DNA of 64,000 bases from Clostridia bacterium. Lineage in GTDB: Bacteria > Bacillota > Clostridia > Oscillospirales > UBA644. The stretch covers positions 49,549-113,548 of the forward strand of contig JAGASR010000035.1 of the NCBI GenBank assembly GCA_017621705.1, read 5' to 3'. This document shows positions 1-64,000 of the stretch, one piece after another. The notes under the pieces were generated by a model. It was not told the origin of the DNA. It did no database searches and worked only from the letters and a program-made list of their open reading frames with translations. Positions within the stretch are counted from its first letter, which is position 1, and every line of letters starts with the position of its first letter. Made by a program: the position numbers and the translations under genes.

Positions 1-1764
1 GCAGAAAGAATGGTTCAGAGAGATAAAAACCACGCCTGCATCATAATGTTCTCCCTCGGCAACGAAAGCGGAAACGGCGAAAATCATATCGCTATGGAAA
101 AATATATAAGAAATGTGGTTCCGAATGTTCTCGTGCATTATTGCGACAATGATGTGGTATCCGATGTTGAAAGCATGATGTACAGATGGGTAGATCAGCT
201 TGTACGCCATGGCGAGGATAAAGAAAACAAGAGACCGTTTTTCATGTGCGAATATGCTCACTCTATGGGGCTTGGTCCGGGCAGTTTCAAGGAATATTGG
301 GAAACCATATATAAATATCCGAGACTTATGGGCGGCTGCGTATGGGAATGGTGCGACCATGCCGTTGCGCATAAGCATGAAGACGGCTCCGTAACGTACA
401 CTTACGGCGGCGACCACGGTGAATATCCGCACGACGGAAACTTCTGCTGTGACGGTCTTGTTTACCCCGACAGAACCCCCTCTACCGCGGCTCTCGAAAT
501 GAAGCAGGCATACACGCCGCTCAACGTTTCTTTCTGCAAAGACTGCGGCAGAATAAAGATGATAAACCGTCTCGACTTTTCTGACATTTCCGAATATACC
601 GTCAAATGGACGGCACTTCTTAACGGTGACGAGATCGCTTCGGGCATTTTCGAAGATCTCGATATCGCGCCCCATGCAACGAAAGCCGTAGATCTCCCGT
701 TTGCGACAGAAGAAAACGGCGAATATGTCATTACGATCTACGTTGAAGATAACAGAGAACTCAAAGGCATTGAAAAAGGCCATATCTGCTCGGCAGAATC
801 TCTTGTTGTAAAAGAAGCTTGTTATGCTTGCGGCTGCAAGAAAGAAAGCGACAAGAAGCTCGAAGTTGAAGAAAATACAAGATATATAACTGTATGCGGC
901 AACGGATTCGAAGTTAAATTCGACAAAGCCGACGGCACCGTTTCAAGCTACAAGGCATTTGGCGCAGAACTTATCAACGACAGACCGCAGTACCCCGAAA
1001 GAAGAGGACTTTGCAGACTTCCAGCAGGCATCAAGCCGAATATATGGCACGCAAAGACAGATAACGATCATTTTCTCAACGATTCGCTCCGCTACTGTGC
1101 AGACAGAACATGGCATACCATCACAAACGCGCAGATCGTTCTGATGGGAAAACAGCGTGTTGATATCAAGGTTACAGGCAGTCTCTGCGCGCCCGCTTGC
1201 AAGCCCATAATGACGACAGAGCTCGTTTACAGAATAAACGCTTGCGGCAGTATTAACGTCAACGTCAAATACGAATCACTCGTAAACGAAGCGTTCCTGC
1301 TTCCGAGACTCGGTATCGCGTTCGAAATGCCGAGAGAATTCGAAAACGTTGAATGGTACGGTAAAGGCGGCGGCGAAAGCTATCCCGATATGCCTCTTTC
1401 GACGGTCATCGGCAAATTTACAAATAAAGTTGAAAAGATGCACGAACCGTATCTCCGTCCGCAGGAAAGCGGCAACAGAAGCGAGACCCGCTGGATGAAG
1501 ATCAAAAACGCCGACGGCGTGGGCTTCTTTATCAGATCAGACAGACCGTTTGACTTCTCGACTCACCACTATACAGATGACGACCTCATCGGCTGGAGAC
1601 ACAGAGAAGATGTCAAGGATATGGGCTTTACACGCATCAACCTCGACGGCTTCGTAAGCGGCATCGGCAGTGGCTCCTGCGGTCCGAGCCCTATGGATAA
1701 ATATCTGCTGAAAATGATCGGAACGAAAGAATTCTCGTTCAAACTCAAACCGATCAAAGAATAG
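1..1764 (+). CDS. lacZ: beta-galactosidase, GH2 family, C-terminal ~587 codons (5' end outside window)
   Basis: The frame is open from base 1. GH2 signatures are NHACIIMFSLGNES, FMCEYAHSMG and GGCVWEWCDH. A hairpin terminator follows. Confidence 0.9.
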   Translation, partial: AERMVQRDKNHACIIMFSLGNESGNGENHIAMEKYIRNVVPNVLVHYCDNDVVSDVESMMYRWVDQLVRHGEDKENKRPFFMCEYAHSMGLGPGSFKEYWETIYKYPRLMGGCVWEWCDHAVAHKHEDGSVTYTYGGDHGEYPHDGNFCCDGLVYPDRTPSTAALEMKQAYTPLNVSFCKDCGRIKMINRLDFSDISEYTVKWTALLNGDEIASGIFEDLDIAPHATKAVDLPFATEENGEYVITIYVEDNRELKGIEKGHICSAESLVVKEACYACGCKKESDKKLEVEENTRYITVCGNGFEVKFDKADGTVSSYKAFGAELINDRPQYPERRGLCRLPAGIKPNIWHAKTDNDHFLNDSLRYCADRTWHTITNAQIVLMGKQRVDIKVTGSLCAPACKPIMTTELVYRINACGSINVNVKYESLVNEAFLLPRLGIAFEMPREFENVEWYGKGGGESYPDMPLSTVIGKFTNKVEKMHEPYLRPQESGNRSETRWMKIKNADGVGFFIRSDRPFDFSTHHYTDDDLIGWRHREDVKDMGFTRINLDGFVSGIGSGSCGPSPMDKYLLKMIGTKEFSFKLKPIKE

Positions 1765-1780
1765 CATAAAACGATTAAAA

Positions 1781-1809
1781 CCGACAGAACAAAAATCTGT
1801 CGGTTTTTT
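1781..1809. terminator. bidirectional rho-independent terminator between convergent lacZ and the cassette array
   Basis: Stem CCGACAGA/TCTGTCGG (1781-1788/1796-1803) with a 7-nt loop. A T6 run follows on the + strand and TTTT follows on the - strand. Confidence 0.75.
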
Positions 1810-1813
1810 ATTT

Positions 1814-1829
1814 GATAGATTGGGATTGG
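1814..1829. repeat. terminal half-copy (last 16 nt only) of the 41-bp cassette junction element
   Basis: gatagattgggattgg matches 13/16 positions of the right half of the 2695-2735 copy. It directly abuts the HIT stop codon at 1830, as the full copies do. Confidence 0.6.
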
Positions 1830-2282
1830 CTAGGTGAAATGTTTCTTCATTAGTGTATACAGTGTTTTTTTATCATCATCGAGTAAAGAAGTCTCTTTTT
1901 TCAAAGCGTAATGGTGAGCGAACTCGGTATCTTCATAGGAGTGATTGTTAATTACAATCGCATTTTTGTATCGAGGTCTCACATGTAAATGTAAATGAGG
2001 ATTAGGTTTTGTTTCTTTATAAAAGTTATTTAATAAACAACTCCAATTACTCAATTCAGCTCCTAATACTTCCTTATAGACGTATTCTAATCTATCTATG
2101 ATTGTTTTCAAATCAATCCACTCAGAAACATTTAGTTCTGAAAGACTTCCGCAATGCCTATTCAGCACTAAAATACATCTACCTACATAGTCCTGTACAT
2201 CCGCTAAATAAACAGACCAATGTAATGATTTATATAATAACCATTCATTTTCTTTATAATCACACCATTCGCACATATTCAT
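1830..2282 (-). CDS. HIT (histidine triad) family protein; cassette 6
   Basis: Has the HxHxHxx triad HLHLHVRPRY. ATG at 2280-2282, with RBS AGGTG 12 nt after the junction element. Confidence 0.8.
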   Translation of the reverse strand: MNMCEWCDYKENEWLLYKSLHWSVYLADVQDYVGRCILVLNRHCGSLSELNVSEWIDLKTIIDRLEYVYKEVLGAELSNWSCLLNNFYKETKPNPHLHLHVRPRYKNAIVINNHSYEDTEFAHHYALKKETSLLDDDKKTLYTLMKKHFT

Positions 2283-2294
2283 CGTTCACACCTA

Positions 2295-2335
2295 CAAATG
2301 CTTATTTATCGAGCTGTTCGATTTATTGGAATCTG
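2295..2335. repeat. 41-bp cassette junction element, copy S1
   Basis: caaatgcttatttatcgagctgttcgatttattggaatctg. Nested inverted repeats. Lies between the stop of the 2337 ORF and the start of the 2282 ORF. Confidence 0.9.
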
Positions 2336-2336
2336 T

Positions 2337-2678
2337 TTATTTGCTCTGTTCCGTTATGTCAGGCTCAAAGATCCAGAAAGCATTATCAACCAGCACTTCA
2401 ACCGTGTTGTTATTTCCGAAAACATATAAGTAACCTGTTCCGAAATTTGATTGATCATTTTCAACAGGAAACTCGGTGCCATTAACCGCAGAAGTGATTT
2501 CGCCATCAAATGTCATAATATCAGTTTTCAATCTGTCGCTTTCGTCACCCGTATTTTCATATAAAACACCGTCGATCATTACCATAAGGGGCAGATCGTA
2601 TTTTACATCATTGTTATTACACCCAACAAATGCCAACACGAATATCAACGATAAAACCAATATTATCAACTTTTTCAT
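2337..2678 (-). CDS. small lipoprotein, unknown function; cassette 5
   Basis: Signal peptide plus lipobox MKKLIILVLSLIFVLAFVGC. RBS AAGGAG sits immediately after the junction element. Confidence 0.75.
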   Translation of the reverse strand: MKKLIILVLSLIFVLAFVGCNNNDVKYDLPLMVMIDGVLYENTGDESDRLKTDIMTFDGEITSAVNGTEFPVENDQSNFGTGYLYVFGNNNTVEVLVDNAFWIFEPDITEQSK

Positions 2679-2694
2679 ACAATCACTCCTTTGT

Positions 2695-2735
2695 CAAATT
2701 CATATTTATCGAACTGTTCGATTTATTGGAATTGG
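2695..2735. repeat. 41-bp cassette junction element, copy S2
   Basis: caaattcatatttatcgaactgttcgatttattggaattgg. Contains the perfect 15-bp palindrome atcgaactgttcgat (2708-2722). Confidence 0.9.
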
Positions 2736-3665
2736 TCAAATTGAAATTATTGCTTCCACAAACTGGTTTGCCTTTTCTGTATGAATACCGTGCCCACAAT
2801 CAAATTGCTTGATTTTCATATTTTCAATCAAGGCATTGACTCTCTGCAAATCTTCATCAGACAATGCGCCTTGCAACAAACCATTCTCACCAATCGTTGT
2901 TTTTGCTTTCATAAACAGAGTGTCGCATTTGATTTTAGAAAGAAGGTCATTGTAATCAACAGTGTCATTGAACGAATCGTTATAAAAGGCTTCTCCAAAA
3001 TGAGGGTCATAATATTGCAGGCCATTAAAGCCTTCTAAAAACTTTTTAGGCCAAAACAGAACTTTCAGATTTTTGTCGGGATGTTTGGCTCGGTATTTCA
3101 ATGCGAAACCACTCAGTTTTTCTCTGACAGTTTCTCTGGATTCATCGGGAAAGAAATTCCAGCAATACTGATTCTTGAAATAATAATAGACGAAATCCTT
3201 TTCCACATCCTGTAAAAGGAAATTATGGCAGACAGAGGATAAATCCTTGTAATTGTATGTATTGTATCTTCTTTCGCCCCAGCTTGAGAAGAACGGAGGG
3301 TCTTCCAATATTAGTTTGGTGCATCTGGGAGATTGTGCTGCAATGTATGCTGCAATCAGTCCACCTGACGAATGACCCAACACGGCAACAGAATCACAAA
3401 TCACATTTTCAATAAAGTCCATGATGTCGTTGCCGATACTGACCAGATTGTATTTTTCCGGATTGCGGGAACTCTTTCCGTGCCCGTAATAATCTACCAT
3501 GTACACATGGTAGTACTTTGCAAGTTTTGTAACAACATTATTGAAGCTACAGGAGTTTGTCCCCTGGGCATGAAGCAGTAGTAATTTGTTTTTTGCGGTT
3601 CCAACCTCATAGTAGTTCAAAATACTGCTATCATCAATTTTATACTGTGCATTATGAATCTTCAT
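2736..3665 (-). CDS. alpha/beta hydrolase fold protein; cassette 4
   Basis: Nucleophile elbow GHSSGG and a C-terminal His region CGHGIH. 309 aa. Confidence 0.8.
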   Translation of the reverse strand: MKIHNAQYKIDDSSILNYYEVGTAKNKLLLLHAQGTNSCSFNNVVTKLAKYYHVYMVDYYGHGKSSRNPEKYNLVSIGNDIMDFIENVICDSVAVLGHSSGGLIAAYIAAQSPRCTKLILEDPPFFSSWGERRYNTYNYKDLSSVCHNFLLQDVEKDFVYYYFKNQYCWNFFPDESRETVREKLSGFALKYRAKHPDKNLKVLFWPKKFLEGFNGLQYYDPHFGEAFYNDSFNDTVDYNDLLSKIKCDTLFMKAKTTIGENGLLQGALSDEDLQRVNALIENMKIKQFDCGHGIHTEKANQFVEAIISI

Positions 3666-3683
3666 GTTGTATACTCACCTCGT

Positions 3684-3724
3684 CAAATTCTTATTTATCG
3701 AACTGTTCGACCTATTGGAATTTG
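3684..3724. repeat. 41-bp cassette junction element, copy S3
   Basis: caaattcttatttatcgaactgttcgacctattggaatttg. Confidence 0.9.
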
Positions 3725-3725
3725 A

Positions 3726-4331
3726 CTAACTCTCCGATTGTTCCTGTAACAATTCAAATTGTTCCGATGTTACAAGCCGCTTTAATGCAGTCATTGCTTT
3801 ATGATACTCATTTTCATAATGTGAGAACGTATCCGTTTTTTGTAGTTTGAATCCAATAGAAAGATATAAGAAAATGGCTTTCCAACTCCATGGCTGTGTA
3901 TGAATATAGACAGGAAGATTCTCTTGCTCTTTAAAACAATTCATAGTTGCATAACATAAGGCTTTTCCTAACCCCCGCCCATGATATTCTTCATCCACAA
4001 CCAGCCAGTGCAATGAAGATACGATAGACTCTTTGCGTCTATCTTGCCATGCAATACAAGACCCTACTATAAGGTTATCTTCATTCAGAAGAAAAAGAAT
4101 ATTGTTTATTAACGGACGATTCCGTAAATATGTTGAAATAAAGTAACTTTCTGCTTCTTCCAAAGACTCAAAGTCTCCAATGGAACACTCTAATTCTGCC
4201 CAAGCTTTTTCATATCCACTTTTATAGGGTACAATGGAGAATCCTTTTGGTAACACAACATCATTGTGTTGATAAGTATCACATCTTAAAATCGTGTTAT
4301 AAAAGGGTATTGTTCTATCCAACACTACCAT
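3726..4331 (-). CDS. GNAT family N-acetyltransferase; cassette 3 (start uncertain)
   Basis: Acetyl-CoA motif WLVVDEEYHGRGLGKAL. The ORF track starts at TTG 4340. ATG 4331 lies 1 nt from GGAGGG. GTG at 4325 has better RBS spacing. Confidence 0.75.
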   Translation of the reverse strand: MVVLDRTIPFYNTILRCDTYQHNDVVLPKGFSIVPYKSGYEKAWAELECSIGDFESLEEAESYFISTYLRNRPLINNILFLLNEDNLIVGSCIAWQDRRKESIVSSLHWLVVDEEYHGRGLGKALCYATMNCFKEQENLPVYIHTQPWSWKAIFLYLSIGFKLQKTDTFSHYENEYHKAMTALKRLVTSEQFELLQEQSES

Positions 4332-4342
4332 GCCCTCCAAAT

Positions 4343-4383
4343 CAAATTCTTATTTATCTAACTGTTCGACTTATTGGAATTTG
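4343..4383. repeat. 41-bp cassette junction element, copy S4
   Basis: caaattcttatttatctaactgttcgacttattggaatttg. Confidence 0.9.
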
Positions 4384-4384
4384 T

Positions 4385-4660
4385 CTACTTCCTTTTTTGT
4401 TTAAGTAAATATGCTACCAAATATGCAATGCCTGTTAGTATTACACCAAGCACGATATGTCCAGGCATAACCAAAATAAAGAACATTGCTCTATGCTCGC
4501 TGTAACTAATTATGGTTGGCATTTCGATAGCACTGTATGCAACGGCCAAGGCTGTTGAAACCAACGGAGAAATCCACAGTAGTTTTCTCTTAACAAAGAA
4601 AACTGCAACCACCGTAAGAACGGGTATTACACCCCAGAAAATAATGCTCCACCAATTCAT
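4385..4660 (-). CDS. small integral membrane protein (about 91 aa, 3 predicted TM segments); cassette 2
   Basis: Hydrophobic segments WSIIFWGVIPVLTVVAVFFV, ISPLVSTALAVAYSAI and FFILVMPGHIVLGVILTGIAYLVAYL. The start was moved to ATG 4660, which follows AAGGAG. The leader GACAAAGGAGTG..ATTGTATG is the same as for the 2678 gene. Confidence 0.65.
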   Translation of the reverse strand: MNWWSIIFWGVIPVLTVVAVFFVKRKLLWISPLVSTALAVAYSAIEMPTIISYSEHRAMFFILVMPGHIVLGVILTGIAYLVAYLLKQKRK

Positions 4661-4678
4661 ACAATCACACTCCTTTGT

Positions 4679-4720
4679 CAAATTCATATTTATCGAACTG
4701 TTCGATCTATTGGGAATTAG
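4679..4720. repeat. cassette junction element, copy S5 (42 bp, one extra g)
   Basis: caaattcatatttatcgaactgttcgatctattgggaattag. Confidence 0.9.
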
Positions 4721-4723
4721 TGA

Positions 4724-5086
4724 TTATACCGGTGTTCCCACTTCGATCAAGTTGCCGTCCAAATCGTAAAATCGGATTACTCGTTGCCCCCAACTATGTG
4801 TCATAAGATGATTTACATATTCAATATCGGGATACAGTCTTTCTAATTTTTCGACAAAGGATTCGATATCCTGCTCCTCAAAATACAATTCGCAAGAGTT
4901 GCTCTTCGGAACAATATCTCTATCTAAAAACGATTTCCATATTTTCTCGTCTTGAAGGACAAGACCTTCCGTTAAAATCAGATTGCCGTCGTTGTCAAGC
5001 ACCAAATCTATACCAAATAAATCGTGATAGAATTTTCTCGATTTCTCTATATCTTTAACAACAATCAGAATGTCCTTCAATTTCAT
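4724..5086 (-). CDS. VOC/glyoxalase-bleomycin resistance family protein; cassette 1
   Basis: N-terminus MKLKDILIVVKDIEKSRKFYHDLFG and C-terminus VIRFYDLDGNLIEVG are typical of the glyoxalase-fold beta-alpha-beta-beta-beta unit. Confidence 0.75.
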   Translation of the reverse strand: MKLKDILIVVKDIEKSRKFYHDLFGIDLVLDNDGNLILTEGLVLQDEKIWKSFLDRDIVPKSNSCELYFEEQDIESFVEKLERLYPDIEYVNHLMTHSWGQRVIRFYDLDGNLIEVGTPV

Positions 5087-5099
5087 ATAATTTCTCCGT

Positions 5100-5123
5100 C
5101 AAATTCTTTTTATCGAACTGTTC
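5100..5123. repeat. proximal half-copy (first 24 nt only) of the cassette junction element
   Basis: caaattctttttatcgaactgttc. The sequence then diverges (tgtaagtatagg). It is complementary in extent to the half-copy at 1814-1829. Confidence 0.8.
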
Positions 5124-5127
5124 TGTA

Positions 5128-5155
5128 AGTATAGGTACATCTTTTTCGGTTACAA
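5128..5155 (-). promoter_or_regulatory. candidate promoter reading into the cassette array
   Basis: On the minus strand: TTGTAA (5155-5150), 16-nt spacer, TATACT (5133-5128). The -10 ends 4 nt before the half-site begins. TATACT is the -10 used at other promoters in this window. Confidence 0.5.
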
Positions 5156-5195
5156 ATGATTTATCTAAATCATAACAATCGATTTTATTCGGGGG

Positions 5196-6386
5196 TTATT
5201 TGCAGACGAGGACCGTCCCGTCAGCGCAAAGAGCGTAAAGCGCAAAATTTTCCGTCCCTTTAACGCAAACGCAGAATTCCGAAACATCCGTATAGCTCGA
5301 AATTTCTTCGGCAAACGGATTATCATCGGTCGCAAGAAGCGTACCTGTTAAAGTCAAAGCGACAGGATAGAAATTATCGTTATATTTCATGATCGCAATA
5401 TCTTTTATGTCCGTCCACGCCGCAATCTGATCCGCATATTTATTTTCGGGTGAACAGAGAACTTTGCCGGAGCATGAAAGACCGATCGTATTTTCAACAT
5501 GCTCGGAAGTCAGAACCTTTTTGACATTCATCCAACTTTCGGCATCGGAATTACGATCACAGTCAACGGTATGATCTTTCAAAACAAACGCACAGTTACC
5601 GTATTTAAAAGAAATATCCGTAATATTTTCGAGCGTCTGCGAGATCTCGCCGTTATAAACGACATGTACTTTGCCGCTTTCCGTAAAGACATAAAGCCCC
5701 GTCATCGACCAGTAACCCGTATCGGGCAGGATCTGATGGCGGATGAAAAGTATACCGTCGTTTTTCGCAATAGAATTTACGATCTCTTCGTTGCTCTCAA
5801 ATTTATCGGTCTTTACAAGGTGAAGCTCCCCTATCTGCGGATAAAAATCGCAGGTATAAAGCTCTCCGCCTTTTTCGATTAACGAAAGATACTCGGAATA
5901 ATCGGCATTTTCGAGGAACATATACGAAACGATCGTTTCGTCCTTTACGGCGCACAAAATTCTGCCAGACATCTGTTCAGCCGCAAGAATTGTATCGGTT
6001 GCATAAAGTTCGAGCTGTCTTTCGGCGGAAACATCGTCCCAATAAAGCTGATAGAGTTTGGTGCAGTAATCTTCGCGGAAAAAAGTCCCGATATCGAGCC
6101 TGTAGGCAGTACCGTTTTCGGCAATAAGCCAGTTATCTGAAATGATCTTTGCTTCGGGAAGAGAAGAAAGATCGTAATATGAATACGTTTGATCGTCAAG
6201 CTTCTTTACCGTCTGACCGTCAAGGAAGTACATAGACGAAAGCTTCGTGTTATAAACGGCATCGTGATACTCATTATGAACAGAGCACGGCAATATCTCG
6301 TCATGCTCGTTATCTTCAACGTTGCCGAAAGAACAAGCAAACAAAAGAACGAACACAAGACACGCCAAAACTTTTATCTTCCGCAT
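5196..6386 (-). CDS. lipoprotein, unknown function (396 aa)
   Basis: Signal peptide plus Cys: MRKIKVLACLVFVLLFACS. No recognisable catalytic motif. Confidence 0.7.
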   Translation of the reverse strand: MRKIKVLACLVFVLLFACSFGNVEDNEHDEILPCSVHNEYHDAVYNTKLSSMYFLDGQTVKKLDDQTYSYYDLSSLPEAKIISDNWLIAENGTAYRLDIGTFFREDYCTKLYQLYWDDVSAERQLELYATDTILAAEQMSGRILCAVKDETIVSYMFLENADYSEYLSLIEKGGELYTCDFYPQIGELHLVKTDKFESNEEIVNSIAKNDGILFIRHQILPDTGYWSMTGLYVFTESGKVHVVYNGEISQTLENITDISFKYGNCAFVLKDHTVDCDRNSDAESWMNVKKVLTSEHVENTIGLSCSGKVLCSPENKYADQIAAWTDIKDIAIMKYNDNFYPVALTLTGTLLATDDNPFAEEISSYTDVSEFCVCVKGTENFALYALCADGTVLVCK

Positions 6387-6486
6387 AAATACCTCCCATA
6401 AAAAAATGACTTTTTACTGTTTTGCTCCAAGAATCATCGTCATCGAAGTTTCATCAGAAATTCACAGTTTTATCATACTTTATTAT

Positions 6487-6515
6487 ATGATACACGAAAA
6501 ACGACGATTTGTCAA
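6487..6515 (-). promoter_or_regulatory. candidate promoter of the 5196-6386 lipoprotein gene
   Basis: Minus strand: TTGACA (6515-6510), 17 nt, TATCAT (6492-6487). Confidence 0.45.
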
Positions 6516-6569
6516 GGGCTTTAACAATAAAAAGCCATAATTTTATAAAAAATATTTTTCAACTAATAT

Positions 6570-7280
6570 TTATTTGGCTGTATTCTGACCGTAATAAGCT
6601 GTCGCGCCGTGTTTACGGTAAAAATGACGTTCAAGAAGAACCTGATCCATCTGATTTGTGCGTGTCATATCGGAAACGGAGAAAGTCAGCATATTCATCT
6701 GAGCGACACGTTCAAGAACGAATGCGTTTTCAACGGCTTTTGCGGGAGTTTTGCCCCAGACAAAAGGAGCGTGCTGAGAAACGAGGACTGCGGGGCAGTA
6801 TTCGTAATTGAGATTCTGCTTTTCGAATGTTTCGACTATAACAGTACCCGTATTTTTCTCGTAAGCACCGTTTATTTCTTCGGCAGTAAGTTTTCTTGTT
6901 GCGGGAACGGCGCAGGAAAAATAATCCGCATGAGTCGTTCCGAGAGGAAGAATGCTTTCGGAAGCCTGTGCGAAAGCGGTAGCGTAAGTGGAATGAGTGT
7001 GAACAACGCCGCCGATCTCGGGGAAATTACGGTAAAGCTCGAGATGAGTGGGTGTATCAGAACTGGGACGGAGCTTGCCTTCGACAATATTTCCGTCAAG
7101 GTCAACAACGACCATATCGTCTTCGGTCATAATATCGTAATCGACGCCGGAGGGCTTGATAACGACGAGACCGCTTTCTCTGTCGATACCGCTGGCATTA
7201 CCCCAGGTGAGCATAACGAGGCCGCATTTAACGAGTTCTATATTTGCGATAAAAACGTCTTTTTTAAGTTGTTCGAGCAT
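6570..7280 (-). CDS. araD: L-ribulose-5-phosphate 4-epimerase
   Basis: Class II aldolase/AraD pattern: TWGNASGIDRESGLVVIKPSGV, PSSDTPTHLELY and HTHSTYATAFAQA. Confidence 0.9.
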   Translation of the reverse strand: MLEQLKKDVFIANIELVKCGLVMLTWGNASGIDRESGLVVIKPSGVDYDIMTEDDMVVVDLDGNIVEGKLRPSSDTPTHLELYRNFPEIGGVVHTHSTYATAFAQASESILPLGTTHADYFSCAVPATRKLTAEEINGAYEKNTGTVIVETFEKQNLNYEYCPAVLVSQHAPFVWGKTPAKAVENAFVLERVAQMNMLTFSVSDMTRTNQMDQVLLERHFYRKHGATAYYGQNTAK

Positions 7281-7313
7281 AAAAAATCTCCTGTTTGGTT
7301 TATTTATAAATAA

Positions 7314-7342
7314 AGTATAGCCGTAAAACCGTAATTTGTCAA
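7314..7342 (-). promoter_or_regulatory. araD promoter
   Basis: Minus strand: TTGACA (7342-7337), 17 nt, TATACT (7319-7314). Confidence 0.7.
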
Positions 7343-7364
7343 GAAAAAAGAAGGATTTGTCAAG

Positions 7365-7394
7365 AAAAAGTTCCCCGAAAAAAACTCGGGGAAC
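7365..7394 (-). terminator. rho-independent terminator of the 7411-8832 gene
   Basis: Minus strand: GTTCCCCGA-loop-TCGGGGAAC followed by TTTTT. Confidence 0.8.
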
Positions 7395-7410
7395 GTATTA
7401 TACATATAAA

Positions 7411-8832
7411 TTAACCTGCTTCGCCCCAGACAGCTTCGATGCCGCGCATAGAGGGAAGAAGATGCTCTTCGATAAGAGCTTCGATCTCGTCCCTGTGCGC
7501 TTCGATATATTCGGCGGTCGTTTTGTTGTAAGTGAGCCACTCGTGCATCTGATCATACATCTGATAATGGAAATACGTGTAGTCCGCACTGAAGAACATA
7601 TTATAGAAAACATCCGAGTCGCGCTTATCGTAAAAATAGTTACGGGTCATGAGCGCGAGGATATCGTCGAGCGTCTGATACTCTTCGAACGGTTCATAGA
7701 TAGCGCTTATAATTGCGGCTGTAGCTTCGGGATGTTTAGACATACGTGAAAACGAAATACATCTTTCGATATTATGAAGGAAACCGAAAGTATATCCGGG
7801 TTCGACATCCGGACCGGTGGGCCAGGTTACGAGACCGAAGTTATCCATTTCCTTTGCAATTCTCGAGCCGAGACCGATTATGCTTTCCGAATAGAGAGAG
7901 CCGAGAACGGTCGTTCCGTTGATAAGAGCATCAACGGGTTCGGTCGTACTGTCGATAGTATGAGCAAGAGGTCCGTAGAAAATATCGCGGCCCGTATCCA
8001 TCGCTTTGATAGCTTCCGGAGTGAAAAAGCCGTATTCATATTCGCCTTTATCATTCTTTTCAACATAATGAGAACCGTTGGAAAGAAGGAACATATCGCC
8101 GAAAGTATGAGTACTGCAGGTCATGGCATAGTGTTTAACGTCACTGCCTTCGGCAACATAGTAAAGCTCGAGGACTTCCTTGAATTTGTCCCATGTCCAT
8201 TCACCGTTTTCGAGAAGATCACGTGGATCAGTCGCACCGAGAGTTGCTATATGGTTTTCATTGATAACGATCGGACAGCCGAACGATACGGAAACTTCGG
8301 GCCAGAGCAGAGGCACGATGCCGTAAAGGTCATCTTCATAATAAATAACCTCGAGCATATTTCTGTAGCCCCATTTGGCTTCGTTTCTGTAATCTATATA
8401 TTCTTCGATCTCGGACATACCTACGAGCATACCGAGACGAGCGACATCCGCCCACATATCGGAAATACCGGAAATAACATCGCAGAAAAATGCACCGCTC
8501 GCCGATGCCGCAACGAAATTACGGCAGGAATAATAGTTATCGGTATATTTGATATCGAGCTTGCAGTTAAGCCTTTCCTGAACATCTTTAAGGCGCTGAA
8601 CCGCCATATCGCCGAACTGAGTATCAAGTTCGTAACCGAGACAGCTGTCAAACGCAAGAGCCGCAGCCGTAAGACCGACTTCATAAACGATCTCTACGCC
8701 TTCAAGATCAAGTTCACCTGCTTTTTTGACAAAATCAACGTCAAAAACTTCTTCTTCCGCAGAAGCGTTGCACGCCGTTGCAATCAAAGAAATAAGCATC
8801 GCAAGAAGCAATAGTTTAGTTATTTTTTTCAT
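7411..8832 (-). CDS. solute-binding-like lipoprotein, tandem paralog 1 (family assignment tentative)
   Basis: The start was moved to ATG 8832 (MKKITKLLLLAMLISLIATAC lipobox, RBS GAGGAG). Alignable along its full length with the three neighbouring genes. The GEWTWDKFKEVLELY region resembles type-1 sugar SBPs. Confidence 0.6.
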   Translation of the reverse strand: MKKITKLLLLAMLISLIATACNASAEEEVFDVDFVKKAGELDLEGVEIVYEVGLTAAALAFDSCLGYELDTQFGDMAVQRLKDVQERLNCKLDIKYTDNYYSCRNFVAASASGAFFCDVISGISDMWADVARLGMLVGMSEIEEYIDYRNEAKWGYRNMLEVIYYEDDLYGIVPLLWPEVSVSFGCPIVINENHIATLGATDPRDLLENGEWTWDKFKEVLELYYVAEGSDVKHYAMTCSTHTFGDMFLLSNGSHYVEKNDKGEYEYGFFTPEAIKAMDTGRDIFYGPLAHTIDSTTEPVDALINGTTVLGSLYSESIIGLGSRIAKEMDNFGLVTWPTGPDVEPGYTFGFLHNIERCISFSRMSKHPEATAAIISAIYEPFEEYQTLDDILALMTRNYFYDKRDSDVFYNMFFSADYTYFHYQMYDQMHEWLTYNKTTAEYIEAHRDEIEALIEEHLLPSMRGIEAVWGEAG

Positions 8833-8854
8833 AGTTTTCTCCTCTTTTATTTTA

Positions 8855-8883
8855 AGTATAACAGATATACGATGCATTGTCAA
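8855..8883 (-). promoter_or_regulatory. promoter of paralog 1
   Basis: TTGACA (8883-8878), 17 nt, TGT-TATACT (8860-8855). Confidence 0.75.
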
Positions 8884-8886
8884 TAC

Positions 8887-8916
8887 AAAAAACTCCCCGA
8901 AGGAATTCTTCGGGGG
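8887..8916 (-). terminator. terminator of paralog 2
   Basis: Minus strand: CCCCGAAG-AATTC-CTTCGGGG followed by AGTTTTTT. Confidence 0.8.
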
Positions 8917-8932
8917 ATTTATACCGTAAAAA

Positions 8933-10345
8933 TTATTCAGCTTTGCCGTAAACAGCTTCAAGACCGCGCATTGCGGGAGCGGCATATTTTTCTATGTTTT
9001 CCGCAGCATAGTCTTCGTTTGATTCAAGATATTCCGTTACAGATTTATTAGAAGTAAGCCAACCGCCTAAAAGACCCGACATACCTTCGTTGAAATACAT
9101 ATAATAAGAGTTAATATACATTCCGTAATAAACTTCGGCATCGCGTCTGTCGAAGAAATAAGTCCTGGTCATAAAATCAATAACAGAGTCCATGTTGGGA
9201 TATTCTTTAAACGGTTCATAGAGTGCGCTGATAGCCACTGCGGCGGCTTCGGATTGCTGTGAACTTCGAGAAAAAGCGATACAGCTATGAATATTTGAAT
9301 AATATCCGAAAACATATCCGGGTTCAACATCCGGTCCATGCGGCCATGAAAGAAGACCGAAATTTGACATTTCACGCGCAATTCTGCCCCTTACGCCAAC
9401 CACTTCGTATGATCTTAAAGCACCGAGCACGGTTTTTCCCGAAAGCAGATTATCCGTGCAAACATCGTATGATTGCTTACAGATTGTATGAGAATTTGGG
9501 CCGTTAAATATTTCAATACCGCGTTCCATGGCTTTCTTTGCTTCTTCAGTATATAAACCGGAAACATATTCACCTTTTTCGTCTTTTTCAACAAATGTAG
9601 AACCGTTCGAAAATGCGAACATGGAAGCAAACATTCCTGCATCTGCTGTGAGAGAATAATGCTTGATCTCTCCGCCTTCTTCAACATAATATCTGCCGAG
9701 ACAATCTTCAAAAACATCCCATGTCCACTGCTTATTTTCAATATATTCTCTGGGGTCTGTCTCACCGATAGCCGCAATAAGATCTTCATTCACGACAATG
9801 GGGTCACGAATATAAACGGAAAGTTCCGGCCAAAGAAGAGGAGTAAGACCGTAGATATCGTCTTCGTAAGCCATGATTTCAAGCATATTCCGATAGCCCC
9901 ACTTCGATTCATTTGTATAATCGATATAATCTCCGAGCTCGGAAAGGCCGACAAGCATACCGACTCTCGCCGCTTGAACCAACGGTCCAGAAGCGCCCAT
10001 GGCTACGTCTGAAATAAACGTACCCGAAACAGCGGCGGTTAAATATTCCGTAGGATCTCCGACGCCGCTCAATAATTCAAATGTACAGTTAAGATTTTTT
10101 TCAACCTCATCAAGACGTTCAGCCGCCATATCAGCAAAAACCGTATCAATTTCGTAACCGAGGAAAGTATCTGCCTGACTTTCTGCAAGATATACCTTAT
10201 AAACAATATTTGCGCCTTCAAGATCTACACCTGAAGAACTCGAAGTAAAATCCATATCAAAAACTTCGGGCTCGGTAGAACCGCACGCAGAAGCAAATAC
10301 GGAAATAAGCATTGCAAGAAGTAATATTTTAGCTATCTTTTTCAT
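8933..10345 (-). CDS. solute-binding-like lipoprotein, tandem paralog 2
   Basis: MKKIAKILLLAMLISVFASAC lipobox. Shares blocks such as KWGYRNMLE, YEDDxYG, LLWPE and FSR with paralogs 1, 3 and 4. Confidence 0.6.
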   Translation of the reverse strand: MKKIAKILLLAMLISVFASACGSTEPEVFDMDFTSSSSGVDLEGANIVYKVYLAESQADTFLGYEIDTVFADMAAERLDEVEKNLNCTFELLSGVGDPTEYLTAAVSGTFISDVAMGASGPLVQAARVGMLVGLSELGDYIDYTNESKWGYRNMLEIMAYEDDIYGLTPLLWPELSVYIRDPIVVNEDLIAAIGETDPREYIENKQWTWDVFEDCLGRYYVEEGGEIKHYSLTADAGMFASMFAFSNGSTFVEKDEKGEYVSGLYTEEAKKAMERGIEIFNGPNSHTICKQSYDVCTDNLLSGKTVLGALRSYEVVGVRGRIAREMSNFGLLSWPHGPDVEPGYVFGYYSNIHSCIAFSRSSQQSEAAAVAISALYEPFKEYPNMDSVIDFMTRTYFFDRRDAEVYYGMYINSYYMYFNEGMSGLLGGWLTSNKSVTEYLESNEDYAAENIEKYAAPAMRGLEAVYGKAE

Positions 10346-10366
10346 AATTTTCTCCTCTTTTCTTTA

Positions 10367-10396
10367 AGTATAACACAAAGAACGGTGGTTTGTCAA
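10367..10396 (-). promoter_or_regulatory. promoter of paralog 2
   Basis: TTGACA (10396-10391), 18 nt, TGT-TATACT (10372-10367). Confidence 0.7.
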
Positions 10397-10428
10397 GAAA
10401 AAAAGTTCCACGGTTTTCCCGTGGAACT
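10397..10428 (-). terminator. terminator of paralog 3
   Basis: Minus strand: AGTTCCACG-loop-CGTGGAACT followed by TTTTTTT. Confidence 0.8.
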
Positions 10429-10444
10429 TATCATAAACAAAATT

Positions 10445-11866
10445 TTATTCAGCGTCGCCCCAGACAGCTTCGATACCGCGCATGGTGGGGAGAATATATT
10501 CTTCGAGACGTTCATTCATCATATCTTCATTTGCTTCGATGAATTCAGTGGGAGTTTTGCCTGATGTGATCCACTGATGGAACATTCCGTACATACCGCT
10601 GTAATGGAAATATGTATAATCGGAGTTAAAATACATATCGTAGAAAACTTCGGAGTCACGTCTGTCGTAGAAATAGTTACGTGTCATAAGATCGATGATG
10701 CTGTCGAGAGTTTCGTAGCCTTCGAACGGTTCATATATTGCATTGATGATGGTTGCTGCGACCTCGGGATGCTTGGAAACGCGAGAGAAAGCGATACATC
10801 TTTCGATATTACTGTGAATACCGAATGCATAACCGGGGTCGACATCGGGACCGGTCGGCCAGGAAAGGATACCGAAATTATCCATTTCCTTTGCAATTCT
10901 CGAACCGAGACCGATAATACTATCGGAGTTTACGGCGCTCATAACGGTCGTGCCGCCGAGGATTGCTTCTACAGCGTCGGTCTTTTTATCGATAGTTTCG
11001 CCGAGAGTACCGCGGAAAATATCGATACCTTCATCCATCGCCTTCATAGCTCTGGAGGTAAAGAAACCGGGGATAAATTCACCTTTTTCATCTTTTTCGG
11101 CATAGTGAGAACCGTTGGAAAGGATAAACATATTGCCGAAAGTCGCATCGGAACAGGTAAGAGCGTAATGTTTAACTTCACTGCCTTCTTTGACATAATA
11201 AAGTTCAAGCACTTCGCGGAACTTTTCCCATGTCCATTCGCCGTTTTCGAGATAATCACGGGGATCAGTCGCACCGAGCTGAGAGATAAGCTCTTCATTG
11301 ACAACGAGAGGACTGCCGTACGAAACGGAAACTTCGGGCCAGAGAAGAGGAACAAGGCCATAGAGGTCGTCTTCATAATAAACGACTTCGAGCATATTTC
11401 TGTAGCCCCATTTAGCTTCGTTTCTGAAATCGATATAATCTTCGAGTTCGGACATACCGATTACCATGCCGATACGGGCAACATCCGCCCACATATCGGA
11501 AGTACCTGAAATAACGTCACACATAAAAGTGCCGCTGGCGGAACAAGCAACGAAATTTCGGCAGGAAACACCGTTATTTACATAATTTGTTTTAACGACG
11601 CAGTTGAGATTTTCCTGAACGTCTTTAAGTCTCTGAACCGCAAGATCACCGAACTGTGTATCAAGTTCGTAACCGAGACAGTTATCGTATGCGAGCGCGG
11701 CATCCGTAAGACCTATCTCATAAACGATCTCGATACCCTCAAGGTCGATCTTGCCTGCTTCTTTGACAAAGTCCATATCAAAAACTTCCGGTTCGGCAGA
11801 GCCGCACGCTGAAGCAAATACGGAAATAATCATCGCAAGAAGTAATATTTTAGCTATCTTTTTCAT
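10445..11866 (-). CDS. solute-binding-like lipoprotein, tandem paralog 3
   Basis: Same lipobox N-terminus. By eye it is the closest relative of paralog 1. Confidence 0.6.
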   Translation of the reverse strand: MKKIAKILLLAMIISVFASACGSAEPEVFDMDFVKEAGKIDLEGIEIVYEIGLTDAALAYDNCLGYELDTQFGDLAVQRLKDVQENLNCVVKTNYVNNGVSCRNFVACSASGTFMCDVISGTSDMWADVARIGMVIGMSELEDYIDFRNEAKWGYRNMLEVVYYEDDLYGLVPLLWPEVSVSYGSPLVVNEELISQLGATDPRDYLENGEWTWEKFREVLELYYVKEGSEVKHYALTCSDATFGNMFILSNGSHYAEKDEKGEFIPGFFTSRAMKAMDEGIDIFRGTLGETIDKKTDAVEAILGGTTVMSAVNSDSIIGLGSRIAKEMDNFGILSWPTGPDVDPGYAFGIHSNIERCIAFSRVSKHPEVAATIINAIYEPFEGYETLDSIIDLMTRNYFYDRRDSEVFYDMYFNSDYTYFHYSGMYGMFHQWITSGKTPTEFIEANEDMMNERLEEYILPTMRGIEAVWGDAE

Positions 11867-11891
11867 ATTTCAGTTCCTTTACAGTTTTTTC

Positions 11892-11921
11892 AGTATAGCA
11901 CGAAAAACGGTAATTTGTCAA
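11892..11921 (-). promoter_or_regulatory. promoter of paralog 3
   Basis: TTGACA (11921-11916), 18 nt, TGC-TATACT (11897-11892). Confidence 0.7.
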
Positions 11922-11963
11922 GAAAAATTTTTGTTTTTTCAAGAAACTTCTATTGTCAAGCAC

Positions 11964-11988
11964 AAAAACTCCCTCGGATGAGGGAGTT
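11964..11988 (-). terminator. terminator of paralog 4
   Basis: Minus strand: AACTCCCTC-ATCC-GAGGGAGTT running into TTTTT. Confidence 0.75.
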
Positions 11989-12014
11989 TTGAATGTCTGA
12001 ATATCTTTTATATA

Positions 12015-13433
12015 TTATTCTTCGCCCCAGAGAGCATCGATACCGCGAACGGAAGGAAGAACGTATTCGTTGATATCGTTTGTGATCTTTTCGGTATTGG
12101 CTTCGATATATTCGACGATAGATTTATTGGAAGAGAGCCAGTCCTGAGTGGAGCCGTGCAGACCGTAATGGAAATAGTTATATTCGGATGAACGGAACAT
12201 ATCATAGAAGACTTTAGCATCTCGTCTGTCGAAGAAATAGCTGTGAGCCATATGGTCGATGATATCGTCGAGAGTTTCGTAACCTTCAAACGGTTCATAG
12301 ATCGCATTGATTATAGCCGCGGTTGCTTCGGGATTATGAGAAGCGCGGGAGAATGCAATACACATTTCAATATTGGAATGTGTAGCAAAATTGTAGCCGG
12401 GTTCAACATCGGGACCGATAGGCCAGGAAAGGATACCGAAGTTATCCATTTCTTTGGTGATTCTGGAACCGATAGTGACGATCTTGTCGCCGTTCATAGC
12501 GCCCATAACGGTTTTGCCGCTGATAAGGGAGTCTACAGCGTCGGATTTACCGTCGATAGTGTGAGCGGTATCACCGTAATAGATATCGTTTGCAGCTTCC
12601 ATAGCTTTGATCGCAGTATCGGAAATAAAACCAGGGACATATTTACCGTTAGCATCTTTTTCAGCGTAAAGGTCGCCGTTTGAACGTACAAACATAGCGG
12701 CAAAAGCGCCTGTGCCGCAGGTGAGAGCGTAATGTTTTACTTCGCCGCCCTCTTCGACATAGTAAAGTTCGAGAACTTCTTTGAATTTATCCCAGGTCCA
12801 TTCGCCGTTTTCGATATAGTCACGCGGGTCTGTAGCACCGATGGAAGCAATAATATTTTCGTTTACAACGATGGGAGATTCGAAAGTGATTGCAATCTCG
12901 GGCCAGAGAAGAGGAATTACGCCGTAAAGGTCGTCTTCGTAATAAACGACTTTAAGCATATTTCTGTAGCCCCATTTTTCTTCGTTGCGGTAGTCGATAA
13001 AGTCTTCAAGTTCGGACATACCTACAACCATGCCTATACGGGCAACGTCTGCCCACATATCAGAAATACCGGAAATCGCGTCACACATAAAAGTGCCGCT
13101 GGCGGATGCCGCAACGAAAAGACCGCAGGACGAGCCTTTTTCTCTGTAATTTACGTTTACTTTACAGTTGAGCTGTTCCTGAACATCTTTAAGTCTCTGT
13201 GCGGCGAGGTCTCCGAACGGAGTATCGACTTCGTAGCCGAGGCAGGACTCCATACCGAGAGCCGAAGACGGAAGACCGAATTCATATACCATTTCAAAGC
13301 CTTCAAGGTCGATACCCGAGCTTTCGCCGACAAAATCCATATCAAAAACTTCTTCTTCGGCCGTTGCGTTACAAGCTGTCGCGATAAGCGAGATAAGCAT
13401 GGCAAGAAGCAATATTTTTGCTATTTTCTTCAT
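12015..13433 (-). CDS. solute-binding-like lipoprotein, tandem paralog 4
   Basis: MKKIAKILLLAMLISLIATAC lipobox. Collinear with paralogs 1-3. Confidence 0.6.
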   Translation of the reverse strand: MKKIAKILLLAMLISLIATACNATAEEEVFDMDFVGESSGIDLEGFEMVYEFGLPSSALGMESCLGYEVDTPFGDLAAQRLKDVQEQLNCKVNVNYREKGSSCGLFVAASASGTFMCDAISGISDMWADVARIGMVVGMSELEDFIDYRNEEKWGYRNMLKVVYYEDDLYGVIPLLWPEIAITFESPIVVNENIIASIGATDPRDYIENGEWTWDKFKEVLELYYVEEGGEVKHYALTCGTGAFAAMFVRSNGDLYAEKDANGKYVPGFISDTAIKAMEAANDIYYGDTAHTIDGKSDAVDSLISGKTVMGAMNGDKIVTIGSRITKEMDNFGILSWPIGPDVEPGYNFATHSNIEMCIAFSRASHNPEATAAIINAIYEPFEGYETLDDIIDHMAHSYFFDRRDAKVFYDMFRSSEYNYFHYGLHGSTQDWLSSNKSIVEYIEANTEKITNDINEYVLPSVRGIDALWGEE

Positions 13434-13471
13434 AATTTATAATCCCCATTTCATGGTTTTATATTACTTTC

Positions 13472-13500
13472 AGTATAGCATAAATCGCATGCTTTGTCAA
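13472..13500 (-). promoter_or_regulatory. promoter of paralog 4
   Basis: TTGACA (13500-13495), 17 nt, TGC-TATACT (13477-13472). Confidence 0.75.
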
Positions 13501-13502
13501 TA

Positions 13503-13538
13503 CAAAACGGTCCTCCCCGAAAAGAGGAAGACCGTTTT
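13503..13538 (-). terminator. terminator of the isomerase gene
   Basis: Minus strand: imperfect stem AACGGTCTTCCTC / GAGGACCGTT followed by TTTG. Confidence 0.6.
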
Positions 13539-13552
13539 AATATGACGATTAA

Positions 13553-15034
13553 TTATCTGGTGAAGGGGTTTTCGGTGGGATACGGGAGTTCCTTGGGCTG
13601 GTTGTAGTAGATATTTTCTACGCCGAGAAGTCTCATAGCCGCAAAGAGAGTCTTACCGCAATGAGCAAAACCGATACCTGCGTGATGCGGGAAGCCGTTC
13701 TGAATAAGAACGTGACGGTAGAATCTGCCCATTTCTTTGATGCCGAATACGCCGATAGAACCGAAGGATTTCGGATCAACGTCGAGAACTTCGCCCTGAG
13801 CCATATAGGTTCTGAGCTGACCGTCAGCGGAACCGTGGAGTCTGAAGATGGTAACGTCGCCGTCTTTGATAGCGCCGTCGAGAGTACCGCGGGAGATATT
13901 GGGTTCGCTATCGGGTTCGAGAGTACGTTTCATGATAAGCTGATGCTTCATGACGGGTTTCTTGATAAGGCAAGCAGCGGTGTTGCCGCAGTGGAAGCCC
14001 ATGAAGAGATCGCTGTGTTTGTAACCTTCGATAGCGTTCTTTTCGTACATATCCTTGGGAACGGTGTTGTTAACGTCAAGGAGAGTTACGGGCTGCTGAG
14101 TTGCGCACTGGAGAATAAATTCGGAAAGTGCACCGTAAAGGTCAACTTCGCATGCAACGGGAATACCTCTTGCCGCAAGTCTGCCGTTTACATAGCAGGG
14201 AACGAAACCGAACTGGGTCTGGAATGCGGGCCAGCATTTGTTTGCGAAAACAACGTATTCGCTTGCGCCTTTATTCTTTTCAGCCCAGTCAAGAAGGGTA
14301 AGTTCGTACTGAGCGAGTTTTTCGAGAACGGTGGGGTATGTATTGCCGTCTTTGCCGAGTTCTTCAGCCATTTCAGCAACAACAGCGGGAATTCTTTCGT
14401 CGCCTTTATGTTCATTAAAGGAAGCGAAAAGGTCGAGTTCGGAGTTTTCCTGAATTTCAACACCGATATCGTAAAGCTGCTTGATGGGAGCGTTACATGC
14501 AACAAAGTCGAAAGGACGGGGGCCGAAAGAAATGATCTTGAGGCTCTTAACACCGATATAAACTCTTGCAATATCAACGAATTCACCGATCATGCCTGCA
14601 ACTTCGTCAGCAGTGCCTACGGGATATTCGGGGATATAGGGGTTGATCTTACGGAGAAGCATGTTAACGGACATACTGAGCATACCGCAGTAAGCGTCGC
14701 CTCTGCCGTCGATAAGGTCTTCGTCGGATTCTTCGGCAGCAGCTACGAACATAACGGGGCCGTTGAATTTCTGAGCGAGCATGGTTTCGGGACCTTCGGG
14801 ACCGAAGTTGCCGAGGAAAATAACAAGAGCATTAACGCCTGCAAGGTTGATCTCATTGAGAGCCGCCATAGCGTCTTTTTCGTTTTCAACGATAGTCTGC
14901 GCTTCGAATACGGAGATACCTGCTTTGTTGCATTCTGCAACGACAGCTTCTCTTCTTCTCTTACTTAAAGACATGGGAAAACAGTCACGGCTGACAGCAA
15001 CGATACCTGTTTTCACGGTAGGAATATTTATCAT
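13553..15034 (-). CDS. L-fucose/L-arabinose isomerase family protein
   Basis: Length of about 490 aa and an N-terminal pattern VKTGIVAVSRDCFP...ALVIFLGNFGPE typical of FucI-like sugar isomerases. ATG 15034 was chosen because it lies 10 nt after GGAG. ATG 15043 is the alternative. Confidence 0.7.
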   Translation of the reverse strand: MINIPTVKTGIVAVSRDCFPMSLSKRRREAVVAECNKAGISVFEAQTIVENEKDAMAALNEINLAGVNALVIFLGNFGPEGPETMLAQKFNGPVMFVAAAEESDEDLIDGRGDAYCGMLSMSVNMLLRKINPYIPEYPVGTADEVAGMIGEFVDIARVYIGVKSLKIISFGPRPFDFVACNAPIKQLYDIGVEIQENSELDLFASFNEHKGDERIPAVVAEMAEELGKDGNTYPTVLEKLAQYELTLLDWAEKNKGASEYVVFANKCWPAFQTQFGFVPCYVNGRLAARGIPVACEVDLYGALSEFILQCATQQPVTLLDVNNTVPKDMYEKNAIEGYKHSDLFMGFHCGNTAACLIKKPVMKHQLIMKRTLEPDSEPNISRGTLDGAIKDGDVTIFRLHGSADGQLRTYMAQGEVLDVDPKSFGSIGVFGIKEMGRFYRHVLIQNGFPHHAGIGFAHCGKTLFAAMRLLGVENIYYNQPKELPYPTENPFTR

Positions 15035-15058
15035 GTTGATCATTCTCCTTATATTAAT

Positions 15059-15475
15059 TTATAAACTTTTTTGTTTGTCAAGATAACTCTGCAAAAGAAC
15101 CGCCGCGGCAGCACTGTCGATAAGTCCGCGCTGTTTTTTGGAGTTCTTTTCGTTTTCGTGAAGCAATTTTGAGGCGATAACGGTGGTATACATTTCGCTT
15201 AAAAGCTCAACATCAAGCCCCGATGCTTCTCTCAAACGTACGGCGAACGCTTTGACGCGCTCCGCCATATCGCTTTCGCGCATATCCGTGCGCAAAGGAA
15301 GACCCATAATGATCTTTTCGGGACGGATATTTGCGATAACGGCAAGCAGTGCCGTGAGCATTTTATCTTCGTTTCGGGACGGAAGATGCTCGAGGGGGGT
15401 CGCGATCGTTCCCATAATGTCGGAAACGGCGAGTCCCGTACGGGAAAGCCCGTAGTCAACAGCCAATATTTTCAT
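15059..15475 (-). CDS. ruvX: Holliday junction resolvase-like protein RuvX/YqgF
   Basis: MKILAVDYGLSRTGLAVSD N-terminus, 138 aa. Confidence 0.85.
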   Translation of the reverse strand: MKILAVDYGLSRTGLAVSDIMGTIATPLEHLPSRNEDKMLTALLAVIANIRPEKIIMGLPLRTDMRESDMAERVKAFAVRLREASGLDVELLSEMYTTVIASKLLHENEKNSKKQRGLIDSAAAAVLLQSYLDKQKSL

Positions 15476-15488
15476 CTGTAAATCTCAA

Positions 15489-16808
15489 TCAATTATATTC
15501 GGGAAGCCAGCCTTTATGGGCAACGATAAGATCATCGCACATCGCACGGATATCGTCGATAGAAAGTTCTGCGGCGGTGTGGGGATCCATCATAGCAGCC
15601 TGGTAGATATAATCTTTCTTCTTTGTTACAGCCGCCTTGATCGCAAGAAGCTGAACGTTGATATTCGTTCTGTTCATTGCGGCACACTGCTCGGGAAGAG
15701 CGCCGACATAACAGGGGTTGACACCGTTTCTGTCGATCATGCAGGGAACCTCGACGCACGCCTCGGACGGAAGATTCGTTATAAGGCCCGTGTTGAGGAC
15801 GTTGCCGTGTATTCTGTACGGAATATCGGTTTCCATTGCATTAATGATATACGATGCGAATTCGCCCGTTCTGCTATGCTCGAGATCTTTATTGTTGGTA
15901 AGATCTTCGCGCATTTTATTCCAGCCTTCGATCTGATTTACGCAACGACGGGGATATTCATCGAGGGGAATATTGTAACGTTCGATAAGTTCGGGATATT
16001 TATCCTTGATGAAATACGGCATATACTCGGAGTTATGCTCGGAAGACTCGGTAACGTAATAGCCGAATTTTTTCATAATATCGAGACGTACAAGGTCCCA
16101 GCCGCAATGCTCGCGGATATAAGCATCGTCGTTTGTACGTTCTTTGAGCATGGGATAAAGATCGTTGCCGTCGAGGTCGGTAATTTCGTAAAGCCATGCC
16201 TGATGGTTGATACCTGCGATCTTCCATTTCATGTTCTTTACCATATCGCCGAAACCGAGTTCGTTAAGAAGACCGGAAGCACAGCCCTGAACGCTGTGGC
16301 AAAGGCCGACGGTCGGAACATCGGTATAACGCTGCATCGCACCCGAAAGCATAGCCATGGGGTTCGTGTAGTTGATAAACAAAGCATCTTTATGCGCATA
16401 TTTTTTGATATCTTCTGCGATATCAAACATTACGGGGATCGTACGGAGAGCACGGAAGATGCCGCCGATGCCGAGAGTATCGGCGATCGTCTGACGAAGA
16501 CCGTATTTCTTTGGTATCTCAAAGTCGGTGATCGTGCAGGGATCGTAGCCGCCTACCTGAATTGCGTTAACGATATATTTTGCGCCCTTGAGAGCTTCCG
16601 CACGGTCGAGGGTCGCTGTGATCTTTGCGTTTGCTTTATATTTTTCGTTAAGGTTTGATATCATTCTGTAGCTGTCGTCAAGACGAACGGGGTCGATATC
16701 GTAAAGAGCAACTTCAAGTCCGTTTAACTCGGGAACAAGGAAGCAGTCGCCGATAACGTTTTTCGCAAAAACGGTACTGCCCGCACCGATAAAAGTCAAC
16801 TTAGGCAT
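15489..16808 (-). CDS. GH4 family glycosidase (alpha-galactosidase/alpha-glucosidase type)
   Basis: NAD-binding N-terminus KLTFIGAGSTVFAKN, plus the NYTNPM and GLCHSVQG motifs. Confidence 0.85.
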   Translation of the reverse strand: MPKLTFIGAGSTVFAKNVIGDCFLVPELNGLEVALYDIDPVRLDDSYRMISNLNEKYKANAKITATLDRAEALKGAKYIVNAIQVGGYDPCTITDFEIPKKYGLRQTIADTLGIGGIFRALRTIPVMFDIAEDIKKYAHKDALFINYTNPMAMLSGAMQRYTDVPTVGLCHSVQGCASGLLNELGFGDMVKNMKWKIAGINHQAWLYEITDLDGNDLYPMLKERTNDDAYIREHCGWDLVRLDIMKKFGYYVTESSEHNSEYMPYFIKDKYPELIERYNIPLDEYPRRCVNQIEGWNKMREDLTNNKDLEHSRTGEFASYIINAMETDIPYRIHGNVLNTGLITNLPSEACVEVPCMIDRNGVNPCYVGALPEQCAAMNRTNINVQLLAIKAAVTKKKDYIYQAAMMDPHTAAELSIDDIRAMCDDLIVAHKGWLPEYN

Positions 16809-16845
16809 AATGATCGTACCTTTCTTCAGAATTATTTATATAAAT

Positions 16846-17073
16846 TTACGCGTTTTCTTCGATATAATCGCAAACATCGCCGACGGTCTTCATTTCCTGA
16901 GCAACATCGTCGGGAATGGTGAGGTTGTACTGTTCTTCGAGCATCATGAGCATATCAACGATATCGAGGGAGTCAGCACCGAGGTCATCGATTATATTGG
17001 TTTCTCTTGTAACTTCTTCAACGGGCATCTCAAATTTTTCGGAGATCATTGCCGCTACTTTTTCAAAATACAT
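16846..17073 (-). CDS. acpP: acyl carrier protein
   Basis: 75 aa with the phosphopantetheine site DLGADSLDIVDM. Confidence 0.85.
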   Translation of the reverse strand: MYFEKVAAMISEKFEMPVEEVTRETNIIDDLGADSLDIVDMLMMLEEQYNLTIPDDVAQEMKTVGDVCDYIEENA

Positions 17074-17201
17074 ATTATTTTCTCCTTTAACAGAAATTCG
17101 GATCGGACGTCCGAAGACAGCCGTACCGTAAAACTATGATATACTTAATTATAAATCATTTATACGGTGTTTGTCAAGTACCGATTAATATTTTTATTCT
17201 T

Positions 17202-18179
17202 TTACGGGCCTACGATCATGGGATTACTGAGATAGAAGAACAAGATCGTGAAGATCGAGCCGAAAAAGAAGATCCAGAAAGCGAACGAAGTGAAAAGTCC
17301 TTTTACGGATTCTTTTGCGGAAAGACGGAGATACTCATCATCGTCATCCCTCGGCGCGGGATAGACCGTTCTTATGCCGTAACGTAAAATGAGAATAACA
17401 CCGGAAATTACCGCAACAGCAAGGCATGCAATGCAGATAACGGTCATATACGGGGCGAGAGATTCACCGTAAAGATAAAGAGAATATATCGCAAGATCAC
17501 GGACGAGCGCTGCGGTGAAAGTGACATACAGCGAAGAGGTCTTCATATAAAGCCATGAAAGAATTATGCCCGAAATGAGAATATACGGCATTTTAACGAG
17601 TGAGCCGGAAAAGCCCATTGCGATAACTGCGGCAAGAAGAAGACCGAGACCTGTGTTTGCTCTGCGGAAGCGTTCGGTGATGATTCCGCGGAATACGATC
17701 TCTCCCGAAGCCGCGGAAAGAAGCGAAACCAATATCATGCTTACGAGATTTGAGGGAAGCGAATCGAAATCATAAGGCAGATGTTCGTGCAGGACGTAGC
17801 CGAATTTTCCGAGAAGACCGAAAAGTTTGTCCGACAAAACGACCGTCGGAACTGAAATACCGACGACACAAAGCGTTCCGAAAACAAAGAAAAGCGGACT
17901 TTTTCTCTTCGGAATAAACATATTGGAAAACGATATATCGCTCTTTTTTGCATATATCGCAAACGGACCGACCAAGGCCGCCGCAAGGATAAATGCGCGG
18001 AGAAGATTATCCCCGAGATCGCTCGAATTGGGGCTCATAACGGCGTAGATCTTATCCGCCAAAGCCTCACCGAGGAAATTTAAAACAAAAACGATGCAGG
18101 TGCAAACAAAAAGAGCGTTAAAAAGAACATACAGAAATTCTTTTCTTTTTTCTTCTTCAAAAGTAAGATTTTTTTTCAT
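17202..18179 (-). CDS. CPBP (CAAX/Abi) family intramembrane metalloprotease
   Basis: Polytopic membrane protein with the SGEIVFRGII motif (ExxxR-type motif 1). Confidence 0.65.
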   Translation of the reverse strand: MKKNLTFEEEKRKEFLYVLFNALFVCTCIVFVLNFLGEALADKIYAVMSPNSSDLGDNLLRAFILAAALVGPFAIYAKKSDISFSNMFIPKRKSPLFFVFGTLCVVGISVPTVVLSDKLFGLLGKFGYVLHEHLPYDFDSLPSNLVSMILVSLLSAASGEIVFRGIITERFRRANTGLGLLLAAVIAMGFSGSLVKMPYILISGIILSWLYMKTSSLYVTFTAALVRDLAIYSLYLYGESLAPYMTVICIACLAVAVISGVILILRYGIRTVYPAPRDDDDEYLRLSAKESVKGLFTSFAFWIFFFGSIFTILFFYLSNPMIVGP

Positions 18180-18197
18180 TCGGAACCTCGTTAATAA

Positions 18198-19073
18198 TTA
18201 TTTGCCTAAAAAGAAGAGAGCTACCGTGCCCGGACCGCAATGAGAAGAAAGAACGGGACTGATATAGTTAAAAATACATTCGGTAATTCCAGTCGCTGCG
18301 GTCACCTGCTCTGCGACATATTCGGCATCCGCAAGGCTGTCGCAATGGCTGACGGCGAATTTTTTTGTATTTTCTCTGTCCATCTGTTCGATCATGGTAG
18401 CGACGAGTCTGTCGAGAGCCGCTTTTCTGCCTCTGATCTTGCCGCTAACGACAAGTCTGCCGTCTTCCGCATGAAGCATCGGTTTTATGCCGAGAACTCC
18501 GCCGAAGACTGCCGACATTTTCGTTATTCTGCCGCCGCGGTAAAGATGCTGAAGATCGTCAACAGTAAAAAGATATCTCATTTTAGGCGCCTTTTCGCGA
18601 AGTATCTCGGCAACCTCAGATGCAGGCTTGCCCTCTTTACGAAGCTCGCAGGCGATATCTGCACAAAGGCCCTGACCGAGAGAGCCGCCGTAGGAGTCGA
18701 TTATATAAATTTCAGCAGACGGAACTTCGTCTTTTAACATATCTGCGGCGATGCAGAAGCTGTTATAAGTTCCGCTGAGCCCGGAAGAAAGGGTAAAATG
18801 GATGAGTGGTCTGCCGTTAACGAAATGCTTTTTGAGAAATTCGTATGCGGAATCGGGGTTGATCTGGGAAGTTTTTGTCATACGGCCGCCGCGGAGCTGT
18901 TCAAAAAACACTTCCGCAGGTTCGGTGGGATTTTCATCCGTGCCGTATTCGATACCGTCGGCAAAATATGTAAGCTGTGCGACAGCAATATCGTTTTCAC
19001 GAAGATAATCTTCGGGAAGATCTGCGCAGGAGTCTACTGTTATGGTAAAAAGAGTTTCGGTGAGCATAGTCAT
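18198..19073 (-). CDS. DegV family fatty-acid-binding protein
   Basis: DegV pattern: ITVDSCADLP, TSQINP and SSGLSGTYNS. ATG 19073 lies 7 nt after AAGGA. Confidence 0.85.
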   Translation of the reverse strand: MTMLTETLFTITVDSCADLPEDYLRENDIAVAQLTYFADGIEYGTDENPTEPAEVFFEQLRGGRMTKTSQINPDSAYEFLKKHFVNGRPLIHFTLSSGLSGTYNSFCIAADMLKDEVPSAEIYIIDSYGGSLGQGLCADIACELRKEGKPASEVAEILREKAPKMRYLFTVDDLQHLYRGGRITKMSAVFGGVLGIKPMLHAEDGRLVVSGKIRGRKAALDRLVATMIEQMDRENTKKFAVSHCDSLADAEYVAEQVTAATGITECIFNYISPVLSSHCGPGTVALFFLGK

Positions 19074-19112
19074 CAAAATATCCTTATCTTAAAATTTTTA
19101 TGTTGTTATAAA

Positions 19113-19598
19113 TTAAAACTGAGTAAGTTCGCCCTCGAGTTGAAGATCAAAAAAAGAGTTCTGGCGAAGCGCCTCATAAAGAACGATCGCAACGGAATTC
19201 GAAAGATTTAGGCTTCGAAGAGAAGTGCGCATGGGAATACGAATCGATCTGTCGTAATTATCGTGAAGAAGCGTTTCGGGTAGCCCTTTCGTTTCTTTGC
19301 CGAATACGAAAAACGCATCTTCGGGGTATTCAATATCGCTGTAGGTATGCGCGGCTTTTGTCGATGCGAAATAAAGCGGCTTACCCTTTGCGTATTCTAA
19401 AAAATCGGAGAGAGATTCATGGATATGAAGGTCGAGTTCGCTCCAGTAATCAAGCCCCGCGCGCTTTAATTTTGAATCGTCTATTGTAAATCCGAGAGGC
19501 TTTACAAGATGAAGAGCCGCACCGGTGCAGGCGCAGGTTCTGGAAATATTGCCCGTATTCTGCGGAATTTCGGGCTCGACAAGAACTATGGAAAACAT
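19113..19598 (-). CDS. trmL: tRNA (cytidine/uridine-34 2'-O)-methyltransferase
   Basis: SpoU/TrmL pattern: VLVEPEIPQNTGNISRTCA and LNLSNSVAIVLYE. Confidence 0.85.
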   Translation of the reverse strand: MFSIVLVEPEIPQNTGNISRTCACTGAALHLVKPLGFTIDDSKLKRAGLDYWSELDLHIHESLSDFLEYAKGKPLYFASTKAAHTYSDIEYPEDAFFVFGKETKGLPETLLHDNYDRSIRIPMRTSLRSLNLSNSVAIVLYEALRQNSFFDLQLEGELTQF

Positions 19599-19609
19599 TT
19601 ATTTACCTC

Positions 19610-19966
19610 TTAATATATGCGTTCAAAACTTAAAAATCTCGTTCCCTGAAAAGAGAGTTTGCCTTTATCTCCCTCGACGAGCATACCGTATTCCGAAGAC
19701 GGAACTGCAAGTTCGAGTCTGTCGCCGCTTTCGAACTGGAAAGTCGCATAATACGTCGTGCTGACGTGCATATTGTTATTCCCGTGATGACGGTGCATCT
19801 GACCTCTCTTTGTTACAACAGTCGCATCGACGGTGAGCTTCGGCGAATGATTGTTTTTATTCCACTGACTGATATTTTTAACGATGATAAAAACAAAAAG
19901 AAAAATAAAGATCAGAAAAAATATCCCGAAAAACACAGGGAAAATATCAAACATAAACATACCCAT
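19610..19966 (-). CDS. DUF2500-like single-pass membrane protein
   Basis: N-terminal TM segment followed by YYATFQFESGDRLEL and a GTRFLSFER-type beta domain. Confidence 0.6.
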   Translation of the reverse strand: MGMFMFDIFPVFFGIFFLIFIFLFVFIIVKNISQWNKNNHSPKLTVDATVVTKRGQMHRHHGNNNMHVSTTYYATFQFESGDRLELAVPSSEYGMLVEGDKGKLSFQGTRFLSFERIY

Positions 19967-19986
19967 TCAAGTAACCTCCGTTATCA

Positions 19987-20928
19987 TCATATCTCGGCTT
20001 TGAGAATAAGCTCTTTTCTTTCTTTTTCGCAAAGGTCGATCTGCCTTTCGGTAGATTCAAGCATCGTTTCAAGCTTGCCGAGGACACGGTTTATCTGATT
20101 ATGAATATCTTTTACGCTGTCGAGAGATTCCCTTATCGTATCGAGTACCGAAAGATCCATAAAAAGACCGTCAAAGAAATGGTCGGCAAATTTTGTGAAA
20201 CTGTCAAGACCGACTGAAATATCGCCCTTTATTTTAACATCTACAAGCTCTGTTTTGAATCGGCGAAGCTGTATCTGCAGAACTTCGATCTTTTCCTGTG
20301 CATCGTCAATGGCGCCGTGTTTTAATACGTCTGCAATAAGGCCTCCGCCAAAGACATCCCACGTTCCGTAGCCTTCGGCATCTTCCATGCTCGAAATAAT
20401 GGAATTTGCAGTCGCAAGCGCAGTCTTTCCTGCAGAGATCGCTTCATCTATCTCCTTTTTTCTGCTCTGCATAGAGGAAATCAGCTCTTCGCATTTAAGA
20501 ACTTCGCTTGCAGTCTCGTTTTCGGAAGAGGTTAAGACCGCAGCCTTTTCGGTAAGGAGCGCATCATACTGTTTTTCGCAACCGTGAAGGGAAGAAAGCT
20601 CGTCTTTATATTTCCATATATCGTCTTTGACGGCTTCGAGCTCACGAACGGCGGCATCGTATTTTACAGCGGCGGAGTATGCTTCTTCACGCTCTTTATC
20701 GAGCTTTTCGTTCTTTTTGCCGATAACTGCATAAAAAAAAGCCGCAAGGGATCTGCTCTCGAGAAGATCGACATCATCCTGCTCATCTTTTTTCACAAGA
20801 CCGAGAGCATGCACCTTACGTTCAAGCATTTCACGCTCGGATGTAAGATGATCGATCATATTCTCAAGTTGTTTTTTTCTTGATATTTTTGCAGACAGTT
20901 CTGCTAAACGATCGTTAAATAAAGTCAT
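19987..20928 (-). CDS. coiled-coil protein, unknown function
   Basis: 313 aa, heptad-rich with a high E/K/L content. No catalytic motif recognised. Confidence 0.6.
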   Translation of the reverse strand: MTLFNDRLAELSAKISRKKQLENMIDHLTSEREMLERKVHALGLVKKDEQDDVDLLESRSLAAFFYAVIGKKNEKLDKEREEAYSAAVKYDAAVRELEAVKDDIWKYKDELSSLHGCEKQYDALLTEKAAVLTSSENETASEVLKCEELISSMQSRKKEIDEAISAGKTALATANSIISSMEDAEGYGTWDVFGGGLIADVLKHGAIDDAQEKIEVLQIQLRRFKTELVDVKIKGDISVGLDSFTKFADHFFDGLFMDLSVLDTIRESLDSVKDIHNQINRVLGKLETMLESTERQIDLCEKERKELILKAEI

Positions 20929-21074
20929 TTACAGCTCCGTTAAAATTATATTATATCAGTTTAAGTATACCACGAATATCTTCGCAATTCAAGTATTTTC
21001 CGAAAAATTCATAAAAAAACGTAAAAATACTGTTTTTTCGAGCATTCGCTCCGCACTTTGTCGAACGGTTTTTC

Positions 21075-21103
21075 TTGAAAAGCGAAGCGACGTAATGTAT
21101 AAT
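21075..21103 (+). promoter_or_regulatory. promoter of the parB-like gene
   Basis: TTGAAA (21075-21080), 17 nt, TATAAT (21098-21103). Confidence 0.65.
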
Positions 21104-21147
21104 AAAATCACACCAAACAACAAACACAAAACGAAAGGAAGTTAAAA

Positions 21148-21954
21148 ATGAACGATATTGTAACCCGAAATATCGGACGTCTGAGGGAAATACCGATAGA
21201 TTTTATCGAGAAAACGGAAAATCAGCCGCGAATACATTTTGCGGAAAAAGAAATGGACGAGCTTTGCCGAAGCATAAAGGAGATCGGCATTATTCAGCCT
21301 TTGACGGTAAGGTACTGCGGAGGCGGCGCTTATGAACTGCTTGCAGGCGAACGGAGGTTCCGTGCGGCAAAGATGATCGGGCTTTCGAGCGTTCCGTGCA
21401 TAATAACGGATGCGGACGACGAAAGTTCCGCAATCATAACGCTCGTTGAAAACCTGCAGAGAAAAGACCTTGATTTTTTCGAAGAGGCTTCGGGAATAGC
21501 GTTGCTGATAAATAAACTCGGGATAACGCAGGAGCAGGCGGCGCAGAAGATCGGAAAAAGTCAGTCTGCAGTCGCAAATAAATTACGGCTTTTACGGCTG
21601 CCGAAAACCGTTCGCGAAAAGATAACGGAATACGGACTTTCGGAGCGTCACGCAAGGGCGGTGCTTTCTCTTCCCGATGAAAAAACGATGCTTGATGCGC
21701 TGAAAGCGGCAAAAGAAAAGCAGATCGGCGCAGACGAGTTCGAAAAAGCGATCGCAAACTGGGTCCCGGGAGAAAAGAGCAAAAAGAAAAAGCCCTCCGT
21801 CACAGGTTTTTGCCGTGACATCAGGCTTTATGTCAATACGATATCGAAGACCGTCAAATTAATGAAGTCTTCGGGGATCAACGCTTCCCTCGAAAAAGAA
21901 GAGGGAGACGGAAGTATCGTTTACACGATAACAATTAAAGAAGTTTCTCCATGA
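21148..21954 (+). CDS. ParB/Spo0J/Noc family DNA-binding protein
   Basis: ParB box LLAGERRFRAAK and the HTH region QSAVANKLRLLRLP. No parA gene is adjacent. Confidence 0.8.
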   Translation: MNDIVTRNIGRLREIPIDFIEKTENQPRIHFAEKEMDELCRSIKEIGIIQPLTVRYCGGGAYELLAGERRFRAAKMIGLSSVPCIITDADDESSAIITLVENLQRKDLDFFEEASGIALLINKLGITQEQAAQKIGKSQSAVANKLRLLRLPKTVREKITEYGLSERHARAVLSLPDEKTMLDALKAAKEKQIGADEFEKAIANWVPGEKSKKKKPSVTGFCRDIRLYVNTISKTVKLMKSSGINASLEKEEGDGSIVYTITIKEVSP

Positions 21955-23812
21955 GTTTTCCGCTTGTTTCGACGAACTCGGAAAGTTCTGCGGCGGAGAG
22001 TTTACGCTGACCGAGAAGTGCGAGGGTATAGATATGCTTCGAGAGCTGTTTTGCGAGGTCTTCGTCAGCAGAGGAGAGCTTTTTGATGAGAGCGCTGTTG
22101 GAGTTGAGAATGAGAGTTGCTTCCTGCGGCATGGAGTACGCACTTACGTCTTCGCCGGAAAGTCTGTAAAGATGCATCATTTCTTCAAAACGGCGGCTCT
22201 GTTCGGAAATATTGAGAAGAGCGGGGATCTTTTCGTCTGCGAGCGGAGAGATCTCCACTTTCATTTTATCGTTGCCGGAAGCTTCGATGAAAAGTTTTTC
22301 GAGAGCTTCATTTTTATCGGCATCGCCTTCGCCCTTGAGAGCGCTTGCGTCGGCATCAACACGCATGAATTTGGTATTTTCAAAGCCCTGTTCGATAGAG
22401 GTGATGAACTGGGAATCCATAACGTGTTCGAGAACTACGGTCGGAATTCCGCGAGCTTTGAAGAGGTTGACGTAAACTGCCTGCTGAACGGGGTCGTTGG
22501 TGTAGTAAATAACTTTTTCGGTCTTATCTTTGTTTGCATTTTCGTTATATTCTGCAACGGAAAGATATTCGCCGTCGGTCGTCTTGAAAATAAGAGAATC
22601 CTTTACTTTATCGAAGAATTTCTTATCGCGGATGCATGCGTATTCGACGAAAGTCTTGATATCGCTCCAGCATTTTTCGTAATTTTCACGTTCTACGTTA
22701 AACAGGCTGTTGAGCTTATCGCAAACTTTCTTTACAATATGGTTTGCGATCTTTTCAACATATGCGGAACCCTGAAGATAGCTTCTGGAAACGTTAAGGG
22801 GAAGTTCGGGACAGTCAAGAACGCCCTTGAGCATGAGAAGATAATCGGGAAGAACTTCTTTGATATTATCTGCAACGAAAACGCGGTTGTAGAAAAGTTT
22901 TACCTGACCTTCGAGGCTCTCATATTCGTTCTTGAGGCGCGGGAAATAAAGAATACCCTTGAAATTGAGCGGATAATCGGCATTGATATGAATATAGAAA
23001 AGAGGATCATTCCAGTCATAGAAGACTTTTTTATAGAACTCTTTATATTCTTCGTCAGTGCACTGAGAGGGATTTTTCTGCCAGAGGGGTTCGGTATCGT
23101 TTATGGGTTTACGTTCGTCCATAACTTCGATCTCGTTGCCCTGAGCATCGGTCTCTTTATGTTTGGGAAGCTCTTCGCCTACGACTTCGAGATAGATCGG
23201 GAACTGCATAAATGAGCAGTATTTGCCGAGGATCTCTGCGATCTTACTCTTTTCGAGGTATTCGAGTTCGCTTTCGGAAACGCACATTGTGATTTCCGTA
23301 CCTCTGGAAGTTCTGTCGCCCTGAACCATTTCGTATTCGCCGTCATCGGTGCAGGTCCAGAAAACAGCGGGAGCATCGGTATAAGATTTGGTGGAGATAT
23401 TGACACGTTCAGCCACCATAAAAGAAGAATAGAAACCGAGGCCGAAATGACCGATTATGCCGTCGGGTCCCTTTGCGTCTTCGGCATCGCTGTCGTATTT
23501 CTGAATGAAATCGAGAGCACCGGAAAGAGCGATCTGATTGATATATTTTTTGACTTCATCTTCGGTCATGCCGATACCGTTATCGGAGACGGAGAGAGTC
23601 TTTTTTTCTTTATCGATAACTACCCAGATGCTGTAGTTGTCGTCGATATTTTTTGCCTCGCCGATAGCGGAGAGGTGTCTGAGTTTCATAATGGCATCGG
23701 ATGCGTTGGAGACGAGCTCACGGAGAAAAATATCTTTATCGGAATAAAGCCATTTTTTGATAACCGGGAAAATATGCTCGGTCTGGACGCTGATGCCGCC
23801 TTTTTCTGCCAT
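21935..23812 (-). CDS. htpG: molecular chaperone HtpG (Hsp90)
   Basis: ELVSNASDA, VSDNGIGMT and GHFGLGFYS GHKL-ATPase motifs. 625 aa. Confidence 0.95.
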   Translation of the reverse strand: MAEKGGISVQTEHIFPVIKKWLYSDKDIFLRELVSNASDAIMKLRHLSAIGEAKNIDDNYSIWVVIDKEKKTLSVSDNGIGMTEDEVKKYINQIALSGALDFIQKYDSDAEDAKGPDGIIGHFGLGFYSSFMVAERVNISTKSYTDAPAVFWTCTDDGEYEMVQGDRTSRGTEITMCVSESELEYLEKSKIAEILGKYCSFMQFPIYLEVVGEELPKHKETDAQGNEIEVMDERKPINDTEPLWQKNPSQCTDEEYKEFYKKVFYDWNDPLFYIHINADYPLNFKGILYFPRLKNEYESLEGQVKLFYNRVFVADNIKEVLPDYLLMLKGVLDCPELPLNVSRSYLQGSAYVEKIANHIVKKVCDKLNSLFNVERENYEKCWSDIKTFVEYACIRDKKFFDKVKDSLIFKTTDGEYLSVAEYNENANKDKTEKVIYYTNDPVQQAVYVNLFKARGIPTVVLEHVMDSQFITSIEQGFENTKFMRVDADASALKGEGDADKNEALEKLFIEASGNDKMKVEISPLADEKIPALLNISEQSRRFEEMMHLYRLSGEDVSAYSMPQEATLILNSNSALIKKLSSADEDLAKQLSKHIYTLALLGQRKLSAAELSEFVETSGKLMEKLL

Positions 23813-23902
23813 GTAATTTAACCTCCGGGAAATAAGTTGATTATATCTGTACGCTGTTTCGGATCGGCATAACCGATCCGAATTTGCATATTTGCATTTA
23901 GA

Positions 23903-24937
23903 TTACTTTGTGTCGCCCCTGAATTCGCGAACGGTCTCGACCATCGCCATATATCCCGAAAACGGAACGTAATTCGGAATGGAGTTTCCGGAACCGATCG
24001 CAACGCCGCCCTTATCGGAACAACGGTGAAGTACATCTAGCGTATACTCACGGATCTGCTTTTCATCAAAACGGCAAAGAATATCCGTATCGACACCGCC
24101 GAAATTGCCTATGCGGTCGCCGTATCTGTCTGTCCAGACGGAGAACGGGGCTATCTGATCTTCGTTTGAATGTTTGGCGTCAATACCGCCGTCGCAGATC
24201 AGTTCGTCCATAACGGAAAAGAGATTGCCGCAGGAATGAAGAAGGAAAGGCTTGCCGTAGGAGTGAACGAGATCTGTAATCTGCCTGTACTGCGGAATGA
24301 TATATTTGCAGACATCGGTTTTTGAGAGCATTGTGTTGCTCTTGTAGCCGAGGTCGTCACCGAAACGCAGAACACAGAAAATATCACCGTACTCCTTCAT
24401 AAAGCGCTGCCATATTCTGACATTCGTCTGCCCTACCCTTTTGAAGACTTCGTCATACATTTCCGGATCGTCCGCGGACATAAAGCAGAGATTCATATAT
24501 CCGATTATATCCTGAACGCATTCGAAAATACCGTTGCCGACGCCGCCGATAGCTTTCATACCTGCAGGCATCGCTTTTCTCAGTGCTTCGAAATGAGGGG
24601 CATACGCTTTAAAAAAGTATTCGGGGATCTCGTCGAACGGATACTTCAAAAGGTCGTCCATCGTTTTTATTGAGGATTCGCAATGAGCGCCGAGGCATCC
24701 GTTTCCGGGCATTACGGATGTTATACACGCTTCGAAAGTGACCGTATCGTATCCGTTTTTACGGAAGAATTCGCAGTAACCCGAATAATATTCATCGAGA
24801 TCATCGCTGTAAAAGTGTCTACCCAATAATTCGGCCATCGTTTCGTAGCAGATGAGGTGTTCGTAAATCGGGAGACGATCGGGACGGATATTTCTCGCAG
24901 CTTTTTCGACATTTCTGTAATCGGGACAAAATTCCAT
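23903..24937 (-). CDS. uroporphyrinogen decarboxylase (URO-D) family protein
   Basis: 344 aa. The overall pattern (RPDRLPIYEH..., FGDDLGYKS, LHSCGN) resembles URO-D/MtaA-like proteins. This is a tentative family call. Confidence 0.55.
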   Translation of the reverse strand: MEFCPDYRNVEKAARNIRPDRLPIYEHLICYETMAELLGRHFYSDDLDEYYSGYCEFFRKNGYDTVTFEACITSVMPGNGCLGAHCESSIKTMDDLLKYPFDEIPEYFFKAYAPHFEALRKAMPAGMKAIGGVGNGIFECVQDIIGYMNLCFMSADDPEMYDEVFKRVGQTNVRIWQRFMKEYGDIFCVLRFGDDLGYKSNTMLSKTDVCKYIIPQYRQITDLVHSYGKPFLLHSCGNLFSVMDELICDGGIDAKHSNEDQIAPFSVWTDRYGDRIGNFGGVDTDILCRFDEKQIREYTLDVLHRCSDKGGVAIGSGNSIPNYVPFSGYMAMVETVREFRGDTK

Positions 24938-24964
24938 ATAGATCTCCTTTTTGACAGATAATTT

Positions 24965-25846
24965 TTACTGTGTATATCTGAAGCCTTTGCCTATGATCTC
25001 GCTGGTATTGGTAATAAAAATAAACGATTCGGGGTCGATCTGTCTGATATATCTGCGGAGCATTACTGCCTGCGCGGGAGTGGTTACGGTGAGGATAAGG
25101 GTTTTCGGTTCGCGCGTAAAAGCACCCTCACCGTGACAGATCGTTGCACCTTTATGAATGCTGTTTGTTATAAACTCGACGACCTCTTCGGGTTTGGACG
25201 TAATGATCGTCATATATTTATGTAAATTGATATTTTCGACTGCGGTATCGATAACGAGCGTCTTCATAACAAGACCGAGAAGCGAGAACAAACCGGCTTC
25301 GACACCGAAGAAGAACGCACCGAGTGTTATAAGTATATCGGTAAAAAGTAGTCCTTTTGTGACATTTATCGTAGTATATTTTGCAAAAATCATTGCGACA
25401 ATATCCGTACCGCCGGAAGATGCGCCGATATTGAACAAAATAGCAGTACCGACAGACGGAATAGCTACCGCAAAAATAAGTTCAAGGAACGGCTGATCGG
25501 TAAACGGTTTTGCCATCGGGAAAAAGCTCTCGAAGATTGCGGTAAAGACCGAGATCATGACGCTCGCATATATCGTCTTTGCGCCGAAACTTTTACCGAG
25601 AAATATGAATCCTACAACGATAAGAAGCATATTTACGACAAGAAGAAAAGTACCGCTTGATATATTCGGGAAGAATTTCGTTATAACAACCGAAAGACCC
25701 GAAACGCCGCCTATCGAAAAATTATTGGGAAAGCGGAAGAAATAAGAACCTGCCGCATTACCCAATGCGCCGATAGTGAGAAGCAAAAAAGTTATTAAAT
25801 TATCTTTGGTCAGTATTTTTGACACAATAGAATTTTCGTTTTTCAT
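24965..25846 (-). CDS. YitT family membrane protein (DUF2179 C-terminal domain)
   Basis: Polytopic N-terminus with GGVSGLSVV and GASSGGTDIVA, plus a soluble C-terminal domain. Confidence 0.75.
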   Translation of the reverse strand: MKNENSIVSKILTKDNLITFLLLTIGALGNAAGSYFFRFPNNFSIGGVSGLSVVITKFFPNISSGTFLLVVNMLLIVVGFIFLGKSFGAKTIYASVMISVFTAIFESFFPMAKPFTDQPFLELIFAVAIPSVGTAILFNIGASSGGTDIVAMIFAKYTTINVTKGLLFTDILITLGAFFFGVEAGLFSLLGLVMKTLVIDTAVENINLHKYMTIITSKPEEVVEFITNSIHKGATICHGEGAFTREPKTLILTVTTPAQAVMLRRYIRQIDPESFIFITNTSEIIGKGFRYTQ

Positions 25847-26034
25847 TTTATTTCTACATCATTCGGTATAATGAGAGCGCAAAGAAGATACGCCCAAAAA
25901 CCCAAAGTTCCGCAAAGAGCTGCAACCACCCAGATTATACGGATAAGGGTCGGATCGATATCGAAATATTCGCCGACACCGCCGCAAACGCCGCAGAGTT
26001 TACGGTTGACACTGCTTTTTAACAGACGTTTCAT
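25843..26034 (-). CDS. PspC domain-containing protein
   Basis: RKLCGVCGGVGEYFDIDPTLIRIIWV. 4-nt overlap with the downstream gene. Confidence 0.8.
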   Translation of the reverse strand: MKRLLKSSVNRKLCGVCGGVGEYFDIDPTLIRIIWVVAALCGTLGFWAYLLCALIIPNDVEIK

Positions 26035-26052
26035 TTTACGTATCTCCTGAAC

Positions 26053-27483
26053 TTATTCTTTGATGAAAGGGCATGCGCCTTTATAGCCCATATTGGTGGG
26101 AATATAAGTTCCGTTTGCTTTTGCATCTGCAATACGCTGTTTTGCGCGCGCCATTTCGCCGTTCTTGACCCAGAGCGGGAGCCATTCTTCGCAGGAAATG
26201 AGCATTTCGTCCGCAAGCTGATTGATCTCTGCGGTATTGAGAACTGCGCCGGTGAGAGGGTCCATCATAAGAGCCTGACGGAGAAGTTTGATATCTGCGG
26301 AAACTGCGGCTTCGACTGCAAGTCTCTGTACCCAGATGCTCTGCGAGCAGACAGCGGCACAGCCGAGGGGCAGATCGCCGTATTTCGGAACGGAAATACC
26401 GTTGATATCAGCATAACACGGAACTTCGACTATACATTCATCGGGAAGGTTCGTGATCGTTCCGTTATTCATAACATTGAAATGACCGCGGTAGCAGTGA
26501 CCGAGCTCGAGACCTTCAATGATGAAAGAGCCGTGTTCGGAGCTTCTGCTGCCGTATTTTCTCGGTTCTTCTTCGAGGAGTTTCGGGAATTCTTCGATAA
26601 ACCATTCACGGTTTTCGTGGCATACTCTGTAGTAGCCGCCCGACTCGCCGTCGATCCAGCTGCCGAGTTTGATCCAGTCTTTGATCTCATCGGGACGTTT
26701 TCTGTACCATGCAACGTATTCGGAAAGATGGCCGTTGGATTCGGTAGAATAGTAGCCGAACTGTTTGAGCATATCGATACGTACTTTTTCGGTCTGAGAC
26801 AGATTTTCGTTTTTCTCGTACGCTTCGAGGACTTTGCCCGTCATATCTTCGCCCTTATGGGAAAGTTTTACATACCATGTCTGATGATTGATGCCGACGC
26901 AGGAATAGTCAAGCTCGTTTGCGGGGATACCGAGAGCGCTTGCAATCTGCGCATGACCGCCCTGAACGCCGTGACAAAGGCCGAGGGTATAAACTCCGCC
27001 GTATTTATTTGCAGCCCAGGTAACCATGGCATTGGGGTTGCCGTAGTTGAGCATGATAGCTCCGGGTGCGGCGTATTTTTTGATATCTTCGCAGAATTCG
27101 AGAATAGCGGAAATACCGCGCTGACCGTACATTATACCGCCTGCGCAGAGAGTATCACCGACGCACTGGTCAATACCGTAAGCCATCGGGATCATAACGT
27201 CCTGCTCGAACGCTTCGAGACCGCCGATACGGGCTGTGTTGATAACATATTTTGCACCGACGAGGGATTCTTTTCTGTCGAGAGTCGATTTGATCTTGAT
27301 ATTAAGACCGTTAGCATCGATATCTCTCTGGCATACCTGCGTTACCATATCAAGATTGCGTTCATCGATATCGTGGAAAACGACATCTATATCAGAAAAT
27401 TCGGGAACAGCTAAAAGGTCGGCCAGAAGGGTTCTTGTAAAAGTAAGACTGCCGGCACCGATAAATGTTATACGAAAACTCAT
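26053..27483 (-). CDS. GH4 family glycosidase, second paralog
   Basis: RITFIGAGSLTFTR, NYGNPNAM and GLCHGVQG motifs. Confidence 0.85.
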   Translation of the reverse strand: MSFRITFIGAGSLTFTRTLLADLLAVPEFSDIDVVFHDIDERNLDMVTQVCQRDIDANGLNIKIKSTLDRKESLVGAKYVINTARIGGLEAFEQDVMIPMAYGIDQCVGDTLCAGGIMYGQRGISAILEFCEDIKKYAAPGAIMLNYGNPNAMVTWAANKYGGVYTLGLCHGVQGGHAQIASALGIPANELDYSCVGINHQTWYVKLSHKGEDMTGKVLEAYEKNENLSQTEKVRIDMLKQFGYYSTESNGHLSEYVAWYRKRPDEIKDWIKLGSWIDGESGGYYRVCHENREWFIEEFPKLLEEEPRKYGSRSSEHGSFIIEGLELGHCYRGHFNVMNNGTITNLPDECIVEVPCYADINGISVPKYGDLPLGCAAVCSQSIWVQRLAVEAAVSADIKLLRQALMMDPLTGAVLNTAEINQLADEMLISCEEWLPLWVKNGEMARAKQRIADAKANGTYIPTNMGYKGACPFIKE

Positions 27484-27517
27484 GGATTTATCCTCTTTTC
27501 TTTACAATAAAATATGT

Positions 27518-27988
27518 TTATCCGTTCTGCGAACGGCTGTTTCTTTTTCTTTCTCTGAGATCTTTAAAAAAATCGGAAAGGACGGCGGCGCACTCGTCTT
27601 TCATTATACCGTTTACGACGTTAGGCTTATGCGTAAAATTATCCTGAAGGGAGACAACGCTTCCCATCGCACCGTTTTTCGGATCGGGTGCACCGACATA
27701 GACATTTCTGATACGTGAATTGATTATCGCGCCCGCGCACATCGGGCAGGGTTCGAGAGTGACATATAGGTCGCACTCCCATAGCCGCCAACCGCCGAGC
27801 TTTTTACACGCACGGTCGATCGCCGTTATTTCGGCATGACGGAGAGCATTTTTATCGGTTTCTCTACGGTTATAGCCTGTCGAGACGACTTCGCCGTTGC
27901 GGACGACTACAGCACCAACGGGTACCTCCCCTATTTTTGCCGCTTTTTTTGCGCATGAAAGGGCGCGCTTCATAAAAACTTCGTGCAT
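27518..27988 (-). CDS. tadA: tRNA adenosine(34) deaminase
   Basis: HAEITAI ... TLEPCPMCAGAI zinc-binding motifs. Confidence 0.9.
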   Translation of the reverse strand: MHEVFMKRALSCAKKAAKIGEVPVGAVVVRNGEVVSTGYNRRETDKNALRHAEITAIDRACKKLGGWRLWECDLYVTLEPCPMCAGAIINSRIRNVYVGAPDPKNGAMGSVVSLQDNFTHKPNVVNGIMKDECAAVLSDFFKDLRERKRNSRSQNG

Positions 27989-27995
27989 ATATCAA

Positions 27996-29201
27996 TCAAA
28001 TAAAGAGACTTGCATAAGCAGATGAAAGGTACGTTCCCTGCTCGGGTTCAAGCTCGCAACGATCCGTAAAAATAAGATTGCCGCAATATTCTCTTGCCAT
28101 TTTTTCGGCGACAGCAAAATTGTCACAAGTCACAGCAAGCGGAATATCGAACATATAGCAAGACGAAAGAAGCTCTTTCGCATCGTCAATGCAGGTAAGT
28201 TCAATGTGTGCCGCATCGTATTCATCGGGATCGAAATCGAAGCATTCTTCGAGGAAAGTTTCGACATCGTAAACGGGAGAAAGACTGATATTACCGTCAA
28301 ACTCACGCCACGATTTTTCCGTGCAGACCGCTATTTTACCGTTATTTGCATTACGGTCGATCTGTTTGACGGTGCAGGTCGGAAGTATTTTCGAAAGTGC
28401 GGAAATATGATCGGGAGAAGTTCCGCAGCAGCCGCCGACAACGCATGCGCCCTCAGAAATGAGAAGTTTCATAGCCTCGGCAAAAGCTTCGGGCGAGAGA
28501 TAGTTTTCGACATCGGTTCCTGCATTGGGCTTACAGTAAAGCGGAACATTTGCCGCACTGAAAGCCGAACGGAGATTTGCGGCGGTATCGTAAGGACCCG
28601 TCGAGCAGTTAAGACCTGCGGCAGATGCGCCGAGCGCACCGAGAAGAGAAACACAGGTTCGGATATCGCTTCCGGTCATGGTTCTGCCGTTTTTATCGAC
28701 GGTAACAGAAGCAAAGATCGGTTTATCGGAAAGTTCTTTGCAGGCGAGAAGAGCGATCCTCGATTCGTAAAGTGAATACATAGTCATAAAGGACAGTATA
28801 TCTACACCCTCTTCAACGAAGATCTTTATCTGCGCCGCAAAATCGTTATAGATATCATCGAAAGTCGCATGCCCCATAGGTTCGGCAAAAAGGCCGCAAG
28901 GAGACATGTCGCTTGCGATAAGAACGTTACCGTTGCCGTATTTTTCGGCAGTTTCACGGGTAAGGGAAACGAGGCGGCGGAGCGTATCCGCATATTCCGA
29001 GCCAAACTTTGTGGGCGTGACGCCGAAAGTCGGAGCATGAATAACACAAGAGCCTGCCTCGATATATCTGCGCTGAAGATCAGCCATTACATCGGGATGA
29101 GAAAGGATAAAATCCGCGGTACGTTCACCGGGATTCATACCTGCGGCGATAAGGTTTGAACCTGTTGCGCCGTCAAGCAAAAAAGGATATGAAAAGTTCA
29201 T
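27996..29201 (-). CDS. homocysteine S-methyltransferase family protein
   Basis: LLDGATGSNL and GGCCGTSPDHI (zinc ligand region), with a C-terminal extension of about 110 aa. Confidence 0.8.
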   Translation of the reverse strand: MNFSYPFLLDGATGSNLIAAGMNPGERTADFILSHPDVMADLQRRYIEAGSCVIHAPTFGVTPTKFGSEYADTLRRLVSLTRETAEKYGNGNVLIASDMSPCGLFAEPMGHATFDDIYNDFAAQIKIFVEEGVDILSFMTMYSLYESRIALLACKELSDKPIFASVTVDKNGRTMTGSDIRTCVSLLGALGASAAGLNCSTGPYDTAANLRSAFSAANVPLYCKPNAGTDVENYLSPEAFAEAMKLLISEGACVVGGCCGTSPDHISALSKILPTCTVKQIDRNANNGKIAVCTEKSWREFDGNISLSPVYDVETFLEECFDFDPDEYDAAHIELTCIDDAKELLSSCYMFDIPLAVTCDNFAVAEKMAREYCGNLIFTDRCELEPEQGTYLSSAYASLFI

Positions 29202-30880
29202 TACATTTTCTCCGGAGCAGAAACTTTGAGGACTGCGAGAGCATTTTCAAGAACGGTCTTTGTTGCTTTGACGAGAGCGATACGAGAATACATAACGTTT
29301 TCGTCTTCAACTTTAACTCGGCAGTCGTTATAGAAGCCGTGGAATGCGGAAGCAACGTCGATTGTATATTTATTGATTCTTGAAACGTCGTAGTCGGAAG
29401 CGGTCTTGACGAGTTCGTCGGCATAAGATGCAAGGTTATTGATAAGAGCTTTTTCTGCGGGTTCGGTATAGTTTACAGCATCGAAAGCCTTATCGGGATC
29501 GATACCCTCTGATCTGAGAACGGAGAGGATCGAACAGATACGAGCATGAGCGTACTGAACGTAATATACGGGGTTCTGGTTGGTCTTTGCGACGGAAAGG
29601 TCAATATCGAAATCGAAATGAGTATCGGATTTTCTGAGGTTAAAGAAGAATCTTGCGGCATCGACACCCGTCATATCGAAAAGATCTGCGAGGGTGATGC
29701 TTCTGCCGGTACGTTTGGACATCTTGACAGCTTCGCCGTTCTGGAGAAGACGTACGAGCTGAACGACAATGACATCGAGCTTGGAGCTGTCTACATCGAC
29801 TGCATCGAGAGCACCCTTGAGACGTGCGATATGGCCGTAATGGTCAGCGCCCCAGATATTTATAACCTTATCGAATTTTCTTGTTACGATTTTATTTCTG
29901 TGGTATGCAATATCAGCGGCAAAATAAGTGGGAGTTCCGTTCTTTCTGATAAGAACTTCGTCTTTTTCTGCGCCGAAGTCGGTAGCACGGTACCAGACCG
30001 CGCCGTCTTCTTTATATGTATGACCGTTTTTAGTAAGAATGTCAATGATCTCGTTTACGGCGCCGCTGTTGTGAAGATCGGATTCGTTGAACCAATTATC
30101 GTATTCGGCTCTGTATTCCGCAAGGTTTGCACGGATGATCTCCATATTTTTCGGAAGAGCGTATGCAAGAAGAGCCGCTTTTCTGTCTTCGGAAGAAGCG
30201 TTGACATACTTGTCCGCATTGATCTCGATAAATTCTTCGGCTCTGTCTATGATATCGGCACCCTTGTAGCCATCTTCGGGGAAAGGAACAGCCTCTTCTC
30301 CGAGGAAATGCTGAAGATAACGTGCTTCAAGAGAATCTTTGAATTTTTCGATCTGGTTGCCTGCGTCGTTAACGTAGAATTCACGGGTGACATCGTGGCC
30401 GGTAAGGCTGAGAACGGTAGCAAGACTGTCGCCGTGAGCGCCGCCGCGCGCATTACCCATATGCATCATGCCCGTGGGGTTTGCGGAAACGTATTCAACC
30501 ATGACTTTTTTGCCGTTGCCGAAATCGGAACGACCGTAATCTGCGCCTTCTGCGGCGATATTTTTAACGACATCCGCAAAGTATGCGGGGCTCATTCTGA
30601 AGTTAATAAATGCGCCGACAACTTCTGCGGAAGCGAGCCACGGATGAAGCTCCATATTTTCAACGATGACTGCGGCGATCTGCGCAGGATTTCTTCTGAA
30701 AGCTTTTGCGCCTATCATTGCGGCATTTGTTGAAAAATCACCGAAAGAAGTATCCTTGGGAACTTCGACGGAGAACTTATAAGGCTCTGCCTCGGGAAGA
30801 GCGCCTTTTTCCTGCGCTGCCTTGATAGCGGCAGAAACGTTTGCAGTTATAATTTTGTTTATTTCCGATAAAAAATCCAT
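29201..30880 (-). CDS. argS: arginine--tRNA ligase
   Basis: Class I HIGH region SANPTGMMHMGNARGG and the MSKRTG (KMSK) motif. Confidence 0.95.
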   Translation of the reverse strand: MDFLSEINKIITANVSAAIKAAQEKGALPEAEPYKFSVEVPKDTSFGDFSTNAAMIGAKAFRRNPAQIAAVIVENMELHPWLASAEVVGAFINFRMSPAYFADVVKNIAAEGADYGRSDFGNGKKVMVEYVSANPTGMMHMGNARGGAHGDSLATVLSLTGHDVTREFYVNDAGNQIEKFKDSLEARYLQHFLGEEAVPFPEDGYKGADIIDRAEEFIEINADKYVNASSEDRKAALLAYALPKNMEIIRANLAEYRAEYDNWFNESDLHNSGAVNEIIDILTKNGHTYKEDGAVWYRATDFGAEKDEVLIRKNGTPTYFAADIAYHRNKIVTRKFDKVINIWGADHYGHIARLKGALDAVDVDSSKLDVIVVQLVRLLQNGEAVKMSKRTGRSITLADLFDMTGVDAARFFFNLRKSDTHFDFDIDLSVAKTNQNPVYYVQYAHARICSILSVLRSEGIDPDKAFDAVNYTEPAEKALINNLASYADELVKTASDYDVSRINKYTIDVASAFHGFYNDCRVKVEDENVMYSRIALVKATKTVLENALAVLKVSAPEKM

Positions 30881-30899
30881 AATATTATATCCGAACCTT

Positions 30900-31331
30900 T
30901 CAGGTGTTATATTTATAGGTGAGTTTCATCGAGTTTTTGCTGGAAAGAGTGTTGTTATACTCGACGAAATAATCAATTTCAAGACGACCGCCGTTATCGT
31001 TGACGGAAGACGCTATGCGGCTCGTTGAAAAACCGATCACAACGGGTTCATCAAACGCATCGGTATAATGGCAATGCTGTTTTACGCCTGCCTCGAAGAT
31101 CATAGATGAAGAAACGCGGTGGCGTCCCGTAGTTGTGAGTTCGACGTTGTTATCATTGTATATTTTGAAGCTTGTCACTTCTCCCGGCACACCGCAGATC
31201 TCCGTGCCGTCAAATTCAATAAGACGGCAATCCTTTTTTTCGGATACGCGGACATCGGAGATGAGAAGCATCGATTCGACACCGTCCTGAACCGATTTGA
31301 TCTCGAGAACGGCAGTATTTTCTTCTTTCAT
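30900..31331 (-). CDS. DUF1934-like beta-barrel protein
   Basis: 143 aa, located immediately upstream of argS as in many Firmicutes. This is a context-based call. Confidence 0.55.
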   Translation of the reverse strand: MKEENTAVLEIKSVQDGVESMLLISDVRVSEKKDCRLIEFDGTEICGVPGEVTSFKIYNDNNVELTTTGRHRVSSSMIFEAGVKQHCHYTDAFDEPVVIGFSTSRIASSVNDNGGRLEIDYFVEYNNTLSSKNSMKLTYKYNT

Positions 31332-31417
31332 CTTATAATACGCAGCTTCCGACAGGTCGAAAGCCTCCTTTTTCAGTTAGTTTTTAACGTGTGAAGATCT
31401 TCTGTTATCTTCAATAA

Positions 31418-32236
31418 TTATATATTCTCCTCGGTGAGGACTGCTTTTTTGACTTCGTTTCCGATTTTACGGTCAAGAAAAAGTTCCGCAAGATTGACAA
31501 ATCCCGAAGGTTCGTCGGTGACGTAATACGTATGTCCGCCGAGATTTTCCGAATCGGAACAAAGGCCGTCTGCCTTTATCTTTTCGCAGATGACTTTTGC
31601 GGCTTCTTTGCCAGAATCGACGAGGTTAACATCGGGTCCGAGAAAATCCGCGATAAGAGGACGTAGTATTGGATAATGAGTGCAACCTAAAATTACAGTA
31701 TCGGCGCCGCTTCTCTTTACTTCCGAAAGATAATCGGAAACAATGATCTTTGCGGCGGCGTTATCTCTGCCGAAATATCCGTTTTCGACGATCGGAACGA
31801 ACATAGGGCAGGCTTTTTCGAAAACCTCGATATTATTATCGATCGACGAAAGCTCTTTTCTGTATGCGCCGCTGTTGATGGTGGCATTCGTTGCGATAAC
31901 GGCGACCTTGCCGTTTTTTGTTTTTGCCGCAGCGCTTCTTGCTGCAGGTCCGACAACACCTTCGACGAATACCGGGCACTCTTTTTTAAGGATCGGCAAT
32001 GCGACGGAGCTTATCGTGCCGCAAGCGACGAGCACTGCTTTTACGTTCTGCCGAAGGACAAAAGAAAGATCCTCTTTTGCGAAACGGATGAGCGTTTCGG
32101 GAGAGCGTGAACCGTAAGGCACACGGGCAGTATCTCCGAGATATATGATATTTTCGTTCGGCATGAGAGCGGCAAGCTCTTTGACGGCAGTAAGGCCGCC
32201 GAGTCCCGAATCGAAAACGCCTATTGCTTTTTCCAT
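31418..32236 (-). CDS. murI: glutamate racemase
   Basis: IGVFDSGLGGLT, VACGT and LGCTHYP catalytic Cys regions. Confidence 0.95.
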   Translation of the reverse strand: MEKAIGVFDSGLGGLTAVKELAALMPNENIIYLGDTARVPYGSRSPETLIRFAKEDLSFVLRQNVKAVLVACGTISSVALPILKKECPVFVEGVVGPAARSAAAKTKNGKVAVIATNATINSGAYRKELSSIDNNIEVFEKACPMFVPIVENGYFGRDNAAAKIIVSDYLSEVKRSGADTVILGCTHYPILRPLIADFLGPDVNLVDSGKEAAKVICEKIKADGLCSDSENLGGHTYYVTDEPSGFVNLAELFLDRKIGNEVKKAVLTEENI

Positions 32237-32254
32237 AAAACGGTCACTCCAAAA

Positions 32255-33877
32255 TCAAAGACTGACTGTAAATTTGATCTGACCCGCGGAAGAACGGGAA
32301 AGCGTTAAACCGCAGACTTTAAGCGAATCGCCAGAAAAAGAGACATCGCCGAAAGATTTTTTGCCGACGAGAGAGCCGACACCCGTAAAGATCCAGACGG
32401 TCTGATCGAAAGATTTATGCGTAAAGAACAGAAAATCGCGCGCCGTTTCTTCTCTGCCGCAGATAGTATCGGAAACGACAAGAAATCTGTTTTCGAAAAA
32501 CCATGAAGCGACGGTCTGACGTTCATACTCGGACATATCCTTGAATTTAACCTTTTTATTGACATAAAGGTCGAGAAGATAGCGGACATCTTCGGGAATA
32601 TCCCACTCTTCGATAAGCTCGGAAAGTTTTCTTTTGCAGAGGACAGCGGAACGTGTCTTACTCGAAAGAGAATAGAAAGCGATCTTCGAGATATTTGCGA
32701 TTCGTTTGCCTTTCTGCTTGATATAAACGCAGATCGGGCTTTCGTTGCGAACGGGGTCTGTTTTTATAAAATCCGTATTTTCCGCATCTTCGCCCATTAT
32801 GGTGAGCCATTTTTTTGCATTTTCGTTATTTTCGAAATCGGAAAGAACGGAAATAAATCTCTTTTTGGTGGAAAGGCTTTTTTCGGACGTTCCCTTGCAG
32901 ATATCGAGATCTTCGGACGGAACATACGAATTTACCGCCTGCTTTTCGATCTGAATTGCGATCTGCTCAATAACGTTTACTGATACGGAGTTTGCGGCAT
33001 ATTTCATCAGACTGCCGCGCAGAATACCTGCATCACGCGCTTTTTTTGCGATCTTTTCGGGAAAACCCTGCAAAAGAAGAGCCTCATATGCGGTAATTTT
33101 TTTGAGTTCGTGATCTTTCGTATAAACAACGCCCATTCGGGAAGAGCAGAGAGCGGGGATCTTATCGTCAAAAACGCGGTAGTCGTTCCAGCGTCTGTCG
33201 ATAACGATATGATCCTGCGCGAGAAGTTCGTTGATAAAAATTCTGCCGCGGTTGAAATCGTTCTGAAGCCCTGCAAGAAAAGTCGGGTCGGAAACGGGGA
33301 GCACGGGAGCATTTTCATCGCAAAGAAATTCGCTGAGCGGTCGGCATTCCATTTTCTGCGGCCACTCAAAAGGACCCGAGAACGCACCGCGAAGAGCGCC
33401 GACAAGATAGACACGCTCACGGTTATGCGGTATACCGTAATCCGAAGAGTTCAGAACGCTGCTGAAAACTTCGTAGCCTGCGGTTTCGAGTGCATCGCAG
33501 ACAGTTTTGAACGCGCGTCCACCGTTATATGAAAGAAAACCTTTATCGTTTTCAAATATAAAATACGGCGGTCTTTTTGCGGAAAGGATACCGATGAGGG
33601 CGGTTATGACGTGAGCTTTATTATCGTAAAAGCCTGCGCGTTTGCCGCCTGCGGAGAAATATTTATAAGGGAAGCCCGCGAGCATGATATCGAAATCGGG
33701 AAGTCTCGACGGGTCTATAAGCATGATATCGCCGAAACCGCGGCAATCACCCGTAAGATAAGAAAAGATGATATCGGCAGTCTTATCTTTTTCGGAATAA
33801 CCGACGCAGGTATGGCCTGCAGATTCGAGAGCGAGGCGTCCGCCGCCTATTCCCGAACAAAAATCGAAAAATCGCAT
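32255..33877 (-). CDS. DNA (cytosine-5) methyltransferase-like protein lacking the catalytic Cys, fused to a C-terminal domain of about 230 aa with unknown function
   Basis: Motif I is FDFCSGIGG. Motif IV is GFPYKYFS instead of GFPCQxFS (Tyr71 codon TAT at 33665-33667). Motif VI is FEND. Motif VIII is IPHNRER. Motif IX is LLLQGFP. Motif X is AANSVSVNV. Confidence 0.8.
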   Translation of the reverse strand: MRFFDFCSGIGGGRLALESAGHTCVGYSEKDKTADIIFSYLTGDCRGFGDIMLIDPSRLPDFDIMLAGFPYKYFSAGGKRAGFYDNKAHVITALIGILSAKRPPYFIFENDKGFLSYNGGRAFKTVCDALETAGYEVFSSVLNSSDYGIPHNRERVYLVGALRGAFSGPFEWPQKMECRPLSEFLCDENAPVLPVSDPTFLAGLQNDFNRGRIFINELLAQDHIVIDRRWNDYRVFDDKIPALCSSRMGVVYTKDHELKKITAYEALLLQGFPEKIAKKARDAGILRGSLMKYAANSVSVNVIEQIAIQIEKQAVNSYVPSEDLDICKGTSEKSLSTKKRFISVLSDFENNENAKKWLTIMGEDAENTDFIKTDPVRNESPICVYIKQKGKRIANISKIAFYSLSSKTRSAVLCKRKLSELIEEWDIPEDVRYLLDLYVNKKVKFKDMSEYERQTVASWFFENRFLVVSDTICGREETARDFLFFTHKSFDQTVWIFTGVGSLVGKKSFGDVSFSGDSLKVCGLTLSRSSAGQIKFTVSL

Positions 33878-33901
33878 ACTTCTGCCTGCCTTTCTTCAAA
33901 A

Positions 33902-34924
33902 TCAGTTAATTGCGTAATCGAGAAGTTTGTTGATAAGTTCGGAATACGTCATACCCGCAGCGATAAAAAGCGCGGGGAACATGCTGATGCTCGTAAAACC
34001 GGGGAGCGTATTGATTTCGTTGATATAAATTTTACCGTCTGTACCGATGAGGAAGTCAACTCGGGACATTCCTTTGCAATCGCAGACTTTATATGCTTTG
34101 ACAGCAAGTTCTCTCACTGCATTTTCAACTTCTTCGGAAAGGCCCGACGGAATAAGGGTCTTGGAAGTTCCGCTGAGATATTTTGCATCGTAGTCGTAGA
34201 TCTCTTCGTTGGAAGAAACGATGCGTCCGGTGCATGAAGTTACGGGATATTCGTTACCCATTACGGCAACTTCTATCTCCTGCGGATCTTCGATACTTTT
34301 TTCGATGATGACACGGCTGTCGTTTTCAAAAGCGAGGGACAGAGCCGCGGAAAGCTCTGAATCGTCAAAACATTTTGTTATGCCAACGGAAGAGCCTGCA
34401 TTTGAAGGTTTGACGAAGATCGGATAACCGAGCGCATTAACTTTTTCGCGAACGGAATCGGTATCGCAGTTTTCGCCTTTGACGACGGAGAACCATTCCG
34501 CATGAGCGATGCCGACGGACTCAAAAAGTCTGTTCGCCGTAATTTTATCCATACAAGCCGCAGAGCCGAGAACACCGGGGCCGACATATTTGATATCGAA
34601 CATTTCAAGAAGGCCTTGAAGTCGGCCGTCTTCACCGTTTCTGCCATGAGTGATCGGGAAAGCGACGTCAATTTCAATCGCCTTTCCGTCGACGACAAAT
34701 GCTTTATTCGTAAGATCAAAACTGATCGGTCTGTTATCAAGTTCGACCCACTTGCCGCTGCGGATCTCATCTGCGGAAGCTTCCGTAAGGAACCATTCGC
34801 CGTTTTTCGTTATGCCGAAGCAGCTGACCTCGTGGCCGCTGATATTTGAGAGAATAGATGCCGCGGAGAGACACGAAACTTCATATTCCGTTGACTTTCC
34901 GCCGAAAATCAAAGCAACTTTCAT
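33902..34924 (-). CDS. ddl: D-alanine--D-alanine ligase
   Basis: MKVALIFGGKSTEYEVS, HGRNGEDG and the EINTLPGFT ATP-grasp pattern. Confidence 0.95.
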   Translation of the reverse strand: MKVALIFGGKSTEYEVSCLSAASILSNISGHEVSCFGITKNGEWFLTEASADEIRSGKWVELDNRPISFDLTNKAFVVDGKAIEIDVAFPITHGRNGEDGRLQGLLEMFDIKYVGPGVLGSAACMDKITANRLFESVGIAHAEWFSVVKGENCDTDSVREKVNALGYPIFVKPSNAGSSVGITKCFDDSELSAALSLAFENDSRVIIEKSIEDPQEIEVAVMGNEYPVTSCTGRIVSSNEEIYDYDAKYLSGTSKTLIPSGLSEEVENAVRELAVKAYKVCDCKGMSRVDFLIGTDGKIYINEINTLPGFTSISMFPALFIAAGMTYSELINKLLDYAIN

Positions 34925-34938
34925 TAAAAATTATCCTT

Positions 34939-35769
34939 TTACAAAGAATTTCGGGCGTAAACTACCCGTTCTGTATTATTATAGTCTTTTTTCGTTTTTA
35001 TGTTCGTATAGCCGTTTTTTTCGAGGATAGAAGCGACATCGGCGCTCTGCCTGTAGCCGACTTCAAAAAAGATATATCCGCCGTTTTTGATGAACGGTCT
35101 GTATCTCGCCGCTATCGTACGGTAAAAATCAAGCCCATCTTCTCCGCCGAAAAGAGCGAGAGACGGTTCGTTTTTAACGTCTGCCGAGAGTTCTTTCATC
35201 TCCTCCGCAGTAATATACGGGGGATTTGAAGTTATAATATCGAAAACGCCGTCCGGGCTGTCGGTAAAAATATTATGTTTTACAGCCATAACACGATCCG
35301 AAACTCCGAGACTTTCGATATTTTCGCGCGCACACGAAAGCGCATCATCGCTTATATCTGCAAGAACGGCATTGATATTTTTTATTTTTGAAACGCTTAT
35401 TCCGATACAGCCCGTTCCCGTGCAAAGATCCAAAAGACGGTCACCGTCGCGAACTGCTTCCGAAACGGCATCGACGAGTATTTCCGTATCGTTTCGGGGG
35501 ATAAGGACATTTTTTCTGCAACGGAAAGTAAAACCGTAAAAATCGCGTTCGCCTGTTATGTATTCGAGGGGTTCGCCGTCTGCGCGACGGAGGACGAATG
35601 AACGGAGGGTCTCCTGCTGTTCGGGAGAAAACGTAAGCGTTTTTGTAATACGGCGAAGACGGAGCTGTGAATAATCAATTCCAAGAACGTATGCGCAGAA
35701 GACATCGAGCGTCGTTTCGGGATCGTCAACACCGTTATTTATAAGAAGAGAAAGAAGATCACTTAACAT
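34939..35769 (-). CDS. prmC: release factor glutamine N5-methyltransferase
   Basis: SAM motif LDLCTGTGCIG and NPPY motif SNPPYI. ATG 35769 was chosen (11-nt overlap with the upstream gene). ATG 35817 is the alternative. Confidence 0.85.
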   Translation of the reverse strand: MLSDLLSLLINNGVDDPETTLDVFCAYVLGIDYSQLRLRRITKTLTFSPEQQETLRSFVLRRADGEPLEYITGERDFYGFTFRCRKNVLIPRNDTEILVDAVSEAVRDGDRLLDLCTGTGCIGISVSKIKNINAVLADISDDALSCARENIESLGVSDRVMAVKHNIFTDSPDGVFDIITSNPPYITAEEMKELSADVKNEPSLALFGGEDGLDFYRTIAARYRPFIKNGGYIFFEVGYRQSADVASILEKNGYTNIKTKKDYNNTERVVYARNSL

Positions 35770-36709
35770 CTTCTTCGGATTTATATGCGGCTTCGTGGTC
35801 GAGAGTTTCGCCGTCATCGGTAAGAGAAGCAGTAAGAGCGGCGATAGCGACTTCGATCTGATCGTCGTCGGGGTCGCAGGTAGTGATCATCTGCATGAGT
35901 TTACCGGGAGCGCTGAGAATTCTTGTGCATACATTATTATATTTGCCTGCAAGCTGGATAAGCTCGAAACTGATACCGCCGATGATCGGAAGAAGCGCAA
36001 ATTTGATAAGGACATAAAGCGCGCCGTCAAACGGGATCATAGAATAAACGAGGATACTTACGAGCATAGTGATAAGCAGAAAGCTCGTGCCGCAACGGGG
36101 ATGAAGACGGGACTGAACGCGGACATTTTCGACGGTGAGTTCTTTGCCTGCTTCGAAGCAGAAGATCGCTTTATGCTCAGCGCCGTGATACTGGAAAAGA
36201 CGGCGGATCTCTTTCATTCTGGAAACGGCAAAAACGTAAAGAACAAAGATGCCGATTCTGACAACGCCCTCAATTATTGAACGGAAGTAGCCGAAGCAGT
36301 TTGTCGTGCCGTCAATGAGCCACGAAAGCCCCATACGGATGCCGACGGGAAGAAGAATAAAAACGCCGACCGCGATGCCGATACCGAGAACGAAAGAAAC
36401 GATGAGCATGAGGCTTTCAAGAAATTTATTGCCGTTTGTTTCTTCATCGAGGCCCGAAAGCTCTGCGGAACGGGTAAGAGTCTGAAAACCGAGAATAAGG
36501 CTTTCGATAAACGCGACTGCGCCGCGGATGATGGGAAGAGCGAAAAATTTGATCTTTTTTCTGATAGAAGTGAATTTGACTTCTTCTGTAACGATCGACT
36601 GATCGGGGGTGCGGACTGCCATGACGGTCTTTTTCGGGGAACGCATCATGATGCCTTCCATGACGGCCTGTCCGCCTACGTTTGCATACTGTGTTTTGTT
36701 TTTGCCCAT
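35759..36709 (-). CDS. DUF1385 family membrane protein
   Basis: GGQAVMEGIMMRSP and HGAEHKAI motifs. Its position next to prmC is typical. Confidence 0.75.
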   Translation of the reverse strand: MGKNKTQYANVGGQAVMEGIMMRSPKKTVMAVRTPDQSIVTEEVKFTSIRKKIKFFALPIIRGAVAFIESLILGFQTLTRSAELSGLDEETNGNKFLESLMLIVSFVLGIGIAVGVFILLPVGIRMGLSWLIDGTTNCFGYFRSIIEGVVRIGIFVLYVFAVSRMKEIRRLFQYHGAEHKAIFCFEAGKELTVENVRVQSRLHPRCGTSFLLITMLVSILVYSMIPFDGALYVLIKFALLPIIGGISFELIQLAGKYNNVCTRILSAPGKLMQMITTCDPDDDQIEVAIAALTASLTDDGETLDHEAAYKSEEDVK

Positions 36710-36737
36710 TTTTTATCCTTTTCTGTATAAATAATAA

Positions 36738-38135
36738 TCAGTTGGTTGCCACGGGGAGAGTGATCGCAACGGTGGTGCCTTCGCCCTGCTCGCTGTCGAT
36801 ATCAAGAGTGCCGCCGTGGAGGTTTACGATCTCATCGCAGATCGAAAGACCGAGACCGGAGCCGGGTTTTGTTGAAGAACCTTTATAAAATCTGCCTTTG
36901 ATAAACGGAAGTTCTTCTTTTTTGATGCCGCTTCCGTGGTCTTTGAAAATTACGGAATACGTGGTCGCCGTACGAAGCATATGTATTTCGACGGTGCTGT
37001 CTTTCGGGGAATGTTTGACGGCGTTATCGAGAACATTAATAAATACCTGTTTTAAGCGATTCGGGTCACCTGTTATAACGGGTTCGAACGCAGGAGTATC
37101 GTATTTTATCACGATGCCTGCGGAAGTTGCTTTCTGCGAATAGATATCGAGCGTTTCACGCACGAGAGTAAAGAGATTGACTTTTGATTTTGAGATGGTA
37201 AAACGACCCGACTGAATTTTTGAATAGTCGAGAAGTTCTTCTATCATTCTGCCGAGTCGGTCGGTTTCCGCATCGATGACGGAAAGACCTTTTTTAATTA
37301 CGTCGCCGTCGGTTTCCGGATCACACATGGAAATCGTCTCGTTCCAGCCTCTGATCGCGGTAAGAGGAGTTCTGAGTTCGTGAGAAACGGACGAAATAAA
37401 CTCGTTTTTCAGAGTATCGATCTTTGAAAGCTCCTGCGCCATATTATTTATGGCGTCGGAAAGTTTACCGATCTCGTCATCGTATTTTTTCTGTGTACGG
37501 ATGGAAAAATCGCCCTTTGCAATAAGCTGTGCCGAGCGGATTATCGTATTGACGGGTTTTACGATCGACTGAACGAAATACTGTCCCGATAAAAAAACGA
37601 GGAAAGCGACAAGAATTATCGCAACGACAGACGCAACGGTATAGATCACCTGCAGTCTGAAAACGTTTTCAAGAGATACGATATATCTTATCGCACCGCA
37701 GACAGAGCCGCCGCTGTTGCGCAAAGGAACGTTCATTATCATGAGACGTTCGCCCGTTACGGGATCGTTTGTGACCGTTTTTTTACCGTTCGCCTCCGAA
37801 ATATCGAAAGAAGCAATCGAAGTAAATCCGTCGGACGAAAGAAAATTCCTGCCGGAAAGATCGTATATTTCAAAACGGATATTTTCAAGGTCGCTCATCG
37901 AATTCATAAAAGAATTGGCGGCGTTATAAATATCATTCTGATTCTCAACGATAAGGGAAGAAAAAGTTTTGGTGTTCGTTTCGTTTCGGCGGTCGAGATA
38001 AGTTTCTACGTTGCTGTAAAGACTGTCATTGACGAAAAAGAGAATAACAAGTTCAACTGCTATAAGGAAAAAAAGGACAAACGAAAAAACCGATCGGAAC
38101 CAACGGAACGTTATATCTGCATGAAAGAATTTCAT
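36738..38135 (-). CDS. sensor histidine kinase (HAMP-HisKA-HATPase)
   Basis: H-box SHELRTPLTAI, N-box NVLDNAVKHS and G-box GSGLGLSI. Two TM segments. Confidence 0.9.
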   Translation of the reverse strand: MKFFHADITFRWFRSVFSFVLFFLIAVELVILFFVNDSLYSNVETYLDRRNETNTKTFSSLIVENQNDIYNAANSFMNSMSDLENIRFEIYDLSGRNFLSSDGFTSIASFDISEANGKKTVTNDPVTGERLMIMNVPLRNSGGSVCGAIRYIVSLENVFRLQVIYTVASVVAIILVAFLVFLSGQYFVQSIVKPVNTIIRSAQLIAKGDFSIRTQKKYDDEIGKLSDAINNMAQELSKIDTLKNEFISSVSHELRTPLTAIRGWNETISMCDPETDGDVIKKGLSVIDAETDRLGRMIEELLDYSKIQSGRFTISKSKVNLFTLVRETLDIYSQKATSAGIVIKYDTPAFEPVITGDPNRLKQVFINVLDNAVKHSPKDSTVEIHMLRTATTYSVIFKDHGSGIKKEELPFIKGRFYKGSSTKPGSGLGLSICDEIVNLHGGTLDIDSEQGEGTTVAITLPVATN

Positions 38136-38833
38136 TGTTCGGTCTTCCAGATATAGCCTTTACCCCAGGAAGTCTGCAGGAAGTCGGGTTTTGAGGGCTT
38201 ATCTTCTATCTTTTTTCTGAGACGGGTTATGTTGACGTTTACGATATCGGCGTCACCGTTGAAATTATAACCCCAGACAGCCTGAAGGATATCGTCTCTG
38301 GTGACGACAACGTCGGGATGTTCGATAAAATATTTGAGGATATTGTATTCGTTGGGGGTAAGGTCAAGCGGATGACCGTTCTTTGTAGCGCTTCTCTTCT
38401 TTTCATCGAGAACAAATACTTGTTTTGCGGTCTTCGCAGGTTCGGGCTGAACGGGAGCTGCGATCGCGGAAATTCTGCGGTAAAGAGCATCGACCTTTGC
38501 AACGAGAACCGATGCGCTGACAGGTTTTTTGATATAGTCATCGGCGCCGGAGATAAAGCCCGAAAGAACATCTTCATCGAGGTCTTTTGCGGAGAGCATG
38601 ATTATGCCCATTGTTTTATTCTGCGCGCGGAGTTTGCGGCAGACTTCAAAGCCGTCTATATCGGGAAGCATGACGTCGAGAACGGCAAGCGTGATGCCGG
38701 GGTTTTCGGAGAAAACGGTAAGAGCCTCGTTTCCGCTGCCTGCTTCAAAGACTTCATAGCCTGCTCTTTTGAAGTTGAATACGATAAAATCGCGTATAGA
38801 CATTTCGTCTTCAAGAATAAGTATTTTTTTCAT
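38132..38833 (-). CDS. OmpR-family response regulator
   Basis: Receiver domain (ILILEDE...LDVMLPDIDG) plus a winged-helix C-terminus (WGKGY). 4-nt overlap with the kinase gene. Confidence 0.9.
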   Translation of the reverse strand: MKKILILEDEMSIRDFIVFNFKRAGYEVFEAGSGNEALTVFSENPGITLAVLDVMLPDIDGFEVCRKLRAQNKTMGIIMLSAKDLDEDVLSGFISGADDYIKKPVSASVLVAKVDALYRRISAIAAPVQPEPAKTAKQVFVLDEKKRSATKNGHPLDLTPNEYNILKYFIEHPDVVVTRDDILQAVWGYNFNGDADIVNVNITRLRKKIEDKPSKPDFLQTSWGKGYIWKTEQ

Positions 38834-38854
38834 TTACGGTCAATAGACCTCCCT

Positions 38855-40261
38855 TCAGTGTCCGACTGTTATGGTTGCGGGTTTGAAAGCGTTCGTGAGA
38901 ACTTCGTCCGACGGCATGAGCTGGCGCTGTCTGTCGAGGATATCGGCTTTTACAAGGGTATAGTATTCGACGGTGACCTCGGAATAATACAGAAAGATAT
39001 GCTCATCGTCAAACTCCGGCGGCTGGGAAGAGCTCTGGATACTGAAAAGCAGAACTCTGCGGTCAACACCGAAAACGGGATATGTATGGCTTTCGTTCGC
39101 AACGTAATAGAAATAAAGATCGTTGTTGTAGTTAAGATATGCTTTGATATTGGTATATGCGGTTTCGTCTTTGAGAACAAAAAGATAGCCGCGCTCGCTG
39201 TTTATGTAGGAAGTGAAATCGGGTTCGAGCGAGTCTCCCGTAAAATTATACCAGACATACGGGAAAAGCAGTGCTTCCTGCCAGCTGGTAAGTGCCTGGG
39301 ATGCCTCGTCCTCATCAAAGAAATGACAGAGAGGGATCTCAAGAGAGCCGTCGTTATCGACATCGCACGGAATATAATCGCCGAGAGAACAGTATTCCGT
39401 TTTCATATACGGTATTTCTCCTCGCCATGCGGTTCTGTCGTAGGAAAGATTGACAATACAGTTTTTCTCGCCGTCCCAGACTATTACTTCGTTGGTCATG
39501 AGCATCGTTCCGTAACGGGAAGTGAGAATAACGGCATTTTCACCGTTTTCCGCAGTAAACGGGATCATTGTGTACGGCTCGAGACTGTATGACAGGTTTG
39601 CTGTAACGGTTGATTCCTCGACGATCTTGTCGATAGGATCGTATTTGAAGAAACTTGCGTACGCAACGCTGTCGAGAGATTTATAGGTTGCCGCAAGTAT
39701 ATCCTCGCAGCCGTCACCGTCCATATCGACGATGACAAATTCGCTGTATCTTCGCGAAACAGTATCGTTTGCACGTTTATTTACGAAGTCGAACTCGTAA
39801 ACATAGAGCATTGTCGAACTGTCATATGCGGAAACGTAGCCGACAACAAGTTCCGAAAGACCGTCTCCGTTAAAATCGGCAAACGAGATCTTATCGATGC
39901 CGCTGCCTGCGCCGATTATATCGAAAAGCGAGGTGATGACGCCGTTATTATTCGTAAAAATATGAATATTCGCCGTATCACCCGAATTCGGATGAGCTTT
40001 ATAGCTTCGGTAAAGGACGATTATCTCGTCGGTTCCGTCTCCGTTAAGATCAAAAAAGCTTATCGGATTCTGCACCTGTCCCCTCTGCGCAAAGACTAAC
40101 GAGACATCATCGGCCTCGACCTCGAGAAGTTTGTTATGTATGCGCTGCTCAAGAGCGCCTGTCTCGGGAAGGGCGATGAGGTCCTCGATATTGGTCTGCG
40201 TACAGGAAGACAAGGTGACTGCTGAGATCAGCAGGATCAGAATAACGAAAAGCTTTTTCAT
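38855..40261 (-). CDS. lipoprotein with FG-GAP/VCBS-like Ca-binding repeats
   Basis: Lipobox LSSC. Repeated DxNGDGxxE motifs: DLNGDGTDEI, DFNGDGLSEL, DMDGDGCEDI and DVDNDGSLEI. Confidence 0.65.
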   Translation of the reverse strand: MKKLFVILILLISAVTLSSCTQTNIEDLIALPETGALEQRIHNKLLEVEADDVSLVFAQRGQVQNPISFFDLNGDGTDEIIVLYRSYKAHPNSGDTANIHIFTNNNGVITSLFDIIGAGSGIDKISFADFNGDGLSELVVGYVSAYDSSTMLYVYEFDFVNKRANDTVSRRYSEFVIVDMDGDGCEDILAATYKSLDSVAYASFFKYDPIDKIVEESTVTANLSYSLEPYTMIPFTAENGENAVILTSRYGTMLMTNEVIVWDGEKNCIVNLSYDRTAWRGEIPYMKTEYCSLGDYIPCDVDNDGSLEIPLCHFFDEDEASQALTSWQEALLFPYVWYNFTGDSLEPDFTSYINSERGYLFVLKDETAYTNIKAYLNYNNDLYFYYVANESHTYPVFGVDRRVLLFSIQSSSQPPEFDDEHIFLYYSEVTVEYYTLVKADILDRQRQLMPSDEVLTNAFKPATITVGH

Positions 40262-40282
40262 GATATTTTTCCGATGGTTGGA

Positions 40283-41920
40283 TTATTCGGCGGAGATGAG
40301 GTAGAAGTATACGGGCTGACCGCCGTTGACGAGGACGACTTCTTTATCGTCGGGAAGGAGAGATTTGAGATATTCACTCATTTCTTCGGCTTCGGATTCT
40401 TCAACATCGCTGCCGTAGAAAACGGTGATATAAGAATGGTCTTTGAGATCGGATGCAAGTTTTTCCATGCATGCGTTTCTGGTATCTTCGACGTAAGTAA
40501 CTTTGCCTTCGACGAGACCGAGGATCTGACCTTCGTGGATCTCGCTGTTTTCGAAAACGGAATCACGAGCGGCAAAAGTCATGCTTGCGGTGAAGACGGA
40601 ATCTTTTGCGGCTTTCATATTGTCGGTATTTTCTTCGACGGATGCACCTTCGTCAAATGCGAGCATGGAAGAGATACCCTGGGGAACGGAAGTAGTACGG
40701 ATAACAACGACCTGCTTTTCCTCGATGATCTCTGCAGCCTGTTTTGCCGCCATATAGATATTTTTGTTATTGGGAAGAACGAAGACAACTTCGCTGGGAG
40801 TTTTGTAAACAGCGGAAATGATATCTTCGGTCGAGGGGTTCATGGTCTGACCGCCTTCAACGACAACGTCAACGCCGAGGTCGCGGAAAACTTCGCAGAT
40901 ACCTTCGCCGACTGCAACGGAAACAAAACCGTATTTCTTTTCGGGTTCGGCGATCTTGGGTTCGGAAGAAGCGGTTTCGCCGCCCTGCTGTTCAACAACC
41001 GCATTGGAGTGCTGAAGTTTCATATTTTCTACTTTGACGGTAGCGAGAGCGCCGCAGGTTACGGCAGCGGAGAGAACTTTACCGGGATCGTTTGTATGAA
41101 CATGGACTTTGATGATATCGGTGTCGTCTACGAAAACGTCGCTGTCGCCCGCATTCATAACAACTTTTGCGAAAGCTTCGATCTCTGCATCCGTAACGTC
41201 GCTCTTTTTATCGACGATACATTCGGTGCAGTATGCGAATTTGATATCTTCGGTGTTGAATTCTTCGAAAGAAGCGGCTTCTTCGACAGACTCGCTTTCG
41301 GAGCTTTCGATTATGCCTTCACCACGGATAACGGAAAGCATACCTTCGAAAATGGTGAGAAGGCCTTTACCGCCGGCGTCAACAACTTTAGCCTGTTTGA
41401 GAACGGGAAGCATTTCGGGGGTCTTTGCGAGGGTATCGGCAGCCGCATCGTAAACGCAGTTGAAAAACAATACCATATCGCTGTTATTTTCGGCATTTTC
41501 AAGACCTGCATCGGCAGCAAGGCGCATAACGGTAAGAATGGTGCCTTCGGTGGGTTTTCTTACTGCTTTATATGCGGAATCGACGCCGTTTTTGAATGCG
41601 CGCGCCATAGCGCCGGTATCGGCCTCTTTGAGACCTTTAAGCTCTTTGGAGATGCCTCTGAAGAAAAGAGAAAGGATAACGCCGGAGTTACCTCTTGCGC
41701 CTCTGAGAAGAGAAGAAGCCACAACGTCGGCACACTGGGAAAGGTCACCGTTAAAGGTGAGAAGATTCTTCTTTGCAGCCTGCATGGTAAGGCTCATATT
41801 GATACCTGTGTCTCCGTCGGGAACGGGGAAGACGTTGAGACTGTTGATCTTTTCTTTTTCGTTATCTATCGCGTTGGCACCGGAAAGCACCATATCGCGA
41901 AAAACCTGTCCGTTTATCAT
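40283..41920 (-). CDS. DAK2 domain fusion protein YloV
   Basis: N-terminus INSLNVFPVPDGDTGINM. 545 aa. Located downstream of asp23, the canonical pairing. Confidence 0.85.
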   Translation of the reverse strand: MINGQVFRDMVLSGANAIDNEKEKINSLNVFPVPDGDTGINMSLTMQAAKKNLLTFNGDLSQCADVVASSLLRGARGNSGVILSLFFRGISKELKGLKEADTGAMARAFKNGVDSAYKAVRKPTEGTILTVMRLAADAGLENAENNSDMVLFFNCVYDAAADTLAKTPEMLPVLKQAKVVDAGGKGLLTIFEGMLSVIRGEGIIESSESESVEEAASFEEFNTEDIKFAYCTECIVDKKSDVTDAEIEAFAKVVMNAGDSDVFVDDTDIIKVHVHTNDPGKVLSAAVTCGALATVKVENMKLQHSNAVVEQQGGETASSEPKIAEPEKKYGFVSVAVGEGICEVFRDLGVDVVVEGGQTMNPSTEDIISAVYKTPSEVVFVLPNNKNIYMAAKQAAEIIEEKQVVVIRTTSVPQGISSMLAFDEGASVEENTDNMKAAKDSVFTASMTFAARDSVFENSEIHEGQILGLVEGKVTYVEDTRNACMEKLASDLKDHSYITVFYGSDVEESEAEEMSEYLKSLLPDDKEVVLVNGGQPVYFYLISAE

Positions 41921-41965
41921 GTTTTAAAGAAACCTCATTTTTAATTAATCACAGTTGGACTCAAA

Positions 41966-42313
41966 TTATTTGGTTACGGAGTCAACAAAAATATTAACAG
42001 AACTTACTTTGAAACCCGTCATCTCTTCGAGGGTGTAGGTTATTTTATGAGCGATGCTTTCGGTGATTGCGGGGATATTGATACCGTAAACGACCATGAT
42101 GTGAAGATCAACTTCGATCGCATTGTCTTTACAGCGTACGCTGATACCTTTATCGGTGGTATCTCTGCGGAAAAGTTCCCAGAATTCTTCGGTAACGTTT
42201 TTCGCGCTCATGCCGGTGATACCGAAACAGTTGCCGGCAACGATGGAAACAATATTGGAGATTACATTATCATCAACAGCGATGATACCTGTGGAATTAT
42301 CGAGTCTGAGCAT
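41966..42313 (-). CDS. Asp23/Gls24 family envelope stress protein
   Basis: 115 aa. The pattern IAVDDNVISNIVSI...VDLHIMVVYG is typical of Asp23. Confidence 0.8.
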   Translation of the reverse strand: MLRLDNSTGIIAVDDNVISNIVSIVAGNCFGITGMSAKNVTEEFWELFRRDTTDKGISVRCKDNAIEVDLHIMVVYGINIPAITESIAHKITYTLEEMTGFKVSSVNIFVDSVTK

Positions 42314-42445
42314 TTTCAGCCCTCCTTATAAAGACTGGTCAAAAATTGTTTTACATTATATTTTACACTATTACTTCTCTTTTTACAATACGTACAGCTT
42401 AAATTTTATAAAAAATTCTTTTTTGAGTACGTTTTTTCCGTCGGA

Positions 42446-43459
42446 TCAGAGCTTTTCGGCAACTTTCAGCAGGATATCCTGAGAGATCGAAGGGATTCTG
42501 CCGAGACCGTCGGGGCCGACATTGAGAAGATAGTTGACACCCATGGAATTGAGATGATTTTTAAGCTCAAGAACTTTTTCGGGGGATTTCCAGTTATGAT
42601 CGAAATATTTGTAGCCCCATGTGTCGTTGAGCGTTGCGGGGGTCTCATAGAGACCGTAGGGAGACGGTTTGAAACCGCCGAGATCGTTGAGAGAGCCCGT
42701 TGCACTGTTCGGTTCGAACTTTTCGGGGATCTCGTTATCGTGAAGCGAGACGTAGTCATACGCTCCGTTGCCGAGACGGGAATTGATAAGACAGTTCGGC
42801 TGATACTGCTTGACCATATTGAAGATCTCAAAACTCTGCTCGGTGGAGATGGTGTGGGGTGTATCGAACCAGACGAGGCAAAGTTCGCCGTATTTCGTTA
42901 AGATCTCCTTGATCTGGGGTTTGATCTTTTCTTCGAAACAGCGGGTAAAATCCTTGCCTTCCGCAGACATACCGTAATCCCACGAGTTATGCCAGGAAAC
43001 ACCGGAGCAACCGCCCGAATTTGTGTATCCGCCGCCGTCGGGATGATGCCAATCGAGCTCCTGAGAATAATAAAGACCGAGCTTCAGACCGTGCTTATAG
43101 CACGCTTCGGCAAGTTCGCCGATGATATCGCGGCCGAACGGGGTAGCGTCAACGACGTTGAATTTGTCTGCTTCGGATTTGAAGAGAGCGAAACCGTCGT
43201 GATGTTTTGAAGTAATGACGATATATTTCATGCCGCAGTTCTTTGCGAAAAGGACCCACTCCTCGGCATTGAAATAAATGGGGTTGAAGATCTTTGCAAG
43301 CCGGGAATACTCTTCGTTTTTGATCGCGAAATAAGACTGGATCCATTCACCTATTCCGGGGGTACGTTTACCCTTCCATTCGCCTGCAAGAAGCGAATAA
43401 AGCCCCCAATGGACCATCATACCGTATTGCGCCTGTTTGTACCATTCATGATTTGTCAT
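42446..43459 (-). CDS. alpha-L-fucosidase, GH29 (catalytic domain only)
   Basis: WYKQAQYGMMVHWGLYS and TSKHHDGFALF motifs. At 337 aa it has no C-terminal beta-sandwich domain. Confidence 0.85.
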   Translation of the reverse strand: MTNHEWYKQAQYGMMVHWGLYSLLAGEWKGKRTPGIGEWIQSYFAIKNEEYSRLAKIFNPIYFNAEEWVLFAKNCGMKYIVITSKHHDGFALFKSEADKFNVVDATPFGRDIIGELAEACYKHGLKLGLYYSQELDWHHPDGGGYTNSGGCSGVSWHNSWDYGMSAEGKDFTRCFEEKIKPQIKEILTKYGELCLVWFDTPHTISTEQSFEIFNMVKQYQPNCLINSRLGNGAYDYVSLHDNEIPEKFEPNSATGSLNDLGGFKPSPYGLYETPATLNDTWGYKYFDHNWKSPEKVLELKNHLNSMGVNYLLNVGPDGLGRIPSISQDILLKVAEKL

Positions 43460-43508
43460 AAAAGACCTCCGGGGCCGTTTTTACGGCATACACTAATATA
43501 TCATTATA

Positions 43509-43537
43509 ATTATACATTATTTGTCCGTATTTGTCAA
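43509..43537 (-). promoter_or_regulatory. fucosidase promoter
   Basis: TTGACA (43537-43532), 17 nt, TATAAT (43514-43509). Confidence 0.7.
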
Positions 43538-43650
43538 GCCATATCTACCATAATAAATATACAAACAAACCGACAAAACCGTTTTCCCCGAAAAGTTCAT
43601 AAAAAAACCGCATATCGAGCAGTAAAAACTGCCTGATATACGGTTGATTT

Positions 43651-44127
43651 TCATTTAACAAGATCGAATTCTTTGACGGGAACGACGCTTTTGAGATCCT
43701 CGAGGCGAACGCGGACCTGAAAGCCGACTCTGCCTCCGGAAAAGCATATCCTGTCAAAGAGGATCGCCGTTTCATCGATAAAAGTATCGAACTGCTTTTT
43801 CATACCGATGGGAGAACATCCTCCGTGAATATAACCTGTTAGCGGCAAAAGCTCTTTTTGCGGTATCATTTCGATCGACTTTTCGCCGGTCGCGGATGCC
43901 GCTTTTTTGAGATCAAGTTCCTCATTTGCGGGGATCATGAAGACGTAATGTTCTTTACTTTTCCCGACAGTGACAAGGGTCTTGAAGACAGATGCGGGAT
44001 CCTGCCCGAGAGTCTGCGCGATATTTGCGGCATTTGTCTCGTTGGGATCGTAAAGAAAACTGTCAAACTCGATCTGCTTTTGTTCGAGAACGCGCATGAC
44101 GTTCGTTTTTTCGTCTTTTTTGCTCAT
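43651..44127 (-). CDS. ybaK: Cys-tRNA(Pro)/Cys-tRNA(Cys) deacylase YbaK
   Basis: TNVMRVLEQKQIEF N-terminus and a GGCSPIG-type motif. ATG 44127 was chosen. Confidence 0.8.
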   Translation of the reverse strand: MSKKDEKTNVMRVLEQKQIEFDSFLYDPNETNAANIAQTLGQDPASVFKTLVTVGKSKEHYVFMIPANEELDLKKAASATGEKSIEMIPQKELLPLTGYIHGGCSPIGMKKQFDTFIDETAILFDRICFSGGRVGFQVRVRLEDLKSVVPVKEFDLVK

Positions 44128-44175
44128 AAAAACCTCTGAAGAAAGCACCCCGATTTTCTCGGGGTGCCTGATTTT

Positions 44176-45849
44176 TTAGAATAAACCGACGATATTGCCG
44201 TCGTTATCGATATCGATATTATCTGCTGCGGGAACTTTGGGAAGACCGGGCATTGTGAGGATATCGCCGAGGTAAACGACGATGAAGCCTGCGCCGGAGC
44301 AAAGTTTAAGATCGCGTACGGTGATTCTGAAACCTTTGGGACGGCAGAGAAGTTTCGGATCATCGGAGAAGGAATACTGGGTCTTTGCAACGCAGATGGG
44401 AAGGTTGGAAGCGCCGAGAGCGTTGATATCGGCGATAGTCTTCTTTGCTGCTGCGGTGAAATCGACACCGTCTGCACCGTAGATCTTTTCTGCGACAGCA
44501 CCGATCTTTTCTTCGATGGAAGCGTTGATATCGTAGGTAAACTTGAGTTCGGACGGTTCATCGCAAGCCTTGACGACTTTTTCAGCGAGAGCGACAGCAC
44601 CGTTGCCGCCTTCCGCAAAACCGTAAGAACATTCGAATTCTGCGCCGCTTTCTTCGCATGCTTTTCTTACGAGATCCTTTTCAGCTTCGGTATCGGTTCC
44701 GAATACGTTAAGAGCAACGACAACGGGAACATTGAAGCCACGGAGGTTTTCGATATGTTTGCGAAGATTGTCGAGGCCTTTTTCGAGAGCTTCGAGGTTT
44801 TCGATCGCACTGTCTTTGACGAGAGCGCCGCCGTTATATTTAAGAGCACGGACGGTTGCGACGAGAACAATACAGTTGGGGCTGAAGCCCATCTTGCGGC
44901 ACTTGATATTGAGGAATTTTTCAGCGCCGAGGTCGGAGCCGAAACCTGCTTCGGTTACGCAATAATCAAATCTGTCGAGAGCGAGAGAAGTTGCGCGGAC
45001 GGAGTTACAGCCGTGAGCGATATTTGCGAACGGGCCGCCGTGGATGAAGCAGGGAGTATGGTTAAGAGTCTGAACGAGGTTGGGAAGAATTGCGTCCTTG
45101 AGAAGAACAGCCATTGCACCGTCAGCCTTGACATCGCGTGCGTAAACGGGAGTGCCGTCGTATCTGTTGGCAATATGGATGTTGCCGAGACGTGCTTTAA
45201 GGTCTGCGAGGTCTGCGGAAAGGCAGAGAACAGCCATAACTTCGGATGCAACGGTGATCTGGAAGCCGTCCTGACGAACGATGCCGTCGGTCGTTTTACC
45301 CATACCTACAACGATATTACGGAGCGCACGGTCGTTCATATCGAGAACACGTTTGAAGATGATCTGTTTCGGGTCGATATTCTGAGCGTTGCCCTGATAG
45401 ATATGGTTATCGATCATAGCGCAGAGAAGGTTGTTTGCGGAAGTTATTGCATGGAAGTCGCCTGTAAAATGAAGGTTGATATCTTCCATGGGAACGACCT
45501 GAGCGTAACCACCGCCGGTAGCGCCGCCTTTGAGGCCGAAAACGGGGCCGAGAGACGGTTCACGGAGAGCGATTGCGGCATTTTTGCCGAGAATATTGAG
45601 AGCTTCGCCGAGGCCGATGGTAGTTGTGGTCTTACCTTCGCCGAGCGGAGTGGGGTTTATAGCGGTAACGAGGATAAGTTTACCGTTCTTTCCCTTTTTA
45701 TCTTTGACTGCCTTTTCGGAGATCTTTGCTTTGTACGGACCGTAGTAAACAAGATCTTCCTCGGCAAAACCGGATTTTTCAGCTATTTTCTTTATAGGCC
45801 AGAGATCAGCGGCTTTGGAAATTTCAATATCCGAAGGTATTTTTTTCAT
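44176..45849 (-). CDS. fhs: formate--tetrahydrofolate ligase
   Basis: [16 protein letters not shown]-loop. 557 aa. Confidence 0.95.
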
Positions 45850-45881
45850 GATGCGGTAAACTCCTTATTTTTAATTTTATT

Positions 45882-46967
45882 TTAGAGAAGATTTAATTTT
45901 TTAAGCTGGGGAACGACTCTTTTCATAATGAGCCAGAGTATCGCAGTATAAAGGGGAACGCCGATAAAAACTGCAACGGCAAGTCTCGGAACGAGGTATA
46001 CCCAGAAGGAAACGTTCGAATACGCAATACTGATCCAGTACGAGTTGAGTACGGATGTTATGACGGTCGCAGTAAGGCAGAAAAGCGTGAGCTTCGTAAG
46101 TGCCGGGCCGTAGTCGGTTATTACGCGAAGAAGAACGACTGCGGAAAGGACCGTAAAGACATACGGAACGAACGAAACATCAACCGAAGCGCTTGTGTTT
46201 GCAAGGGATTTCGGGATCTGAAGAATCGTTGTAAAAGAAACGACACCGCCGATTATAAACGCAAAAAATGCGGAAAGAAGCGCAGGGAATTTACGTTTAT
46301 AGAAGAACGCAACGATCGCGATAAGTCCGAAAAGAACGGATGCGACGTATCCGAAAGAAACTGTTGCGTAAAGGTCGGACATCTGAATACCGGAATAAAT
46401 AAGAGATGCGGTATCGGGAGCTTCGACAGAATTGAGAACGGAAGTGAAGACCGTCTGATATTCTGCGGTAGCAACGAGCGCCTGCCATACGGTAAGCTTG
46501 GTTTCCGAACCGTCCGCAAACGTAAACGAAAGCGACGGGATAAACAGCAGAACACCGCAAAGAATAACGGAAACTGCCGAAACAGCGGAAAAGATATTGC
46601 CCGAAAGATTTGATTTTACGGTCTTCTTATCATCGAACATCGAGCCGTCTCTGATAAAAAGAAGCTTGAAAAAGCCGCCGAGCGCACCTGCGAGCATTGT
46701 CGAAAGCGTTATACCAGGAATGATCGGACCGAGCGGAACGAGAAGACAGCACACAAGATCCTGAACTCCGCCTACGAGAGCGCCCCATATCGGGCCGTAA
46801 AGAAAGCCCGCGAGGAAAATGGGAACGAAGCTGATATTGACAGACAAACTTTTCGAACCGAAAAGCGGAAGCGTAACGCCGAGGAATCTGTCAAGCACGA
46901 AACCTACCGCCGCAAAGATCGCGCAGACGATAATGGTTTTCACGTGGTTTTTTACTGTTTTTGTCAT
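45882..46967 (-). CDS. folT: folate-family ECF transporter S component with a large internal insertion
   Basis: The N-terminal 100 aa (ISFVPIFLAGFLYGPIWGALVGGVQDL) and the C-terminal ~75 aa (LNSYWISIAY...LVPRL) are FolT-like. They are separated by about 185 aa of extra hydrophobic sequence. A THF riboswitch lies upstream. Confidence 0.75.
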   Translation of the reverse strand: MTKTVKNHVKTIIVCAIFAAVGFVLDRFLGVTLPLFGSKSLSVNISFVPIFLAGFLYGPIWGALVGGVQDLVCCLLVPLGPIIPGITLSTMLAGALGGFFKLLFIRDGSMFDDKKTVKSNLSGNIFSAVSAVSVILCGVLLFIPSLSFTFADGSETKLTVWQALVATAEYQTVFTSVLNSVEAPDTASLIYSGIQMSDLYATVSFGYVASVLFGLIAIVAFFYKRKFPALLSAFFAFIIGGVVSFTTILQIPKSLANTSASVDVSFVPYVFTVLSAVVLLRVITDYGPALTKLTLFCLTATVITSVLNSYWISIAYSNVSFWVYLVPRLAVAVFIGVPLYTAILWLIMKRVVPQLKKLNLL

Positions 46968-47030
46968 TTTTTGATGACCTCCGAAAAAAAATTCAGAATC
47001 ATCCGACTAAGTAAAAAATATTTAATTTTA

Positions 47031-47131
47031 CACAGCGGACGCGACACCGAACCGCAAAACGGCACATGACCGTTTTTTCGTCCGAAGACGACTTCCCATT
47101 CTTCGGCACTTAACGCTCGGCATCTACTCTG
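47031..47131 (-). promoter_or_regulatory. THF (tetrahydrofolate) riboswitch
   Basis: Minus strand: CAGAGUAGAUGCCGAGCGUUAAGUGCCGAAGAAUGGGAAGUCGUCUUCGGACGAA...GCGGUUCGGUGUCGCGUCCGCUGUG. It shares the conserved blocks AGAGUAGAUG, GCGUUAAGUG, GAAUGGGAnGUCGUC, ACGAA and UCCGCU with the E. siraeum THF aptamer. Stem changes are compensatory (CCGAAG/CUUCGG, CACAG/CUGUG). Confidence 0.9.
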
Positions 47132-47139
47132 TAAAAAAC

Positions 47140-47169
47140 ATTATACCACATTTCAAAACCCCTTTTCAA
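47140..47169 (-). promoter_or_regulatory. promoter of the riboswitch-folT unit
   Basis: TTGAAA (47169-47164), 18 nt, TGG-TATAAT (47145-47140). Confidence 0.7.
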
Positions 47170-47200
47170 TACCCCAAATCTAAATAAAATGCAAAATATC

Positions 47201-47229
47201 TTGACATATTGAAGAAAAAGGTGTATTCT
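47201..47229 (+). promoter_or_regulatory. candidate promoter of the symporter gene
   Basis: TTGACA (47201-47206), 17 nt, TATTCT (47224-47229). Confidence 0.5.
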
Positions 47230-47297
47230 TAACAGAGTAACAATGATCTGTACTTTATTTATGTTATTATAAGTTGTCTGCGGAAGGAGGAGACGAA

Positions 47298-48776
47298 ATG
47301 CTGTGGTTTATCGTATTATACGGAATAATTGCGATGGGATTGAGTGCATATTTATATCTGCGTTGCCATTCCAAAGCCGAATATATCCTAGGCGGCAGAA
47401 AAATGAATTCACCCACGGTCGGTTTTACAGCACAGACCGCAATTTCAGGGTACTTTTTTACCGTATGCATCCCGCTGAAAGTTCTTGATCCGTCGGCAGG
47501 CATATGGGGCGCGGTCTTTGCCGCCGCAGGAATGGTATGCGGCATATTTTTAAGCAGATTTGCCGTCAGCCGCCGTCTGAGAATATATTCCGAAATTGCC
47601 GGAAACTCGCTGTCTTTTCCCGAATATGTCGAAAACAGATTCAAGGATAAAACGGGCATACTCCGAGCAGTCTGCGCAGCCGTTATTTTAATATTCGATA
47701 TAATCTTTGCGGCATCGATAATAACCGTTTCCGCAGATATACTCGATGAATTCACTTCGATCGGAAGAGTTTCGGCAATGATCGTATGCGGACTGATAAT
47801 TGCGATCTTTGTTTTTCTCGGAGGCTTTCCTGCGATTGCGGCGACGAGCCACATAAAATCGCTGATAATGCTTCTGTTTTTTGTGTTTATAATCATCTCG
47901 GGAATAAACGCAGACATATTCAATCCGCAGGGAACTACCGAAGACGGATTTTTCGTTCACGCCGCAAGGACCGTCAACGAAACGGGATTTACGAACGGCA
48001 TCGTTGAACATATACTGAGTTTTATTTCGTATGCGATACTGTTTTTCGGACTTCCGATGATAAATACGGTCTATATGTCGGCAAAAGAAAGACGTACGCC
48101 CAAAAGAAGAATTGCTTACGAATTTGCATGGGCGATTCCCTCTGCGGTCGGCGCTGTTCTTTGCGGAATAATCGCAAAAACCGTTGCATCGGGCTCCGTT
48201 GAAACTCCACAGGATTACGTCAAGGCGTTGTCGCAGGGAACCGTTCCGATCATCGGATCGATGATAATGTCACTTATCTTCATAGTTTGCCTTTCGACTG
48301 CTGAAAGCGCTGTCTTCTCGGCAGGAACGGCTTTGTCTTACGATCTTTTTGCGCACAGCCCAAAAAAGCAAACGACGCAGAAAGAAAGTCTTTTTCTCAC
48401 TCGTCTCAGCACCGTGGTCGCGACGGTCGCCGCAGTTCTGTATGCGATATCCGGTCCGATATCGTCGTTTTTCTCGTTTGATTTTATAATTATGCTGATT
48501 TCCGCATCGTTCGGGCCGACCGTTCTTTTCGGTCTTTTCAGCAACAGACTTACGGCGCGCGGTTCCTGCATCTCAACGGGTTTCGGCATTATAAGCGCAT
48601 GCGTTTTCAATTATTTTCTTCCGATATACGGGCTTCACGTCATCATCGGAACGATCCCCTCTTTTCTGATCACAACTGCGGTACTTTTTGCCGTTTCGCT
48701 GATAGATAAAAAGAGTATTTCGAAAAAAATGGAAAACGAGTTCGGCAGGACGAAAGAAATTGCGGTAATGAAATAA
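47298..48776 (+). CDS. sodium:solute symporter (SSS) family transporter
   Basis: The start was moved to ATG 47298, which follows GGAAGGAGG. Has the EYILGGRKM motif and about 13 hydrophobic segments. Confidence 0.8.
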   Translation: MLWFIVLYGIIAMGLSAYLYLRCHSKAEYILGGRKMNSPTVGFTAQTAISGYFFTVCIPLKVLDPSAGIWGAVFAAAGMVCGIFLSRFAVSRRLRIYSEIAGNSLSFPEYVENRFKDKTGILRAVCAAVILIFDIIFAASIITVSADILDEFTSIGRVSAMIVCGLIIAIFVFLGGFPAIAATSHIKSLIMLLFFVFIIISGINADIFNPQGTTEDGFFVHAARTVNETGFTNGIVEHILSFISYAILFFGLPMINTVYMSAKERRTPKRRIAYEFAWAIPSAVGAVLCGIIAKTVASGSVETPQDYVKALSQGTVPIIGSMIMSLIFIVCLSTAESAVFSAGTALSYDLFAHSPKKQTTQKESLFLTRLSTVVATVAAVLYAISGPISSFFSFDFIIMLISASFGPTVLFGLFSNRLTARGSCISTGFGIISACVFNYFLPIYGLHVIIGTIPSFLITTAVLFAVSLIDKKSISKKMENEFGRTKEIAVMK

Positions 48777-48787
48777 AAAATTTGTAA

Positions 48788-48815
48788 AAAAGCAAGGTTA
48801 GCCCTTGCTTTTTTT
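48788..48815 (+). terminator. rho-independent terminator
   Basis: AGCAAGG-ttagc-CCTTGCT followed by TTTTTTT. Confidence 0.8.
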
Positions 48816-48903
48816 ATATTTATGGTGTATAATTATAATGATAAGTTATTTATTATATAAATATACAACTCCAATACACATTATTTTATGAGGTTTAAAA
48901 GAA

Positions 48904-51900
48904 ATGAAAAGATCTGTTATTCGAAGTATTTCGGTAATTCTTGTTTTCAGTATAGTATTTTCGCTTGCGGCGGTATGTTTTGCGCTCCCGGGAGCGGCAT
49001 CTTCCGCACTGAAAAGTTCAAGAGAGCTTCTCGGTGAATACATATCCGAGCTGTATCTCAAAGGTCCGTCCGTATCGATGTCGGTACGCGAAAACATGAT
49101 AGCGAAAGGCCTTGATAAAAACGGACTTCTCGAAAAGAGAGAAGCGTTTGACCTGCGCCTTTGTTCTTCCGACGTAAATGACGGTTATTTCTTCACCGAC
49201 AAAGAAGAATTCCTCGATATATTCGGAAAGACAGACTTCATTCTTCTTGACGGTGTTTACACATGGTACGCAGGTGTTCCCGAAGCGAAAAAAGCAGGCC
49301 TCGGAATAACCCAGAACGATCCGCTTATCCGTTACAATATCTCCAATGCGCTCAACTTTGCGATCGACGTTTACGGTTATGCTTCGGAAGACAGTCTCGA
49401 GCTCTTCTCCGATAAATTCGACGCATCGAGAAAAGAACTCGTTTCCTTCGCGATAGACTGCATATATAAGATCCTGCAGGGGCTCGAAGATCAGATCGGC
49501 AGCGGAACAAATAAACCGATCTGCTACAGAAACGAGTTTACTGACACATTTTTAAGCGCGGACAGCGGAATTTATCCGTATTTTGATGCAAGATTCAAGA
49601 AAAGCACTCCCGTAATGTCCGGCTACTACGATGCCGATGCATACAAAGAAAAAACTCACGATTATTCAACCGTAAAGAACTCTGCGACCACTGGTGCTCT
49701 TCTTTCGTATTTCGAGACTGCATATGCAACCCTGAAAGCGCAGAAAGACGGCGGACTTCTCTACTATGATTTTGCGGAATATTACGATAAGGCTTTCGCC
49801 GCATATCTCGATCTCTGCTCCGCAATATTCAAATCCGAAACCAATACCCCCGACGTTACCGAAAAAGCAAAAGCGTATCTGAAGCTCGTAAGCCTCGGAG
49901 ATATCTTTGCGGAATATATACTCCCCTACTCCGATATATATTCGACGGAACTCAATGCCGTAACGATAAACTATATCACCATCAAAGCGCTTATCCGCTT
50001 TATAGACGGTGACCCTTATCTTCTCAATTCCATTTCTCTTTCTTCGATGCAGGATCTCATCAGCAATTTCACACAGTCCGTTTCCAGACTTGCTCCTGTT
50101 TCGGAATATGCACTCACTTCGCAGATATTCACGGATAACGTCATAACCGTTTCTATGATGAAAGAGTATCTCGAAGATTACCAGGGCATTATCGGCGATG
50201 AAAAAGTCGCACTATATAACAAAGCAAAAGAAGTTATCGACAAACTTTCATCTGTTTCGACATCGGGAGTTACCGTAATTTCTCCCACAAGATATTTTTA
50301 CACCGCAGACGGAACTGCGGTCGAAAGCGAAAAATTCTCGTTTTCCGTCGTCCCCTCGTCCGTGATGTACCTCGGAATGATCGAAGAAGCAAAGATTCTC
50401 TGCGCAAAATTCAGCGAGGAAGTCGAACCGTCCATTCCCAAAGTTCTGACTCAGACTGATAAAGATCTTCTTCAGGTCAAAGATTTTATCGACAGCTATT
50501 CATTCCTTCTCGGCATTCACGCACCCATAGTCTGCGAAGCGACAGGAAATATTTCTTCCGCAAAAATGACCGATTCCGCAAAAGCAATTCTTTCATCGAT
50601 TCTCAAAGATATGTGGTCGGCAAAAAAGATTACGGACGAAGATATTTTCGATATAGAAGAAATGTTCTCCGCAGCAACAGAATTCCACGCATATAAGTCG
50701 GGAAAAGCTGCAGATTTCCTCAATTCGGAAAGAACCGTATCCCTTGCAAACCACAAAGAGTACCTCAACGACAGCAAGATTATCTTCGACACTCTCAAGG
50801 CATCGATTCCGATGATCGAAAAGAATATGTCGAAATACAAACTCGCGCTCGAATATATCATTTCCAATATCGCAGACCTCTGGAAGCTCAAACAGGAGTC
50901 CTCAAGCGGCAACTATTACAGCACATCAAATGCCGTAACATCTGACGGCACGGATCCCGCAAACCGTTACAACTACAAAGCAAATGCGCATGACACAATG
51001 CTCACCGAAATAAACGGGCTCATGTCAGCAATAAAAGGATCAGCAGTCTCCGATACAGAAACGCTTATTTGCTACAACAGGCTTTCCGACGCGGTAAAAG
51101 CTCTTCTCAGCGATTACGGCACAGACTGCTACAACAACTTCATCTACAACCTTCTCGAGCAGACCTCCCTTTATTACAGTTCGGAAGATCTCGGATATAC
51201 AATGTTTAAATCCATGCTCGAAAGCAAAGGTCTTACGCTCGACAGATATATCGTTGTTGATGATAACGGACAGGTTTCCGCATCCGAACTCGTATATAAA
51301 TATTTCGCATTTACGGTCAATGCCGTTTCGAAAGATTCGACAAGGATCAACAATATCTACACTTTTGCGGGCAATAAGATCATGATAAATCTCATAACCC
51401 CGCTTGATGTAATTGTTAAAAACAAAGGCGAATATATCGGCAATTATGCAAGAGACAAGGCAGAACAGGTCAATGCGGATATGAATGAAGCACAGCTTCT
51501 CGTATCATCCGTCAACACCACTATCTCGACCGTAGGTTACGATATCACCGTCGGCGAAGCGGAAGCTCTTCTTGCAAGACTTTCGCAGGTCAATTTCTCT
51601 CTTGCGAATTACTCCCTTTCCTATATTGCATCACACAAAGCAACGACTCTTGATGCGATAATAGACAGAGCAAAGGCAAAAACGATCGATCAGACCGACC
51701 GTACACCGTATTATCTTCTCATATGCGACCGTTTCCAGACAGCATACTCCAATGCTCTTAACGTAAGCTACGATAAGACCGTTCCCCTCACAGAGATAGA
51801 CGAAGCGGCGCAGACCCTTACAAAGATGCTCAACGCGATGGAAGAATACGAAAGATCGGTTACCGGCAATATCATAACAGTAAAAGATCTTGCATCGAAG

Positions 51901-52641
51901 ATCACCGAGGCGGAAGAACTTATCGCAAGATATGATCTTATCGAAGCAAACTCGTATTTCGTTGATCTTAGAAATGCCGTGACAGTCGCAAGAAACGTAT
52001 ATGCGGAAAAACTCGTAACCTTCACAGCGGAAGAGCTCAGACTCGAAGTCAGAACCCTCGATGCTGTCATCGGCAGAGCAAAAGCATCCATTCTCATCGA
52101 TACTTTGATGAAATCGGAAATTGCAAAGATAACCGAAAATGTTAAATCCGCATCGGAATATACACAGGATTCATGGGCGAATTATTCTTCCGTTCTCAGC
52201 AAAGCAAATCTCGCAGCAGCAAGCACGACCGAAAAAGTCTCTGTCTGCAATGCACTCATAGCGGAACTGAGAACTGCAGTATCTCTCTTAAAAGAGGCTG
52301 ACAAAACCGAAAATGAAACCCAGCAGCCCGAAGAAAAGCCCGAAGATACCAATCCCCCCGAAAATACGGAGCCCGAAAAACAGCCGGAAACCGATGAAGC
52401 TGCAGATGCATTCTATGCTCAGGCAAACGATGTTTACGAAAGATCTTTAAAAGAACTTGCGGAATACGTACTGTCAGCTTCGGCAAATAAAGAGAAAATT
52501 GCCGCATGGACTGCTTCTCTCGAAGCTCTCAAGGGAGCGATAGAAGCAAAAGCCGATCAGGGCACTGTCGTTGCAAATATAGTTGCAATCCAGCTTGCGA
52601 AAGATATGCAGATCGAAAACCCCGAAACTCACGATAACTGA
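48904..52641 (+). CDS. large secreted helical protein (1245 aa), unknown function, with FIVAR-like C-terminal modules
   Basis: Signal peptide MKRSVIRSISVILVFSIVFSLAAVCFALPGAASS. The C-terminal third has repeated helical modules with FIVAR-like patterns (e.g. ASEYTQDSWANYSSVLSKA). A P/E-rich linker TENETQQPEEKPEDTNPPENTEPEKQPE is present. Confidence 0.7.
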   Translation: MKRSVIRSISVILVFSIVFSLAAVCFALPGAASSALKSSRELLGEYISELYLKGPSVSMSVRENMIAKGLDKNGLLEKREAFDLRLCSSDVNDGYFFTDKEEFLDIFGKTDFILLDGVYTWYAGVPEAKKAGLGITQNDPLIRYNISNALNFAIDVYGYASEDSLELFSDKFDASRKELVSFAIDCIYKILQGLEDQIGSGTNKPICYRNEFTDTFLSADSGIYPYFDARFKKSTPVMSGYYDADAYKEKTHDYSTVKNSATTGALLSYFETAYATLKAQKDGGLLYYDFAEYYDKAFAAYLDLCSAIFKSETNTPDVTEKAKAYLKLVSLGDIFAEYILPYSDIYSTELNAVTINYITIKALIRFIDGDPYLLNSISLSSMQDLISNFTQSVSRLAPVSEYALTSQIFTDNVITVSMMKEYLEDYQGIIGDEKVALYNKAKEVIDKLSSVSTSGVTVISPTRYFYTADGTAVESEKFSFSVVPSSVMYLGMIEEAKILCAKFSEEVEPSIPKVLTQTDKDLLQVKDFIDSYSFLLGIHAPIVCEATGNISSAKMTDSAKAILSSILKDMWSAKKITDEDIFDIEEMFSAATEFHAYKSGKAADFLNSERTVSLANHKEYLNDSKIIFDTLKASIPMIEKNMSKYKLALEYIISNIADLWKLKQESSSGNYYSTSNAVTSDGTDPANRYNYKANAHDTMLTEINGLMSAIKGSAVSDTETLICYNRLSDAVKALLSDYGTDCYNNFIYNLLEQTSLYYSSEDLGYTMFKSMLESKGLTLDRYIVVDDNGQVSASELVYKYFAFTVNAVSKDSTRINNIYTFAGNKIMINLITPLDVIVKNKGEYIGNYARDKAEQVNADMNEAQLLVSSVNTTISTVGYDITVGEAEALLARLSQVNFSLANYSLSYIASHKATTLDAIIDRAKAKTIDQTDRTPYYLLICDRFQTAYSNALNVSYDKTVPLTEIDEAAQTLTKMLNAMEEYERSVTGNIITVKDLASKITEAEELIARYDLIEANSYFVDLRNAVTVARNVYAEKLVTFTAEELRLEVRTLDAVIGRAKASILIDTLMKSEIAKITENVKSASEYTQDSWANYSSVLSKANLAAASTTEKVSVCNALIAELRTAVSLLKEADKTENETQQPEEKPEDTNPPENTEPEKQPETDEAADAFYAQANDVYERSLKELAEYVLSASANKEKIAAWTASLEALKGAIEAKADQGTVVANIVAIQLAKDMQIENPETHDN

Positions 52642-52661
52642 AAGGTCAAATTCAACTGAAA

Positions 52662-53675
52662 ATGGTAAAATTCATAAAAAAAGCACTTATCCTGGCTTTA
52701 ACACTCGCTGTTGCGGTCTGTCTTGCCACCGCTTCTTTTGCCGAAACGGTAAACGTTGCGTATGAAGCCGCCGCAACCGAAAACTACTATCTGACTGCGG
52801 ATGCGGTTACAGACGGAACTTCTCTCAGCGAATATCTAGCCCTCGTATACTCCGGATTTACGGTGGTTGGCGATTCGTACCTCCAGGGCAAAGACGGAGT
52901 CACGCTCCTTGCGACCGAAATAATAACGAATGCGGCAGAAGGCAGAAATGCCGACTCGAATAAAACCGCTGGACTTGCCTCCATGCAGAAAGAAGACGGT
53001 TCTTTCGGTTCTTTTGACGAGACATGCCTTGCAATGATCGCGCTGAAAACTACGGGAACCGTATTCTCTAGCGAAAAAGCCGTAAACTTTATTCTTTCGA
53101 ACATGAACGAAGACGGTCTTTTTGCCGTTGCAGAAGATCTGAAAACCAACATTGAAGCGACGGCGCTCGCACTCACCGTGCTTACCCCCTATACGGGCGC
53201 CGAAACCGTTTTTGATGCGGTAAAGAAAGCAGCCGAATATCTCCATACGATCCAGAACGAGGACGGTTCTTTTGCGGACGGTTCTTCTGTAACTCTCAGC
53301 AAAGTCATCACGGCGCTTTCGGATATCGGTGAAAGCCCGAACTCAGATATATGGAAAAAACTCGCGGAACTCCTGTTAAAATATAAAAACGAAGACGGTT
53401 CCTACAAAACATACCTTACAGACGAAGCACCTTCCCCCGAAGCGACCGCAGAAGCTCTCTGTGCACTCCACTCCCTCTCTTCGGGTGCATCTCCCCTCAA
53501 AAAGCTTATGAATGACGGTAAACTTTCTTCCTACGAACTTACCGATATTCTTCCCTTTGCGATCCTTTACGCGGTCGTTCTCGTCGGCTCGATAATATTC
53601 TGGATATATATAATGAAGAAAAAACAGAATACAAGAACTCTCGATGAAGCAAAAAAAGCTTACGAGCTTTGTTAA
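52662..53675 (+). CDS. prenyltransferase/squalene-oxidase repeat protein, secreted with a C-terminal membrane anchor
   Basis: Signal peptide. Four repeats of the type QKEDGSFG, MNEDGLFA, IQNEDGSFA and YKNEDGSYK. C-terminal TM segment ILPFAILYAVVLVGSIIFWIYIM. Confidence 0.7.
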   Translation: MVKFIKKALILALTLAVAVCLATASFAETVNVAYEAAATENYYLTADAVTDGTSLSEYLALVYSGFTVVGDSYLQGKDGVTLLATEIITNAAEGRNADSNKTAGLASMQKEDGSFGSFDETCLAMIALKTTGTVFSSEKAVNFILSNMNEDGLFAVAEDLKTNIEATALALTVLTPYTGAETVFDAVKKAAEYLHTIQNEDGSFADGSSVTLSKVITALSDIGESPNSDIWKKLAELLLKYKNEDGSYKTYLTDEAPSPEATAEALCALHSLSSGASPLKKLMNDGKLSSYELTDILPFAILYAVVLVGSIIFWIYIMKKKQNTRTLDEAKKAYELC

Positions 53676-53680
53676 AGTAA

Positions 53681-53708
53681 AAGTTCTCGGAAAAATTTCC
53701 GAGAACTT
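53681..53708. terminator. bidirectional terminator between convergent operons
   Basis: AAGTTCTCGGAAA / TTTCCGAGAACTT stem, with an A-run before it and a T-run after it. Confidence 0.8.
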
Positions 53709-53711
53709 TTT

Positions 53712-53951
53712 TTATATATCTTTCTGTATGTCCGAGATTGCGGCAGTATGCTCATCCAGTCTGTAAAATATAGTTTTCTCATCGCGTTCGAGCAGTGCTA
53801 CTCTCTCAACGACATTATTATGCTTTTCGACCTTCTTTTCGAGCTGTTCGATACGGTAATTGACAAGCTTGTTTGCAACCAGTATACCGCCCGCCGAACC
53901 GCAGAGAGTGCCGAAAAAAGCGATAAGAGCGACTATGATCTCCGTATTCAT
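53712..53951 (-). CDS. small membrane-anchored coiled-coil protein (XhlA/holin-like)
   Basis: 79 aa. N-terminal TM segment IIVALIAFFGTLCGSAGGILVA followed by a coiled coil. It is the last gene of the tail-fibre operon. Confidence 0.5.
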   Translation of the reverse strand: MNTEIIVALIAFFGTLCGSAGGILVANKLVNYRIEQLEKKVEKHNNVVERVALLERDEKTIFYRLDEHTAAISDIQKDI

Positions 53952-53975
53952 GTCGGCTGATTGCTCCCTGTGCGT

Positions 53976-54674
53976 TTATTCCGAAACAATCTCAAAGAAC
54001 TGGCCGACAAGCTGATCGGGAGTAAACTGAAGAACCGTTCCCTCTTCCGAATCCTGCCTGATGCAAAGATAAAGCGTACCGTTATAAACGTAGTATTTAT
54101 CTTTTTCGTAATTCATGCCGCTGACCGCAGGGATCGGGTCATCGAAAATTCCTTCGTGAGTTTCGTCAATGGCAAGCCATACGGAAGGAGCATTCTCGGG
54201 TTCCCAGCCAGACTGCGAGGTATGGCTCTGACCGTCGATTACCTTATAAAGAACGTCCCCTCGCAATACTCTCACACCTGCCGCATACATCCTGTCAGGC
54301 TCCCATTCATCGTAAAGATTTTTTACTTTTACAGCAGTTTTATCATCAAGAACGGGAAGAACCGTTTTGACGGTCTGAACATACTTTCCGTATTCCTCAT
54401 TAACCGCAGAAAGCTCTTTTTCGAGATCTGCGGCGGTCTGTTCCGCAGTGGTGATTTTTCCTACCGTAACGGAAACTTCGCCGAGAGTATTATATCCGTC
54501 ATGCGTATTTCCGTCGATTTCAATACTGCCGAAAGTGAGAGCTTCGATATCTTCTCCGGATACAGCGCCGTCAAAAATAAATTTCAAAGCCGGATAAATT
54601 TTTCCGTTCTTACGGATTTTTTCCGATACCACGGAAGAAACCGTAATATCATGCATTTTTGTTTTTATGATCAA
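53976..54674 (-). CDS. phage tail-associated protein with CBM5/12-like carbohydrate-binding motifs
   Basis: WEPDRMYAAGVRVLRGDVLYKVIDGQSHTSQSGWEPENAPSVW resembles the chitin/carbohydrate-binding W..Y..G..V...G..Y...H.S...W.P pattern. A second, weaker copy lies near the C-terminus. Confidence 0.55.
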   Translation of the reverse strand: MIIKTKMHDITVSSVVSEKIRKNGKIYPALKFIFDGAVSGEDIEALTFGSIEIDGNTHDGYNTLGEVSVTVGKITTAEQTAADLEKELSAVNEEYGKYVQTVKTVLPVLDDKTAVKVKNLYDEWEPDRMYAAGVRVLRGDVLYKVIDGQSHTSQSGWEPENAPSVWLAIDETHEGIFDDPIPAVSGMNYEKDKYYVYNGTLYLCIRQDSEEGTVLQFTPDQLVGQFFEIVSE

Positions 54675-54692
54675 TATTTATTCCTCCTGTTT

Positions 54693-55487
54693 TTACGGCA
54701 TCTCTTTCCACGTGCCGCCGATATTCATGTAAATTTCCGAAATATCTTTCCATACGCCGCCGATATTGACATGAGCGCCCGTCAGTTCCTTATTTATACC
54801 GCCGATAATCACATGCCCCAAAGAACTTTCTTCCGTAATTTGTCCGTTTTCGTCAATTGCTATATTTGACGGTAAAATTAACGTAGGGCGATATCCTACG
54901 GTTTCCGACACAACGGGTGAAAAATAAGCACCTGCAACGGAAACAGCCGAAACATTAGTCGTAGTTTCTAGTCGTGGAGATCTTAATATCCACAAAACGG
55001 CATCCCCTTCAAAATACGCAATGCGCGCGGAATTGTTTGCGTTATAAAAATAAGAAAGGGAAGCGCCTTCAACATTTGCTTTATTATTTGTAAAATTAGT
55101 AAATCCGACTTCCGCATAAGATAATGCAAAGACCTTTGTTGACAATCCATCTGCCCCTGTTTTTAAAGAACCGTTTCCACCGCCTTGTGTGTACGGAATT
55201 TTTACTTGTTTTACAACACTTTGAACAGCCTCATCAAGCAACGGAAAAAAAACATTATTAAGGCGATTGTCCAGTCGGGACTCTTCGTATATATTCCTTC
55301 CGCCATAAGAATGTTCGGAAAATCTGTTTTGCGTATAAATGTCTTTCATCAACAGCCACGTTCCATTACAACTGTCATCATAGTCTGATGACGGCAAGCC
55401 TTGATGAACGACGATAAACTCAGTTAACACACCGTCAACATTAAGGTTTACGGTACTGCCGACCGTCAAATTGCCCAATTTTGCCAT
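54693..55487 (-). CDS. phage tail fibre/receptor-binding-like protein
   Basis: N-terminus LNVDGVLTEFIVVHQGLPSSDYDDSCNGTWLLMKDIY. C-terminal triplicated IGGxxK repeat (VIIGGINKE / VNIGGVWKD / MNIGGTWKE). Confidence 0.55.
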   Translation of the reverse strand: MAKLGNLTVGSTVNLNVDGVLTEFIVVHQGLPSSDYDDSCNGTWLLMKDIYTQNRFSEHSYGGRNIYEESRLDNRLNNVFFPLLDEAVQSVVKQVKIPYTQGGGNGSLKTGADGLSTKVFALSYAEVGFTNFTNNKANVEGASLSYFYNANNSARIAYFEGDAVLWILRSPRLETTTNVSAVSVAGAYFSPVVSETVGYRPTLILPSNIAIDENGQITEESSLGHVIIGGINKELTGAHVNIGGVWKDISEIYMNIGGTWKEMP

Positions 55488-55499
55488 ACTACCACCGCC

Positions 55500-55895
55500 T
55501 TACTGAGTATAAACAAGGCAAATATCCCCGTTTGAACCATCGGGCAAGGTTTCGCCGTCTGCGATTAGGAAGATATTCCGCACTTGTTTTGTCGTGTAAG
55601 AAGTGTTGTTCTGAGCGGTAAGAATACCCGTCATTGTGCCGCCCGATTTATCGAGCTTTCCCGTTACGTCGGGAATATCCGCCGCACCGGCAGCTCCGAT
55701 ATTTTCTCTCGCCTGCGTTTTCTGCTGATCGGTGAGTGTCTGTTCGGAGTAAAGTACGGTTTTTGCGGTCCCCGCAGTCAAAGCAAGATTATCGCTCGTC
55801 TGCTCCGTCGGCATATCCGCTCCGAGCGCGGAAAGGACAGTATATGTGTTCGAAACGTTTTGCGAGATCCTTGCGATCTCTGTCTGTATGCTCAT
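55500..55895 (-). CDS. phage tail fibre-like protein
   Basis: ATG 55895 follows GGAGGG. Contains TDQQKTQARENIGAAG and LDKSGGTMTG, motifs common in tail fibre shafts. Confidence 0.6.
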   Translation of the reverse strand: MSIQTEIARISQNVSNTYTVLSALGADMPTEQTSDNLALTAGTAKTVLYSEQTLTDQQKTQARENIGAAGAADIPDVTGKLDKSGGTMTGILTAQNNTSYTTKQVRNIFLIADGETLPDGSNGDICLVYTQ

Positions 55896-55909
55896 ATTCT
55901 GCCCTCCGA

Positions 55910-56485
55910 TCATATCGCCGCAAGGGCCTGCTCAATATCGTTCGTTAACGATACAGTACCGCCCGAAGTGTAACCTGCGGGAATAGAATAGCTCGTTACA
56001 GTAAGACCGTCGATCGAGGCATTGACGGTGCCGTTATTTATCATCGTACCTGCGGTGACAGCGCCAGATGCGGTAACGAAGATCTTGTTTGCGAGGACGT
56101 CAGCCGCCGCAGCTGTAACGGAAGAAACATCCTGATAAGCGGAAGGTATCGCGTTTACGGTCACATCGGAAAGACCGAAGTAACCGCTGTCGGGAGTTAC
56201 GGACTGCTGTTTTTTTGTCGGAGTTACGGTTTTTGACTGCAAATTATAATTACCGCCGCCGGACAAGCCCGATACCGTACCCGAACCGTTATGGTAGCCG
56301 CGAGGAATGGAATACGTTTCGCCCTCTTTGACGGTAGCTGAAACCGCACCGTTATCTGGAATATCGTCAACGATCGTCGCCAGAGAATCGATCTTTTCGG
56401 AACTTTCCGCAAGACCGAGAGCGACGAGCTTTGCGCGGATCGTATCACGCGCAGTTTTAATTCTTAAAATTTCTGTCGTCGTCAT
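55910..56485 (-). CDS. phage tail protein-like
   Basis: Contains ILRIKTARDTIRAKLVALG...IPRGYHNGSGTV, a pattern recurrent in Firmicute prophage distal-tail proteins (recalled from memory, not searched). Confidence 0.5.
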   Translation of the reverse strand: MTTTEILRIKTARDTIRAKLVALGLAESSEKIDSLATIVDDIPDNGAVSATVKEGETYSIPRGYHNGSGTVSGLSGGGNYNLQSKTVTPTKKQQSVTPDSGYFGLSDVTVNAIPSAYQDVSSVTAAAADVLANKIFVTASGAVTAGTMINNGTVNASIDGLTVTSYSIPAGYTSGGTVSLTNDIEQALAAI

Positions 56486-56497
56486 TTAATTATCCTT

Positions 56498-57217
56498 TCA
56501 TATCGTCTCAAGCAGCGCATTTATGTTGCCGATCTCTTTAAATACCCCTGCGGAAGTGATGGGCAGAGAATTGTTTTCTTCAACGGAAGATGCTGTCTTC
56601 ACGTGAAGAGCATTATTCTCCCAATATAAAGTCTCGCCGGTCGAAAAAACCGTTCCGACATCGCCTTTTTCGCCCTTCGGGATTCTGAAATGAAGGTTGA
56701 AGATATCGTCATTCAGTGTTTTTTCAACAGAAACTTCTTCGTCGGGCTCGGCAGTTTCCGCAGACACGGTAAGACTGAGAACAGAATCGGCTATAGACTG
56801 CATTTCATCGAGCCAACCGTCATATGCGGACGGAGAGGTCGGGACAACGGGTTCAGCATTCAGAGATGTGATGATCTCGATTTTTGCGGGCGGAGTCTCC
56901 CACTTGAGATCGTCACCCTCAAAACGCAACTGCAAATAAAGATCACCGCTGTATGACGTTTGCGGAGGACAGAGCGTCCATACGGCATAAACGGTATCTT
57001 CCGTGGCTTCCGAAGACAAAAGTATATCGTCTCTTCCACCCGATGACACGGTTTTGAGATACATCGGATATTTCGACAGATCGATATTCTCGGATCCGTA
57101 ATACCTTGGGACTTCGATAATTACGGATTCTGCTTCAAAATCGTCCTGAATATTGATTTGACGCCAACCGATCGGAATATACATCCTTCGGAAGGCGTCA
57201 ACTGTTATTTTTTCCAT
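56498..57217 (-). CDS. phage baseplate/tail fibre protein (BppU-N-like N-terminus)
   Basis: ATG 57217 lies 8 nt after AAGGA. Short collagen-like stretch PKGEKGDVG. C-terminal motif LPITSAGVFKEIGNINALLETI. Confidence 0.5.
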   Translation of the reverse strand: MEKITVDAFRRMYIPIGWRQINIQDDFEAESVIIEVPRYYGSENIDLSKYPMYLKTVSSGGRDDILLSSEATEDTVYAVWTLCPPQTSYSGDLYLQLRFEGDDLKWETPPAKIEIITSLNAEPVVPTSPSAYDGWLDEMQSIADSVLSLTVSAETAEPDEEVSVEKTLNDDIFNLHFRIPKGEKGDVGTVFSTGETLYWENNALHVKTASSVEENNSLPITSAGVFKEIGNINALLETI

Positions 57218-57277
57218 TAACATCGTCCTTTCCGGGTAAACGACCTTTGCAGTCGGTCTGGGTATTTCCCGAATCGG

Positions 57278-57306
57278 ATTTTATCACATTATGTGATTTA
57301 TGTCAA
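57278..57306 (-). promoter_or_regulatory. promoter of the tail-fibre operon with an embedded 15-bp palindromic operator
   Basis: TTGACA (57306-57301), 17 nt, TGA-TAAAAT (57283-57278). The spacer contains the perfect palindrome ATCACATAATGTGAT (57283-57297). Confidence 0.7.
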
Positions 57307-57335
57307 TTACATTTTTCGTTATATGATCAATTTTA

Positions 57336-58133
57336 TCAAAGATTGGGAGTGATATCTGCGACACTTGAGCAGATAAGATCGGGCTCAACACCGTATTTTT
57401 CTATATCATCAACGGTGCTTTCACCGGAAAGAACGAGGATCGAGAGAACGCCGGCATTTTTTCCGCATGCGATATCGGTATAAAGACGGTCGCCGACAAT
57501 AGCGGTTTTTTCGACGGAAGAGCCCTTCCACTCGATCGCAGTCATTGCCATTTCTTTGCGGGGTTTGCCGATATAAAACGGAGTTTTGCCCGTGGCTTTT
57601 TCGAGCATATAGCAGATGGTTGCGCAGTCGGGAAGATATCTTTTATTGCGCGCGGGACAAACGACATCGGGATTCGTCGCAAGGAACGGAACACCGTTGC
57701 AAAGAAGATCGCAGGCAATTTCGAGTTTTTTATATTCAAGCTCCGTATCGTAGCCGACGAGGACAAAATCTATATCACCCGAGCCGTCTTCGGAAACTTC
57801 TATACCCTGCTCGATAAGCTCTTTTTTGAGTGAACGTGTGCCGACGAGATAAATTTTAGGTGACGCTTTCTGCTGTTTGATATAAATAGCGGCAGCCATG
57901 CCGGACGTAAAAATATTGCCCTCGTTTGCGGGAAGACCGATCTTTTTGAGTTTTTCGAGATACGCATCGGCGCTCTTCGAAGAGTTATTTGTCATAAAAA
58001 CATATTCTCTGCCCGTGGAAATAAGCGTTTCGATAAATTCTTTTGCGCCGTCGATAAGCTCGTTTTCGAGGTAGACCGTACCGTCCATATCAAGAAGAAA
58101 GAGTTCTTTTTGTCCTATTCTGTTCATTTTCAA
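57336..58133 (-). CDS. HAD-IIA family hydrolase (NagD/YutF-like)
   Basis: LLDMDGTVY motif I, FMTNNSS, and GDRLYTDI motif IV. Confidence 0.85.
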   Translation of the reverse strand: MKMNRIGQKELFLLDMDGTVYLENELIDGAKEFIETLISTGREYVFMTNNSSKSADAYLEKLKKIGLPANEGNIFTSGMAAAIYIKQQKASPKIYLVGTRSLKKELIEQGIEVSEDGSGDIDFVLVGYDTELEYKKLEIACDLLCNGVPFLATNPDVVCPARNKRYLPDCATICYMLEKATGKTPFYIGKPRKEMAMTAIEWKGSSVEKTAIVGDRLYTDIACGKNAGVLSILVLSGESTVDDIEKYGVEPDLICSSVADITPNL

Positions 58134-58217
58134 AAATATCCTTACCGTTTTTCTTCTATATTATCATATAATATGAAGTTTTTCAAGAAAAAAACTGTGA
58201 ATTATTCGATTATGTAC

Positions 58218-58246
58218 TTGAAATTTTCATTTAGATTTGTTATAAT
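58218..58246 (+). promoter_or_regulatory. rsmD-coaD promoter
   Basis: TTGAAA (58218-58223), 17 nt, TGT-TATAAT (58241-58246). Confidence 0.7.
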
Positions 58247-58297
58247 ATATCTTGATAAGCTATACACAGACAGATAATTAAACGGAGGACGATATCC

Positions 58298-58852
58298 GTG
58301 AGAATAATTACAGGAACAAAACGCGGTATGAAACTCCTTTCTCCGCCCGAAGACGCACCGATCCGTCCGACTGCGGACAGAACGAAGGAGTCCGTTTTCA
58401 ACCTCATACATTGCGATTTTGACGGTCCCTTCCTCGACCTTTTTTCCGGCTCTGGCCAGATGGGTATCGAGGCGCTGAGCAGAGGCGCGCAGAAAGCGGT
58501 TTTTTGCGACAACAACAAAACAGCCATCGACCTTACGACCGCAAACCTTAAAAAAGCCGGATTTAAAAATTACGAGATCTTTTACGGCGACTATAAAAAA
58601 TACCTCAAAACCACCACTCATAAATTCAATATAATATTTATCGACCCACCGTATGAAAGAGGGCTTGCGCTGAAAGCGCTTGATGTCCTCGGCAGAGAAG
58701 AATCCTGCATTGCAGATGACGGAATGATAATCGTCGAATGCAAATTCGTCGAGGATCTTCCCGAAAAGATAGGCAAACTCACGCTCGTCGATAAACGTAA
58801 ATACGGCATCGCATCCGTCCTCATTTATAAACAGGAGGACAGCGAGCAGTGA
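58298..58852 (+). CDS. rsmD: 16S rRNA (guanine966-N2)-methyltransferase
   Basis: MRIITGTKRGMKL..PTADRTKESVFN and DPPY motifs. GTG start. Confidence 0.9.
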   Translation: MRIITGTKRGMKLLSPPEDAPIRPTADRTKESVFNLIHCDFDGPFLDLFSGSGQMGIEALSRGAQKAVFCDNNKTAIDLTTANLKKAGFKNYEIFYGDYKKYLKTTTHKFNIIFIDPPYERGLALKALDVLGREESCIADDGMIIVECKFVEDLPEKIGKLTLVDKRKYGIASVLIYKQEDSEQ

Positions 58853-59328
58853 AAAGTGTACTCTGTCCCGGGACTTTTGACCCGATAACTCTCGGTCACG
58901 AAGATATAATCAGAAGGACTGCAAAGATATTCGACAAAGTTTACGTCGCAGTTCTCGAAAACATAGATAAAAAAACTGTTTTTACCGCAGAAGAAAGAAT
59001 AGCTCTCGCCAAAAAGATTTTTGAAGACGAGCCGAAAATAGAGGTTATAACTTCAAAGGGCTTGCTTGTAGATATTGCAAAAAATCTCGGTGTCTGCGCG
59101 ATCGTAAAAGGAGTTCGCGATGCGACCGATTTTTCGTATGAGCAGAAGCTTTTTCTTATAAACGATTCGCTCATGCCGGGTCTTGAAACCCTGATCATTC
59201 CATCTTTCGGCGATCAGACTTTTATCAGCTCCACGGCAGTCAGAGATATAGGTAAATACGGCGGAGACCTGTCGAAATACGTAAACGCAAAAATAATAGA
59301 TACGGTCAGCGCAAAATTAAAGGGTTAG
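58849..59328 (+). CDS. coaD: pantetheine-phosphate adenylyltransferase
   Basis: CPGTFDPITLGHEDII. GTG start overlaps the rsmD stop (GTGA). Confidence 0.95.
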   Translation: MKSVLCPGTFDPITLGHEDIIRRTAKIFDKVYVAVLENIDKKTVFTAEERIALAKKIFEDEPKIEVITSKGLLVDIAKNLGVCAIVKGVRDATDFSYEQKLFLINDSLMPGLETLIIPSFGDQTFISSTAVRDIGKYGGDLSKYVNAKIIDTVSAKLKG

Positions 59329-59378
59329 ATTTCAGATATATAAATTATTCCATGTTACAGACAGAAAGGAATTTTACA

Positions 59379-59909
59379 ATGGTCAGTGAATTCAACAAAC
59401 GTCTTGAAGAACTCGAAGATCTTCTCGAGGAGTCCTGGACTCTTCCGTTCGCAAGCAACAAATATATCGTTAACGGCGAACATCTCCGCAGCATCATCGA
59501 AGCGCTCAAAGCAAGCCTTCCCGCTGAGCTGAAAAAGGCAAAAGAAGTTCTCGACGCAAAAGACAAAACGACCGCAAGAGCTCGCGAAGAGGCAGACATA
59601 ATGGTTGAACGCGCAAAGAAGAACTCCGAGCTCATGCTTGCAAAGGCAAAGAAGACCGCTGAAGAAATAATCGAAAACGCAAAAGCCGAAGCAGAAGAAC
59701 TCGTCAACGAACAGGAGATCACCGCAATCGCAAACGAACGTGCGGAAAAAGTCGTTGAACAGGCAAAGCAGGACGCTATCAAGATGAGAGACATCACCCT
59801 GCAGTATATCGACAGCGTTATTACCGAAGGCGAAAAATCTCTCGGAAACGCTCTCGGAACGCTCAACCAGCTCAAACAGTCCTACTCCGGCTCCAAGACC
59901 GAACAGTGA
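59379..59909 (+). CDS. coiled-coil protein, unknown function
   Basis: Rich in A, E and K with a helical pattern. ATG 59379 follows GAAAGGA. Confidence 0.55.
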   Translation: MVSEFNKRLEELEDLLEESWTLPFASNKYIVNGEHLRSIIEALKASLPAELKKAKEVLDAKDKTTARAREEADIMVERAKKNSELMLAKAKKTAEEIIENAKAEAEELVNEQEITAIANERAEKVVEQAKQDAIKMRDITLQYIDSVITEGEKSLGNALGTLNQLKQSYSGSKTEQ

Positions 59910-61468
59910 ACATATTAAAACTCCGCATTGCCGCGATTGTTTTCTCCGCGGCAATGATCCTTTCATCATGTTCGATAACAGAATTTTTTGATCCCTCTTC
60001 CATCCTTGAAAACGAAACGGAAGAAGACGAAACTTTGCCCGAAATTACGGAAAGATCAAGTCTTCTGACAGTTGCGGGATATGCAGGCGAGCAGATATCT
60101 CCCTACACGAGCGAAAGCCGTGCAAACAGAGATATCGTCTCGCTTTGTTATGATGCATTGATAGATATAGACAGCTCATTTAACGCAGTAGCGCAGATAT
60201 GCGATTATTTTGAGATCAGCGGAAATAAGGCCGTTTTCCATATTGATCAGACGGCTTTGTTTTCAGACGGTTCTCACGTATCGGCGGCAGACTGCGTTTA
60301 TTCTTTTTCAAAAGCGGAAGACCCTTCGTCGGTCTATCATAACCGTTTTGAGACAATAACAGACTATCAGGCGACCGATACATATACTTTTACCGTAACT
60401 TTCTCTACAGATAACATATATAATATAAATCTCGCATCGATCCCCATCATAAAAGCGGGAAGCGACGCATATTCGGCGATTCCCAGAGGTTCCGGATCGT
60501 ATGTCTTCAATTCCGACGAAGGCGGTCTTTTTTTAACGGCAAACAAATACGCTAAAAATCCGCCTGCGACCGAAAGAATAGATATCCTCGCAGTAAACAA
60601 CTCCGAAGAGCTTCTATATAACGTAAACTACGGCAATATCCATGCCTCATATGCCGATCTTTCGGGCGGAAACTCTTCTTTCAGAGGAACTATAGAACTG
60701 ATTGATTTTACGACAAACAATCTGATCTTTGCGGTAGTAAACAAAAATAAAGAATATTTTGCATCGGTCGATGCAGTCAAAGGCATAACTTATGCGATCG
60801 ACCGTTCGGATATGGTATCGAATATCCTTTCATCATCGTCGCGCGGAGTATGGTATCCGTTCAATCCCGACTGGTATGTCACGGCAAGCTCGGATCTTAA
60901 TACCGATATTTATTCTTCGACGACGGCACACGAATATTTCACTGCCGCAGGACTGACTTTATCGGGAACGGAACGTGTATGGGACGGCGAACCGTCGGAA
61001 CTCGTTATTCTCGTCAATCAGGAAAGTCTGATAAAGACGGAAGTTGCGGAAAGTATTGCAAAAAACCTCATAAGCATGGGATTTAAGGCGACCGTCAGAA
61101 CGTTAAAATGGGACGAAATGCAGCAGGCGGTCCTTGACGGTGAATACGATATTTTCATTGCTGAAATGAACATTTTCCCGAATATGGATATATCATCCGT
61201 AACAAATAATGAGCTTATCCTTTCCGCCGCAGGGCTGAATGAATACGGAGATATCGGTTATTCGGAAAGCTATACGGATGCCGCAGAAGCATTCTATTCG
61301 GGAAAGACCGATATGCGAACTTTTCTCAGCGCATTCCAGGAAGAACTGCCGTTTATCCCCCTCTATTTTTCGGGCGGAGCGCTTGCGATGAACAGAAATA
61401 TTTCGGGCGAATTTGCGCCGAACTGCTTTGATCTTTATGCGAAAGCGGAAACATGGACGATAGAATAA
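59906..61468 (+). CDS. ABC transporter substrate-binding lipoprotein, family 5 (peptide/nickel type)
   Basis: Lipobox ILSSC. The SBP_bac_5-like region is LVILVNQES...GFKATVRTLKWDEMQQAVLDGEYDIFIAEM. GTG start overlaps the upstream stop. Confidence 0.65.
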   Translation: MNILKLRIAAIVFSAAMILSSCSITEFFDPSSILENETEEDETLPEITERSSLLTVAGYAGEQISPYTSESRANRDIVSLCYDALIDIDSSFNAVAQICDYFEISGNKAVFHIDQTALFSDGSHVSAADCVYSFSKAEDPSSVYHNRFETITDYQATDTYTFTVTFSTDNIYNINLASIPIIKAGSDAYSAIPRGSGSYVFNSDEGGLFLTANKYAKNPPATERIDILAVNNSEELLYNVNYGNIHASYADLSGGNSSFRGTIELIDFTTNNLIFAVVNKNKEYFASVDAVKGITYAIDRSDMVSNILSSSSRGVWYPFNPDWYVTASSDLNTDIYSSTTAHEYFTAAGLTLSGTERVWDGEPSELVILVNQESLIKTEVAESIAKNLISMGFKATVRTLKWDEMQQAVLDGEYDIFIAEMNIFPNMDISSVTNNELILSAAGLNEYGDIGYSESYTDAAEAFYSGKTDMRTFLSAFQEELPFIPLYFSGGALAMNRNISGEFAPNCFDLYAKAETWTIE

Positions 61469-61483
61469 AACATAATAAAACAC

Positions 61484-61517
61484 GAAAGGGCCAAGGATTT
61501 TACTCCTTGACCCTTTC
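61484..61517. terminator. bidirectional terminator between convergent genes
   Basis: 14-bp stem GAAAGGGCCAAGGA / TCCTTGACCCTTTC with one mismatch. Confidence 0.65.
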
Positions 61518-61563
61518 GCTATTCATGGCTAACTGAAATGTTCTTAATTAAATATATAAAACG

Positions 61564-62091
61564 TTATTCCGTTTCGATAACACCGTAGTTGCCGTCTTTA
61601 CGGCGATATACAATGCAGATGCGGTTATCGGCATCGGAACGGTAAACGAAGAAGTCGTGACCTACCATGTTCATCTGAAGAATTGCTTCTTCTTCGGACA
61701 TCGGGCTTACAACTATTGTCTTTCTTCTGATGATGGTCTCTTCGTCGTCCTCTTCGACATCGGAAGAGAAACCGCTTTCGAAGGTGAAATCACTGGCTTT
61801 CAAGCGTTTTTCGAGTTTGGTCTTGTGCTTTCTGATCTGTCTGATAAGAATGTCCACTATCCTGTCAACGCTTTCGCGGAAATCCTTGGTTGTTTCCTGT
61901 GCCCTGAAAATGATGCCGCTGTAATCTGCGGTGACTTCAACCTTGCAGTTATCGTCTCTTTCCAGGGTATAGATAACGTGTACGACGCAATCACCGGCAA
62001 AGAATTTTTCAAGCTTTTTGAGCTTCTTTTCAGTGTAGTCCTTGGTGCTGTCCCAAATGTGACATTTCTTTTCGATGTAGGTAATTTGCAT
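61564..62091 (-). CDS. hpf: ribosome hibernation-promoting factor, long form
   Basis: ATG 62091 lies 8 nt after AAGGAG. C-terminal dimerisation domain MSEEEAILQMNMVGHDFFVY. Confidence 0.9.
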   Translation of the reverse strand: MQITYIEKKCHIWDSTKDYTEKKLKKLEKFFAGDCVVHVIYTLERDDNCKVEVTADYSGIIFRAQETTKDFRESVDRIVDILIRQIRKHKTKLEKRLKASDFTFESGFSSDVEEDDEETIIRRKTIVVSPMSEEEAILQMNMVGHDFFVYRSDADNRICIVYRRKDGNYGVIETE

Positions 62092-62299
62092 ACGTTTCAC
62101 TCCTTATGTCAATTTGTAACACAGACCCTCGTGTTTGGGGATATTCAACTTAAAGGATCATCTGTTACGAATATATTATAGCACATTTTAACAAGAAATA
62201 AAAGTACTTTTTCGAAAAAAATTGTGTAAAACGCAATTTTCGTTAAAATCGCACAAATATGGCAAATTTGTGAACCGTCATCCCGTTAATTTCACCAAA

Positions 62300-63016
62300 T
62301 TAAAGTGTTTCAAACCAGTCGAGAGTTTTCTTTATCTGCTCGTCCCACTTCTCCCAGGAGTGTCCGCCCGAGGATTCGGAGTAAACGATATCGAGGCCGA
62401 GTTTTTTAACATGATCCGAAAATCTGCGGTTACTGTCGAGAAGGAAGTCTTCGGTTCCGCACCACATATAGATCTTCGGAGCATTTTTTTTATCGAGTTT
62501 TTCGGCAAGTCTGAAAAGATCGTCCTCTTCGGAAAGCGTTTCACCGAAAACGTTTATATGCTCCTCGTTTGCGGCAACACGAACATTCATATCCGCAGCC
62601 GACGAAAAACCTGCAACAGCCTTGAATTTATCGGGTTTGCGAAGACCGAGCTTGAGAGCGCCGTATCCGCCCATGGAAATGCCTGCGGCAAAAGTTTTTT
62701 CGCGGTCCGTCGAAATATTGAACATTGTTTTCATCTTTTCGGGAAGCTCTTCGGCAATATAAGTCCAGTATTTATAGCCGCGCGCCATATCCGTATAATA
62801 ACCTCTGTAGGTATTGGGCATTATGACGGCAAGATTACGGCTTTCGGCATAACGTTCGATCGAAGTTCGTCTCGTCCAGAGGCTGTGGTCATCGGAAAGA
62901 CCGTGGAGCAGATAAAGAACTGCCGGCGGTTCCTTTGCACGTTCGGGCATGATAACGTTAACGGGGGTTGCCATGCCTATCGTATCCGAAAACAGATTGA
63001 TCTGTAAAAAAGCCAT
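62300..63016 (-). CDS. esterase family protein (tributyrin esterase EstA / esterase D-like)
   Basis: MAFLQIN..., YLLHGLSDDHS and the GISMGGYGALK nucleophile elbow. The ATG shares 1 nt with the upstream TGA. Confidence 0.85.
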   Translation of the reverse strand: MAFLQINLFSDTIGMATPVNVIMPERAKEPPAVLYLLHGLSDDHSLWTRRTSIERYAESRNLAVIMPNTYRGYYTDMARGYKYWTYIAEELPEKMKTMFNISTDREKTFAAGISMGGYGALKLGLRKPDKFKAVAGFSSAADMNVRVAANEEHINVFGETLSEEDDLFRLAEKLDKKNAPKIYMWCGTEDFLLDSNRRFSDHVKKLGLDIVYSESSGGHSWEKWDEQIKKTLDWFETL

Positions 63017-63684
63017 CAGACGCACTCCCCTTCATGATAAAGTTCGAATTTTCCGCTTAAAACGAGATCGCGAAGACCCTTGCTGTCTTCGGGAAGAGTT
63101 TCTGAAACGATGCCGCCTCTGCCGACCATATGCTTTTCATGAGCATCGGAGCCCGAAACGATGGGAAGACCGTTTTCTTCCGCAAACTGCAGAGAAAGCT
63201 CGTTTCTCGAATGATGATGAGGATGCATATTATAGCCCTCGATACCGTCGAGATATGCAGGATCGGTTCTCGTCATGCCGTCTCTGAACGGATGCGCCTG
63301 ATAGAGAAGCACGCCGTTTTTATTGCAGTATTCATGGAATTCTTTATGAGAACTGCCGAACATATCCTTCGCGCCGAAAAGAAAATCTTTCGTTACGCCG
63401 AAAAGAAGATAGTCGTTATTCGAGCCGTCAAAACGGAATTCTGCACCGAGATAAACCTTTAAGCCGCGTTTTTCGCCTTCGCGGACAGCCGCATGATAGC
63501 CGTAAAAATAATCGGTAAAATCCTGGTCACGGAAAAAGCCCGAAGTGAAATGATCGGTAATATGTAAAGCGGAATAGCCCGCTTCTGAATAAAGCCTGAC
63601 AAGTTCCGCGCCGCGCAGATTGGAGCATCCGCTGACGGGAGATGTGTGGCAATGAAGTTCAATTTTATAAGCCAAGTCTGTCAC
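63016..63684 (-). CDS. PHP domain-containing phosphoesterase
   Basis: IELHCHTSPVSGCS metal-binding N-terminus and a GSDAH motif. Confidence 0.8.
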   Translation of the reverse strand: MTDLAYKIELHCHTSPVSGCSNLRGAELVRLYSEAGYSALHITDHFTSGFFRDQDFTDYFYGYHAAVREGEKRGLKVYLGAEFRFDGSNNDYLLFGVTKDFLFGAKDMFGSSHKEFHEYCNKNGVLLYQAHPFRDGMTRTDPAYLDGIEGYNMHPHHHSRNELSLQFAEENGLPIVSGSDAHEKHMVGRGGIVSETLPEDSKGLRDLVLSGKFELYHEGECV

Positions 63685-63749
63685 CTCTTGATTTTTATCT
63701 TTGATGACATTATACCCCCAATCCTTGCGTTTGTCAAGGAAAAATCGTA

Positions 63750-64000
63750 TCAGACCTCAAAAATATAAACGTCGCATCCGCCGCCGTTATATATTATCGA
63801 ACGAACTTCATCCGCATCATCCCTCTCGCATATGACAGAAGCGAGACACTCCTCAAGAAGTTTATCGGATCTGTCAATCTCGAAAGCGGATGAAAAATTA
63901 TTCGCTGTGTTATACGTCGGGGCGCCCCCCTTTGCGTAATACAGAATATTGTTTGCGATCCCCACCCCGTCGGATTCCGAATCGTAATATACTCTCGATT
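63750..64000 (-). CDS. hypothetical protein, C-terminal part (5' end outside window)
   Basis: The frame stays open to base 64000 upstream of the listed start. No motif was recognised. Confidence 0.4.
   Translation of the reverse strand, partial: SRVYYDSESDGVGIANNILYYAKGGAPTYNTANNFSSAFEIDRSDKLLEECLASVICERDDADEVRSIIYNGGGCDVYIFEV

Follow-up and report, generated by a model that had tools for sequence, protein, structure and literature searches.

Six short genes separated by copies of a 41-bp site

The window, that is, the whole 64-kb stretch of DNA that we analysed, contains a block (1814-5123) in which five full copies of a 41/42-bp site and two complementary half-sites bracket six small, tightly packed and mutually unrelated ORFs, all on the minus strand. 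The features of this array and its borders are as follows.

1777..1807, both strands: bidirectional intrinsic terminator, common to lacZ (plus strand) and the array (minus strand); 12-bp stem, T-runs on both strands
1814..1829, plus: right half-site, site positions 26-41, array 3' junction; directly adjoins the last cassette's stop codon
1830..2282, minus: cassette 6, HIT-like protein, 150 aa, HLHLH motif; Pfam HIT sub-threshold, E = 0.07
2295..2335, plus: site S1, full, most diverged copy; nhmmer E = 6e-11
2337..2678, minus: cassette 5, predicted lipoprotein, 113 aa; no family match
2695..2735, plus: site S2, full; pattern and nhmmer
2736..3665, minus: cassette 4, alpha/beta hydrolase, 309 aa; Pfam
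3684..3724, plus: site S3, full, same sequence as the consensus of the family; identical 41-mer in locus L024
3726..4331, minus: cassette 3, GNAT acetyltransferase, 199-201 aa, ORF extends to 4340; Pfam
4343..4383, plus: site S4, full; pattern and nhmmer
4385..4660, minus: cassette 2, membrane protein, 91 aa, ORF extends to 4687; no family match
4679..4720, plus: site S5, full, 42 bp through a 1-nt insertion; the sister-species locus L156 is collinear only up to here
4724..5086, minus: cassette 1, VOC/glyoxalase, 120 aa, bleomycin-resistance-like fold; Pfam; common to the sister species
5100..5123, plus: left half-site, positions 1-24 (left arm and core AACTGTT), array 5' junction; diverges beyond 24
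5128..5155, minus: head promoter-like element TTGTAA-16-TATACT; promoter scan

The original prediction had placed full sites at 2295, 2695, 3684, 4343 and 4679, and all five were present at these coordinates. A 31-nt degenerate pattern with at most 3 mismatches matched exactly five times in 64 kb, against 0 matches expected from 100 shuffles, and neither nhmmer nor a position weight matrix (PWM) detected a sixth copy across the window. The packing was as regular as had been claimed, with stop-to-site gaps of 0, 1, 0, 1, 1 and 3 nt, site-to-start gaps of 12-18 nt according to the gene calls, and unit lengths of 400, 989, 659 and 336 nt. GC content was 0.33-0.40 inside the block versus 0.45-0.49 in the flanks, in line with the AT-richness noted by eye. 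Among the proposed ORF identities, Pfam supported VOC/glyoxalase, GNAT and alpha/beta hydrolase, whereas HIT rests only on an HxHxH motif and the sub-threshold match (E = 0.07). No family match was found for the 113-aa and 91/100-aa ORFs.

Architecture of the site

In the site, a 7-bp core, AACTGTT, separates two 17-bp arms that are imperfect inverted repeats of each other (17 + 7 + 17 bp). Each arm carries an outer (AATTC/GAATT) and an inner (AAC/GTT) box; the symmetry centre is a single base (T21), and conservation extends to the symmetric positions. At the remaining mirror positions complementarity is rare, being met in 4% of sites at 8/34, in 13% at 12/30 and in 18% each at 14/28 and 17/25. 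The commonest variant is without a fold (-1.3 kcal/mol, z about 0), the window's own copies fold moderately (z = -2 to -5.5), and the 41-mer has no Rfam family match. As loci were retrieved by exact motif, the conservation seen in the sequence logo at positions 18-27 and 30-39 is inflated by ascertainment.

The element looks like a double-stranded site of the lox/dif type, in which the sequence is conserved and the fold is not. It shares with loxP, FRT and dif two inverted binding arms, a spacer that in those sites is 6-8 bp long, exchange within the spacer and conserved differences between the arms that give the site a direction; it differs from them by its longer arms with two conserved boxes each and by its nearly palindromic core. 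The new, shorter site class that had been proposed is borne out by the unconserved fold, the absence of RYYYAAC/GTTRRRY outer boxes and the central crossover described below.

Distribution, packing and cargo

The original prediction had called for a search for further arrays with the motif. The site was found in a further 24 species-representative genomes, most of them Clostridia (exact-match search; 25 GTDB matches in all), and in at least 120 metagenome contigs, from gut and rumen Clostridia. The site is conserved beyond the searched pattern in 24 of the 25 GTDB matches, and the carriers comprise several Clostridia families and a Bacilli MAG. A motif scattered genome-wide would have refuted the cassette reading; in each of the 25 matching genomes it is confined to a single stretch of at most 8 kb, and no further copy lies elsewhere in the 64-kb window. 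Beside 134 full sites, 173 of 177 ORFs were in the cassette orientation, with a median gap of 2 nt between a stop codon and its site and of 13 nt between a site and the next start codon. Arrays and single cassettes occupy many chromosomal places and also lie inside other mobile elements. Some gene boundaries within arrays have no site, which counts against the cassette model. GNATs, methyltransferases and XRE regulators predominate in the cargo, which also has resistance genes of the Lnu(C), ANT(6) and Vat types, together with other genes typical of integrons (glyoxalase, Cass2, ANT/APH). Swappable genes, some conferring antibiotic resistance, recur in this way, together with the site, across well over a hundred contigs of gut and rumen Clostridia.

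Cassettes are reshuffled by exchange in the core

A cassette encoding an AAA_18 protein was found in at least 8 different neighbour combinations, and an identical 164-aa protein in at least 4 genomic contexts. The window's hydrolase (cassette 4) has a 94%-identical counterpart beside a site in L134 with a different downstream neighbour, its GNAT (cassette 3) an 85%-identical one in L125 with a different upstream neighbour, and the second cassette of L156 likewise recurs in other arrays with other neighbours. Right-arm variants stay with the upstream gene (for example ...ATTGG with GNAT cluster c4, CGACTTATTGGAATTTT with cluster c2); the left arm varies according to the gene downstream. Each arm therefore travels with its own gene, which places the exchange in the central AACTGTT. 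Some identical flanks joined to different cassettes were ends of Tn916-like and IS21-like elements inserted into sites; since such flanks belong to other mobile elements, these cases are no proof of cassette movement. A search for circular cassettes, as a terminal direct repeat in fetched contigs of up to 6 kb, returned none, which counts against the model.

Comparison of the locus itself favoured mobile cassettes. The array would have been an ordinary inherited operon if relatives always carried the same six genes, and capture would have been refuted by breakpoints outside the repeat. Neither was observed. The orthologous locus (araD, a 396-aa gene and lacZ) is empty of the block in the distant relatives L160 and L161, and the sister species (L156-L159) has only the first cassette in common with the window. 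The block is thus an insertion relative to other genomes. The window and L156 align collinearly, with 88.8% identity, as far as 4677, two bases short of S5; past that point they are unrelated. Breakpoints fall in the repeat in this comparison, and the site arms segregate with their own genes.

Half-sites, promoters and terminators at the array ends

The complementary half-sites that had been described were recovered as positions 1-24 of the site at 5100-5123 and positions 26-41 at 1814-1829, the latter with 12-13 of 16 consensus matches. With a right-arm-only PWM, 1814-1829 ranked 16th among about 128,000 positions, with about six unrelated ones scoring above it, so that it is convincing as a half-site only because of its exact register after the last stop codon. 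The core at this 3' junction is target-like (TTTTATT) and not AACTGTT, the cassette core being kept at the 5' junction; in L174 the arrangement is reversed. In other loci, left halves end at 20-25 and right halves begin at 16-22 with unrelated flanks beyond, and half-sites border single cassettes or arrays in many of them. In several loci (L142, L057, L174) the 5' junction lies within the left arm rather than the core, which counts against the model.

A head promoter and a bidirectional terminator shared with lacZ had both been claimed, and both were recovered by our scan (5155-5128 on the minus strand; 1777-1807). The promoter-like element sits in a 44-nt segment, in place of which the sister species has a different 25-nt segment bearing TATAAT, and the array ends right upstream of the terminator. 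Across independent arrays, a -10 box with at least 5/6 matches lay within 25 nt of the core at 10/22 heads versus 4/22 controls, and 13/25 tails adjoined such hairpins versus 3/25 control windows. Certain short segments, bearing a promoter at array heads or a terminator at array tails, turn up repeatedly in differing contexts, and the model leaves these unexplained.

The 41-mer might instead be an intergenic palindrome with a selfish or regulatory role (REP/MITE-like, an operator or an mRNA stem-loop) in a horizontally acquired operon whose genes are immobile. An imperfect palindrome lying exactly between stop codon and RBS, the moderate folding of the window copies and a weak promoter-like TTCCAA-17-TAAATA inside the site (seen by eye only) would suit this view. 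It is nevertheless very unlikely, given that copies are few per genome and clustered, that a given gene is found beside many different neighbours, with linkage specific to each arm, and that complementary half-sites bound a block absent from the empty locus of relatives; moreover, the commonest variant does not fold and Rfam has no match.

No recombinase recurs beside the arrays

As had been stated, no recombinase is in view: profile HMMs (tyrosine recombinases, large serine recombinases, IS110 transposases), built from recombinases present in the fetched loci, had no match among the window's ORFs in all six frames. The original prediction had also suggested looking for any recombinase recurring beside the arrays; none was identified, which counts against the model. 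Tyrosine recombinases, large serine recombinases, IS110 and IS21-like genes occur near sites, all mutually different, and some are clearly part of other elements. None is encoded in the 64-kb window and none recurs beside arrays; that the enzyme is encoded elsewhere is an inference.

One could imagine the same cassette system being driven by a large serine recombinase, or by an HUH relaxase/Rep on a mobilisable element, acting at the palindrome centre. Large serine recombinases lie a few kb from sites in L089, L127, L136 and L174, a MobL-family protein is present in L174, and an L042 protein with a MobV-like HxDE..HxH motif stands beside a half-site; half-sites have one inner and one outer box each, like serine-integrase att sites, and array ends at -10 boxes and hairpins could reflect a single-stranded target preference. 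However, these recombinases are only 21-24% identical to one another and inconsistently positioned, the symmetry centre is one base and not a dinucleotide, junctions are spread over positions 18-24 rather than at one fixed phosphodiester bond, and the unconserved hairpin potential speaks against hairpin-dependent HUH recognition. We consider this enzyme improbable.

We also find it unlikely that the host's housekeeping Xer-type recombinase does the work, with the 41-bp sites acting like the pdif sites on either side of resistance modules in Acinetobacter plasmids. Xer modules are an accepted precedent (PMC7399989). The lack of a dedicated recombinase next to the arrays, the simple site of two arms and a short spacer, and a distribution over several Clostridia families and a Bacilli MAG would suit a conserved host enzyme. 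Yet the site, 41 bp long, has arms of 17 bp and a core of 7 bp, not the 11-6-11 format; sites within an array are in direct orientation, those at the borders of a pdif module inverted; and many dif-like sites would lie away from the terminus in one genome. The site is also not known to resemble the published Firmicutes dif or difSL sequences, the dif of these hosts being itself unknown. Both systems have small gene modules including resistance genes, short two-arm sites and no adjacent recombinase; pdif sites differ in being 28 bp long, mimicking the host dif and being inverted, compared with 41-bp (17-7-17), direct sites in chromosomal, operon-like arrays.

Proposed mechanism

We propose, with a probability of about 70%, that 1814-5123 is an array that site-specific recombination at a double-stranded 41-bp site has built from six cassettes, each with a single gene and without a promoter. 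The data themselves show the site, the rule of packing, the block's insertion when compared with other genomes, the reshuffling of cassettes and the central place of exchange. The enzyme is most likely a tyrosine recombinase acting in trans, encoded elsewhere in the genome or on another mobile element, and tolerating mismatched cores; this is an inference and has not been demonstrated. Each cassette would consist of core, left arm, RBS, ORF and right arm, and its inferred circular form would hold one complete site. The recombinase is inferred to cut at the arm/core boundaries (17/18 and 24/25). Integration of a circle into a resident site would extend an array, while integration into a pseudo-site sharing part of the core would seed a new one with complementary half-sites at its ends. 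Transcription would start at the head promoter and stop at the tail terminator. The apparent tolerance of pseudo-sites with a different core, likewise inferred, would resemble Tn916/CTnDOT-type integrases more closely than Cre.

Relation to integrons

The block had been read as an integron-like capture locus. The tests favour mobile cassettes, but the system is an analogue of integrons, neither a member of them nor a CALIN. Like integron arrays and CALINs, it has tightly packed, promoterless, mostly single-ORF units in one orientation, a common head promoter, a recombination site at every junction, cassettes reshuffled from a shared pool, and a cargo in which GNATs, small proteins of unknown function and resistance genes abound. 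Unlike them, it lacks a dedicated capture platform (no attI, no intI, no adjacent integrase), its arrays and cassettes being found at many loci, and it is hosted by Clostridia, a class with almost no integrons.

A CALIN left over from a classical integron, with unusually short attC sites that an IntI from another locus recombines in their folded single-stranded form, would account for the promoterless units, their orientation and the integron-typical cargo. It is scarcely tenable, being already contradicted on the defining features of attC. Whereas attC is a structure-conserved hairpin of 55-140 bp with R''/R' boxes and crossover at G|TT of R', the present site is a sequence-conserved element of 41 bp without such boxes, its outer boxes being CAAATTC/GAATTTG and not RYYYAAC/GTTRRRY. 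Its crossover is central, so that each arm goes with a different cassette. No IntI-like gene was present among the recombinases in 113 larger ORFs (230-650 aa, about 145 loci), and integrons are almost absent from Firmicutes (PMC9024848). We found no prior description of the cassette system in the literature, and it apparently represents an undescribed integron-like means of gene capture.

A further likeness to integrons and CALINs, and a point that could be put in favour of the latter, is that IS110-family elements specifically target the site, as IS1111-attC elements do attC. Two different IS110-family elements (45% identical) were inserted into the 41-bp site, and the 5' non-coding region of these elements has stretches matching it, which we infer from the match alone may be bridge-RNA guides. 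In both cases a member of the IS110 family is inserted into the recombination site of cassettes, a likeness that concerns elements parasitising the sites and not the cassette mechanism.

The cassette array and its variation at the locus

The original prediction had described six short genes, joined by a conserved 41/42-bp site (positions numbered 1 to 41), in the lacZ-araD interval; they lie between a 396-aa gene neighbouring araD and a convergent lacZ. The following features were recovered in the window:

1814-5123, array block, six ORFs on the minus strand
5100-5123, left half-site (5' junction of the array), positions 1-24 kept and divergent thereafter
4679, start of full site S5
4343, start of full site S4
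3684, start of full site S3
2695, start of full site S2
2295, start of full site S1
1814-1829, right half-site (3' junction of the array), positions 26-41 kept with 12-13 of 16 matching

A degenerate 31-nt pattern with up to three mismatches matched exactly the five full copies in 64 kb, none being expected from 100 shuffles, and no sixth full copy was found in the window by nhmmer or by a PWM scan. By score alone, 1814-1829 ranked no higher than 16th among right-arm matches in the window; it was accepted as a half-site because of its exact register behind the last stop codon. The six ORFs occupy the intervals with the regular packing proposed for them, stop codons lying 0-3 nt before a site and start codons 12-18 nt after it. 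Pfam supported the VOC/glyoxalase, GNAT and alpha/beta hydrolase assignments. The protein called HIT does contain a histidine triad but its match remained below threshold, and two of the six ORFs had no family match. The block is AT-rich as described (GC 0.33-0.40 inside compared to 0.45-0.49 outside), a promoter-like sequence (TTGTAA-16-TATACT) stands at its head and a bidirectional terminator common to the array and lacZ at its tail. The same array, 99.96% identical, was present in ten further metagenome contigs of the window species and is therefore no assembly artefact.

Two other features were noted near the array. A 20-nt imperfect palindrome at 5168-5187 (AAATCATAACAATCGATTTT on the plus strand) lies just past the stop codon of the 396-aa gene, is kept in the sister species L156 and by eye resembles the site centre. 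As a candidate relic site it was discarded, having no score in the PWM or nhmmer scans. Upstream of araD (window 7411-10345 and onward; L026 954-6976) there is a tandem run of 4-5 paralogous genes of about 470 aa, with lipoprotein-like signal peptides and no Pfam family, which is kept in all relatives of the locus.

Orthologous loci were located via homologues of the flanking 396-aa protein. Two distant relatives, L160 (56% protein identity) and L161, have no array at the orthologous locus: a terminator and the convergent lacZ come directly after araD and the 396-aa homologue. The L160 alignment covers window positions 7280-5583 and 1763-1501 with nothing between. In the sister species (L156-L159, 76% protein identity) an array occupies the same place. 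There, one alignment (88.8% identity) takes in the 396-aa gene and the first (glyoxalase) cassette and ends at window position 4677, two bases before S5, past which the sister species has a different, GNAT-like cassette. The proposal of a cassette locus would have failed if all relatives had carried the same genes in the same order or if the breakpoint had not coincided with the repeat; neither was the case. The sister's GNAT-like cassette and the hydrolase and GNAT cassettes of the window recur in unrelated contigs with 85-98% protein identity, again adjoining sites but with other neighbours. The window block is an insertion with content that changes at the sites.

Distribution and packing of the site

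When one representative genome per species was scanned for an exact pattern, 25 stretches matched, and in 24 of these the whole 41-mer was conserved well beyond the pattern. Judging by record titles, nearly all came from Clostridia MAGs or isolates (Lachnospiraceae, Acutalibacteraceae, Oscillospiraceae, Ruminococcus, Faecousia, Congzhengia), with one hit each in MAGs labelled Bacilli, Spirochaetota and Paludibacteraceae. Lachnospiraceae bacterium IMSAGC_003 and Bacterium D16-50 are carriers that have been cultured. A metagenome scan in which positions 1-17 were left free gave at least 120 matches, while IMG/VR viral contigs, PLSDB plasmids and a phage collection contained no match to the site. 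Among the ORFs adjoining 134 full sites in the compared loci, 173 of 177 share the orientation relative to the site seen in the window, with median gaps of 2 nt from stop codon to site and 13 nt from site to start codon. Sites within any one array are direct repeats. Arrays on short contigs reach five sites, and a site marks the end of many contigs.

Palindromes of the REP, BIME or MITE type are spread through a genome in large numbers without regard to particular gene boundaries, and a motif scattered in this way would have refuted the prediction. No such scatter was seen: no copy lies outside the array in the 64-kb window, and each matching species-representative genome yielded one stretch of no more than 8 kb.

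A diverged subfamily with outer boxes CAAATTAC / GTAATTTG was seen in four compared loci (L164 9960-10530; L170 1860-2500 and 3720-3800; L166; L168). It was not detected by the site HMM, and the site family is therefore broader than the sampled set. In this subfamily an extended -10 promoter (TGGTATAAT-like) separates the right arm of a cassette from the left arm of its successor, so that units with their own promoter appear to exist.

Architecture of the site and position of exchange

A logo was built from 85 distinct full sites. AATTC at positions 3-7, TTT at 11-13, C16, AACTGTTCGAC at 18-28 and TATTGGAATT at 30-39 are conserved, while positions 8-10, 14, 15, 17, 29, 40 and 41 are variable; conservation at 18-27 and 30-39 is overstated because the search pattern fixed those positions. 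The mirror pairs 3-7/35-39, 11/31, 16/26 and 18-20/22-24 are complementary in 81-96% of the sites, with T21 at the centre, and no Rfam family matches the site. Read from its sequence alone, the site would be bound by a protein in a sequence-specific manner; it is partly symmetric, with a single base at its centre.

Simple tyrosine-recombinase sites consist of inverted recombinase-binding arms around a 6-8-bp overlap region where exchange occurs. The layout of lox, FRT and dif is present here, with inverted arms about a core and junctions within positions 18-24, and the site can be read as two putative 17-bp arms flanking a 7-bp core. The att sites of large serine recombinases, which measure 40-50 bp and have even symmetry about a central crossover dinucleotide, resemble it in length and in the two boxes per half-site, but its symmetry is on a single base and its junctions spread over 7 bp.

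The boundaries seen in the window are shared by many arrays and single cassettes: a left half (positions 1 to 20-25) on the 5' side and a right half (16-22 to 41) on the 3' side, with breaks at positions 18-24 and with flanks outside the half-sites that vary between loci. Within arrays the right-arm variant stays with the upstream gene, whose stop codon it abuts (for example ...GGAATTGG with the GNAT cluster c4 and CGACTTATTGGAATTTT with the ORF cluster c2), and the left arm changes with the downstream gene. The cassette encoding an AAA_18 kinase-like protein was found in at least eight neighbour combinations, and one identical 164-aa version of it in at least four genomic contexts. The bounding half-sites, the segregation of the arms and the varied neighbours together show that exchange takes place between the arms, in AACTGTT (positions 18-24).

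Insertion by a DDE transposase with target-site duplication was ruled out, since single insertions do not have the same 7 nt at both ends (AACTGTT / TTTTATT in the window, AACAGAA / AACTGTT in locus L116). The window block keeps the cassette core at its 5' junction and has target-like sequence at the 3' one, and the reverse holds in locus L174. Resolution of heteroduplexes by recombinases that tolerate non-homologous overlap regions (Tn916, CTnDOT) yields such asymmetry, and our inference, by analogy, is that the two loci may reflect a similar tolerance. Cases of the same flank with a different cassette were downgraded as proof of exchange at fixed chromosomal sites because some of these flanks belong to the ends of other mobile elements or to short terminator segments that loci have in common. 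No circular cassette contigs were found: none of the compared contigs of up to 6 kb has terminal repeats.

Cassette cargo

The 135 distinct cassette ORFs of loci L001-L155 have a median length of 163 aa and include at least 23 GNATs, 8 SAM methyltransferases and 8 XRE-type regulators; AAA_18 kinases, hydrolases, NUDIX, GrpB and Cass2/GyrI-like proteins are among the remainder. The cargo is predicted to include bona fide resistance families (see table), to which Pfam added ANT(2''), APH and a beta-lactamase-fold protein.

Table. Resistance families among the cassette ORFs and their NCBIfam matches.
Lnu(C)-like lincosamide nucleotidyltransferases (2 ORFs); 9e-104
ANT(6); 3e-135
Vat streptogramin acetyltransferase; 4e-103
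Macrolide glycosyltransferase; 2e-82

At E <= 1e-20, the AAA_18 kinase-like protein (query L023 3140-3637) gave 7346 clusters at 90% identity, mostly on 1-3-kb contigs and some with more than 1000 member sequences. It is therefore a very abundant gene of gut and rumen metagenomes that is hard to assemble.

Search for the enzyme

As originally noted, no recombinase is in view: the window lacks tyrosine recombinases, large serine recombinases and IS110 transposases. We searched for the enzyme by adjacency, clustering all ORFs of about 145 loci, taking a Pfam census of 113 larger ORFs (230-650 aa) and the 135 cassette ORFs, and adding about 20 loci retrieved for one widespread cassette, with up to 10 kb of flanking sequence. 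Recombinases were the commonest family among the 113 larger ORFs, yet they were few (5 tyrosine, 3 large serine, 2 IS110), and one extra rve/IS21-like transposase lay outside this census. Those near arrays share about 20-30% identity with one another and differ in placement. We rejected them as the cassette enzyme, as they are mutually unrelated and several are owned by other elements, namely an island at a tRNA-like gene, a Tn916-family Int-Xis end, an IS21-like element and a serine-recombinase/MobL element. In the first of these the integrase gene and the cassette head are separated by the 3' end of a tRNA- or tmRNA-like gene (..GGTGTTCAAATCACC..CGCCA; L142 13040-13090), which marks the integrase as that of an ordinary tRNA-linked island. 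We conclude that the cassette recombinase acts in trans. A dedicated or element-borne tyrosine recombinase ranks first among the candidates, followed by host Xer and then by a serine recombinase or HUH enzyme.

Comparison with integrons and Xer modules

The original prediction likened the array to an integron cassette array, which is called a CALIN when intI is absent. The likeness is real in that the cassettes are promoterless, mostly single-ORF and co-oriented behind a head promoter. Integron attC sites measure 55-140 bp and carry outer inverse-core RYYYAAC and core GTTRRRY boxes, whereas the present site is 41-42 bp long with outer boxes CAAATTC / GAATTTG, and its RYYYAAC-like ATCTAAC and its GTTCGAC sit adjacent at the centre and not at the ends. 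attC sites are conserved in their folded structure, with extrahelical bases, and not in sequence. Folding of this kind was ruled out: sequence is shared by the 85 sites, the mirror pairs 8/34, 12/30, 14/28 and 17/25 are complementary in merely 4-18% of them, and the most frequent variant shows no folding as a single strand (-1.3 kcal/mol, z about 0). Crossover at attC occurs at its 3' end, which leaves each cassette with nearly the entire site behind its ORF; here the site breaks at 18-24 and its arms are split between the upstream and the downstream ORF. An integron also has IntI and attI beside the array, which a CALIN does not require; the array heads share no conserved attI, and the 64-kb window has no tyrosine recombinase. 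Membership was thus not upheld, four of five testable defining features having failed, and neither integron nor CALIN is a proper label for the array. The more specific idea of a new, shorter site class did hold, since length, boxes, the way it is conserved and the place of crossover all set the site apart from attC.

Modules moved by Xer are bounded by inverted sites that resemble the host dif site, each 28 bp long with 11-bp XerC and XerD arms and a 6-bp spacer. The present system differs from pdif modules in the size of the site (17-7-17 layout), in its orientation (direct repeats within an array) and in organisation. A literature search that included the literal sequence found no paper describing the site or the system, and IntegronFinder 2.0 reported one complete integron and a few CALINs across all Firmicutes (PMC9024848).

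Of all systems that are not integrons, this one comes nearest to an integron cassette array in function, and an independent origin with an enzyme of its own is a substantial possibility. Our most far-reaching reading, to which we give a probability of roughly 0.6, is that gut and rumen Clostridia, where integrons are nearly lacking, have an independently evolved cassette system in which a lox/dif-like 41-bp site and an unidentified trans-acting recombinase seed small operon-like arrays at many chromosomal sites and inside mobile elements, drawing on a large shared pool of small-molecule-modifying genes that includes lincosamide, aminoglycoside, streptogramin and macrolide resistance. Integrons are the textbook single-gene capture system and are almost confined to Gram-negative lineages; for the trade of single accessory genes in Firmicutes we know of no comparable answer so far. 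If correct, this reading would add a second, mechanistically different cassette system in dominant gut and rumen anaerobes, and searches for resistance reservoirs would change because tools of the IntegronFinder type are blind to it. It would also account for the poor metagenome assembly of these small genes, and the compact 41-bp recombination site might become a genetic tool for Clostridia.

Array ends and mobile elements at sites

Tails abut strong hairpins in 13 of 25 independent flanks, compared to 3 of 25 control windows, and a -10 box of at least 5/6 lies within 25 nt of the head in 10 of 22 cases, compared to 4 of 22 controls. Five head boxes are perfect TATAAT, four of them with a TG extension, and the boxes often lie 0-1 nt from the core (examples are L006, L142, L174 and L177). 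In the window the tail hairpin is lacZ's own terminator and the array sits between it and the stop codon of the 396-aa gene, an insertion position that is harmless and transcribed. Some end segments recur: a 31-33-nt head segment with a TGCCATAAT -10 box is common to L050 (11140-11175) and L098 (2816-2848), and a 65-nt terminator-hairpin tail (...GAGGAAATTACAAAATTTCCTCATATCTTTTTTT) to L050 (4998-5061) and L075 (101-164). L065 917-939 is also among these short non-coding modules. The head segment differs between the window and its sister species despite the same first cassette. Recurring end segments may be ORF-less cassettes, or may reflect target preferences (melted promoters, hairpins) or selection for expression.

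Other elements were observed at the sites, which seem to be insertion hot spots for several kinds. Two IS110-family insertion sequences with transposases 45% identical lie inside 41-bp sites (L107 3457-5026; L008 about 301-1900), the former exactly at the boundary between right arm and core. In the L107 element, GGCCTGAC-GGAATTCCAATAGG...GTTCGACAAACA-GTCAGCC stands in the 5' non-coding region, and its two strands correspond to the site arm; these stretches look like bridge-RNA target guides, which would make the insertions an analogue of IS1111-attC elements. A right half-site abuts a Tn916-family Int-Xis end at L050 4998-8603 (also in L051 and L092), with a 434-aa integrase carrying an Integrase_DNA domain, Tn916-Xis and DUF2958, and another abuts an IS21-like element with rve and a Mu-transposase C-terminal domain (L087 83-2549). 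At L174 9884-16859, an ABC-transporter ATPase gene is broken into fragments of 115 and 118 aa by an element of roughly 7 kb. This element encodes a MobL-family protein and a large serine recombinase (with DUF4368), and carries as cargo an AAA_18 cassette with its half-sites.

Follow-up and report, generated by a model that had tools for sequence, protein, structure and literature searches.

A 41-bp site at the junctions of shuffled, promoterless single-gene cassettes in Clostridia

A 41-nt element that recurs between the genes of a cassette array in clostridial DNA is, from the comparison of loci, strongly supported as a cassette junction within which exchange takes place. Here we describe this site in a 64-kb stretch of DNA (the whole of the stretch analysed, hereafter the window) and at 80 further loci outside it that carry near-identical sites. 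From locus to locus the neighbours of a gene are reshuffled, with homology breaking inside the site; the arrays end in half sites framed by a promoter and a terminator, and no recombinase gene is linked to them. We think it probable that the 41-bp element is the double-stranded recombination site of mobile, promoterless single-gene cassettes, served in trans by an unlinked recombinase, and we weigh this reading below against a folded single-strand site, a passive linker, a miniature transposon and a regulatory element.

In the window, six cassettes of one gene each, delimited by five full 41-nt copies and a half copy at either end, lie between positions 1815 and 5123 (Table 1). All six genes are on the minus strand, with the sites on the plus strand, and the GC content of the array is foreign to its surroundings (about 35% versus 45–50% in the flanks), falling at the distal half site S0. 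A search with the 41-nt consensus at three or fewer mismatches hit positions 2295, 2695, 3684, 4343 and 4679, all on the plus strand, and gave no match in shuffled sequences; consensus and half-copy scans of the remaining 59 kb found no further copy. The sites are spaced 400, 989, 659, 336 and 420 nt apart and each interval holds one minus-strand ORF, with a Shine–Dalgarno sequence about 5 nt past the site and the start codon 13–17 nt past it. The element described in an initial annotation of this DNA, at 2695–2735 (CAAATTCATATTTATCGAACTGTTCGATTTATTGGAATTGG), is therefore real, with its consensus in five places, one ORF per interval and both half copies present.

Several details of that annotation carry over with changes. 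Its two 6-nt segments between the arms are indeed direct and not inverted repeats, and the inner-arm mismatches that it listed for S3 and S4 (gttcgaC, atcTaac) are present, with one in S1 as well (atcgaGc). The outer 7-nt arms that it gave as reverse complements are perfect in S3 and S4 and imperfect in the other copies; likewise its perfect inner palindrome, the 15-nt ATCGAACTGTTCGAT, is exact at 2708 and 4692 and imperfect in the other three full copies. S4 is the commonest variant among genome matches except for its last base (G in S4, A in those). At the array ends, S0 agrees with 12–13 of 16 consensus positions and abuts the stop codon of the last cassette gene, the same placement as in full sites; S6 ends in AACTGTTC followed by tgtaag. 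The terminator directly past the distal end is common to the array and a β-galactosidase gene. Every contig found for this species, by look-up of the flanking 396-aa protein or a cassette protein, has the same six-cassette array, and no empty site or variant array appeared among them; the array thus gives no sign of current activity there.

Table 1. Features of the cassette array in the window (slashes mark the break between site and neighbouring sequence)
Feature	Position	Strand	Remarks
Bidirectional hairpin terminator	1777..1807		12-bp stem then T run, on both strands
S0, terminal right half site, tt/GATAGATTGGGATTGG	1815-1830	+	site positions ~26-41
Cassette 6 ORF, 150 aa	1830..2282	-	no family match
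S1, full site	2295..2335	+	3 mismatches to window consensus
Cassette 5 ORF, 113 aa	2337..2678	-	lipoprotein-like N-terminus; no family match
S2, full site	2695..2735	+	inner 15-nt palindrome exact
Cassette 4 ORF, 309 aa, alpha/beta hydrolase	2736..3665	-	Abhydrolase_1, 53 bits
S3, full site	3684..3724	+	consensus match
Cassette 3 ORF, ~200 aa, GNAT acetyltransferase	3726..4340	-	Acetyltransf_1/7
S4, full site (ATCTAAC...GTTCGAC)	4343..4383	+	consensus match
Cassette 2 ORF, 91 aa, membrane protein	4385..4660	-	no family match
S5, full site	4679..4719	+	inner palindrome exact
Cassette 1 ORF, 120 aa, glyoxalase/bleomycin-resistance fold	4724..5086	-	Glyoxalase_2, 103.7 bits
S6, terminal left half site, CAAATTCTTTTTATCGAACTGTTC/tgtaag	5100..5123	+	site positions 1-25, 1-nt deletion
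Sigma-70-like promoter TTGTAA-16-TATACT	5128..5155	-	9/12 consensus positions; weak alone; directed into array

A degenerate-pattern scan located the site in eight species-representative MAGs assigned to Acutalibacteraceae, Ruminococcus, Lachnospiraceae, Congzhengia (Oscillospiraceae) and unclassified Clostridia, including one 3-kb site-bearing contig binned as Paludibacteraceae; viral contigs gave none. With four inner-arm pairs left free (positions 14–17 and 25–28), a second pattern added 72 metagenome contigs, several of them named human gut. A profile search over all loci returned 112 full-length matches and many half copies, and after repeat contigs of the window species were set aside there were 99 full-length occurrences, 90 of them unique. 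Plasmid and phage collections held nothing relevant (megablast with whole arrays, blastn with the 41-mer, tblastn with a cassette protein), and literature searches by topic and by literal sequence found no description of the site. Rfam at gathering thresholds, applied to the window and six loci, had no family for the site and matched only a THF riboswitch elsewhere. This riboswitch (window 47031–47133, minus strand; RF01831, 74.9 bits) lies upstream of a 361-aa membrane protein (45882–46967), and a further gene downstream of it (44176–45849) by eye resembles a putative formate–tetrahydrofolate ligase. Also in the window, at 7411–13433 on the minus strand, is a tandem run of four paralogous lipoprotein genes (about 470 aa each; no Pfam match on record), adjoining fucose-isomerase and aldolase genes.

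The length of the site is constant at 41 nt, and within any locus all sites share one orientation. Its commonest form among the collected loci is CAAATTCTTATTTTCCTAACTGTTCGACCTATTGGAATTTG, and the inner arms of the commonest forms read TCCTAAC and GTTCGAC or ATCTAAC and GTTCGAC. The layout is 17+7+17, with imperfect inverted arms of about 17 bp (CAAATTC-N10) around an asymmetric 7-bp centre, AACTGTT, and a dyad axis on a single base, nt 21, so that the spacer is of odd length. Symmetric positions are 1–7/35–41, 10–11/31–32, 16/26 and 18–20/22–24, the outermost 7 bp being the most strongly symmetric. Invariant columns of the collected variants include C20–C25, although the collection scans demanded exact matches in parts of the site and conservation estimates are biased at those positions. 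Four diverged secondary copies, which were not picked by a search pattern, keep the invariant core CTAACTGTTC intact with 4–10 mismatches elsewhere (product of chance probabilities about 3e-4).

A related site is found in a low-GC lineage; its two outer arms have changed jointly (CAAATTAC...GTAATTTG), exchanging C7:G35 for A:T. Members of this related family (CAAATTACAATTT... and ...GATAAATAGTAATTTG) were seen in L086 (9900–10560), L088, L090 (4740–6036) and L092 (1700–3874); here the halves of the site are often split by a terminator plus a promoter, and a second recurrent imperfect palindrome, AATCGGAAnATTAAGATATTACGAT, stands at unit borders. At another locus, L026 (2290–2345), the junction after a lnu(C)-like gene has collapsed to TAAATTC followed directly by AAATTTG, the outer heptamers being fused and the inner 27 nt absent.

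That the element is a junction is indicated by its flanks, as the initial annotation had supposed. We compared 60 nt on each side of every site and found that the 90 unique occurrences join 64 left-flank families to 67 right-flank families. In 112 pairs of sites one flank is shared at >85% identity and the other is unrelated, with homology breaking within the 41 nt (six of the discordant pairs shown are at 88–92% identity; the position tallies use ≥95%). Upstream of one gene start, that of a 165-aa AAA_18 P-loop protein, eight different partners occur. Within the site, polymorphisms at positions 1 and 3 follow the left flank and gene, those at positions 28–29 and 40–41 the right. The GTTT variant of positions 14–17 travels with the right-hand side in three loci (L008, L057 and L026), so some exchanges occurred left of position 14, as homologous recombination would give. 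Given this block and the scatter of junction positions, homologous exchange or gene conversion across the 41 identical bp probably contributes to the reshuffling of neighbours as well. The crossover is not resolvable to one phosphodiester bond, as there is little central polymorphism and the half sites are decayed.

The units so joined are uniform in form. The start codon typically falls 12–19 nt past the site, the stop codon −7 to +3 nt from the next site and a Shine–Dalgarno sequence within 18 nt upstream of the called start (40 of 61 flanks); unit length is 336–2140 bp with a median of 656. Cassettes keep 17–25 nt of the site at their 5′ end and 16–24 nt at their 3′ end.

Arrays follow a common order of promoter, half site, ORFs with their sites, half site and terminator. 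Besides those of the window, terminal half sites are found in more than 20 contexts that are unrelated to each other, as expected of a junction; left half sites end at positions 13–17 or 24/25 and right half sites start at 16–24, so that the break points are scattered over about 12 nt and are not a single point. The exchange point placed by the initial annotation between positions 25 and 26 holds for the window but does not generalize: breaks elsewhere lie from about 13 to 25, most often between 17 and 18, and a break after 24/25 is found in the window, L008/L057 and L015. At many loci the left half stops after 13–17, an extended −10 box stands 7–20 nt on and the DNA beyond is unrelated; more than 12 loci besides the window have a −10 element at this distance upstream of the left half site, and a −35 element lies at the right distance wherever traced (L001, L003, L004, L052, L065, L075 and the window). 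At distal ends, positions 16–24 onward remain beside an ICE backbone gene or a hairpin terminator, the latter as in the window in L018, L029, L041, L063, L067 and L070. The centre AACTGTT can occur in both left and right half sites, and in the window and L070 one array end has AACTGTT and the other a foreign 7-mer.

The left half sites of nine loci (L037, L052, L061, L064, L065, L075, L085, L105 and L112) have about 17 nt in common beyond the half site, although their contexts are unrelated. This stretch is GTGAGTT followed by TATTATATCA, which on the opposite strand reads as an extended −10 box; in L105 and L112 the common part is limited to GTGAGTTTATTA, after which they continue AAACA and AAGCA. 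In four of these contexts where it was traced (L052/L061, L065 and L075) a −35 element is at the right spacing, with unrelated DNA beyond; in L037 its assignment is ambiguous. The shared stretch may reflect selection for expression, preference for a target or an attI-like partner.

The initial annotation went further, suggesting that the site may be attC-like. In that model a single strand folds into a 7-bp outer stem, a 6×6 internal loop and an inner stem and is recognised in this form, with one strand exchanged as in integrons. We consider this very unlikely. Taken by themselves, three of the window copies could fold in this way, the DNA of S2, S3 and S5 giving nested hairpins of −4.4 to −6.1 kcal/mol (z −2.2 to −3.4; −1.4 to −6.1 kcal/mol over the window copies) and S3 reaching −9.3 kcal/mol as RNA; the inner heptamers resemble RYYYAAC/GTTRRRY, ATCTAAC matching exactly. 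The annotation had, however, named conservation of sequence without conservation of pairing as the outcome that would tell against the fold, and this is the pattern of the further copies. The commonest variants elsewhere fold as single-stranded DNA at −1.4, −1.3, −0.3 and −1.1 kcal/mol, no better than shuffles (z about 0 for the first two), and one common form as RNA, at −3.3 kcal/mol, does no better than shuffles either. Over 39 distinct variants the drawn structure pairs 75.5% of cells versus 75.0% in shuffles, with a covariation score of 0.032 versus 0.035, and three of the seven inner pairs are broken in most of them (14–28 unpaired in 33, 15–27 in 23 and 17–25 in 33). The inner stem of the commonest forms is limited to AAC/GTT and one further pair, CAAATTCTTATTTTCCTAACTGTTCGACCTATTGGAATTTG breaking it without compensation. 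As the left inner tetranucleotide varies (ATCG, ATCT, TCCT, TTCT, GTTT, TCCG, CCCT; the right stays CGAC or CGAT), pairs are broken and covariation is absent, the perfect palindrome of the window is a local variant and the conserved feature is sequence. The joint C7:G35 to A:T change of the low-GC lineage would suit a paired stem, but a dimeric protein site predicts the same. Nor do the other hallmarks of attC appear: the folds, the covariation and the fixed 41-nt length, with no variable loop, do not match a single-strand fold of variable length with R″/R′ and L″/L′ boxes; IntI and attI are not seen beside the array, with no tyrosine recombinase in the 64-kb window or within 10 kb on either side of the array and only two, unrelated and of ICE type, at about 110 loci; and the break points lie mid-site, not at the G/TT of R′.

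The results instead favour the fallback of the same annotation, a double-stranded core site for a tyrosine or serine recombinase. A tyrosine-recombinase core site consists of two imperfect inverted repeats around a short asymmetric central region (PMC1914069), a generic description to which the 41-bp site conforms. We propose that the site is a sequence-specific double-stranded core, its arms flanking the 7-bp centre. A cassette would begin at its 5′ end with the site part ending AAATAAGAATTTG, followed by its own ribosome-binding site, and finish at its 3′ end with the site part beginning CAAATTCC. With every site of an array in direct repeat, a cassette would be lost or gained by recombination between two of them; the arrays would be placed downstream of a host or ICE promoter, with a terminator at their far end, and integration into non-site DNA would leave half sites at both array ends. 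Conservative site-specific recombination, with cleavage in the centre, is suggested by breakpoints within the site, position-specific foreign junctions, a constrained asymmetric centre, fixed length and direct orientation. Because the centre is odd in length and half sites overlap by up to 7 nt, the best-fitting enzyme would be a tyrosine recombinase whose overlap is 7 bp and which accepts a heterologous overlap at secondary targets. A serine recombinase is possible: 20-bp half sites with conserved outer motifs would suit a central 2-bp overlap, although the single-base dyad axis and the half-site overlap suit it less well.

This enzyme would act in trans, not being encoded beside the arrays. 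Tyrosine integrases, large serine recombinases and IS110 transposases are without a homologue in the 64-kb window (best E-value 0.023, in a spurious frame), and there is no recombinase within 10 kb on either side of the window array. All-against-all clustering of 1,052 ORFs from the loci showed only cassette families to be recurrent, with no recurrent recombinase, and at about 110 loci the only such enzymes were two unrelated tyrosine integrases plus three large serine recombinases, each of them a typical ICE integrase. Neither an excised circle nor an empty site came to light, and none of the loci is a circular contig. The transposases of IS110-family elements were considered as the enzyme of the system and rejected, their copies being insertions that interrupt sites at two positions and in two orientations. 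These elements, in L002 (305 to about 2000) and L051 (about 3470–5040), match DEDD_Tnp_IS110 and Transposase_20 and encode proteins of 402 and 417 aa that are 45% identical; they have a common end, CCTGCTAATAAAA, and the non-coding part of the L002 copy contains a target-like sequence, CTTATTT...AAGAATTTGA, that could be a guide.

Three further explanations compete with a double-stranded recombination site. It is unlikely that there is no dedicated enzyme and that the 41 nt are a conserved intergenic linker (a 5′-UTR or translation element plus a 3′ element) whose neighbours are reshuffled by homologous recombination after horizontal transfer, even though every gene keeps AAATAAGAATTTG and a Shine–Dalgarno sequence close upstream of its start, chromosomal singletons behind their own promoter included. 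The lack of a linked recombinase, the recombination of the GTTT block left of position 14 and a polymorphism linkage that forms a gradient and not a sharp step would all follow. Yet more than 20 independent junctions between site and foreign DNA fall within the central third of the site, and homologous recombination cannot make these. The linker also leaves unexplained why unrelated genes have the same two ends, the most constrained segment of diverged copies is the centre and not the UTR-proximal part, and 41 bp is a short stretch for RecA-dependent exchange to be efficient. A purely regulatory element with no part in recombination, be it an operator, an RNA processing or stability signal or a REP/BIME-like repeat, would account for the dyad symmetry, the position between all genes of an operon-like array and the complementarity of the 5′ and 3′ halves in the transcript. 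It is nevertheless highly improbable: several families share the element next to different genes, and the homology ends within it; the fold is weak and without an Rfam match; and the window copies are confined to the 3.3-kb array, unlike the many dispersed intergenic copies of REP/BIME-like repeats. A regulatory role in addition to recombination is possible.

We also regard as improbable that each cassette is a miniature non-autonomous transposon with terminal inverted repeats of about 20 bp (GTTCGAT..GAATTTG and CAAATTC..ATCGAAC), whose transposase acts in trans and prefers insertion beside an existing end, abutted ends then mimicking one 41-bp site. Such abutted-end junctions and end-targeting are known for IS30 and IS26. 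The cassette ends are mutual inverted repeats, most clearly in the low-GC lineage (GATAAATAGTAATTTG ... CAAATTACAATTTATC), in which promoter and terminator lie outside the stand-alone units. Passenger-carrying IS, for example MTnSag1 with lnu(C), have been described in Firmicutes; they combine terminal inverted repeats, a target-site duplication and a transposase (PMC5704250). The inverted ends have their counterpart here, but no target-site duplication flanks the window array, L070 or L086 and no transposase is linked, the only ones seen being those of the IS110 insertions. Moreover, at least four right half sites carry AACT, and three left halves TGTT, past the supposed end of the repeat.

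In function, the arrays have the attributes of integron-like cassette arrays: compact, mostly promoterless, co-oriented units of a single ORF, a repeated site between them, combinatorially interchangeable neighbours and an upstream promoter, with a cargo rich in acetyltransferases, nucleotidyltransferases, glyoxalase-fold proteins and resistance genes. The targeting of the site by IS110-family elements parallels that of integron attC sites by the IS1111-attC elements. At the level of the site the likeness ends. In attC sites structure is conserved and sequence and length (about 57–141 nt) vary, whereas the present site is sequence-conserved at a fixed 41 bp, with no stable fold, extrahelical-base architecture or variable loop; exchange falls mid-site and leaves site DNA at both cassette ends, whereas an integron cassette has almost the whole attC at its 3′ end. 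The arrays resemble CALINs, which are integron cassette arrays lacking a nearby integrase (PMC4889954), in that no integrase is near. No IntI or attI platform was found, and the host phylum is Bacillota (Firmicutes), in which integrons have been identified only occasionally, their failure to establish there being an open question (PMC4889954).

Imperfect inverted repeats around a short asymmetric centre are shared with loxP, FRT, dif, difSL and the attI simple site, and conservation is highest in the centre, as a need for identical overlaps would predict; unlike loxP/FRT/dif-type cores, the site has longer arms (17 bp) and its strongest symmetry in the outermost 7 bp. Mimicry of dif was rejected for the three sequences compared: ungapped alignment to B. 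subtilis dif, E. coli dif and difSL gave no match better than those of shuffles. The pdif modules of Acinetobacter plasmids are bounded by 28-bp dif mimics (11+6+11) that are Xer-dependent and alternate in inverted orientation. They too are small, often hold resistance genes between short sites and have no recombinase of their own, a housekeeping enzyme in trans being presumed, but the present sites are 41 bp, all direct and unlike these dif sequences, and the modules are single promoterless ORFs. Tn916-family elements make no target duplication, and their 6–7-bp staggered overlap need not match the target, so that one junction retains the overlap of the element and the other that of the target. 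The mixed end pattern of the window (S6 versus S0) and of L070 is like such coupling sequences, and the arrays often ride on ICEs of this kind (L026). Unlike Tn916, the units are single genes without an integrase, arranged head-to-tail, with an invariant overlap and no arm-type sites seen.

Among the cassette proteins, a Vat streptogramin acetyltransferase, an ANT(6) and a Lnu(C) score above NCBI curated cut-offs; the remaining cargo includes many GNATs, kinase-like P-loop proteins, GrpB and MerR and XRE regulators. The commonest cassette gene encodes the 165-aa AAA_18 P-loop protein (L054 2856–3350 and homologues P0001–P0120), which has 7,352 clusters at E ≤1e-20 and whose only NCBIfam match, to the Gar/GrdA gentamicin-resistance ATP-binding family, is weak (39.5 bits against a cut-off of 170). 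Single chromosomal copies of this gene also exist; they have a promoter of their own and decayed half sites. A unit in L092 (2756–3220) encodes a GyrI-like/Cass2 protein (PF14526), of a family originally named after members in integron cassettes. Some arrays are embedded in ICE-like DNA, where they follow an impB-family gene or lie close to a relaxase, a TraG-like ATPase, a Tn916-type integrase or large serine recombinases.

Against the reading of a double-stranded recombination site we count the failure to find a recombinase, circle or empty site, the scatter of break points over about 12 nt, the linkage of the GTTT block and the bias of the scans. There is a substantial chance that the arrays represent a separate system with its own enzyme. 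They may be a self-standing gene-capture system native to Bacillota, parallel to integrons in function and separate from them in evolution and mechanism, with its recombinase elsewhere (ICE-borne, housekeeping or guide-directed), and one that would already be moving Vat, ANT(6) and Lnu(C) among gut Clostridia. Integrons are the textbook gene-capture device; the site described here has a different logic and occurs in several families of gut and rumen Clostridia, partly on conjugative elements. If this is right, Bacillota would have their own route for assembling and reshuffling accessory and resistance genes. Such a system would also explain the fragmented metagenome assembly of these regions, where most site-bearing contigs are 1–5 kb, and its short, defined site would serve as a probe with which to recover cassettes and, through co-occurrence, to look for the missing enzyme.
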